Positions 1-33,667 of a stretch of DNA of 33,667 nucleotides are shown piece after piece; positions within the stretch are counted from its first letter, which is position 1; each line of letters opens with the position of its first letter. Source of the stretch: a virus (Duplodnaviria > Caudoviricetes); IMG/VR virus record IMGVR_UViG_3300027863_001116, positions 1 through 33,667 of that record; one strand, given 5' to 3'. The position numbers were made by a program, and so were the translations under genes. Below the pieces are notes generated by a model. The model did no database searches. It was not told the DNA's origin and worked only from the letters and a program-made list of their open reading frames with translations.

Positions 1-141
1 TCACCAGTAATTATTTGTGAAGCAGCAACTGTATTAGAATTTAATGAAATAAATAATATATTAATTCCATTAGGATATGAAGTTCCGAGAATAAGATTTA
101 ATGCAACACCAACATATATTTGGGAATATAAAAATATGTAA
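1..141 (+). CDS. 3' end of a probable FkbM-family methyltransferase (partial)
   Basis: Frame 1 is open from the window start: SPVIICEAATVLEFNEINNILIPLGYEVPRIRFNATPTYIWEYKNM*. The P-V-I-x-x-E...LGY pattern resembles FkbM C-termini, and the gene sits among glycosylation genes. Confidence 0.5.
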   Translation, partial: SPVIICEAATVLEFNEINNILIPLGYEVPRIRFNATPTYIWEYKNM

Positions 142-233
142 ATGATTATCAGTTTCAATATGATTGTCCTTTTGGTGATGGACATTCTGCAGAAAAAATT
201 ACTAATATTTTAAAGAATATTTTAAATGCATAA
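132..233 (+). pseudogene. Orphan C-terminal fragment resembling UDP-GlcNAc 2-epimerase (WecB/NeuC)
   Basis: Reads KYVNDYQFQYDCPFGDGHSAEKITNILKNILNA*. PFGDGHSAEKI matches the PYGDGxAxxxI C-terminal motif. There is an in-frame stop at 129-131 and no ATG. Confidence 0.55.
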
Positions 234-244
234 AATTATAGTTT

Positions 245-958
245 ATGGCAAGAGTAAATCTTATAATAAGATCTTTTAATCGTTTGGAATATACTGTACT
301 TACAGTTCGAGAAATTGATCGTTTGGCTGGTTATGATGATTATAAAATGATAATAGTTGACCAAGCAAGTACTGATGGTACAGGCTTGTGGTTAAAATCT
401 TTAGTGAAAGAAGGATATTATAAGATAAAACCAATTTTTCTTGGTTATAATGCGGGAGATTTTGGTGGTATGAAAATTGGATATGAAAATCTTGATAATG
501 ATTGTGAATATGTGATGCAATGGGATAATGATTGCCCACCAATTACCGAATATTTTTTGCGTGATATTGTAAGTGTAATGGACGCTTTTCCAAATATTGG
601 TCAATTAATGTTAAAAAGAAATGGTGTTGGTAATGTAATACCAATTAGCAATATTCAAGAATTTAATGGTGTTAGATTTGGTGATGTATTGAGGGTAACA
701 TGCGTTAATATCCAAAGAAGAAAAATAGTGGAAGATATTGGATTTTGGGTTGTTAATGAATCGGTTTATTGGGATTTTGTGCTAAATGATAAAATGCGTG
801 AACGTGGATATGATTTAAAAAAATGTGAAAATATTAGAATTGTTTATGTTGATGTATTTCCAGAAATTAATTTGAATTTACAAAGTAAAAAATATTCTCT
901 TTATATGAAAAATAAAAATAATAAAATAAATTATACTTCAGTAAATTATAATATATAA
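245..958 (+). CDS. Glycosyltransferase family 2
   Basis: IIRSFNR, IIVDQASTDGT and a DxD motif (WDND). Confidence 0.85.
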   Translation: MARVNLIIRSFNRLEYTVLTVREIDRLAGYDDYKMIIVDQASTDGTGLWLKSLVKEGYYKIKPIFLGYNAGDFGGMKIGYENLDNDCEYVMQWDNDCPPITEYFLRDIVSVMDAFPNIGQLMLKRNGVGNVIPISNIQEFNGVRFGDVLRVTCVNIQRRKIVEDIGFWVVNESVYWDFVLNDKMRERGYDLKKCENIRIVYVDVFPEINLNLQSKKYSLYMKNKNNKINYTSVNYNI

Positions 959-1755
959 TGATGAAAGAAAAGACAAAGGTTTTGGTGATTGGTGATAGTT
1001 GTTTGGATGTTTTTCAATATGGTAGGTGCGAAAGATTAAGTCCAGAAGCACCGGTTCCCGTTTTTTTACCAACAAAAAAGAAAGAGAATGGTGGTATGGC
1101 TTTAAATGTTTTGAATAACTTAAAAGCATTGGGTGTTGAATGCGATATATTAACCAATAAGTTTTTATCGATAAAAACTAGATATGTTGATGAAATAAGT
1201 AATCAAATGTTAATTAGAATTGATGAAAATGATAATGTTAAACGAATTACTCAAGAAGAACTTGAAAGTATTAATTTAGATAATTATGCTGCTGTTATGA
1301 TTAGTGATTATAATAAAGGTTATTTAGATATTGATGATATTATGTGGATTGCAGATAATCATTCGTTAACATTTATAGACACGAAGAAAGAGCTTGGTGA
1401 GTGGTGTAATAAAATTAAATTTATCAAAATTAACAAAAAAGAATATGATCGTAATTCTAAGTATTTAGATAATAAATATCCGCATAATGCGGTAATTACT
1501 TTGGGAAAGGATGGTGCATTATTAATATTAAATAATAATGGTATTATAAGTAAAAAATATTTTTCTATTGAAGAAGAGCATGACGTTCGCGATCTTTCAG
1601 GTGCAGGAGATACTTTTTTTGCGGCATTAGTTGCAAGTTATTTAAAAAATAATGATATTTGTGATGCTATTAATTTTGCAAATAAATGTGCTTCATGGGT
1701 AGTGACACAAAAAGGGGTGGTTGTTGTGGATGTGAATAAAATAGATAGACGATGA
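958..1755 (+). CDS. PfkB-family kinase, HldE/RfaE (heptose-7-phosphate kinase) domain-like
   Basis: VLVIGDSCLD, RLSPEAPVPV, ISDYNKG and DLSGAGDTF motifs. Confidence 0.85.
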   Translation: MMKEKTKVLVIGDSCLDVFQYGRCERLSPEAPVPVFLPTKKKENGGMALNVLNNLKALGVECDILTNKFLSIKTRYVDEISNQMLIRIDENDNVKRITQEELESINLDNYAAVMISDYNKGYLDIDDIMWIADNHSLTFIDTKKELGEWCNKIKFIKINKKEYDRNSKYLDNKYPHNAVITLGKDGALLILNNNGIISKKYFSIEEEHDVRDLSGAGDTFFAALVASYLKNNDICDAINFANKCASWVVTQKGVVVVDVNKIDRR

Positions 1756-1796
1756 AATTATGAAAAAATGGCTTTGAATAAAATAAATTTAAATAT

Positions 1797-2429
1797 ATGA
1801 AAATTGCCAACATTGTTTATGAAAAAGATTTGGTAAATCACACTAAGGTTGATTATATTAATTATTATAATCAACAAATAATTTATGATGATTTGGACAA
1901 ATCACTACCCACATTATATGTAGGATGGTCATTTATGAAACAATGCAATCCGAATAATGAAATTATACAGAGTGCTAATATTTTAAAAAAGAAAATAATA
2001 ACAAATGAATTATATTGGGAATTTTCTTTTGAAGAAAATAAATCCTCACATGTTAATGGTATTGAGAAATTTGTTAATTTGGTGCCTCAACTTTATTTTA
2101 CACCTAAATATCAATATGTTAATTTAGATCCATTGTTTTTTCAAATTGCAGATATTGAAGATTTAGTTACAATAACACCCAAAGAAATTGATTCTATATA
2201 TCTTTTTAAGGATGATTTTTTATATTTATTAAAAGAAAATAAGATATGGGGTATAAATTTACAATTATATCGATATTTTTTATTTGATATTGGAATTATA
2301 AAAAATAGTTTTATTGAAAAATCAAAAAAAGTGTTTGATGATAAAGACGGAGAATTGTATATTACTCAATTTAAAATATTTCCCACATTTGAACAATTGA
2401 AAAGATATATGGTGGTTATCTTATCATAA
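1797..2429 (+). CDS. Hypothetical protein
   Basis: 210-aa ORF, co-oriented with neighbours, no motif recognised. Confidence 0.75.
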   Translation: MKIANIVYEKDLVNHTKVDYINYYNQQIIYDDLDKSLPTLYVGWSFMKQCNPNNEIIQSANILKKKIITNELYWEFSFEENKSSHVNGIEKFVNLVPQLYFTPKYQYVNLDPLFFQIADIEDLVTITPKEIDSIYLFKDDFLYLLKENKIWGINLQLYRYFLFDIGIIKNSFIEKSKKVFDDKDGELYITQFKIFPTFEQLKRYMVVILS

Positions 2430-2504
2430 ATTCTGTTTATTTTTTTTTATAAACATATTTTTTTTTATGATATTGAATGTCATAATAAAAATTAATTATT
2501 GTAA

Positions 2505-2513
2505 GTATTTATA
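2505..2513 (+). promoter_or_regulatory. GTATTTATA putative phage late promoter motif
   Basis: The same motif recurs shortly upstream of many gene starts in the window. Confidence 0.55.
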
Positions 2514-2528
2514 TTAAAATATTATATT

Positions 2529-2705
2529 ATGAAAAATAAAATTGAAAAAACAATTGATGCTTTTGTTGATGAAAATAAAGAAGAAAAGCAAAAAAAAATA
2601 CAAGCCAAAAAGGTTATTCTCGATGAAAGAGAAGGACTGATTGAGCGTGTAGATAAAATTTATATTACAGAAGATGGTAGACAATTACTTAGAGAATGGT
2701 ATTAA
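2529..2705 (+). CDS. Small hypothetical protein (58 aa; not in ORF track)
   Basis: MKNKIEKTIDAFVDENKEEKQKKIQAKKVILDEREGLIERVDKIYITEDGRQLLREWY*. It follows the GTATTTATA motif and fills the gap before 2718. Confidence 0.75.
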   Translation: MKNKIEKTIDAFVDENKEEKQKKIQAKKVILDEREGLIERVDKIYITEDGRQLLREWY

Positions 2706-2717
2706 TATTTATGTGCG

Positions 2718-3431
2718 ATGGAAAAAAATATAGAAAATAATGTTCAATTAAAAGAACATCTTGATAAAATAAAATATCGTACAAACTATAAAATAAATGA
2801 AACACCAAGATATCGTCCAATAATGGATGATGGTGAAGAATTTGATAGTATACCTGTATTAACAAACGAAGCTGGTGAACAAGAGGATGCACCTATACCT
2901 GGTGGTGGTAGAGATGTTAGAGAACCATCAAATGATCAACCAATAACTACTGATGCACCAATCCCCAAATTTGATGATAAAAGTAAACAATCATTTTCGA
3001 ATGAAGAACCAAATCAAAATGATGATGCAAATCCGGAAAATGTTGGTGATTTGGATAAAGAAGTAGATTTGGTTCAAAATGAAATTATTAAGCACAACAT
3101 TGAAGCAATGAAAAATATACACAATATGCTTCAATCATTGGATAATAGTGTTAAAGAATTAAATAAAAAAGTTGAATCATTAAATAAGGAAGTTGAAGAA
3201 GTGAGGGAACCGTCAAATGTAGAAAAATTGATAAATAAAAAAAGTGTGTCATATCCTTATTATTTTAATTTAAATGATTTGTGGGATGGAAATTGGTTTA
3301 GTTATAATAGAAATAAAGAAAAAAGTGGTTGGATTAGAGAATTACCTGATGGTACATTTGTAGCAGATTTTGATGATTTACCCCAAGTGTCAAATATTGA
3401 TATTCAAAATAGTTATAATGAAATGATATAA
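2718..3431 (+). CDS. Hypothetical acidic/coiled-coil protein (possibly head-associated)
   Basis: Acidic Pro-rich linker, then a heptad segment (LQSLDNSVKELNKKVESLNKEVEEV). Confidence 0.7.
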   Translation: MEKNIENNVQLKEHLDKIKYRTNYKINETPRYRPIMDDGEEFDSIPVLTNEAGEQEDAPIPGGGRDVREPSNDQPITTDAPIPKFDDKSKQSFSNEEPNQNDDANPENVGDLDKEVDLVQNEIIKHNIEAMKNIHNMLQSLDNSVKELNKKVESLNKEVEEVREPSNVEKLINKKSVSYPYYFNLNDLWDGNWFSYNRNKEKSGWIRELPDGTFVADFDDLPQVSNIDIQNSYNEMI

Positions 3432-3491
3432 CTTTTGTTTTGGTTGAAATGTATAAATTAAAATAAATAATATAATAAAAAATGTGGTAAT

Positions 3492-3824
3492 ATGCCAAGT
3501 GTTTATGATAAAAAAAGACTTTTCGAAATGTTTGAAAAGGTAAACGGAATAAAACTTAAAGAAACGGTTGAAAATCCATTTGATGTGGAAAAAGTTACGT
3601 ATTTAAATCCTAAAAATACTCCTCAAATGATTGAATTCCACACATTTCTTATGAGTTATGGTATTGCCGAAATTTATGATAGGTTTGCACCTAAATGGTT
3701 GATTGATAAGTTGGCGGATAATGGTATTATTGAAGAAATTAATAATGTTTGGGTTTTTACTGATAAAGGAAAGGAAATGTTTCCAACACCGCAGAAATTA
3801 CAAAAATGGCTGATGGGAGAATAA
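3492..3824 (+). CDS. Hypothetical protein with KKRLFEMFEKVN N-terminal motif
   Basis: 110-aa ORF. The motif is shared with the next gene. Confidence 0.75.
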   Translation: MPSVYDKKRLFEMFEKVNGIKLKETVENPFDVEKVTYLNPKNTPQMIEFHTFLMSYGIAEIYDRFAPKWLIDKLADNGIIEEINNVWVFTDKGKEMFPTPQKLQKWLMGE

Positions 3825-3825
3825 T

Positions 3826-5568
3826 ATGGAAAAGGGGGACATATATCGGACTAAAAAAAAATTGTTTGAGATGATGATGAAAGTCAATAGGCTTAATGAA
3901 GAAATTGTCCCCATGGATAAAAAAATTAATGTTATTAAAGATTTTATTGAATTTGTTAATGATAAACTTAATTTAAAAGGGAATTTACCGAATATTTCAT
4001 TATCACAAAATCCAGATGAAGCAAAAGAAATGAAATCATTTGGTAAGTATGTTCCTCAAAATAATGAAATTAAAGTAATTATTGCCAATAGAAATTTAGG
4101 AGATATTTTAAGAACAATAGCACATGAATTAGTACATCATAAACAAAAAATAGAAAATAAATTAACGCCTGAATCCGGTAGAACAGGTAGTGAACATGAA
4201 AATGAGGCAAATGCTGTTGCGGGTGCGCTGTTACGGGAATTTGGGCAGAGAAATTCAATAATATACGAACAGACTATGAAAAATAGAAAAATTAAAGACG
4301 ATAAGAAACGTTTAATTGAAATGTTTCAGAAGGTAAATAAAATTACTTTAGATGAATCAATGGTATTAAATTCTTATAATAGAAAGTTATTGGAAGAAAA
4401 ATTTGAAGAATTAAAAAATAAAAAACTTGAAATAAAACATGTCAGCTCTAATATGGTTGATGATGTGTTTTATGTGGAATTAATTTGTTTAGATAATAAT
4501 AAAGATTCTGTTATCTTTAAATTTAAAGTTATTGTTACAGAAACGGAACAAGATAATATTTATACTATTGAAAGTTCAAAACTTATTGGTTTTAAATTGT
4601 TGAGTGATAATTATGGTGTTGCTTTTAATGAAGATATGTTAAGTGAATTTAATGCCCAGCATGTTTCAGATTTGATTGATGTTGTTTATGAATATATTAA
4701 TATTCCATCGAAAATGGAAATTGAATTGGATGAAAAAGCAATGAGTGCCATTCAAAGAATTGATGCAATTCCGTATAAAAAAGGCACTGAATCTATGATT
4801 AAAAATAGTCAATATGCAAATGAAAAACCAACAAATCCTGATTTAAGAGCTGGTGATGAATATAATAAATTTGTTAGTGAAATTGAGGATGGTGTTAATT
4901 TGAATGATGAATATCCGGGAAATGAAGTAAAAAAATTGGCAAAAGAAAAAGAAAAGAGGGGAGAAATAATTAAAGGTGGTCTGGGTGATAATAAATCACC
5001 ACTTGAATTTAATCCCAAACAAATATTAATGGGTATGAAAGTTGAGATGGAACATACTGATGATCCTATGATTGCACTTGAAATTACATTAGATCATTTA
5101 TCAGAAGATCCTGAATATTATACGGTTAAAGATAATCCGGAAGCAAGTGCACAATATAATGCAGCAAAGGATGCAAATAAAAATGAAGAAGATGAAGATA
5201 AAGAAATGACTGATATGCTTTTAGGATATAAATCTAAAAATGTGGGTGATAGCATAGATGAAAGCATTGAAAGTGAATTAAAGAAAAAAAATCCTGCAGA
5301 ATGGCATAGAGTGCAAATTGCGAAAAAAACATTAAGAATGCCTAATGCAATTCTTGGTGTTATGGGAGGTATGACAAAAGAAGAAGCCAGAGATGTTTTA
5401 AATCAATATGGAATTAAGTATGAAGAAACTATTAATGAAGAAGATGAGGTTAAAAATGCGTATCAAAGATATCTAAATTATCAAAATAAGGATTTTAATT
5501 CAATGAGTGATGATGAAAAACGGGATTATTTTGAAATTTGGAATAAATTCAAAAGTATGAAAAAATAA
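3826..5568 (+). CDS. Multidomain protein: HEXXH metallopeptidase-like plus DUF5661-like domain
   Basis: LRTIAHELVHHKQ...ENEANA zincin motif, and GMKVEMEHTDDPMIALEITLDHLSEDPEYY (DUF5661-like pattern, from memory). Confidence 0.6.
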   Translation: MEKGDIYRTKKKLFEMMMKVNRLNEEIVPMDKKINVIKDFIEFVNDKLNLKGNLPNISLSQNPDEAKEMKSFGKYVPQNNEIKVIIANRNLGDILRTIAHELVHHKQKIENKLTPESGRTGSEHENEANAVAGALLREFGQRNSIIYEQTMKNRKIKDDKKRLIEMFQKVNKITLDESMVLNSYNRKLLEEKFEELKNKKLEIKHVSSNMVDDVFYVELICLDNNKDSVIFKFKVIVTETEQDNIYTIESSKLIGFKLLSDNYGVAFNEDMLSEFNAQHVSDLIDVVYEYINIPSKMEIELDEKAMSAIQRIDAIPYKKGTESMIKNSQYANEKPTNPDLRAGDEYNKFVSEIEDGVNLNDEYPGNEVKKLAKEKEKRGEIIKGGLGDNKSPLEFNPKQILMGMKVEMEHTDDPMIALEITLDHLSEDPEYYTVKDNPEASAQYNAAKDANKNEEDEDKEMTDMLLGYKSKNVGDSIDESIESELKKKNPAEWHRVQIAKKTLRMPNAILGVMGGMTKEEARDVLNQYGIKYEETINEEDEVKNAYQRYLNYQNKDFNSMSDDEKRDYFEIWNKFKSMKK

Positions 5569-5599
5569 TTCGAATTTTAATTAATGCATTCAAAATATT

Positions 5600-5642
5600 T
5601 CTCTTATTTTAATATAACTGTATTTATATTAAAATAAAGAGA
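5600..5642 (+). promoter_or_regulatory. Hairpin containing GTATTTATA (5620-5628) and covering the start region of 5642
   Basis: 5604-5617 is the exact reverse complement of 5624-5637. TCTC/GAGA extends the stem to the A of the ATG. Confidence 0.65.
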
Positions 5643-7063
5643 TGTCGGTTTTTAGATCATATTTTAAGAAGAATAATACGTTAATTTATAACAATTTAAC
5701 AAATAATTCTCAGAATCCTGTTACTGAGATATCTTATGGCACATTAGATAAACAGCCGTCGAGATTTATTTTTGATATTGATTTAGATAATTTAAAAAAT
5801 AAAATTTCTAATGGTTTAATAAATCCCAATAGAATTGTTAAGCATATTTTGCACATGACTAATACGATTAGTTATGCACCACAATATATTGGAAAAAAAT
5901 CTTATGAATCTGATATTCAAAGAGCAAGTGGTTTTAAATTGGATTTGTTTAATATTGATGAGGATTGGGACGAAGGAAGTGGATATGATTTTATTTATAA
6001 TGATAGTTTATACGTATATTCTGATTCATTTAATCGAAGTGCATCGAATTGGTTTTTTAGAAAAACAAATATTCCCTGGACGTATGAAGGTGCATATACA
6101 GGTGGAACACAAATTATAGGATATCAATATTTTGATAAAGGAAATGAAAATATTGATATTGATGTTACTGATTATATTAATCAGAGATTATTTGGTAGTG
6201 GTTATACAGGAACATCAGCATATAGTGGAAATTCCTTTGGACTTGGAATAAAATTTCCTGATGATATTGAATTTACTGAAACAATAGATCGTCAAGCGGT
6301 TGCATTTCATGCAAAAAATACGAATACATGGTATGAACCTTATATTGAAACAATAATTGATGATACAATTAAAGATGATAGAAATTATTTTTATTTGGAT
6401 AAAAATAATGATATTTATTTATATATTAATATTGGCAATTTTCCACAAAATATTACAGTAAATAAGGTGGATATTTTTGACCATAATGATAATTTAGTTA
6501 AAACTATTAACACGAGTGGGATTACAAATATAAATAAAGGTATATATAAAATTACTTTAAATTTAAGTTCAAATGAATTTGTAGATTCAGTTTTATTTAA
6601 AGATGTTTGGGATTTAACTATTAATGGTAGAAATACTCAATATGATGGTGTGTTTTATTTAATTTCTCCTGATAATTATTATAGAATAAATCAGTTGAAT
6701 ACAATTAATTTTGATAATTATTATTTTTATTTTTCAGGAATTGGTCAAAATGAAAATATTACAGCAGGTAATATCAGAAAAATAAAATTGACAATAAAAG
6801 AAATGTATCCAAATCAAAATAAATTTATACCTTTGGATATTGAATATAGATTATTTACAACATTGGGTAAAAAATATGAAATTGATGTAATTCCATATAC
6901 TCCTGTAAATCGAACAAATTATGGATATGAATTTAATTTAGATACTTCTTGGCTTATACCACAAGATTATTATTTGCAAATAAGAATGAGGAATGGTGAT
7001 TATTATGAAAATAAGCAAACACTTTCATTTACAATTGTTTCTGATGGTAATTTAAATAAATAA
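5642..7063 (+). CDS. Hypothetical, probable virion structural protein
   Basis: 473 aa, beta-strand and aromatic-rich, preceded by the putative late motif. Confidence 0.6.
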   Translation: MSVFRSYFKKNNTLIYNNLTNNSQNPVTEISYGTLDKQPSRFIFDIDLDNLKNKISNGLINPNRIVKHILHMTNTISYAPQYIGKKSYESDIQRASGFKLDLFNIDEDWDEGSGYDFIYNDSLYVYSDSFNRSASNWFFRKTNIPWTYEGAYTGGTQIIGYQYFDKGNENIDIDVTDYINQRLFGSGYTGTSAYSGNSFGLGIKFPDDIEFTETIDRQAVAFHAKNTNTWYEPYIETIIDDTIKDDRNYFYLDKNNDIYLYINIGNFPQNITVNKVDIFDHNDNLVKTINTSGITNINKGIYKITLNLSSNEFVDSVLFKDVWDLTINGRNTQYDGVFYLISPDNYYRINQLNTINFDNYYFYFSGIGQNENITAGNIRKIKLTIKEMYPNQNKFIPLDIEYRLFTTLGKKYEIDVIPYTPVNRTNYGYEFNLDTSWLIPQDYYLQIRMRNGDYYENKQTLSFTIVSDGNLNK

Positions 7064-7082
7064 ATAATTCACAAAAAAAAAC

Positions 7083-7113
7083 TTGTATTTTTGAAAAAAA
7101 TTTACTATATTTG
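7083..7113 (+). promoter_or_regulatory. Bacteroidota-type housekeeping promoter (-33 TTG, -7 TATATTTG)
   Basis: TTG at 7083-7085, 20-nt spacer, TATATTTG at 7106-7113. Confidence 0.7.
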
Positions 7114-7222
7114 TAATGTTATTTTTTTACTTACGTTCTATGTAAGGAATTTGTGAACTGAAATAGTGAACTGTAAGTGGAATTATTATTTGAAATTATT
7201 ATTAACTGTAAAATTTATTATT

Positions 7223-8431
7223 ATGAGTACACTAAATGAATTAGATGAATTGAAAAAAATGTTTGCTGATTATCAAAAAAAGCAAGCAGGTGAAATCAAA
7301 AAAAAATCTCGCGAAGAACTTTTAGCGAAGTATTTTGTTCCTCGAAAAAACAAAGAGGTTTTTAGAATTCTTCCCCCTAAACCAGGAAAAAAACGTATTG
7401 AAGAAGCGTTTTTTCATGTGGTTCCGACTCTAACCGCTGGCGGAAAAAAGAAGTATGGTACGGTTATTTATTGCCCTGCGCATAATGACCCTAGAGTTCC
7501 TAAATTGGGCACTGATGGAAAACCCATTCTTGACCAAAACGGTAATGCTATAATGGTACCTGCACCTTGTCCATTATGTGCTAAACATAAGAAAATTTTA
7601 TCCACTCAGGATCCTACAATAAAGGGGATTAAAAAGGAAAATATGACTCCCAAGCAACTGGAAATTAATGAAAGGAATAAGAAAATATTTTTAGAAGCTA
7701 GTTTGTGGGAAGCCAAAAAGTTTTACATTCTTCGTGGAATTGATAGGGGGGTTGAAAAAGATGGTGTAAAATTTTGGAGATTTAAGCATAATTTTAAAAA
7801 TCAGGGTATACTTGATAAACTTCTTCCTGTTCTTGAACAGTACACTCTAACATATGGTGCTGATTATGCAAGTCCTACTGATGGTACTGATTTGACAATT
7901 ATGATGACCGATAGTGAATTTAATGGTCGTACATATAAGGCGGTAACCGCAATTTTGTTTAATGGAAAATCTCCGTTGCATTTAGATTCATTAATAGCAA
8001 ATGAATGGCTTAATGATGATATAAGTTGGAGAGATGTATATAAACCCAGAAGTGCTCCTGGTATTACACCATATGAATATCTTGAAATGGTTGCTAATGG
8101 AGTAAATCCGTATTGGGATGATATTGATCAAAATAATAAGCATTGGGTATTTCCAGGACGTCCTGATTTGGAAGAAATTGCTAATACTAAAAATCGTAAT
8201 CTTAATGCAGAAAATGATTATAATTTTGAGTATGCGTCAGATTTGTATGATGATGAAAGTAATTATAATGTAAATATTAGCAACATAACTGAATCTGATG
8301 TGGGTAAATATAAGGATAATGCAGTTAATCTTTCAAATGTTAAATTAGATTCTGATGATGAAGATGACGATAAAAATATTGAAATTGATGAATCATCAGG
8401 TAGTACTGAATATGAAGATCTTCCGTTTTAA
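7223..8431 (+). CDS. T4 gp32-like single-stranded DNA-binding protein
   Basis: FRILPP, CPAH...CPLC Zn ligands, GTDLTI and an acidic tail ending EDLPF; lies upstream of RecA. ATG 7223 preferred over GTG 7166. Confidence 0.75.
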   Translation: MSTLNELDELKKMFADYQKKQAGEIKKKSREELLAKYFVPRKNKEVFRILPPKPGKKRIEEAFFHVVPTLTAGGKKKYGTVIYCPAHNDPRVPKLGTDGKPILDQNGNAIMVPAPCPLCAKHKKILSTQDPTIKGIKKENMTPKQLEINERNKKIFLEASLWEAKKFYILRGIDRGVEKDGVKFWRFKHNFKNQGILDKLLPVLEQYTLTYGADYASPTDGTDLTIMMTDSEFNGRTYKAVTAILFNGKSPLHLDSLIANEWLNDDISWRDVYKPRSAPGITPYEYLEMVANGVNPYWDDIDQNNKHWVFPGRPDLEEIANTKNRNLNAENDYNFEYASDLYDDESNYNVNISNITESDVGKYKDNAVNLSNVKLDSDDEDDDKNIEIDESSGSTEYEDLPF

Positions 8432-8448
8432 AGTTTTTTAAAAATATG

Positions 8449-8475
8449 AAGGGGGAAGCAATTCCCCCTTTATTT
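8449..8475 (+). terminator. Intrinsic terminator-like hairpin
   Basis: AAGGGGGAA-GCAA-TTCCCCCTT followed by TATTT. Confidence 0.7.
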
Positions 8476-8517
8476 AAAATAAGTGATAATTGAATAAATA
8501 ATTAATAATTTAAAATT

Positions 8518-9612
8518 ATGGCAAAGGATATTGAAAATCTTAAAGAAGTTCCTTCAAATTCATCTAGAAAACCAACCCCAATGAAAAGTTTTTCATTAGA
8601 TGATTTTAAGAAAAAAGTGGGAGCAGAAAATACAACAGAAAAACCGTTACGATGGATTCCGGCATCTAAAGCATTACAAGTTGCAACAGGATTACCTGGT
8701 TTTCCAATGGGATATGTTAGTTTGGCTCGTGGTTTTACAAATACAGGTAAATCTACTGCAATATGTGAAGCTATTGTTAGTGCGCAAAAGATGGGAATTC
8801 TTCCGATTATTATTGATACTGAAAATAATTTAGGGCATGATAGATTAGAAAGAATGGGATTTAATTGGAAAGGAGATCATATTTTAGTTAAAAATGATTT
8901 TTTATTAAAACAATTTGGTAAAAAGGTTGATAAAAATCGTAATGAGGCATCAATTGAAGATTTAAGAGTGGCTATTGATTATTTTCTTGATGCACAAGAA
9001 AATGGTGATTTACCTTATGAATTGTTATTTGCAATTGATAGTTTAGGTACTCTTGATTGTAATAAGACAATTATGGCACAAGAAAATAATACCACAGATA
9101 ATAATATGTGGAATGCTGGTGCATTTGAAAAGCATTTTAAATATTTGTTAAATAACACAATACCAAGTAGCAGGCAGTCAAATCGTAAATATACAAATAC
9201 TATAATTGGTGTTCAAAAGATTTGGATTGATAATTTAGGTAATGGTGTTGTAAAACATAAGGGTGGTGAAACATTTTATTATGGTTCAAGATTAATTTAT
9301 CATTTTGGCGGTATTGTTGCTCATGCAACTAAAAAAGTTGAAGCTATAAGTAAAACAAGAAAAGTAACATATGGAATTGAAACTACTGTGAGTGTTGCAA
9401 AAAATCAAATTGATGGAGAACTTGGAGGGATTTCTTTTGAAGGGAAAATAATTTCAACACCTCATGGATTTATTCTTCCTGAAGAAATAGATGATTATAA
9501 AAAAGAGCATATTCTTTATTTTAGAGAAAAATTGGGTGCTGATATAAATGCAGAGGACATTAGTGATAAATTTACTGAAATTAAGGAAGGTGAGATTTTG
9601 GAAATTGAATGA
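8518..9612 (+). CDS. RecA/UvsX-like recombinase
   Basis: Walker A GFTNTGKST, IIIDTEN, AIDSLG and KGGETFYYGSRL. Confidence 0.85.
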   Translation: MAKDIENLKEVPSNSSRKPTPMKSFSLDDFKKKVGAENTTEKPLRWIPASKALQVATGLPGFPMGYVSLARGFTNTGKSTAICEAIVSAQKMGILPIIIDTENNLGHDRLERMGFNWKGDHILVKNDFLLKQFGKKVDKNRNEASIEDLRVAIDYFLDAQENGDLPYELLFAIDSLGTLDCNKTIMAQENNTTDNNMWNAGAFEKHFKYLLNNTIPSSRQSNRKYTNTIIGVQKIWIDNLGNGVVKHKGGETFYYGSRLIYHFGGIVAHATKKVEAISKTRKVTYGIETTVSVAKNQIDGELGGISFEGKIISTPHGFILPEEIDDYKKEHILYFREKLGADINAEDISDKFTEIKEGEILEIE

Positions 9613-10679
9613 AAACAAGAACTTTGTTGGTGGATTCTTCTTACCTTTTGCAACGTTCGTTTTATGGCGCAAAAGAAATATATACCGTCAAGTTTGGTCA
9701 TATTGGCGGTTTATATTCTTTTATGACAACAATTCGTAAATTGATAAAAAAATATAAAATAAATAAAGTAGTACTTGTTTGGGATGGTGAGAATGGTGGG
9801 ATTATGCGATATAGAATTGATAATGCATATAAAGCAAATAGGAAAAATAAGGAATGGTATAGTAAAATTGAATTATCAGAAGCTCAAATTCGGCGTGAAA
9901 AGGAAAAAGAAGAATCCATTTTAAAACAAAGGCAAAGAATTAAAGCATATGCTGAACAATTATATTTAAGACAAATTGAAGTTGATGAAGTAGAAGCGGA
10001 TGATTTAATTGCAGCATATTGTCAGAAATATTCAAACAAAGAAGAAATATATTTATATTCAAATGATAGAGATTACGCACAATTGCTTAATTTAAATATT
10101 AGTATTATTTTACCTGATATTGATCAACCGATAACAAAAACAAATTATATGATGTATTTTAGGCATCATTATTCTAATGCGTTAACTATAAAAATAATTT
10201 GTGGTGATCCTTCGGATAATATAAAGGGAATTGATGGTATTAAAGAAGCTATATTATTGAAGTATTTTCCTGAAATGGAATATAAATATGTTTCGGTAAA
10301 AGAAATTTGTCAAAAGGCTGATGAAATTAATAAACAAAGAATAATTGAAAAGAAAAAACCATTAAAAATATTTGAAAATTTATTAAAGGGAATTGATAGA
10401 TTAAAAATAAATTATCAATTAGTTTGTTTATCAAAACCAATGTTGACAGAAAATGCGGTGTCTGAATTGGAACAATTGGAAATGCCTTTATTGGAATATG
10501 ATGAAGAAGGTAAAGAAAAAAGAGGTGAAAGATTGTATGAATGGATGGTAAAAGAAGATGAATTTTTATCAATTTATGGTGGTACATATACAAATTATAT
10601 TGAACCATTTTATACTGTTATAATGCATGAAAAACAATTACTTAAAGAATATCAAGAAAAAAAATCTTCTTTTTTATGA
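9609..10679 (+). CDS. 5'-3' exonuclease / flap endonuclease (T4 RNase H, Pol I N-terminal-like)
   Basis: LLVDSS, VWDG, YKANR, EADDLIA, SNDRD and GDPSDNIKGIDGI. Confidence 0.9.
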   Translation: MKTRTLLVDSSYLLQRSFYGAKEIYTVKFGHIGGLYSFMTTIRKLIKKYKINKVVLVWDGENGGIMRYRIDNAYKANRKNKEWYSKIELSEAQIRREKEKEESILKQRQRIKAYAEQLYLRQIEVDEVEADDLIAAYCQKYSNKEEIYLYSNDRDYAQLLNLNISIILPDIDQPITKTNYMMYFRHHYSNALTIKIICGDPSDNIKGIDGIKEAILLKYFPEMEYKYVSVKEICQKADEINKQRIIEKKKPLKIFENLLKGIDRLKINYQLVCLSKPMLTENAVSELEQLEMPLLEYDEEGKEKRGERLYEWMVKEDEFLSIYGGTYTNYIEPFYTVIMHEKQLLKEYQEKKSSFL

Positions 10680-10687
10680 AAAAAACA

Positions 10688-10718
10688 TTGTTTTTTAAAA
10701 AAATAAAAAATATATTTG
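10688..10718 (+). promoter_or_regulatory. Bacteroidota-type housekeeping promoter
   Basis: TTG at 10688-10690, 20-nt spacer, TATATTTG at 10711-10718. Confidence 0.7.
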
Positions 10719-10746
10719 TATAATTAATCCTTAAAATATAAAATAT

Positions 10747-11343
10747 ATGAATGAGAAGAATAATGAATTTAGATTTTCACTTTATCAAGGTGATGTTCTG
10801 CTGGGAGAAAAAATATTTGATGCAGATTTGTTTAATCCCTTTACAAGGTATTCGATTGATATCAGAGAAATTTTACCGGTAATAATTAATAAATTTCAAA
10901 AATTATTATCTGGAAAGAAATATTATACAAAATATGATGATAATTTAGATTTTTATGAATATTATAAAAAAATTCTTAATTCATATCCAAAAGATATTCG
11001 TGATAATTTGATTTATAATCCAAAAAATGTTGTTTACCATATTGAAGATAAAGTAATTAGTGGTGTTGAATGTAAAATTGGGTTATATATTAATGATAAA
11101 ACTATTGTTGAAAGATTATTTTATGTTAATGGATTTAATCCAGTATCTAGATGGTCGATAGAATTAATAGATGCTATTATAGAAACTGCTGATCTTATTT
11201 TCAATCATATAAAAAATGTTGATGTAAATAATATGTGGGATGATTATGATTTAATAAATATATTGGGATTATCTATTAATCAGATTAGGGAACTTTCTCC
11301 AAGTAAAAGAGAAGATTTTTTGAGAAGAATTGGTAAAAAATGA
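10747..11343 (+). CDS. Hypothetical protein
   Basis: 198-aa ORF between the exonuclease and helicase, with its own promoter. Confidence 0.75.
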   Translation: MNEKNNEFRFSLYQGDVLLGEKIFDADLFNPFTRYSIDIREILPVIINKFQKLLSGKKYYTKYDDNLDFYEYYKKILNSYPKDIRDNLIYNPKNVVYHIEDKVISGVECKIGLYINDKTIVERLFYVNGFNPVSRWSIELIDAIIETADLIFNHIKNVDVNNMWDDYDLINILGLSINQIRELSPSKREDFLRRIGKK

Positions 11344-11458
11344 AATATATAAATATATTTAAATGTAATTCATTGGTTGCATTTAATGTATTGATTAATT
11401 GAAAGAAAAAACGCAAATAAAATAATAGTTTGAATAAAACTATAAGAATGATTTTTTC

Positions 11459-13444
11459 ATGGGCGAAAATATAGAAAATACATTTACCGCATATCTTGGT
11501 GCAGAATTTCAGCATCGTTTGATGTGGCAATTATTAGTAGAACCAGAATTTGCGGAAAAAACAATTCCAAATTTAGCTGTTGAGTATTTTGATGATCCAA
11601 ATTTAAAAAGATTATTTATTATAATACTTGAATATTATAAAGAATTTGGAAAGGTGCCTAATCTTCAAAATCAAAGTATATATCAAGCAATAAATAAATA
11701 TAAAACTCCCAATAATATTATAGAAGAAGAATCACTATTATCAATTGTTAAAAGAATTTCATTATGGAATGAAAGGGTTTTAAATAAAGAAATGTTGCAT
11801 GATGGTGATATTGTTCAAAAAGAAACAAATGTGTTTATTAAACAACAGGAATGGAGAAAATTTGGTGAATTTATTATTGACAAAGTAAAAAGTGGTGAAA
11901 TAAGAAAAAAGACTTTTTTGGGAGAGGTTGATGATAAAATTCAAAAAATTTCATCTATTGGAGAAGAGGAAGATTATGGGGTAATGGCTATGGATAATAT
12001 TGAAAAAGTATTAAGGAAAGAGTTTAGAGAGCCAATACCTACTGGTATTTATGTTCTTGATGCAATTACTGGTGGTGGACTTGGTAAAGGTGAGATTGGT
12101 ATGATATTAACGCCATCTGGTGTTGGTAAAACAACTTTATTAACAAAAATTGCAAATTATGCATTTGAAGTGGGCAAGAATGTGCTTCAAATAATTTTTG
12201 AAGATACTATTGAACAAATTCAGCGTAAACATTTTGCAATATGGTCAAAGGTTCCTTTGAGTAAAATGGATGATGACGAGGAAAGGGCGAAGGTTTATAG
12301 AATTGTAAAGGAAAAGCAAGAAATGATGAAGGATAATGGAGTTCTTATTATTAAGGCATTTAGTCAGGAAAATACAACAATGATTGATATTCGTAAATGG
12401 ATGATTAATTATCAAAAAAAATTCGGGATAAAATTCGATATTTTGATTTTAGATTATCTTGATTGTGTTGAACCACATAAAAAAGTTATAGATAAAAATG
12501 ATGCGGAGTACCAAATAGTAAAATCTTTTTTGGCATTATCAACAGATTTTGGAATTCCGGCATGGACTGCAATTCAAACAAATCGTTCTGGTTTTGAATC
12601 TGAATATGTTGAAGCATATCAAACGGGTGGTAGTATAAAAAGAATACAGAAATCACATTTTTTCATGTCTATTGCAAAAACAAAAGATCAAAAAGAAGCA
12701 CAACTTGCAAATATCAGAATCATTAAGGCAAGATTTGCTCCGGATGGGCAAACATTTAATGATGTGATATTTAATAATGATACAATGGAGATTCGTATTG
12801 AAGATGATAGATATAAATTTTCACAAATAAACAAATATTCTAAACATCATAATGAAAAGGATATTGAGAATTTAGAAGAAAAAGTGAATAAAATTAGTGA
12901 AATACATTCTTATTTATCTGAATATGAAAAAAATATTAATGAAGATGTTGACGATATAAAAGTAGGTGATATTGGATTAAATAAAGACGAAAAATATGAA
13001 TTATATAAGAAATCTTTTGATTATATGTACAATGAAATTAATAATGATTTATTGAATAATAATGTTGATATTGAAGATGCTAATATTATTAATGATAATG
13101 AAAATAATGTGAAAGATGAAAAATTAATTGAAATGAGTGATACGAAAGAAAATGATATTAACAAAAGCAGTAATGTTTTTGTGAATGAAATGATGGATAA
13201 TGAAGATATTTCTAATAAAGAATATGAGTTAAATAATCAACTTCAAAATAATAATATACAGTGGAATGATGAATCAGAAATTATTACCAATAAAATAATT
13301 AAAACTGATGTTTTAGATAGTAAGGATAATAAAAATGAAAATGATTCTGATAAAAATGAAGTAAATAAAGCAAATTCGCCAAAAAATATTCATGAAATTC
13401 TTGATAAATATAGAAAAAAGCAAGGTAATCTGAAAAAATCTTAA
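11459..13444 (+). CDS. DnaB/gp41-like replicative helicase with long acidic C-terminal extension
   Basis: IPTGIYVLD, Walker A PSGVGKT, LILDYLD, TAIQTNR and IIKARF. Confidence 0.88.
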   Translation: MGENIENTFTAYLGAEFQHRLMWQLLVEPEFAEKTIPNLAVEYFDDPNLKRLFIIILEYYKEFGKVPNLQNQSIYQAINKYKTPNNIIEEESLLSIVKRISLWNERVLNKEMLHDGDIVQKETNVFIKQQEWRKFGEFIIDKVKSGEIRKKTFLGEVDDKIQKISSIGEEEDYGVMAMDNIEKVLRKEFREPIPTGIYVLDAITGGGLGKGEIGMILTPSGVGKTTLLTKIANYAFEVGKNVLQIIFEDTIEQIQRKHFAIWSKVPLSKMDDDEERAKVYRIVKEKQEMMKDNGVLIIKAFSQENTTMIDIRKWMINYQKKFGIKFDILILDYLDCVEPHKKVIDKNDAEYQIVKSFLALSTDFGIPAWTAIQTNRSGFESEYVEAYQTGGSIKRIQKSHFFMSIAKTKDQKEAQLANIRIIKARFAPDGQTFNDVIFNNDTMEIRIEDDRYKFSQINKYSKHHNEKDIENLEEKVNKISEIHSYLSEYEKNINEDVDDIKVGDIGLNKDEKYELYKKSFDYMYNEINNDLLNNNVDIEDANIINDNENNVKDEKLIEMSDTKENDINKSSNVFVNEMMDNEDISNKEYELNNQLQNNNIQWNDESEIITNKIIKTDVLDSKDNKNENDSDKNEVNKANSPKNIHEILDKYRKKQGNLKKS

Positions 13445-13471
13445 AAAAAGTTTTAATACAAAAAAAATAGA

Positions 13472-13495
13472 ATGGTATTTATATAAAAATACCAT
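13472..13495 (+). promoter_or_regulatory. Hairpin containing GTATTTATA (13475-13483), ending 3 nt before ATG 13499
   Basis: ATGGTATTT / AAATACCAT, a perfect 9-bp inverted repeat. Confidence 0.6.
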
Positions 13496-13498
13496 ACT

Positions 13499-14314
13499 AT
13501 GTCTATTTTTATTAATTTAAAAAAAATTTTCACTAAACAAAAAGAGCAACCGAAATTAAGAAATTTTGGGTGGAAACGGGATTTACCTGATTACAGGGAT
13601 AAAAAATTTAAAATTACTGCACCAATTCCATTACCGCCATATGTTGATTTAAGACCACAAATGCCTCCTGTTTATAATCAGGGTAATTTAGGAAGCTGTA
13701 CTGCAAATGCAATTGGTGCTGCATTTCAATATGAAAGAATAAAACAAAATACAGCTAGTTGGATTCCTTCAAGACTTTTTATTTATTATAATGAAAGGGC
13801 TGTGGAGGGGACTGTTAATGAAGATTCTGGAGCAATGATTCGTACTGGTATTAAAACACTGGTAAGTGAAGGAGTTTGTGCTGAATCAATGTGGGAGTAT
13901 AAAGAATGGAAGTTTAAGCAAAAACCAACAGATAATTGTTATATAGAAGCATTGAATAATCAATTGTTAGAATATTTAAGAATAACACCACATACATTAT
14001 ATGAAGTTAAACATTGTTTAGCGCAAGGTTATCCTGTTATATTTGGTTTTATGATATATGAATCAATGATGACAGATGAAGTTGCAAAAACAGGTGTTGT
14101 TCCGATTCCTAATCCGAATGATACTCCTGTTGGCGGACATGCAGTTCTTGCAGTAGGATATGATGATAATAAGAAATGTCTTATTGTTAGGAATAGTTGG
14201 GGAAGCCAATGGGGGGATAAGGGATATTTTTATCTGCCATATTGGTTTATTGAAACACCAAATATTTCGGCAGATTTTTGGATAATCAAGTTGGTAGAAT
14301 CTGAAAATAAGTAA
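13499..14314 (+). CDS. Papain-like cysteine peptidase (family C1)
   Basis: QGNLGSCTANA (Gln/Cys), GGHAVLAVGY (His) and RNSWGSQWGDKGYF (Asn). Confidence 0.92.
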   Translation: MSIFINLKKIFTKQKEQPKLRNFGWKRDLPDYRDKKFKITAPIPLPPYVDLRPQMPPVYNQGNLGSCTANAIGAAFQYERIKQNTASWIPSRLFIYYNERAVEGTVNEDSGAMIRTGIKTLVSEGVCAESMWEYKEWKFKQKPTDNCYIEALNNQLLEYLRITPHTLYEVKHCLAQGYPVIFGFMIYESMMTDEVAKTGVVPIPNPNDTPVGGHAVLAVGYDDNKKCLIVRNSWGSQWGDKGYFYLPYWFIETPNISADFWIIKLVESENK

Positions 14315-14337
14315 GTTAGAAAATAATTTGAAAATTT

Positions 14338-14368
14338 TGTAACATTTGTTTGTTTATTTCGTATTTAT
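14338..14368 (+). promoter_or_regulatory. Candidate ECF-type promoter (TGTAAC-N16-CGTA) overlapping GTATTTAT
   Basis: TGTAAC at 14338-14343, CGTA at 14360-14363, GTATTTAT at 14361-14368. Confidence 0.4.
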
Positions 14369-14414
14369 GATATATTTTTGGGATGTGTTAACAAATAAAA
14401 TAAAGAATAAAACG

Positions 14415-14501
14415 ATGATTAGTTTTCGTTCATATTATTTCGGTAAAAAATCTTATAAGAAACGCCTTATAGGAATCGGGAATGGTATGCTCGGAAGATA
14501 A
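14415..14501 (+). CDS. Putative attenuator leader peptide (28 aa, Tyr/Lys cluster)
   Basis: MISFRSYYFGKKSYKKRLIGIGNGMLGR*, with an A-rich upstream region. Codons 7-16 contain 3 Tyr and 4 Lys, with none elsewhere in the peptide. Confidence 0.65.
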   Translation: MISFRSYYFGKKSYKKRLIGIGNGMLGR

Positions 14502-14531
14502 GCAATAGATTTTTAATAGCAGAGCTGTAAC

Positions 14532-14560
14532 AACCCGATTCGAAAGATTCGGGTTTTTTT
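14532..14560 (+). terminator. Intrinsic terminator (attenuator 3:4 hairpin) directly upstream of tRNA-Lys
   Basis: AACCCGATTC-GAAA-GATTCGGGTT (one U-U mismatch) with a T7 tract at 14554-14560. Confidence 0.8.
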
Positions 14561-14584
14561 ATTTTTATGCTCTTTAATATACAT

Positions 14585-14657
14585 GCGCTCGTAACTCAGT
14601 TGGTAGAGTACCACACTTTTAATGTGGGAGTCATGGGTTCGACTCCCATCGGGCGCA
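14585..14657 (+). tRNA. tRNA-Lys(UUU)
   Basis: Acceptor GCGCTCG/CGGGCGC; anticodon arm CCACA-CTTTTAA-TGTGG; T-loop GGTTCGACTCC; CCA not encoded. Confidence 0.95.
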
Positions 14658-14674
14658 CAAAAAAGAATGAGTAT

Positions 14675-14760
14675 GGGAGTGCTGCTTAGATGGTGGATGG
14701 GCATCAGACTGTAAATCTGACACATAAGAAACTCAGGGGGTTCGAATCCCTCCACTCCCA
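14675..14760 (+). tRNA. tRNA-Tyr(GUA)
   Basis: Acceptor GGGAGTG/CACTCCC; anticodon arm TCAGA-CTGTAAA-TCTGA; long variable region; GGTTCGAATCC. Confidence 0.9.
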
Positions 14761-14763
14761 CAA

Positions 14764-15267
14764 TCATTGAACGAAATCTTTGTAGTATTGAATCAACTGA
14801 TTTTCGTTTTCAAAATATCTTATATTGTCTTCATCGGGAGTATAATTAACCATTTCTCTACCTTTAATTACCAATCCATCATAACCCAATCTAAGCATTT
14901 CTTCTCTAATGTCGGTATTTTTATCAAAAAATCTTTTGGCATCAGAATAGTTATTAATACCATTTTGTTTGCCATAATTCATTATAACTTTCTGCAAAAA
15001 AATTTCAGCATCATTCCAAGTATTAACAATTTTCGGATGCTTTGGTATTGCACCGACAACAAAATAAACTCGTCCATATTTTCTTGCCAACTCACGATTG
15101 CCCAAGGCAGCAGTATATAAACCTTGACCAAAATAAGCCATTCCATTATTTTCTTTACCGACTTCCTGCATACCTCTTAAGGTAACATTATGTCTTTTCC
15201 ATTTAAGATATTCTGCTCGATTGAAGTTTTGAATTTCTTCATTGATTATTGAAATGATTTTATTCAC
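14764..15267 (-). CDS. Hypothetical protein, candidate ADP-ribosyltransferase fold (ART-PolyVal-like)
   Basis: FGQGLYT...ARKYGRVY...LGYDGLVI...EMVNY pattern. GTG start preceded by GTATTTAT on the - strand (15284-15291). Confidence 0.55.
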   Translation of the reverse strand: MNKIISIINEEIQNFNRAEYLKWKRHNVTLRGMQEVGKENNGMAYFGQGLYTAALGNRELARKYGRVYFVVGAIPKHPKIVNTWNDAEIFLQKVIMNYGKQNGINNYSDAKRFFDKNTDIREEMLRLGYDGLVIKGREMVNYTPDEDNIRYFENENQLIQYYKDFVQ

Positions 15268-15532
15268 AGAGATAATTTTTTAAATAAATACTCAATAGAT
15301 TTTTCACTTTATAGTGAAAATCAAAAAATAGTGTAAAAAAATTAAAGCATTTTTTTTAAAATTAATTTAATAATCATAAGCCTTGATATATTTATTTTTT
15401 TTGATTTTCTATAAATTCAATAAAAAAATTATTGTTTGAAAATCAAATTAATATAAATTTTTTTCTAAAAAAATTGAGGATTACTTATTTATGTTTTTTT
15501 TAAAAAATTTTTTTAAAAAAATATAAAATTTG

Positions 15533-15563
15533 TTGTATTTATTGATAATTCGTTATATTTTCG
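15533..15563 (+). promoter_or_regulatory. Near-consensus Bacteroidota promoter overlapping GTATTTAT, upstream of the RNR
   Basis: TTG at 15533-15535, 20-nt spacer, TATTTTCG at 15556-15563; GTATTTAT at 15535-15542. Confidence 0.5.
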
Positions 15564-15595
15564 TAATTATAATTTTTATTAAAAATTTAATTCGT

Positions 15596-18500
15596 ATGGA
15601 AAAAAAAATTTTAAAAAGTTATTCTAAACAAGATGTGTTAAAATCAGCATTAGATTATTTTAAAGGTGATCAATTAGCCGCTGATGTTTGGGTAAAAAAG
15701 TATTGTTTAAAGGATGAGAATAATTATTATGAACTTTCTCCGGATGACATGCATAAAAGACTTGCAAAGGAATTTGCAAGAATTGAGGCGAAATATCCAA
15801 ATCCTTTAGATGAAGAAAGAATTTACGAAACGCTTAAAGAATTTAAAAGAATTGTACCTCAGGGTGGACCGATGGCAGGAATTGGAAATAATTTTCAAAT
15901 AATTTCATTATCCAATTGTTTTGTTATTGGTAATAATGGTAATTCTGATTCATATGGCGGAATTTTAAAAATAGATCAGGAACAAATTCAATTAATGAAG
16001 CGAAGAGGTGGTGTTGGACACGATTTGTCACATATTCGTCCAGGTGGAACTCCAGTAAAAAATAGTGCAATAACAAGTACTGGTATTGTTCCTTTTATGG
16101 AAAGGTATTCAAATAGTACAAAAGAAGTGGCACAAGATGGAAGAAGAGGAGCGTTAATGTTAACAATTTCGATTACACATCCTGATTCGGAAAAATTTAT
16201 TGATGCGAAATTAATGCAAGGTAAAGTTACTAATGCAAATATTTCAGTAAAACTTACCGATGAGTTTATGAGAAAAGCAATAAAATCAGAAGATCATAAT
16301 TATATACAAAAATTTCCAATTGATATAAAAATTCCTCTTGATGAAGAATACTCGAAAATAATTGAAAATGCTAAAGAAAATGAATTGGTTTATTTACCAA
16401 ATATTGGATATATTAGAAAAATTAATGCAGAAAAATTGTGGAAGAAAATTATATATAATGCGTGGAAATCTGCAGAACCAGGTATATTTTTTTGGGATAA
16501 AGTTATGAGTGAAAGTATTCCAGATTGTTATTCTGATGAAGGATTTTCAACAGTAAGTACCAATCCGTGTGTGAGTGAAGATACATTAATACTTACCGAT
16601 AAGGGATATTTTAAAATAGTTGATAAATTAAATCAAAAGGTAAATGTTTGGAACGGTAAAGAATTTTCAGAAGTAATACCATTAATTACAGGCGAAAATC
16701 AAGAAATGTTAAAAATTATATTTTCTGATGGTTCTGAGTTGAAATGTACAACATATCATGGATTTTATATTTGGGAAGGGTTTGAACGTGATGGAAAATT
16801 AATAAAAAAGGAAGCCAAAGATTTAAAAATTGGTGATAAACTTGAAAAATATGAATTTCCAACAATATTAACTCCAGAAAGATCTCTTATTGATATTAGA
16901 TTAGATGATGATACTGTTTTGAATTCAGATAGATTATATTATTCATTAGGATTTTTTGCTGGTGATGGTACAATAAAAAATAATAAACCATATATTCAAT
17001 TATATGGTGAAAAAAAACAATTAGAAAGCATTTTCTATAAAACAACTGAAATTATCGAAAATATTGAAAGTGATAGAATTTCATTCGGTATTGAATTGCC
17101 TTCAGTTGCATATGCTTTAGGATTTGAAAAAAGTAAAAAATTTGTGCCACAAAACCATAACTTACATCAATATACGACAAATTCAACATTAATGTGGTTG
17201 GCTGGTATTATTGATAGTAAAGGTTCGCGTAATTTTGAAGAGGATTCAATCTCAATATCATCAACAGATAAACAATTTTTAATGGATATTAAATTACATG
17301 TTTTAAATCTATTGGGTGTTAATGGTAGTGTTATTGATGAAAAAGAAAGTGATTTACATGAGATAAAAGGTGTTGAATATGATTGTAATAAATCGTATCG
17401 TTTAATAATTAGTGCATATAATGTTAAGAAATTATATGATTTGGGTTTGCGAACATTCAGAGTTAAAATAGATGATGTTAATCCAAATCGTGATGCAAGT
17501 AGGTTCATTACAGTAAAATCAATTGAAAAAATTGAAAATGCTGAGAAGGTGTATTGTTTCACTGAAAAAAATAGGGGTCGTGGTTGCTTTAATGGTGTTG
17601 TAACTGCGAACTGTGGTGAGATTCCTTTATGCCCATATGATAGTTGTCGTTTGGTTGCAATTAATTTATATGGTTATGTTGTAAATCCATTTACAAAAGA
17701 CGCATATTTTGATTGGGATTTATTTAAATCAGATGTTCAAATTGCGATGAGATATATGGATGATATTGTTGATCTTGAAATTGAAAAAATTGATGAGATT
17801 ATAAATAAAATTAAATCAGATCCTGAAGATGAGTTTATTAAATTATACGAATTAAATTTATGGGAAAAAATTAGAGAAATGTCATTGAAAGGTAGAAGAA
17901 CGGGATTGGGTGTTACTGCAGAAGGAGATATGCTTGCAGCAATGGGATTGACATATGGGACTGATGAAGCAACGGAATTTAGTGAAAAGGTTCATAGAAT
18001 ATTGAAATTAAACGCATATCGTTCAAGTGTTATAATGGCAAAAGAAAGAGGTTCATTTCCTATATATGATTGGAGAAAAGAAAAAGATAATCCTTTTATT
18101 AAAAGAATTAAAGAAGAGGATAGTGAGCTATACGAAGATATGGTTAAATATGGTCGTAGGAACATTTCTTTATTAACGATTGCTCCAACAGGAACGGTAA
18201 GTATAATGACACAAACAACATCTGGTATTGAACCGGCGTTTCAAATATTTTATAAGCGTAGAAGGAAAATAAATCCTCAGGAAAAAGATATTCGTATAGA
18301 TTTTGTTGATGAAGAAGGAATTGCATGGACTGAATATGCAGTATTTCATCATAAATTTGAAATTTGGCTTCGTACGAATGGTTATGATGTTAATGTGATT
18401 AGAACAATGTCTAAGGAACAATTAGATGAAATTGTAAAAAAATCTCCATATTATAAAGCAACTGCAAGTGATGTTGATTGGGTAAAAAAGGTTGAAATGC

Positions 18501-19297
18501 AAGGAAAACTTCAGCAGCATGTAGATCATTCCATTTCTGTGACAGTTAATTTACCTAATGATATTAGCGAAGAAATGGTTGCTAAGGTGTACGAAACTGC
18601 ATGGATATCAGGATGTAAAGGATGCACAATTTATCGTGAAGGTTCGCGTAATGGTGTTCTTGTGTCAGATGAAAATAAAAATGCAAATGAAAACAATGAG
18701 TATAAAAATCAAGATATTCACGTACCCAAAAGACCGAAAAGACTAAAGGGTGAAATATATCGTTTTCAGAATAATTTAGAAAGATGGATTGCAGTTGTTG
18801 GATTAAGGGATGGAAGACCATATGAAATATTTACTGGTAAATTAGAAAATGGTTTAAGTAATTTACCCAATAATGTAAAAGATTGTGAAATTGTTAAACA
18901 AATTTTTGAAGAGGAAGAACTGGATGGAAATGGTAATATAGTTAAAGTTAGAAAGAAAAGATATGATATTGAATATGTTGATTCTAATGGAGAAAAACAA
19001 GTTCATATGGGTTTAAATCATGCGTTTAATCCTGAGTATTGGAATTATGCCAAATTTATATCTGCAGTATTAAGGCACGGCATGCCAGTTGCTAAGACAT
19101 ATGAATTAATTGATTCATTAAATTTTAGAGAAAATCATATAAATACGTGGAAAAATGGTGTTGCTCGTGTAATAAAGAGATATATTAAAGATGGGGAGAA
19201 GGGAAAAGGAAAATGTCCTATTTGTGGTAGTGAGCATCTTGAATATAAAGAAGGATGCCTTACTTGTTTATCTTGTGGATATAGTAAATGTTCATAA
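15596..19297 (+). CDS. nrdJ: Class II (adenosylcobalamin-dependent) ribonucleotide reductase, intein-containing
   Basis: SLSNCF, KRRGGVG, QDGRRGALM, TNP|CGEIPL, TIAPTGT, SISVTVN, KGCTIYREGSR and a C-terminal CPICG...CLSCGYSKC. ATG 15596 preferred over TTG 15530. Confidence 0.88.
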   Translation: MEKKILKSYSKQDVLKSALDYFKGDQLAADVWVKKYCLKDENNYYELSPDDMHKRLAKEFARIEAKYPNPLDEERIYETLKEFKRIVPQGGPMAGIGNNFQIISLSNCFVIGNNGNSDSYGGILKIDQEQIQLMKRRGGVGHDLSHIRPGGTPVKNSAITSTGIVPFMERYSNSTKEVAQDGRRGALMLTISITHPDSEKFIDAKLMQGKVTNANISVKLTDEFMRKAIKSEDHNYIQKFPIDIKIPLDEEYSKIIENAKENELVYLPNIGYIRKINAEKLWKKIIYNAWKSAEPGIFFWDKVMSESIPDCYSDEGFSTVSTNPCVSEDTLILTDKGYFKIVDKLNQKVNVWNGKEFSEVIPLITGENQEMLKIIFSDGSELKCTTYHGFYIWEGFERDGKLIKKEAKDLKIGDKLEKYEFPTILTPERSLIDIRLDDDTVLNSDRLYYSLGFFAGDGTIKNNKPYIQLYGEKKQLESIFYKTTEIIENIESDRISFGIELPSVAYALGFEKSKKFVPQNHNLHQYTTNSTLMWLAGIIDSKGSRNFEEDSISISSTDKQFLMDIKLHVLNLLGVNGSVIDEKESDLHEIKGVEYDCNKSYRLIISAYNVKKLYDLGLRTFRVKIDDVNPNRDASRFITVKSIEKIENAEKVYCFTEKNRGRGCFNGVVTANCGEIPLCPYDSCRLVAINLYGYVVNPFTKDAYFDWDLFKSDVQIAMRYMDDIVDLEIEKIDEIINKIKSDPEDEFIKLYELNLWEKIREMSLKGRRTGLGVTAEGDMLAAMGLTYGTDEATEFSEKVHRILKLNAYRSSVIMAKERGSFPIYDWRKEKDNPFIKRIKEEDSELYEDMVKYGRRNISLLTIAPTGTVSIMTQTTSGIEPAFQIFYKRRRKINPQEKDIRIDFVDEEGIAWTEYAVFHHKFEIWLRTNGYDVNVIRTMSKEQLDEIVKKSPYYKATASDVDWVKKVEMQGKLQQHVDHSISVTVNLPNDISEEMVAKVYETAWISGCKGCTIYREGSRNGVLVSDENKNANENNEYKNQDIHVPKRPKRLKGEIYRFQNNLERWIAVVGLRDGRPYEIFTGKLENGLSNLPNNVKDCEIVKQIFEEEELDGNGNIVKVRKKRYDIEYVDSNGEKQVHMGLNHAFNPEYWNYAKFISAVLRHGMPVAKTYELIDSLNFRENHINTWKNGVARVIKRYIKDGEKGKGKCPICGSEHLEYKEGCLTCLSCGYSKCS
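16568..17611 (+). mobile_element. Intein (348 aa) with LAGLIDADG homing-endonuclease domain
   Basis: Starts CVSEDTLILT after TNP; block B LKCTTYHGF; LGFFAGDG and WLAGIIDSKG; ends GVVTAN before CGEI. Confidence 0.9.
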
Positions 19298-19323
19298 TGT
19301 AATTTAAAATTAATATTTTTTTT

Positions 19324-19364
19324 ATATTCCCAATATTTATAAAGAAAATATTGGGAATATTTTT
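19324..19364 (+). terminator. 15-bp inverted repeat / terminator after nrdJ, containing TATTTATA
   Basis: ATATTCCCAATATTT (19324-19338) / AAATATTGGGAATAT (19346-19360), followed by TTTT. Confidence 0.65.
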
Positions 19365-19367
19365 ATT

Positions 19368-19441
19368 GCCGATGTAGCTTTAATTGGTAGAGCACTTGAT
19401 TTGTAATCAGGGGGTTGGGGGTTCGAGTCCCTTCATCGGCT
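19368..19441 (+). tRNA. tRNA-Thr(UGU)
   Basis: Acceptor GCCGATG/CATCGGC; anticodon arm CTTGA-TTTGTAA-TCAGG; GGTTCGAGTCC. Confidence 0.93.
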
Positions 19442-19489
19442 CAATCATTTTTATAAAAAATAAACTATTTATATTAAATATTTTTTTTT

Positions 19490-20215
19490 ATGGAGATAGA
19501 TGAAAGATTAATATCAATAATTAATGATGAAATTCTTTTGTTTGAAAGTGATGTTAGTGGGCATGCGTATGAAAGAATAAAAAAAAGACTTGATACAATG
19601 AAATATTCTGGTGATATTACACCAGAAGAATATGAACAAATAAGAAAAAATTTGAATTTAATTTTATCAAATAATTTTGATTCTAAAAGTTATGGGATAT
19701 TTTTAGGTAAATTTAAACCAAATCCCAATTCAATATATTATACTAATAAAAATATATATGATCCAGGAATACCTTTTTATCAAATTATATCAAATGATGG
19801 TATTTTTGCTAAGGATTCGACAGGTGATGAAATGTGGGCAATTGTTAGAGATAATGTTATAACAACTATTATGTTAAGAAAAAGTACTCAACGAAAATCT
19901 GTTGAAAATGAAAGAGGAGAAGATGGTGGTTTGGGTGTTGATGTTGTAATTAAAAATATTGAAGATTACTTAGCTAAAAAGAAAGAAAAAAATGAAATAG
20001 AAAAATTAAAACAATATCAAAAAGAAGAAGAAAAGAAAAAAATTATTAATATAAATGGAATTTTTTGGGTTATAGCTCCTAATGAAGAGATACTTTATAA
20101 AAAAAATAATCCTAAGCATTATATTACTTTTGATGATATTTTTGATTATCCAGAATGGAATAATGAAGTTAAAGAAAAAGTATTAGATTATATAACTTCA
20201 AAATTTAATGTATAA
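19490..20215 (+). CDS. Hypothetical protein
   Basis: 241 aa. N-terminal LISIINDEI resembles IISIINEEI of the - strand gene. TATTTATA at 19466-19473. Confidence 0.75.
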   Translation: MEIDERLISIINDEILLFESDVSGHAYERIKKRLDTMKYSGDITPEEYEQIRKNLNLILSNNFDSKSYGIFLGKFKPNPNSIYYTNKNIYDPGIPFYQIISNDGIFAKDSTGDEMWAIVRDNVITTIMLRKSTQRKSVENERGEDGGLGVDVVIKNIEDYLAKKKEKNEIEKLKQYQKEEEKKKIININGIFWVIAPNEEILYKKNNPKHYITFDDIFDYPEWNNEVKEKVLDYITSKFNV

Positions 20216-20232
20216 TTTTTTTTAAAATTTCC

Positions 20233-20263
20233 TTGATAAATTAATTATATTTATTTATATTTG
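20233..20263 (+). promoter_or_regulatory. Bacteroidota-type housekeeping promoter
   Basis: TTG at 20233-20235, 20-nt spacer, TATATTTG at 20256-20263. Confidence 0.7.
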
Positions 20264-20319
20264 TAAAATAAATTTTAATTATTATCTATTATATATTGAT
20301 AATCTTATAATAATAAAAA

Positions 20320-20874
20320 ATGAAGGAAAAAAAAATAAAAACTAATAAAATTCCGCGTCAATTTTTTGTTACAAAGGGATTTGGTGTTGATCCTTATGAA
20401 AAGCATGCAGGTGCATATCATATGGCATTATACGATGCAAAAATAGCTGATTTTAATATACAAACATATAGTTCTGTATTATCTCCAGATTCTAAATTGG
20501 TGACGTTGGATGAAATTGACTTAGGGTCGTTCGGAAGTGAATTAAAATGTATAATGTCTTGTGAATTTGGAGAATTTGGTGAATTTATTAGTGCAGGAAT
20601 TATTTATGCATGGATGTATGAAGATGAAAATTTGAATGAAAAACATGGTGGATTGGTTTGTGAAGTTCATGGAAAATTTAGTGTTGAAAGTCTTGAAGAA
20701 AGATTATATTTGGTCTTAAATAATCTTTTTGAGAGAACATATAAAGATCAGGGATTGTTTCTTGGAGAACCCAATGTTATTATTGAAAGTGGTTCGGTTC
20801 CAAACGATATTAGGTATGGTTGTGCATTAGTATCATTGTGTTTTATTGATTATATTACTCAAAGCAACTATTAA
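20320..20874 (+). CDS. Pyruvoyl-dependent arginine decarboxylase
   Basis: IPRQFFVTKGFG, ALYDAKIADFNIQTYSSVL (Ser-Ser self-cleavage site), ISAGI and GGLVCE. Confidence 0.8.
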   Translation: MKEKKIKTNKIPRQFFVTKGFGVDPYEKHAGAYHMALYDAKIADFNIQTYSSVLSPDSKLVTLDEIDLGSFGSELKCIMSCEFGEFGEFISAGIIYAWMYEDENLNEKHGGLVCEVHGKFSVESLEERLYLVLNNLFERTYKDQGLFLGEPNVIIESGSVPNDIRYGCALVSLCFIDYITQSNY

Positions 20875-20905
20875 TAAAAAAATAATTTGATGTTAAAAAA
20901 AAAGT

Positions 20906-21826
20906 ATGGTAAAAAATATTCAAGATGATAAAATAAGAGAAAATGATAAATATGTGATATTTCACATTGAAGGTGGTCATGGTAAAAACATAATGGCAAC
21001 TGCTGTTTGTAGAGCAATAAAAAAACAATATCCGGATAGAAAATTAATTGTGGTTTGTGCCTGGGATGGTCCGTTTTTTTACAATCCAGATGTTTGGCGT
21101 TTTTATTCATTTAATCAGTTTCAGTATTTTTATTCCGATTTTATTAAACCCGACACTAAAATATTTCGTCAAGAAGTTTATCATACCGAAGACCATATTT
21201 TACAAAGAAAACATTTAACACAATCATGGTGTGATATGTATGGAATTCCTTATGATGGATATAAACCTAAAATTTATTTAAATCCAAGAGAAATTGAAAT
21301 AGCTAAGGATAAGATTAAGCCAGATGGAAGACCAATAATGTTGTTACAGACGCACGGAGGTGCACCAAATAGTCAATATAGCAAAAAGTCTTGGTTTAGG
21401 GATATGCCAATTGAAACTGCACAAAAATTAGTTAATTTTTTTTCAAAAACATATCGAATTTTGCATTTAAGATTACCCGAACAACCAGCTTTACAGGGTG
21501 TAGAGACATTAATTTTACCTCACAGAGAATTATATGCAGTGTTTTTGTTATCGACCAAAAGGTTGTTTATTGATTCATTTGCGCAACATGTTGCGGCTGC
21601 ATTGGATTTACAAAGCACTGTTGTTTGGATTGGAAATAAACCAGAGGTGTTTGGATATCCAGAAAACATTAATGTTTTACCCAAAGCAAATTATGTTCGA
21701 GAATTAAATAAATTTAGTTATTTAGAACAGTTTGATATATCAGGACAAGTTCAGCAATTTCCATATGATACTGTAAATGTTTTTGATATTAATGAAATTA
21801 TTGATGCGGTAAATAAACAGAAATAA
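20906..21826 (+). CDS. GT-B glycosyltransferase, GT9 (heptosyltransferase)-like
   Basis: GGHGKNIMATAVCRAIKKQYPD and FIDSFAQHVAAAL...VVW motifs. Confidence 0.7.
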   Translation: MVKNIQDDKIRENDKYVIFHIEGGHGKNIMATAVCRAIKKQYPDRKLIVVCAWDGPFFYNPDVWRFYSFNQFQYFYSDFIKPDTKIFRQEVYHTEDHILQRKHLTQSWCDMYGIPYDGYKPKIYLNPREIEIAKDKIKPDGRPIMLLQTHGGAPNSQYSKKSWFRDMPIETAQKLVNFFSKTYRILHLRLPEQPALQGVETLILPHRELYAVFLLSTKRLFIDSFAQHVAAALDLQSTVVWIGNKPEVFGYPENINVLPKANYVRELNKFSYLEQFDISGQVQQFPYDTVNVFDINEIIDAVNKQK

Positions 21827-21863
21827 ACAGGTTTTATTAATTTTATTAATTTTTTGCTGTAGT

Positions 21864-21908
21864 AACGTTTCATAAGCCTAATTTTTAGGTGTCATGAAAC
21901 GTTTTTTT
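21864..21908 (+). terminator. Terminator-like long hairpin
   Basis: AACGTTTCAT/ATGAAACGTT with inner GCCTAA/TTAGGT, followed by a T tract. Confidence 0.65.
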
Positions 21909-21932
21909 ATATAATAATATTCTTTTTGTTTT

Positions 21933-22006
21933 CATATTGTTGTTTATTTTTTTAGTATTTATTTGAAATAGATAATTATTTTTTTTTATAAAAAAATAAC
22001 AATATG
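21933..22006 (+). promoter_or_regulatory. Hairpin pairing with the start codon of 22004, enclosing GTATTTAT (21955-21962)
   Basis: CATATTGTT (21933-21941) / AACAATATG (21998-22006), plus T7/A7 inner pairing. Confidence 0.55.
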
Positions 22007-23185
22007 AGTGATAGATCAAATTTTAGTGTAATTGGTGGTGTTGGAGGTGTTACGCCAACATCGGCATTTTTGTATTGGGATAGTTCTAATAACAGATATG
22101 TGCCATATTCAAGTAAGCAAAGTTCGTTGATACATTTTTATTGTGGTACAACAAATCCTGATAATACAACTAGGATTAATTTAGATGGTAGTTTATATGT
22201 GCCAACTCTTTCTATAACAAATATACCAGCTAAAACTAATGAAACAAATATATTATATTATAACACATCAAGTCATGCATTAAGTAGTGGTAATTTAACA
22301 AATGGAGGTAATGGTTCGTTGCAATATAATGATAATGGTGTTTTAAACGGTACTAATTTATATTGGAGAGAAGATGTTAGTGGGTTTACGTGGGGAACTG
22401 GATATACACCATCTGGTGATACTATATTTACACTATATAAAAATTTTAATTATGATGAAGGAGCAACTGGATTTTTATCTTTAGGTGTTTGTGGGTCATC
22501 AAGTATGTATGTATTAAATATTGGTTATGATTGTAATTATATTTATGGTTGTTCTTATCAAATTCAATCAAATTTACCATTATCAATTTCTTCATGTGAT
22601 GATTATACAAGCGGTTCTTCTTCTATTCTAATTGATTCTGATCGAACAGAAATTAATGGATTTAATTGTGTTGTAGCGAAAGGGAATGATATATATTTTA
22701 ATGCAATAAAGAATACGTTATATTATGAAAAAACGGGTATTACTGTAAATCAATTGAATTTATTACGTAATTGTAATAGAAAGATTATTCAATGGGGAAC
22801 CACTAATGGTACAAATTCAACTCGTTTGTGTAATGGTTTAAGTGAAGAATATAATAATTCGTTAGGGAATTATCAGGTTGAATATGTATGCCATGTTGCA
22901 ATGTCTTTTGATGCATGTGTTAACGGTATAGATGGTATTAATGGTGATAGTGTTTCATTTTTCTTTCAAGGACTAATAAAACGTCCATCAGGTGGTACTG
23001 TTTCAATTATAGGAACACCATCAAAGGTATTTTATAAAGATACGGCATTATCTAGTGCAGATGCTAATGTATATGCAAATAATACCACTAAAACATTAGA
23101 TATTTGTGTTTGTGGTGTTAGTGGTAAATGTATGTTGTGGAATGCTATTGTAAATTCAATGCAATTGGTTGGTGTGAAATGTTAG
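22004..23185 (+). CDS. Probable virion fibre/structural protein
   Basis: G/S/T/N/C-rich beta-type composition; GSLQYNDNGVLNG fibre-like motif. Confidence 0.6.
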   Translation: MSDRSNFSVIGGVGGVTPTSAFLYWDSSNNRYVPYSSKQSSLIHFYCGTTNPDNTTRINLDGSLYVPTLSITNIPAKTNETNILYYNTSSHALSSGNLTNGGNGSLQYNDNGVLNGTNLYWREDVSGFTWGTGYTPSGDTIFTLYKNFNYDEGATGFLSLGVCGSSSMYVLNIGYDCNYIYGCSYQIQSNLPLSISSCDDYTSGSSSILIDSDRTEINGFNCVVAKGNDIYFNAIKNTLYYEKTGITVNQLNLLRNCNRKIIQWGTTNGTNSTRLCNGLSEEYNNSLGNYQVEYVCHVAMSFDACVNGIDGINGDSVSFFFQGLIKRPSGGTVSIIGTPSKVFYKDTALSSADANVYANNTTKTLDICVCGVSGKCMLWNAIVNSMQLVGVKC

Positions 23186-23787
23186 TTAGTATTATTACTC
23201 CATGTAGTAGACCATTAAACTTACCAACAATTTATTGGTCAATTCTTAATATGAATACGGATGATGTTGAATGGATAATAGTTTATGATGGAGATGTTGT
23301 AGATAAAAGAATTTTGCAATATCAAGATAGAGTATCAATAAAATTATTCAATAAAATTCCGGATAATAATGATTTAAGGGGAACTAGATGTAATAAATTA
23401 AGAAATATTGGTATTGAAAATGCAATTGGTAATTATTTGTATTTTCTTGATGATGATAATATAGTTCACCCTAAGTTGTATGATAGAATATGTAGATATA
23501 AAGATGAATGGAATAGTAAAATATTAGTTTTTAATCAATATAGTCCCAAATTTAATGAAAGGATTTTGAGATTAGATGAAAGTTGCGTTAAGGAAGGTGT
23601 TTTAGATACAGCGCAATTTGTTGTACCAAGAATATATAAAACTAGATGGACAATTAATCAAATTAATTATTATGAAGAAATTGATTATTTTAAAAATTTA
23701 ATGAATGAAGCAGGTAATGATAATATTATTTGGATTAATAGATTATACACTTTTAGAAATTATTTGAGATTTGGTGGAATTTTATAA
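23179..23787 (+). CDS. Glycosyltransferase family 2
   Basis: MLVSIITPCSR, EWIIVYD, RNIGIENAIGNYLYFLDDDN. ATG 23179 preferred over 23128. Confidence 0.85.
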   Translation: MLVSIITPCSRPLNLPTIYWSILNMNTDDVEWIIVYDGDVVDKRILQYQDRVSIKLFNKIPDNNDLRGTRCNKLRNIGIENAIGNYLYFLDDDNIVHPKLYDRICRYKDEWNSKILVFNQYSPKFNERILRLDESCVKEGVLDTAQFVVPRIYKTRWTINQINYYEEIDYFKNLMNEAGNDNIIWINRLYTFRNYLRFGGIL

Positions 23788-23897
23788 ATATCAAAATTTC
23801 ATTAAATTTAGTATTTTAATTTTATATCATTTATAATAAACAATCTTTTTTAGTATTTATTTTAAAGTATTAATATTATATTTTGAAATAAATAATT

Positions 23898-26612
23898 ATG
23901 GCAATAGTAGATACCAAACCTAATCTAAATAGTTGCAAATTTGAACAATGTGTTGGGGATACATTGGGATTATCTGGCATAACAAATGTTTTTGGTAGTT
24001 TTAATATTAAATCTAATGGTTGCATTGATTCGATTAATGGTTATAAAATTAGTGGAAATACAATATTAAAAACAAAAACAACCGATATTAATTCAATTTT
24101 TATTGGAAGTGGTGCTGGAAGTTCGGTTGGTAATGGAATATCTAATATTGCAATTGGTAGTTCATCTCTTTATAATAATCAATCTGGTTGTTATAATATT
24201 GCTATTGGTTATAATACATTACATGACAATATAACGGGTTGTTATAATATTGCTAATGGATATTGTGCTCTTTATGCAAATATTTCTGGTTCAAGTAACA
24301 TTGCAATTGGTAATCGAGCACTTGCTAGTAACACAATAGGACATGAAAATATTGCACTTGGTTGTTTATCTCTTTATAATAATCAATCTGGTTCTTTAAA
24401 TGTTGCTATTGGTTATTACACATTATTTAACAATATAAAAGGTTGTAATAATATTGCTAATGGATATTGTGCTCTTTTTGGAAATATTTCTGGTTCAACT
24501 AACATTGCAATTGGTGATCGAGCACTTGCTTGTAATAAAAAAGGATGTGAAAATATTGCAATTGGTCAATTTACTCTTGTATGTAACGATTCAGGAAGAG
24601 CAAATATTGCATTAGGTTCAGATGCTCTTTTTTGTAATACAAGTGGTATTTATAATATAGCGATTGGAGTTCATTCACTTTTTTATAATACAAGTGGTTC
24701 TGATAATGTAGCGCTTGGGTATTTTTCTCTTAATTGTAATACAACAGGTTGCGAAAATATTGCAATTGGAACATCTGCACTTAATAATAACACAACTGGA
24801 TGTTATAATATTTCGTTTGGTTATCATAGTCTTTATTTTAATCAAAATGGTACTGATAATATTGCGATTGGACATAATGTGCTTTATAACAACATTAGTG
24901 GTGCAAAAAATATTGGAATTGGTGTGGCTACACTTATAAATAATAGTTCTGGTCAACTAAATGTCGCGTTAGGTTATAATGCACTAACTTCAAATACGAT
25001 TGGTAATGATAATATAGCAATTGGTACAAATGCATTGCTTTATAATACTAGTGGTTGTTTTAATATTGCATATGGTTTTAATGCTTTACGTTGTAATGTA
25101 ACTGGTTGCAATAATGTTGCAATAGGAGAACTTGCTGGTTATTATGTTACTGGAAGTTCAAATGTTATGATTGGTAGTTGTGCAGGATATTATGAAAGGA
25201 AGTCGAATAAATTATATATTGCAAATTGTGGGGAATGTTCACTTATTTATGGTGAATTTGACAATAAAATACTTTGTATTAATGCCAGGACATATATAAC
25301 GAATTTAACTAGCGGGTCAACAGCAAAAGCGGTTTATTATAATCCAACTACGCATGAATTATCATATGGAGGCGCATTCACAGGATCGTCAAATAATGTT
25401 AGTGGAGAAAAAGTTAGTAAAATAATTAATAAAACATCTCACGGATTTAATGTTGGAGATGTGATTGGATGGTCTGGTGGCACTTACAATAAAGCAATTG
25501 CTAAAAATTCGTATGATGGTGAAACTATTGGTATTGTATCGAAGGTTGTTGATAGTAATAATTTTGAATTAACTCAATCGGGATATATTACAGGATTAAC
25601 GGGTTTAGTAACAAACACGACATATTTCTTAAGTTCATCAACACCAGGACAGTTGACATCAACAAAACCATCGAGCGATGGTGATGTTGTAAAAGCAGTA
25701 TTAGTTGCAAATTCTAGTACAACTGGATGGGTATTACCATATCCTGGTTATGTTGTTTCAACTGGCAATACAGGTACTGTTGAATGGGGTCAAATTACCG
25801 GAAATATTACTGGTCAAACGGATTTAATGCAGCAATTGACATATTGCCTTAATTCACCATCGACATGTACAGTTGGGGGTATTACGGCTGGTACTGTGTT
25901 GACGGGAAAGACAATGATGTGTTTGTTACAGGATATACTTGCACCATATATTATTCCTACATTTAGCGCGTTTGATATGACAGGAACGTTTCCCATTGAA
26001 GTGGGAAGTGTATTTTCTGGATCAAAAACATTTACTTGGTCTACAACAACAAGTTCAAATGTTGCAACTAATAGTATTGGTATTGCTGAGGTGGGTGGTT
26101 CTGTGCTGTGTACTGGGTTGGCAAACACTGGTAGTGCAAGTGTTAATATTGGAAGTAAAACGAATACTTCGCCCACGACGTGGACATGGAGAATTAGTGG
26201 TTGCTCTACTCAACATCATTGTTTTACAAGAGATGTTAGTAAATGTAGTATTTATCCTTATTATTATGGTAAATTGACATCGGGTTCACGTCCGCCTGTA
26301 ACCAATTCGTTAGTAACGGGTGGTACTAAAGTTGTTGGCAATAGCAATGGAACTGTTACGGTTAATTTTAATAGCGCATCGAACGAATATACGTGGCTTG
26401 CAATTCCAGCGGCATCAACATCAAAAACATGTTGGTATCGTACTGCATTAGATAATGGTAGAATAGCAAGTTCTCCTAGCGATAAATATCCGGATGAATG
26501 TATAATATCAATTTCATCGGGACAAGGTTGCTGGTCAAATGTTAATTATAAAGTATATATGAGTGATACTGTTGGAGAAATAACAACAGCAATTGAGTTT
26601 AGAAATAGTTAA
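23898..26612 (+). CDS. Tail-fibre/adhesin-like protein with beta-solenoid repeats
   Basis: About 21 NIAIGxxxLxxNxxGxx repeats, then HGFNVGDVI and TYFLSSSTPGQLT modules. Confidence 0.75.
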   Translation: MAIVDTKPNLNSCKFEQCVGDTLGLSGITNVFGSFNIKSNGCIDSINGYKISGNTILKTKTTDINSIFIGSGAGSSVGNGISNIAIGSSSLYNNQSGCYNIAIGYNTLHDNITGCYNIANGYCALYANISGSSNIAIGNRALASNTIGHENIALGCLSLYNNQSGSLNVAIGYYTLFNNIKGCNNIANGYCALFGNISGSTNIAIGDRALACNKKGCENIAIGQFTLVCNDSGRANIALGSDALFCNTSGIYNIAIGVHSLFYNTSGSDNVALGYFSLNCNTTGCENIAIGTSALNNNTTGCYNISFGYHSLYFNQNGTDNIAIGHNVLYNNISGAKNIGIGVATLINNSSGQLNVALGYNALTSNTIGNDNIAIGTNALLYNTSGCFNIAYGFNALRCNVTGCNNVAIGELAGYYVTGSSNVMIGSCAGYYERKSNKLYIANCGECSLIYGEFDNKILCINARTYITNLTSGSTAKAVYYNPTTHELSYGGAFTGSSNNVSGEKVSKIINKTSHGFNVGDVIGWSGGTYNKAIAKNSYDGETIGIVSKVVDSNNFELTQSGYITGLTGLVTNTTYFLSSSTPGQLTSTKPSSDGDVVKAVLVANSSTTGWVLPYPGYVVSTGNTGTVEWGQITGNITGQTDLMQQLTYCLNSPSTCTVGGITAGTVLTGKTMMCLLQDILAPYIIPTFSAFDMTGTFPIEVGSVFSGSKTFTWSTTTSSNVATNSIGIAEVGGSVLCTGLANTGSASVNIGSKTNTSPTTWTWRISGCSTQHHCFTRDVSKCSIYPYYYGKLTSGSRPPVTNSLVTGGTKVVGNSNGTVTVNFNSASNEYTWLAIPAASTSKTCWYRTALDNGRIASSPSDKYPDECIISISSGQGCWSNVNYKVYMSDTVGEITTAIEFRNS
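24144..25208 (+). repeat. 51-nt (17-aa) coding repeat array with a 204-nt internal duplication
   Basis: 19 regular plus 2 degenerate units. Units 1-4 and 5-8 share long DNA stretches such as TCTCTTTATAATAATCAATCTGGTT. Confidence 0.85.
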
Positions 26613-26624
26613 AAAATAAATAAA

Positions 26625-27074
26625 ATGGCAATAGTATTAAGCGATAATATTAAAACAAATGCACCCAAACCTACCGATAGTAGGTATTTAAATAATCTTA
26701 CGCCATATACTGGTGTAACACAAGTAAATACTTTAATTCCAAGTGGGACTAGGTATATTGGGTTAACTGTAAATATTAATAATGTGGAGTATTGGTATAA
26801 GGATGGTGTTGATGATAGTAATTTAGTAATAAAATCGTCGGAAAATACTGCTACAATTTCTCAATACACAATTTCCGGTGATGGTTCTAATTGTGGATTT
26901 TTAATAAACCATAGTAAGAATAGACAGTTTGTGAGTGTTGATGTTATTCAAAACTCAACACCTTATTCGACGGTTTATGTTGATGTACAAAGACCAAATG
27001 CAAATTGTATTTGTGTCTTATTTGATACGCCACCAGGTAATGGTGTGCAATATGTTGTTAGTGTGATTGGATAA
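26625..27074 (+). CDS. Probable virion structural protein
   Basis: 149 aa; N-terminal PKPTDSRY module; within the fibre cluster. Confidence 0.65.
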   Translation: MAIVLSDNIKTNAPKPTDSRYLNNLTPYTGVTQVNTLIPSGTRYIGLTVNINNVEYWYKDGVDDSNLVIKSSENTATISQYTISGDGSNCGFLINHSKNRQFVSVDVIQNSTPYSTVYVDVQRPNANCICVLFDTPPGNGVQYVVSVIG

Positions 27075-27103
27075 ATAATAAAAGTAAATAAAAATAAATA
27101 AAT

Positions 27104-27430
27104 ATGGCAAAAATAGATTTAATAACATTAACAGGATTTACCGCAGTTGACGGTAGTGTTGTCCAAAGTGGTGCAACAATAAAATTTGATAGCGAATTTT
27201 ATGCAAATAGTAATAATGTTATAATAAAATTTAAAGTTTATAGAAGTCGAGAGTTATTTGAGGCTAAATATAGTGAAATAAAAACGATTGAAATTCCTAA
27301 TGATATTTTGATTGAATTTACAGAGGAAGATTTATATACTTTAACTCCGGCAGTGTTATATACTAAAGTTAGAGATTATCTGAATAATTATTTTGGTAAT
27401 AATGTTGTTGAAGTTAGAGTAATACAATAA
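27104..27430 (+). CDS. Hypothetical protein
   Basis: 108-aa co-oriented ORF. Confidence 0.7.
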   Translation: MAKIDLITLTGFTAVDGSVVQSGATIKFDSEFYANSNNVIIKFKVYRSRELFEAKYSEIKTIEIPNDILIEFTEEDLYTLTPAVLYTKVRDYLNNYFGNNVVEVRVIQ

Positions 27431-27460
27431 ATAAATAATTTTTAAATAAAATTTTAAAAT

Positions 27461-27730
27461 ATGAGCGGATTTTTATTACCAGAATATAATATCCAAGAAC
27501 ATAATAGAGATGCTGCTATGTTGGTGGATGAAGTAAGTCCGACAGAATATTATGTTGGTGTTTCTATAAATCATGCAGATACAACCAAACCAACGTGGAA
27601 AATAAAAAAAATTTGGAAAGTGGGAAATATTTGGCATTTTGGATTTCCGCAAGAAAACCCAGAATATGCGGGAAATCAAGAATATAAATGGATTTGGGAT
27701 AATAGATATTCATATATATATTCATTATAA
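27461..27730 (+). CDS. Hypothetical Trp-rich small protein
   Basis: 89 aa, YYVG...WKIKKI...WDNRYSYIY. Confidence 0.7.
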   Translation: MSGFLLPEYNIQEHNRDAAMLVDEVSPTEYYVGVSINHADTTKPTWKIKKIWKVGNIWHFGFPQENPEYAGNQEYKWIWDNRYSYIYSL

Positions 27731-27760
27731 GTAATGTGATGTGTAATTGTTGGTTATTTT

Positions 27761-28678
27761 ATGTTGGTATTTGATTTAATTAGAGGCGATTATTATTTAT
27801 TTAATGCAGGAATTAGCGGTACAACAGGAAATAGTGTTTATTATACTAATACAACACCAACGCCATTAACTATTGGTGGCATTTCTTCAGGTATGACATT
27901 TAATAATCGAACAATGCAACAAATGTGGGATGCATTGTTATATCCTGAATTATTTCCTACGTTAACAAATCCTTCAAGTACTTTTGTTTTGGCTCAAAAT
28001 GGATTACAAGAAATTAATAGCACATTACCTACATTGGATTTTACATCAACATTTAATAGAGGTTCAATAAATCCACCATATGGTACTTCTGGATATAGAA
28101 GTGGATTACCAAATACATATAATTATACTGGAAGTGGATTGTCTAATTTTTCATCCACATCACTTTTTGACACTAAAACAATAACTAATTATGTTGTTTT
28201 AGAAGGTGTTCAATCATGGACTGGTAGCGTAAGTTATGATGCTGGCGAACAACCCAAAAGTAGTAAAGGTAATAATTATAGTTATCCATTACCGGCAGGA
28301 CAAACTAATACAATAACAGTAAGTATTATTGGTGTTTATCCGTTTTTTGGAACAAGTAGTAATATTACAACGAGAACAAAACAGGCATTAGCATTACATA
28401 ACGCCATATATTGGCAAATTAATATGGTTGCTGAAAGTGGTGTTTATAAACAAACAGCTTGGTTTCCAGATGCGTTTATTCCAATTACTGGCATTCAATT
28501 TTATAATACTATTTCTGGTATTTGGGAATGGATTGGTGGTAGTAAAGTAAATAGTTTAACAATGTTTACTATTACGACGACACAATTAAATATTAATGGT
28601 AATATGGTTAATTATAAGGTATATACACATAATGGGGCACTTATTGGTGCAAGACAATTAAGATTTTATACTAATTAA
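27761..28678 (+). CDS. Probable virion structural protein
   Basis: T/S/G-rich. Its TIGGISSG...LLYP module resembles the C-terminal third of the 23898 protein. Confidence 0.65.
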   Translation: MLVFDLIRGDYYLFNAGISGTTGNSVYYTNTTPTPLTIGGISSGMTFNNRTMQQMWDALLYPELFPTLTNPSSTFVLAQNGLQEINSTLPTLDFTSTFNRGSINPPYGTSGYRSGLPNTYNYTGSGLSNFSSTSLFDTKTITNYVVLEGVQSWTGSVSYDAGEQPKSSKGNNYSYPLPAGQTNTITVSIIGVYPFFGTSSNITTRTKQALALHNAIYWQINMVAESGVYKQTAWFPDAFIPITGIQFYNTISGIWEWIGGSKVNSLTMFTITTTQLNINGNMVNYKVYTHNGALIGARQLRFYTN

Positions 28679-28688
28679 ATTAAATAAT

Positions 28689-30143
28689 ATGGGAAGAATA
28701 ATAGGTAATGCAATATTTTCAGCAAATTTTGAACCAAAAATTGGTGCTCCGCTTGATTCAAGATTTGTTGTTGATTATTATTCTGATTTAACAAACACAG
28801 CAACTTGGGATAAGGGTGATGGAAATGCTTATGTGTATAAAGGAATGATTGTTAGTGTTGTTAATGATGCAAATAATAATGGTTTATATATATTAAATGA
28901 TATTGATTATACAAATTCAAATAATTGGAAAAAGATTAATGTTAATTATAACGAACAAAAATTAAGTTTTGGTAACATTAATATAATTGATACAAGATAT
29001 CCTGTTACATTATCAAGTAGTATTGATTCACAATTTGGAAAAAGATATTTTCCACAATTACAAGAACATTTTGATGATTATAATAAATTTTTATTTAACA
29101 TTTATTGTGAAAATGGTGATGTTTTTTTAGAAAAACAATTTGTTAGTAAAAATGATTTGGTTGATTTTTTAAATAATAATCTTGAAAGAAATAATAATGG
29201 TAATGAAGTTGTTCCATATATTATTGAATGCTATGCTAAAATAAATAGTTCAGTTGGAAATATAAATAAAATATATGGGATGAATTTATTTTATTCCGTT
29301 TTAAAGGGTAGAAATTCTTATAAAAAAAGAATATTAACATTATATGATGGTGCATATTCAACTGGAAATAAAATTGATAATTTTAAACATGATTTAGTGA
29401 AAAAATTGTGGGACTATTTTACATTTGATGGTTTTTTACAGGAATATAATTACGATGCTGCAGCTAAATCTATTTGGTTTCCACAAACATATAGTAATAT
29501 ATATAATCCATTATATAGTGGTAATAGTATTACGTTTAATTCAAGTATTGTTGGTAATAGACATGTTTTTAACTGGGGTGATTCGACATTTCATTTGCAT
29601 GATGGCTATAGATTAAAGGTGACATCATCTGTTGTTATAGGAATGCCAATAGATCAAAATACATTTAGTTTGTTTCGAGATATTTTTTTTGATGGAATGT
29701 ATTCGTATAATTATAGTTATTGCAGAGTGTATAAGTTAGAGGGACGAGATCATAATTCAGATAATATAACAGCATTATTTTTAAAACCTATTGGTCAGGA
29801 TACTTTTAGATTAAATTATATACCAAATATTTCAGAAAAAGATTTATATGCTTATTATTATGAAGGGGATAATGATCATCAGCCAGTTGTAAAAAGATTA
29901 AATGCCACTAAAAGCAATCTAATCATTAGCGACATTTCATTTTTGGTAAAAAAAACTGATTGGAATGTTAGACCGAATATTGGAAATGTATCCACGATTA
30001 ATCATATTGGTAAAAATAAAATAAAAAAAATTAGATTTTTTATTGGAGATGGTAATGGAAACATTTCACCTTTAAGTCCAGAAATAACGCCATATACTAA
30101 TAGAAAAGTAAATAAATTGACAACATTAATAAGTAAAATATAA
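28689..30143 (+). CDS. Probable virion protein (conserved-looking N-terminus, divergent C-terminus)
   Basis: N-terminal ANFEPKIGAPLDSR...YKGMIVSV module. Confidence 0.6.
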   Translation: MGRIIGNAIFSANFEPKIGAPLDSRFVVDYYSDLTNTATWDKGDGNAYVYKGMIVSVVNDANNNGLYILNDIDYTNSNNWKKINVNYNEQKLSFGNINIIDTRYPVTLSSSIDSQFGKRYFPQLQEHFDDYNKFLFNIYCENGDVFLEKQFVSKNDLVDFLNNNLERNNNGNEVVPYIIECYAKINSSVGNINKIYGMNLFYSVLKGRNSYKKRILTLYDGAYSTGNKIDNFKHDLVKKLWDYFTFDGFLQEYNYDAAAKSIWFPQTYSNIYNPLYSGNSITFNSSIVGNRHVFNWGDSTFHLHDGYRLKVTSSVVIGMPIDQNTFSLFRDIFFDGMYSYNYSYCRVYKLEGRDHNSDNITALFLKPIGQDTFRLNYIPNISEKDLYAYYYEGDNDHQPVVKRLNATKSNLIISDISFLVKKTDWNVRPNIGNVSTINHIGKNKIKKIRFFIGDGNGNISPLSPEITPYTNRKVNKLTTLISKI

Positions 30144-30153
30144 AAAATATTTA

Positions 30154-30237
30154 AGCATTCTTAATATAAGAAATGCTATTTTACACCAAATAAATATAAT
30201 ATTGGTGATACAAAACCAATCCAATATAAGATTGGTT
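30154..30237 (+). other. Three stem-loops with AATATAA at the apex, 30-nt period
   Basis: AATATAA at 30163, 30193 and 30223; stems AGCATT/AATGCT, CACCAA/TTGGTG and AACCAATC/GATTGGTT. Confidence 0.55.
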
Positions 30238-30240
30238 ATT

Positions 30241-30270
30241 ATGGGATGTGAAAACATCCCATTTTTTTTT
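30241..30270 (+). terminator. Intrinsic terminator
   Basis: ATGGGATGT-GAAA-ACATCCCAT followed by a T tract. Confidence 0.85.
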
Positions 30271-30305
30271 ATTTTTTTTATAGTATTTATTAGAAAACAT
30301 AATAA

Positions 30306-31361
30306 ATGTCAACATTTACAGTAGATTTAATAACGGGCAATATATATTTATTTAATAACGATTTTAGTAGTGGCAGTACACCCACTTCAGGTATGACATA
30401 TCCTGAAGTTAGTGTATATTCTGAATTACCATTGCCAAGTTTAGTATCAGGTAAAATATATGTTGTAAGACAAGGAAGTGATTCGTATGCTTTAAATAGA
30501 AAACCAGCAGGTTTTTATTTTTCAACTGGAACTGCTTGGAAATATTTAGGTGAAGCACCAGCAGATTTATTGAGAAGCGATCATTTTCAAATTTTAGATA
30601 ACATAGATAGCACAAAAGGCGCAATGTTTATCACATCTGGTATAACCAGTGGTATATTTAGAACATTAACAATTCAAGATTCAGATGGTACTATAGCATA
30701 TTTAACTGATTTGGCAACAAAAGTAGATTTATCAGTATTTGCTGATTATACAGGAAATACGGCACCAAATCAATTTGTTTCTAAAATATCATTTAATAGT
30801 TTTACTGGTACAACCGCACCTGCAATATATTTGACTAAATCAGCATTTAACACATATAGCGGTACTACAGTACCAGCCACATATTTGGCAAAAACAGTAT
30901 TTAATAATTATTCGGCATCCACAATAACAAATCAAATACAATTAACGCATACTGGTGGTACAAATATTAACACAATTACACCAACAACAATTATTTGGCA
31001 TAACGCTGAATATTCGGGTAATTCATTTACGTGGAATGGTGGCACTAAAATAAAAATTAATAAAACCGCAGATTATGAAGTCTCATATCATATTCCTTAT
31101 TATCATACTGGTACAAATAATATAAGAGGTGTTGGCGCTAATTTAATGCTAAATGGAACAACGTCACTTACTAATACTGCAAGTGCTGCCACAACAGCAA
31201 GAGCAGGCGTTGTGGGGAATTTAGTTTTATCAAATATCGTATTATCTTTAAATAAAGATGATATTCTTAATTTAATTGTATTTAGAACAGGTTTAGATGG
31301 TACATTAAATACTTTAGCAAATGGTGCTATATTAATTAAAGAGAAAAATAAATTACAATAG
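30306..31361 (+). CDS. Probable fibre protein with 18-aa repeats and a C-terminal beta-sandwich (C1q/BclA-like) head
   Basis: RTLTIQDSDGTIAYLTDL, repeats at 30747-30908, IKINKTADYEVSY...LNKDDILNL. GTATTTAT at 30283-30290. Confidence 0.6.
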   Translation: MSTFTVDLITGNIYLFNNDFSSGSTPTSGMTYPEVSVYSELPLPSLVSGKIYVVRQGSDSYALNRKPAGFYFSTGTAWKYLGEAPADLLRSDHFQILDNIDSTKGAMFITSGITSGIFRTLTIQDSDGTIAYLTDLATKVDLSVFADYTGNTAPNQFVSKISFNSFTGTTAPAIYLTKSAFNTYSGTTVPATYLAKTVFNNYSASTITNQIQLTHTGGTNINTITPTTIIWHNAEYSGNSFTWNGGTKIKINKTADYEVSYHIPYYHTGTNNIRGVGANLMLNGTTSLTNTASAATTARAGVVGNLVLSNIVLSLNKDDILNLIVFRTGLDGTLNTLANGAILIKEKNKLQ

Positions 31362-31363
31362 TA

Positions 31364-33667
31364 ATGGCAGCTAAATATTATTTATATAATACTAATTTTG
31401 GAAATACAATAGTGGATAGGAGTAATATAAGTTTTTCTCCACTTCCACCTTATGATGAAATTTATATTGATTATTTTATTCCTGAAATACAACCACTTTA
31501 TCTTTATAGAGAAAGTGGTGGTATTATCATTGAGAATACACAGGAAAATATTAATGATTATTTAAATAGCATTGCACCACCCCCAACTCCAGAAGATAAT
31601 GTTACATACGGCGAATTTACTGGTAGAACAGATGATTTACAAACACAAATTACCAATATTAATATTGAAATTGGTACTTTAGCAACATATAGTCAACTTA
31701 CTGGTGCAACAAGTTGTTTACAAAATCAAATTAATATTTTAAGCGGTGAAACATTTACAGGTGTTACTCTACAAGAAGTAACTGAAGTTGGCGGAATAAC
31801 AAATATTGAAACAACATTTAATGGCGGTTTAGTGACTGGTAAAATCAGACCAACAGGCGATACTGTTAATGCAATACAATTTAGAAAAGCAAATGGCATA
31901 ACACCAGTTATTAATATTGATACTGTAAGTGGTTTAACCGGTTTTGGTATTATTACTCCAACAGCAGTAATTCATTTAAAATCTGGTACAACAATAAATG
32001 CGCCGTTAAAATTCACAAATGGCGATTTGCTTAGTATACCACAAATTGGTGCTGTAGAATTTTCAGGTGATAAATTTTATGGCACAATAAGTGGTAATAC
32101 AAGAAAAACATTTGCATTTTTGGAAAGCCCTATTTTTACGGGTGCACCTGAATTACCTGTAAATACTACATTGTCAGGTGTAAATCTTTATAATTTTATT
32201 TGGTATAGCGGTGGCACTGAAAATATATGTAAAGTTAATACAAATACTTTTAATTCGTATACAGCAAGTACTGCATCATATCATGAAAAGGTTGTGACTG
32301 GAGCAACAAATGGTTTAAGTAAAGCAGATTGCCATCGAGTTAAATTGGGCGGAAATCTTACTGAAAATACAATTATTTCAGGAGAATATGATTTCTGTTT
32401 AAGTGGAAAAAGAATTGATATTGCAACTTCTGCGGGTGGACAAATATATGATAAAAATGGTTGTGGTATTGAGTTATATAGTAGTGGGGGTACTGTTACG
32501 ATAAAAGGTATGACAAGTGCTGGTACTGAATCAATGCGTTTACAGATAAGCAATACTCAAATAACATTCACTGATTATAGAGTAACACCAAGAGGTATTG
32601 AATATGCTGGTAATTATTCGTCAACATATACAAATCGTTCTTTGGTTGATAAAGAGTACGTGGATTCGATAGCAAGCAGTATTATCCCCAAAACAGCAGT
32701 TGATGTTGCAACAACTGAAAATATTGTACTCTCTGGTTTAACAACAATTGATGGTGTTAGTTTAACTAATGGCATGAGAGTATTAGTTAAAAATCAGACA
32801 AGTGGTCAAACTAATGGTGTTTATATTGCAACTGGTGGTACTTGGCAAAGAAGTTCTGATTTTAATGAAAATAATGAGGTTGTGCATGGTTCATACTTTT
32901 TTGTTCTATCAGGCAATACGAATAAAAATACTTCATGGATACTTCAAACACCCAATCCGATTGAAGTGGGTGTTACATCATTGGCATTCCAAATATTTAG
33001 TGCTCAACAAGGTGTAACACAAGGTAATGGTATTTGTATTCAAACAATAGGCGGTAATTATAATGTTTCAGTAAAATTAGCGAATAATTGCGGGTTATGT
33101 TCAGATGTATCGGGATTGTATATTAATTCTGCTATTGCAGGTACTGGTTTAAATTATACGGCAGGTGTTTTAAGTGTTTGTGGCTTATCACTTGCAGGAA
33201 ATAGTATTTGCTGGTCTGGTAATACATTTAATGTTGATGTTAATAGTGGTTCATTAAGTAATGCATTAAATTCAAAGCTTAATGTAAGTACATTTAATAG
33301 TTATACTGGAAATACAGCAGCATTAATTAATAATAAACTTGATACATCAATTTATCAGCAATATACAGGTACAACTGCACCAGCAACATATTTAGCAAAA
33401 TCAGCATTTAATACATATACTGGTACAACTGTACCAGCAACATATTTAGCAAAATCAGCATTTAATACATATACTGGTACAACTGCACCAGCAACATATT
33501 TAGCAAAATCAGCATTTAATACATATAGTGGTACAACTGTACCAGCAACATATTTAGCAAAATCAGCATTTAATACATATAGTGGTACAACTGTACCAGC
33601 AACATATTTAGCAAAATCAGCATTTAATACATATAGTGGTACAACTGTACCAGCAACATATTTAGCA
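31364..33667 (+). CDS. Long tail-fibre-like protein (partial, runs off window; not in ORF track)
   Basis: ATG 31364 MAAKYYLYNTNFGN...; contains VATTENIVLSGLTTIDGV...RVLVKNQTSGQTNGVY, a phage fibre motif; in frame with the terminal repeat. Not every codon was checked. Confidence 0.8.
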   Translation, partial: MAAKYYLYNTNFGNTIVDRSNISFSPLPPYDEIYIDYFIPEIQPLYLYRESGGIIIENTQENINDYLNSIAPPPTPEDNVTYGEFTGRTDDLQTQITNINIEIGTLATYSQLTGATSCLQNQINILSGETFTGVTLQEVTEVGGITNIETTFNGGLVTGKIRPTGDTVNAIQFRKANGITPVINIDTVSGLTGFGIITPTAVIHLKSGTTINAPLKFTNGDLLSIPQIGAVEFSGDKFYGTISGNTRKTFAFLESPIFTGAPELPVNTTLSGVNLYNFIWYSGGTENICKVNTNTFNSYTASTASYHEKVVTGATNGLSKADCHRVKLGGNLTENTIISGEYDFCLSGKRIDIATSAGGQIYDKNGCGIELYSSGGTVTIKGMTSAGTESMRLQISNTQITFTDYRVTPRGIEYAGNYSSTYTNRSLVDKEYVDSIASSIIPKTAVDVATTENIVLSGLTTIDGVSLTNGMRVLVKNQTSGQTNGVYIATGGTWQRSSDFNENNEVVHGSYFFVLSGNTNKNTSWILQTPNPIEVGVTSLAFQIFSAQQGVTQGNGICIQTIGGNYNVSVKLANNCGLCSDVSGLYINSAIAGTGLNYTAGVLSVCGLSLAGNSICWSGNTFNVDVNSGSLSNALNSKLNVSTFNSYTGNTAALINNKLDTSIYQQYTGTTAPATYLAKSAFNTYTGTTVPATYLAKSAFNTYTGTTAPATYLAKSAFNTYSGTTVPATYLAKSAFNTYSGTTVPATYLAKSAFNTYSGTTVPATYLA
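33362..33667 (+). repeat. 54-nt tandem repeat, at least 5.7 copies (Y[TS]GTT[AV]PATYLAKSAFNT)
   Basis: Units start at 33362, 33416, 33470, 33524, 33578 and 33632 and differ only in codons 2 and 6. Confidence 0.95.

Follow-up and report, generated by a model that had tools for sequence, protein, structure and literature searches.

The prototypes of leader-peptide attenuation are trpL and hisL, and multivalent attenuators of amino-acid operons are represented in Escherichia coli by thrL (Thr/Ile) and ilvL (Leu/Ile/Val). The pheM-pheST attenuator of E. coli controls phenylalanyl-tRNA synthetase and senses charged tRNA, and T-box riboswitches work without a leader ORF, through direct binding of uncharged tRNA. 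In the available text of PMC3082878, pheL is a leader-peptide attenuator of an amino-acid operon, and the accessible portion of PMC9723704 reports leader-peptide attenuation in amino-acid operons of Flavobacterium psychrophilum.

The phage locus analyzed here is most likely a ribosome-dependent multivalent attenuator that provides negative feedback on tRNA supply, and one of four matching leader-terminator units among which related phages divide their tRNA genes. It has in common with the thrL/ilvL class a short leader ORF, a cluster of control codons matched to the genes downstream, a U-tract terminator and putative 1:2, 2:3 and 3:4 alternative helices. Unlike that class, the units are phage-borne, gate tRNAs and divide the code among four paralogs, and the proposed loop would correct the number of tRNA molecules, not the supply of amino acids. 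As the gated genes are two tRNAs and not biosynthetic enzymes or a synthetase, the locus falls outside the trpL/hisL/thrL/pheM class proper, and neither the window region nor three loci from relatives that jointly cover the four leader types gave a match to an Rfam leader family. Judged by its sequence, the predicted attenuator unit is real and conserved, thrL/ilvL-like but gating tRNA genes within a four-unit partition of the code. The pheM-pheST system likewise uses attenuation to control a component of the translation machinery, but is chromosomal and directed at the synthetase of one amino acid, whereas tRNA genes are controlled here. In a T-box, as proposed for this locus, the status of tRNA sets the choice between terminator and antiterminator, but through direct binding of uncharged tRNA in place of a leader ORF; Rfam gave no T-box match at E ≤ 5 in positions 13000-20500 of the window, and T-boxes upstream of tRNA genes were not found in the open full-text literature. 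The F. psychrophilum operons, as far as the available part of PMC9723704 describes them, share the same inferred mechanism, the likely host phylum and the TAnnTTTG promoter type, but their attenuators gate amino-acid biosynthesis operons, not tRNA genes. The first-pass annotation knew of no described leader-peptide attenuator of tRNA genes, and none was found in the open full-text literature.

The window, the whole stretch of DNA analyzed (33,667 nucleotides), is a linear virus record of 33.7 kb, with genes for a RecA-like protein, a 5'-3' exonuclease, a DnaB-like helicase, a C1 peptidase and an intein-containing ribonucleotide reductase. Among GenBank phages a close cultured relative was not found: DNA matches occurred at the level of tRNAs only, the best match to the helicase was 26% and the ORF at 7166-8431 was without a match. 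The papain-family (Peptidase_C1) gene on the plus strand (13499-14314) is the upstream neighbor of the leader and serves as context only; after it the unit reads, 5' to 3', promoter, leader ORF, antiterminator segment, terminator, tRNA-Lys and tRNA-Tyr, followed by a convergent ORF. Elsewhere in the window, the large subunit of the reductase (15530-19297) has an intein with a LAGLIDADG domain, and a pyruvoyl-dependent arginine decarboxylase-like gene (20320-20874) is phage-borne.

A Bacteroidota sigmaA-type promoter-like site occupies 14349-14380 on the plus strand and consists of TTTG at 14349, which we take to be the -33 element, and TAnnTTTG at 14373-14380, with a predicted transcription start at about 14385. 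The pattern TTTG-N20-TAnnTTTG has two sites on the plus strand of the window, and the bipartite form stands upstream of 18 of the 19 leaders in relatives; it is from this pattern that a Bacteroidota host is inferred. A sigma-70 scan of the sequence did not find sites in excess. The -7 box consensus is positioned at -12 to -5 in the accessible portion of PMC9723704. Overlapping the host-type promoter is the motif GTATTTA (14361-14367, plus strand), which has 16 copies on that strand of the window, often immediately before genes, and precedes 65 of 75 Lys/Tyr leaders. The two promoter motifs are interleaved upstream of leaders in two fixed arrangements, and GTATTTA is likely a candidate phage promoter element.

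The leader ORF (14415-14501, plus strand) has 28 codons and reads MISFRSYYFGKKSYKKRLIGIGNGMLGR before its stop. Its control codons 7-16 (YYFGKKSYKK; 14433-14462, plus strand) hold three Tyr at codons 7, 8 and 14 (TAT) and four Lys at codons 11, 12, 15 and 16 (AAA, AAA, AAG and AAA). Such a concentration is foreign to the 22 window proteins, where the K+Y background is 13.7% and none of 8,695 ten-residue windows contains at least seven K/Y. Homologous leaders carry K/Y in 358 of 646 codons at positions that the search pattern leaves free. The first-pass annotation had placed Tyr or Lys at seven of codons 7-16 and nowhere else, and for the window leader this is exactly what is present; extended to homologues, a tail free of these residues holds for Tyr (1/603 codons) but not for Lys (83/603).

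The control codons also appear to be constrained as RNA. The Tyr-Lys codons make a palindrome, TCTTATAAGA, which forms the 1:2 helix, and the predicted 1:2 hairpin (14431-14489, plus strand; inner helix 14451-14459 with 14466-14474, outer helix 14431-14444 with 14475-14489) is the minimum free energy structure at -16.2 kcal/mol, in agreement with the pairing of control codons to segment 2 that was proposed for this DNA earlier. The whole region folds better than 200 of 200 shuffles (z = -3.6), and the hairpin is predicted to hide the antiterminator segment. Base pairing in the inner helix reaches 97.9% among 27 aligned homologues, and the Lys wobble base covaries with its inner-helix partner (GC 18, AU 7, GU 1), a count that kinship among the elements can inflate. 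A synonymous change at a Lys wobble position is compensated in the helix, evidence of constraint on the protein and the RNA alike.

The antiterminator segment, GAATCGGG (14473-14480, plus strand), is the exact complement of the 5' arm of the terminator, CCCGATTC (14534-14541), and each occurs once on the plus strand of the window. This perfect 8-nt complement, noticed in the first reading of the sequence, recurred in 153 of 200,000 shuffled versions of the upstream 115 nt in a post hoc test. The intrinsic terminator-like element was identified by sequence and fold at 14532-14560 (plus strand), with a hairpin at 14532-14555 (-11.9 kcal/mol, with the U-U mismatch described in the first reading) and a U-tract that reaches 14560; a simple terminator scanner made no call at this hairpin. 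The U-tract ends 24 nt before tRNA-Lys(UUU) (14585-14658, plus strand; ARAGORN, Rfam 71 bits), which is followed by tRNA-Tyr(GUA) (14675-14761, plus strand; ARAGORN, Rfam 42 bits). Short, conserved and placed between promoter and terminator, the ORF has control codons that match the genes it gates, and a predicted intrinsic terminator before the tRNAs is mutually exclusive with the antiterminator. A promoter behind the terminator had been named as one objection to such a reading; neither promoter motif was found in the 24 nt before tRNA-Lys in the window, and 70 of 73 elements likewise have no promoter motif in this interval, the other three having TAnnTTTG before the first Lys/Tyr tRNA. The distance from the terminator to the first Lys/Tyr tRNA is 120-390 nt in 29 of 73 elements (e.g., L078, L094, L104 and L154), and some of these gaps contain tRNA-like elements with odd anticodons.

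Homologues were sought with the Peptidase_C1 neighbor as the anchor, which avoids bias toward the leader, and of the five loci recovered, three share the leader, the terminator and the Lys/Tyr tRNAs with the window and two (L008 and L009) have no tRNA. Pattern scans added 22, 31, 1 and 108 loci, for 167 loci examined. It should be noted that KSYK and the antiterminator segment (GAWTCGGG) were fixed by the patterns of the 31- and 108-locus scans and have no evidence value there, and that the search pattern did not constrain the ATG, the stop, the promoter, the terminator or the identity of the tRNAs. The Lys/Tyr-pattern loci reduce to 84 distinct 60-nt cores, including that of the window. An in-frame ATG is present in all 79 variants with sufficient upstream DNA, the leader stop lies between the antiterminator segment and the terminator in 79/79, and the promoter motifs are kept, so that a lack of leader conservation, raised at the outset as grounds for rejecting the attenuator, was not what the relatives displayed. 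Of 83 variants with sufficient downstream DNA, 82 have a terminator, and a tRNA follows within 1.1 kb in 60/60, with both Lys and Tyr in 55/60. Downstream tRNA calls are Lys or Tyr in 249 of 269, and many relatives have several copies of each. Leaders with YKMY have a tRNA-Met downstream in four of eight cases, compared with 0/48 of the other leaders, though these cases are probably one lineage.

A scan with the terminator only, blind to the leader, returned 22 loci. Twelve have the Lys/Tyr leader, all with tRNA-Lys or tRNA-Tyr first downstream, and ten have a leader of 35-44 codons rich in Thr, Ser, Asn, Ile, Arg, Phe, Cys and Gly. Downstream DNA is available for nine of these ten, all of which continue into Thr/Cys/Asn/Ile/Ser-type tRNAs and none into Lys or Tyr (0/9). 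Both leader types share one contig in five cases. Five of the relatives that share the terminator or leader are represented by complete genomes (G001-G005; 325-365 kb, 34-55 tRNA matches each), of which the main tRNA regions, 28-48 kb each, were analyzed. Each has four tRNA clusters, every one behind a terminator, with a leader ORF at 19 of the 20: Pro/His/Gln in unit one, Asp/Glu/Val/Leu/Ala/Trp in unit two, Lys/Tyr in unit three and Thr/Cys/Asn/Ile/Ser/Phe/Gly/Arg in unit four. The first codon base accounts for part of this grouping in the sequences compared (C- for Pro/His/Gln, G- for Asp/Glu/Val/Ala). Leu and Met tRNAs that follow unit two at a distance of kilobases may have promoters of their own.

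The codon content of the leaders follows the tRNAs they precede. Leaders were chosen by position and not by composition (in the first unit of G003 the fourth ATG was picked by hand), and the Pro/His/Gln and Asp/Glu/Val/Leu/Ala/Trp types were never search targets. Of 19 amino acids, 18 have their tRNA in the cluster headed by the leader type in which they are most abundant, compared with a maximum of 16 in 10^6 label permutations; Met was left out of this match, as were minus-strand, unassigned and CUA tRNA calls. The only miss is Gly, richest in the Lys/Tyr leader and with its tRNA in unit four. Control codons are cognate in 45/77, 91/113, 31/59 and 138/147 cases for units one to four, respectively. 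The five genomes are related, so the independent observations are the four unit types, across which leader codons covary with downstream anticodons as the first-pass annotation proposed might be seen in related phages. Chance from an A/T-rich composition was ruled out by the label permutations and shuffle tests, and an alternative reading frame in the unit-four leader was rejected as unconserved.

The antiterminator follows its terminator in the same manner. Across units, the antiterminator changes together with the terminator arm (e.g., GAATGGGG/CCCCATTC, CAGTCGGG/CCCGACTG and GATACGGG/CCCGTATC), and for 18 of 19 leaders the best pairing partner is the arm of the leader's own terminator. A perfect upstream complement of at least 6 nt, in a test that requires three G/C, is found for 17/20 cluster terminators and 0/31 other terminators, and by duplex energy against shuffles an upstream antiterminator accompanies 18/20 cluster terminators and 1/30 others. 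Within the Lys/Tyr family the 2:3 antiterminator helix is nearly invariant and no covariation was seen.

There are departures from the scheme. At the Lys/Tyr position of G002 the promoter motifs are kept, leader and antiterminator are absent, the terminator is weakened and tRNA-Tyr stands alone downstream; tRNA-Lys was not found in 28.5 kb of this genome, and its unit four has a weak antiterminator. The leader's place before this tRNA-Tyr (L066) is taken by an unrelated non-coding stretch of ~300 nt that may be a structured RNA. The window itself has a lone tRNA-Thr(UGU) (gene at 19368, region 19316-19442) without a leader 3' of the reductase gene, preceded by an A/U-rich hairpin of 15 bp and with no space for a leader, at the place where the relatives have the large unit four after the reductase region.

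Translation of the leader, termination, switching and the trigger are what we infer from this anatomy. Transcription would start near 14385, and in the absence of a ribosome the 1:2 hairpin would sequester GAATCGGG and allow the terminator to form, as would a ribosome that has moved past about codon 17 and covers GAATCGGG. A ribosome delayed on about codons 3-17, seven of which are Lys/Tyr, would block segment 1 and free GAATCGGG to capture the 5' arm of the terminator, with read-through into tRNA-Lys and tRNA-Tyr; the new tRNAs would then close the switch in a negative feedback loop. Extra tRNA cannot relieve amino-acid starvation, so what the switch evolved to sense is probably a lack of functional tRNA molecules, which could originate from cleavage or degradation in the host or from the codon demand of the phage; host tRNA cleavage is a plausible trigger. 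Conservation, the codon-anticodon covariation, the tracking of terminator by antiterminator and the promoter-free gap before the tRNAs all argue for the attenuator. Large tRNA sets in phages have long posed the question of whether they compensate for codon usage or replace destroyed host tRNA. Should feedback on decoding speed prove true, phage tRNA operons would be an on-demand supply, each leader would be a natural report of the tRNAs in short supply during infection, and tRNA genes would join amino-acid enzymes as targets of attenuation. The leaders also account for how the tRNA genes of this clade are ordered.

PrrC cuts tRNA-Lys and retron Ec78 PtuAB cuts tRNA-Tyr, and the locus might be a dedicated counter-defence switch against host anticodon nucleases with these two targets, a reading that we regard as doubtful. 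In the available text of PMC12409363, AriB of PARIS cuts Lys, Thr and Asn tRNAs and the tRNAs of phage T5 rescue infection from it, a precedent shared with the window insofar as a phage tRNA-Lys(UUU) can stand in for the cleaved host tRNA. At positions 40-41, the U39-G40-U41 of the window tRNA-Lys departs from the site given there for AriB in E. coli, host tRNA depletion upon infection is described in the available part of PMC10264068, and the multiple Lys and Tyr copies of many relatives point in the same direction. Conversely, four parallel units span 19 amino acids, of which Lys/Tyr is one group in four, and the AriB targets Lys, Thr and Asn fall in two separate units. The first-pass annotation had offered either counter-defence or tRNA homeostasis as the purpose; with relatives that gate 19 amino acids alike, homeostasis fits better and a defence specific to Lys/Tyr is weakened. 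The four units may be a four-channel sensor of decoding capacity, in which each attenuator induces the depleted group and repairs tRNA loss to immune nucleases and the window holds the Lys/Tyr channel, and to this we assign an even chance. The available portions of PMC12409363 and PMC10264068 do not describe the regulation of phage tRNA transcription, and 'attenuat' and 'promoter' have zero occurrences in that of PMC10264068.

Folding models of the proposed switch gave mixed results. When the window leader was folded with a ribosome mask, antiterminator probability was 0.73-0.99 with the P site at codons 8-10, 0.34-0.60 at codons 11-14 and ~0 elsewhere. Equilibrium folding with the full terminator preferred the terminator in most states and gave antitermination chiefly at two codons (17/26 and 15/26 homologues), in at most 8/26 with the ribosome on KSYKK, and at near-zero levels for the Asp/Glu/Val/Leu/Ala/Trp leaders; these predictions back the switch only weakly. 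A two-step co-transcriptional model that keeps early helices, devised after the equilibrium result and with thresholds of our choosing, terminates in 23/26 without a ribosome and in 23/26 with a ribosome at the stop, and antiterminates in 24-26/26 with a ribosome on the control region. It misbehaves in 5 of 19 leaders from the complete genomes and has no specificity for K/Y codons, and specificity must therefore come from codon content and not from geometry. The suggestion that blocking the leader would release the antiterminator agrees with the two-step model and, in part, with the equilibrium model.

The read-through that the two-step model predicts for a ribosome anywhere on about codons 3-17, and the nine of window codons 2-17 that are not K/Y, would suit a general sensor of translation speed, opened whenever ribosomes are slowed on the leader, be it by an antibiotic, a lack of ribosomes or host translation shut-off, and merely tuned by the codon match; this is improbable, as it leaves the 18/19 amino-acid match and the upkeep of four separate leaders unexplained. 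That the terminator is constitutive, or bypassed through phage antitermination or the processing of a long transcript, with ORF and hairpins as relics or as aids to tRNA processing, is very improbable: the equilibrium preference for the terminator and the tRNA-Tyr of G002 behind its degenerate, leaderless terminator would agree with it, but dozens of variants keep the ATG, the frame, the position of the stop and the promoter motifs, and upstream complements are missing from the ordinary terminators of this DNA.

Several further observations accompany the search for relatives of the Lys/Tyr attenuator. Loci anchored on the helicase were set aside, with stretches in L001, L003 and L004 that have other tRNAs without such a leader and no tRNA in L002. 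Divergent tRNA-like sequences lie 3' of the helicase (L001:10140-10340, L003:11030-11130 and L004:3510-3790), some of which ARAGORN missed or gave odd anticodons. A scan of bacterial genomes with the exact pattern found no chromosomal copy; its one match, L075, is an element-bearing contig of 362,763 bases in a MAG labelled Candidatus Paceibacterota, has the same extent as phage record G005 and is probably a mis-binned phage. In four of the five complete genomes, cluster four ends in a tRNA with a CUA anticodon (amber suppressor-like; Pyl by ARAGORN), located at L065, L068, L071 and L074 in G001, G003, G004 and G005, respectively, and in the examined stretches of these four genomes TAG is the stop of 0-2 long ORFs. 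Additionally, G004 has a phage tmRNA (L070:8011-8373) inside the span of the Asp/Glu/Val/Leu/Ala/Trp unit.
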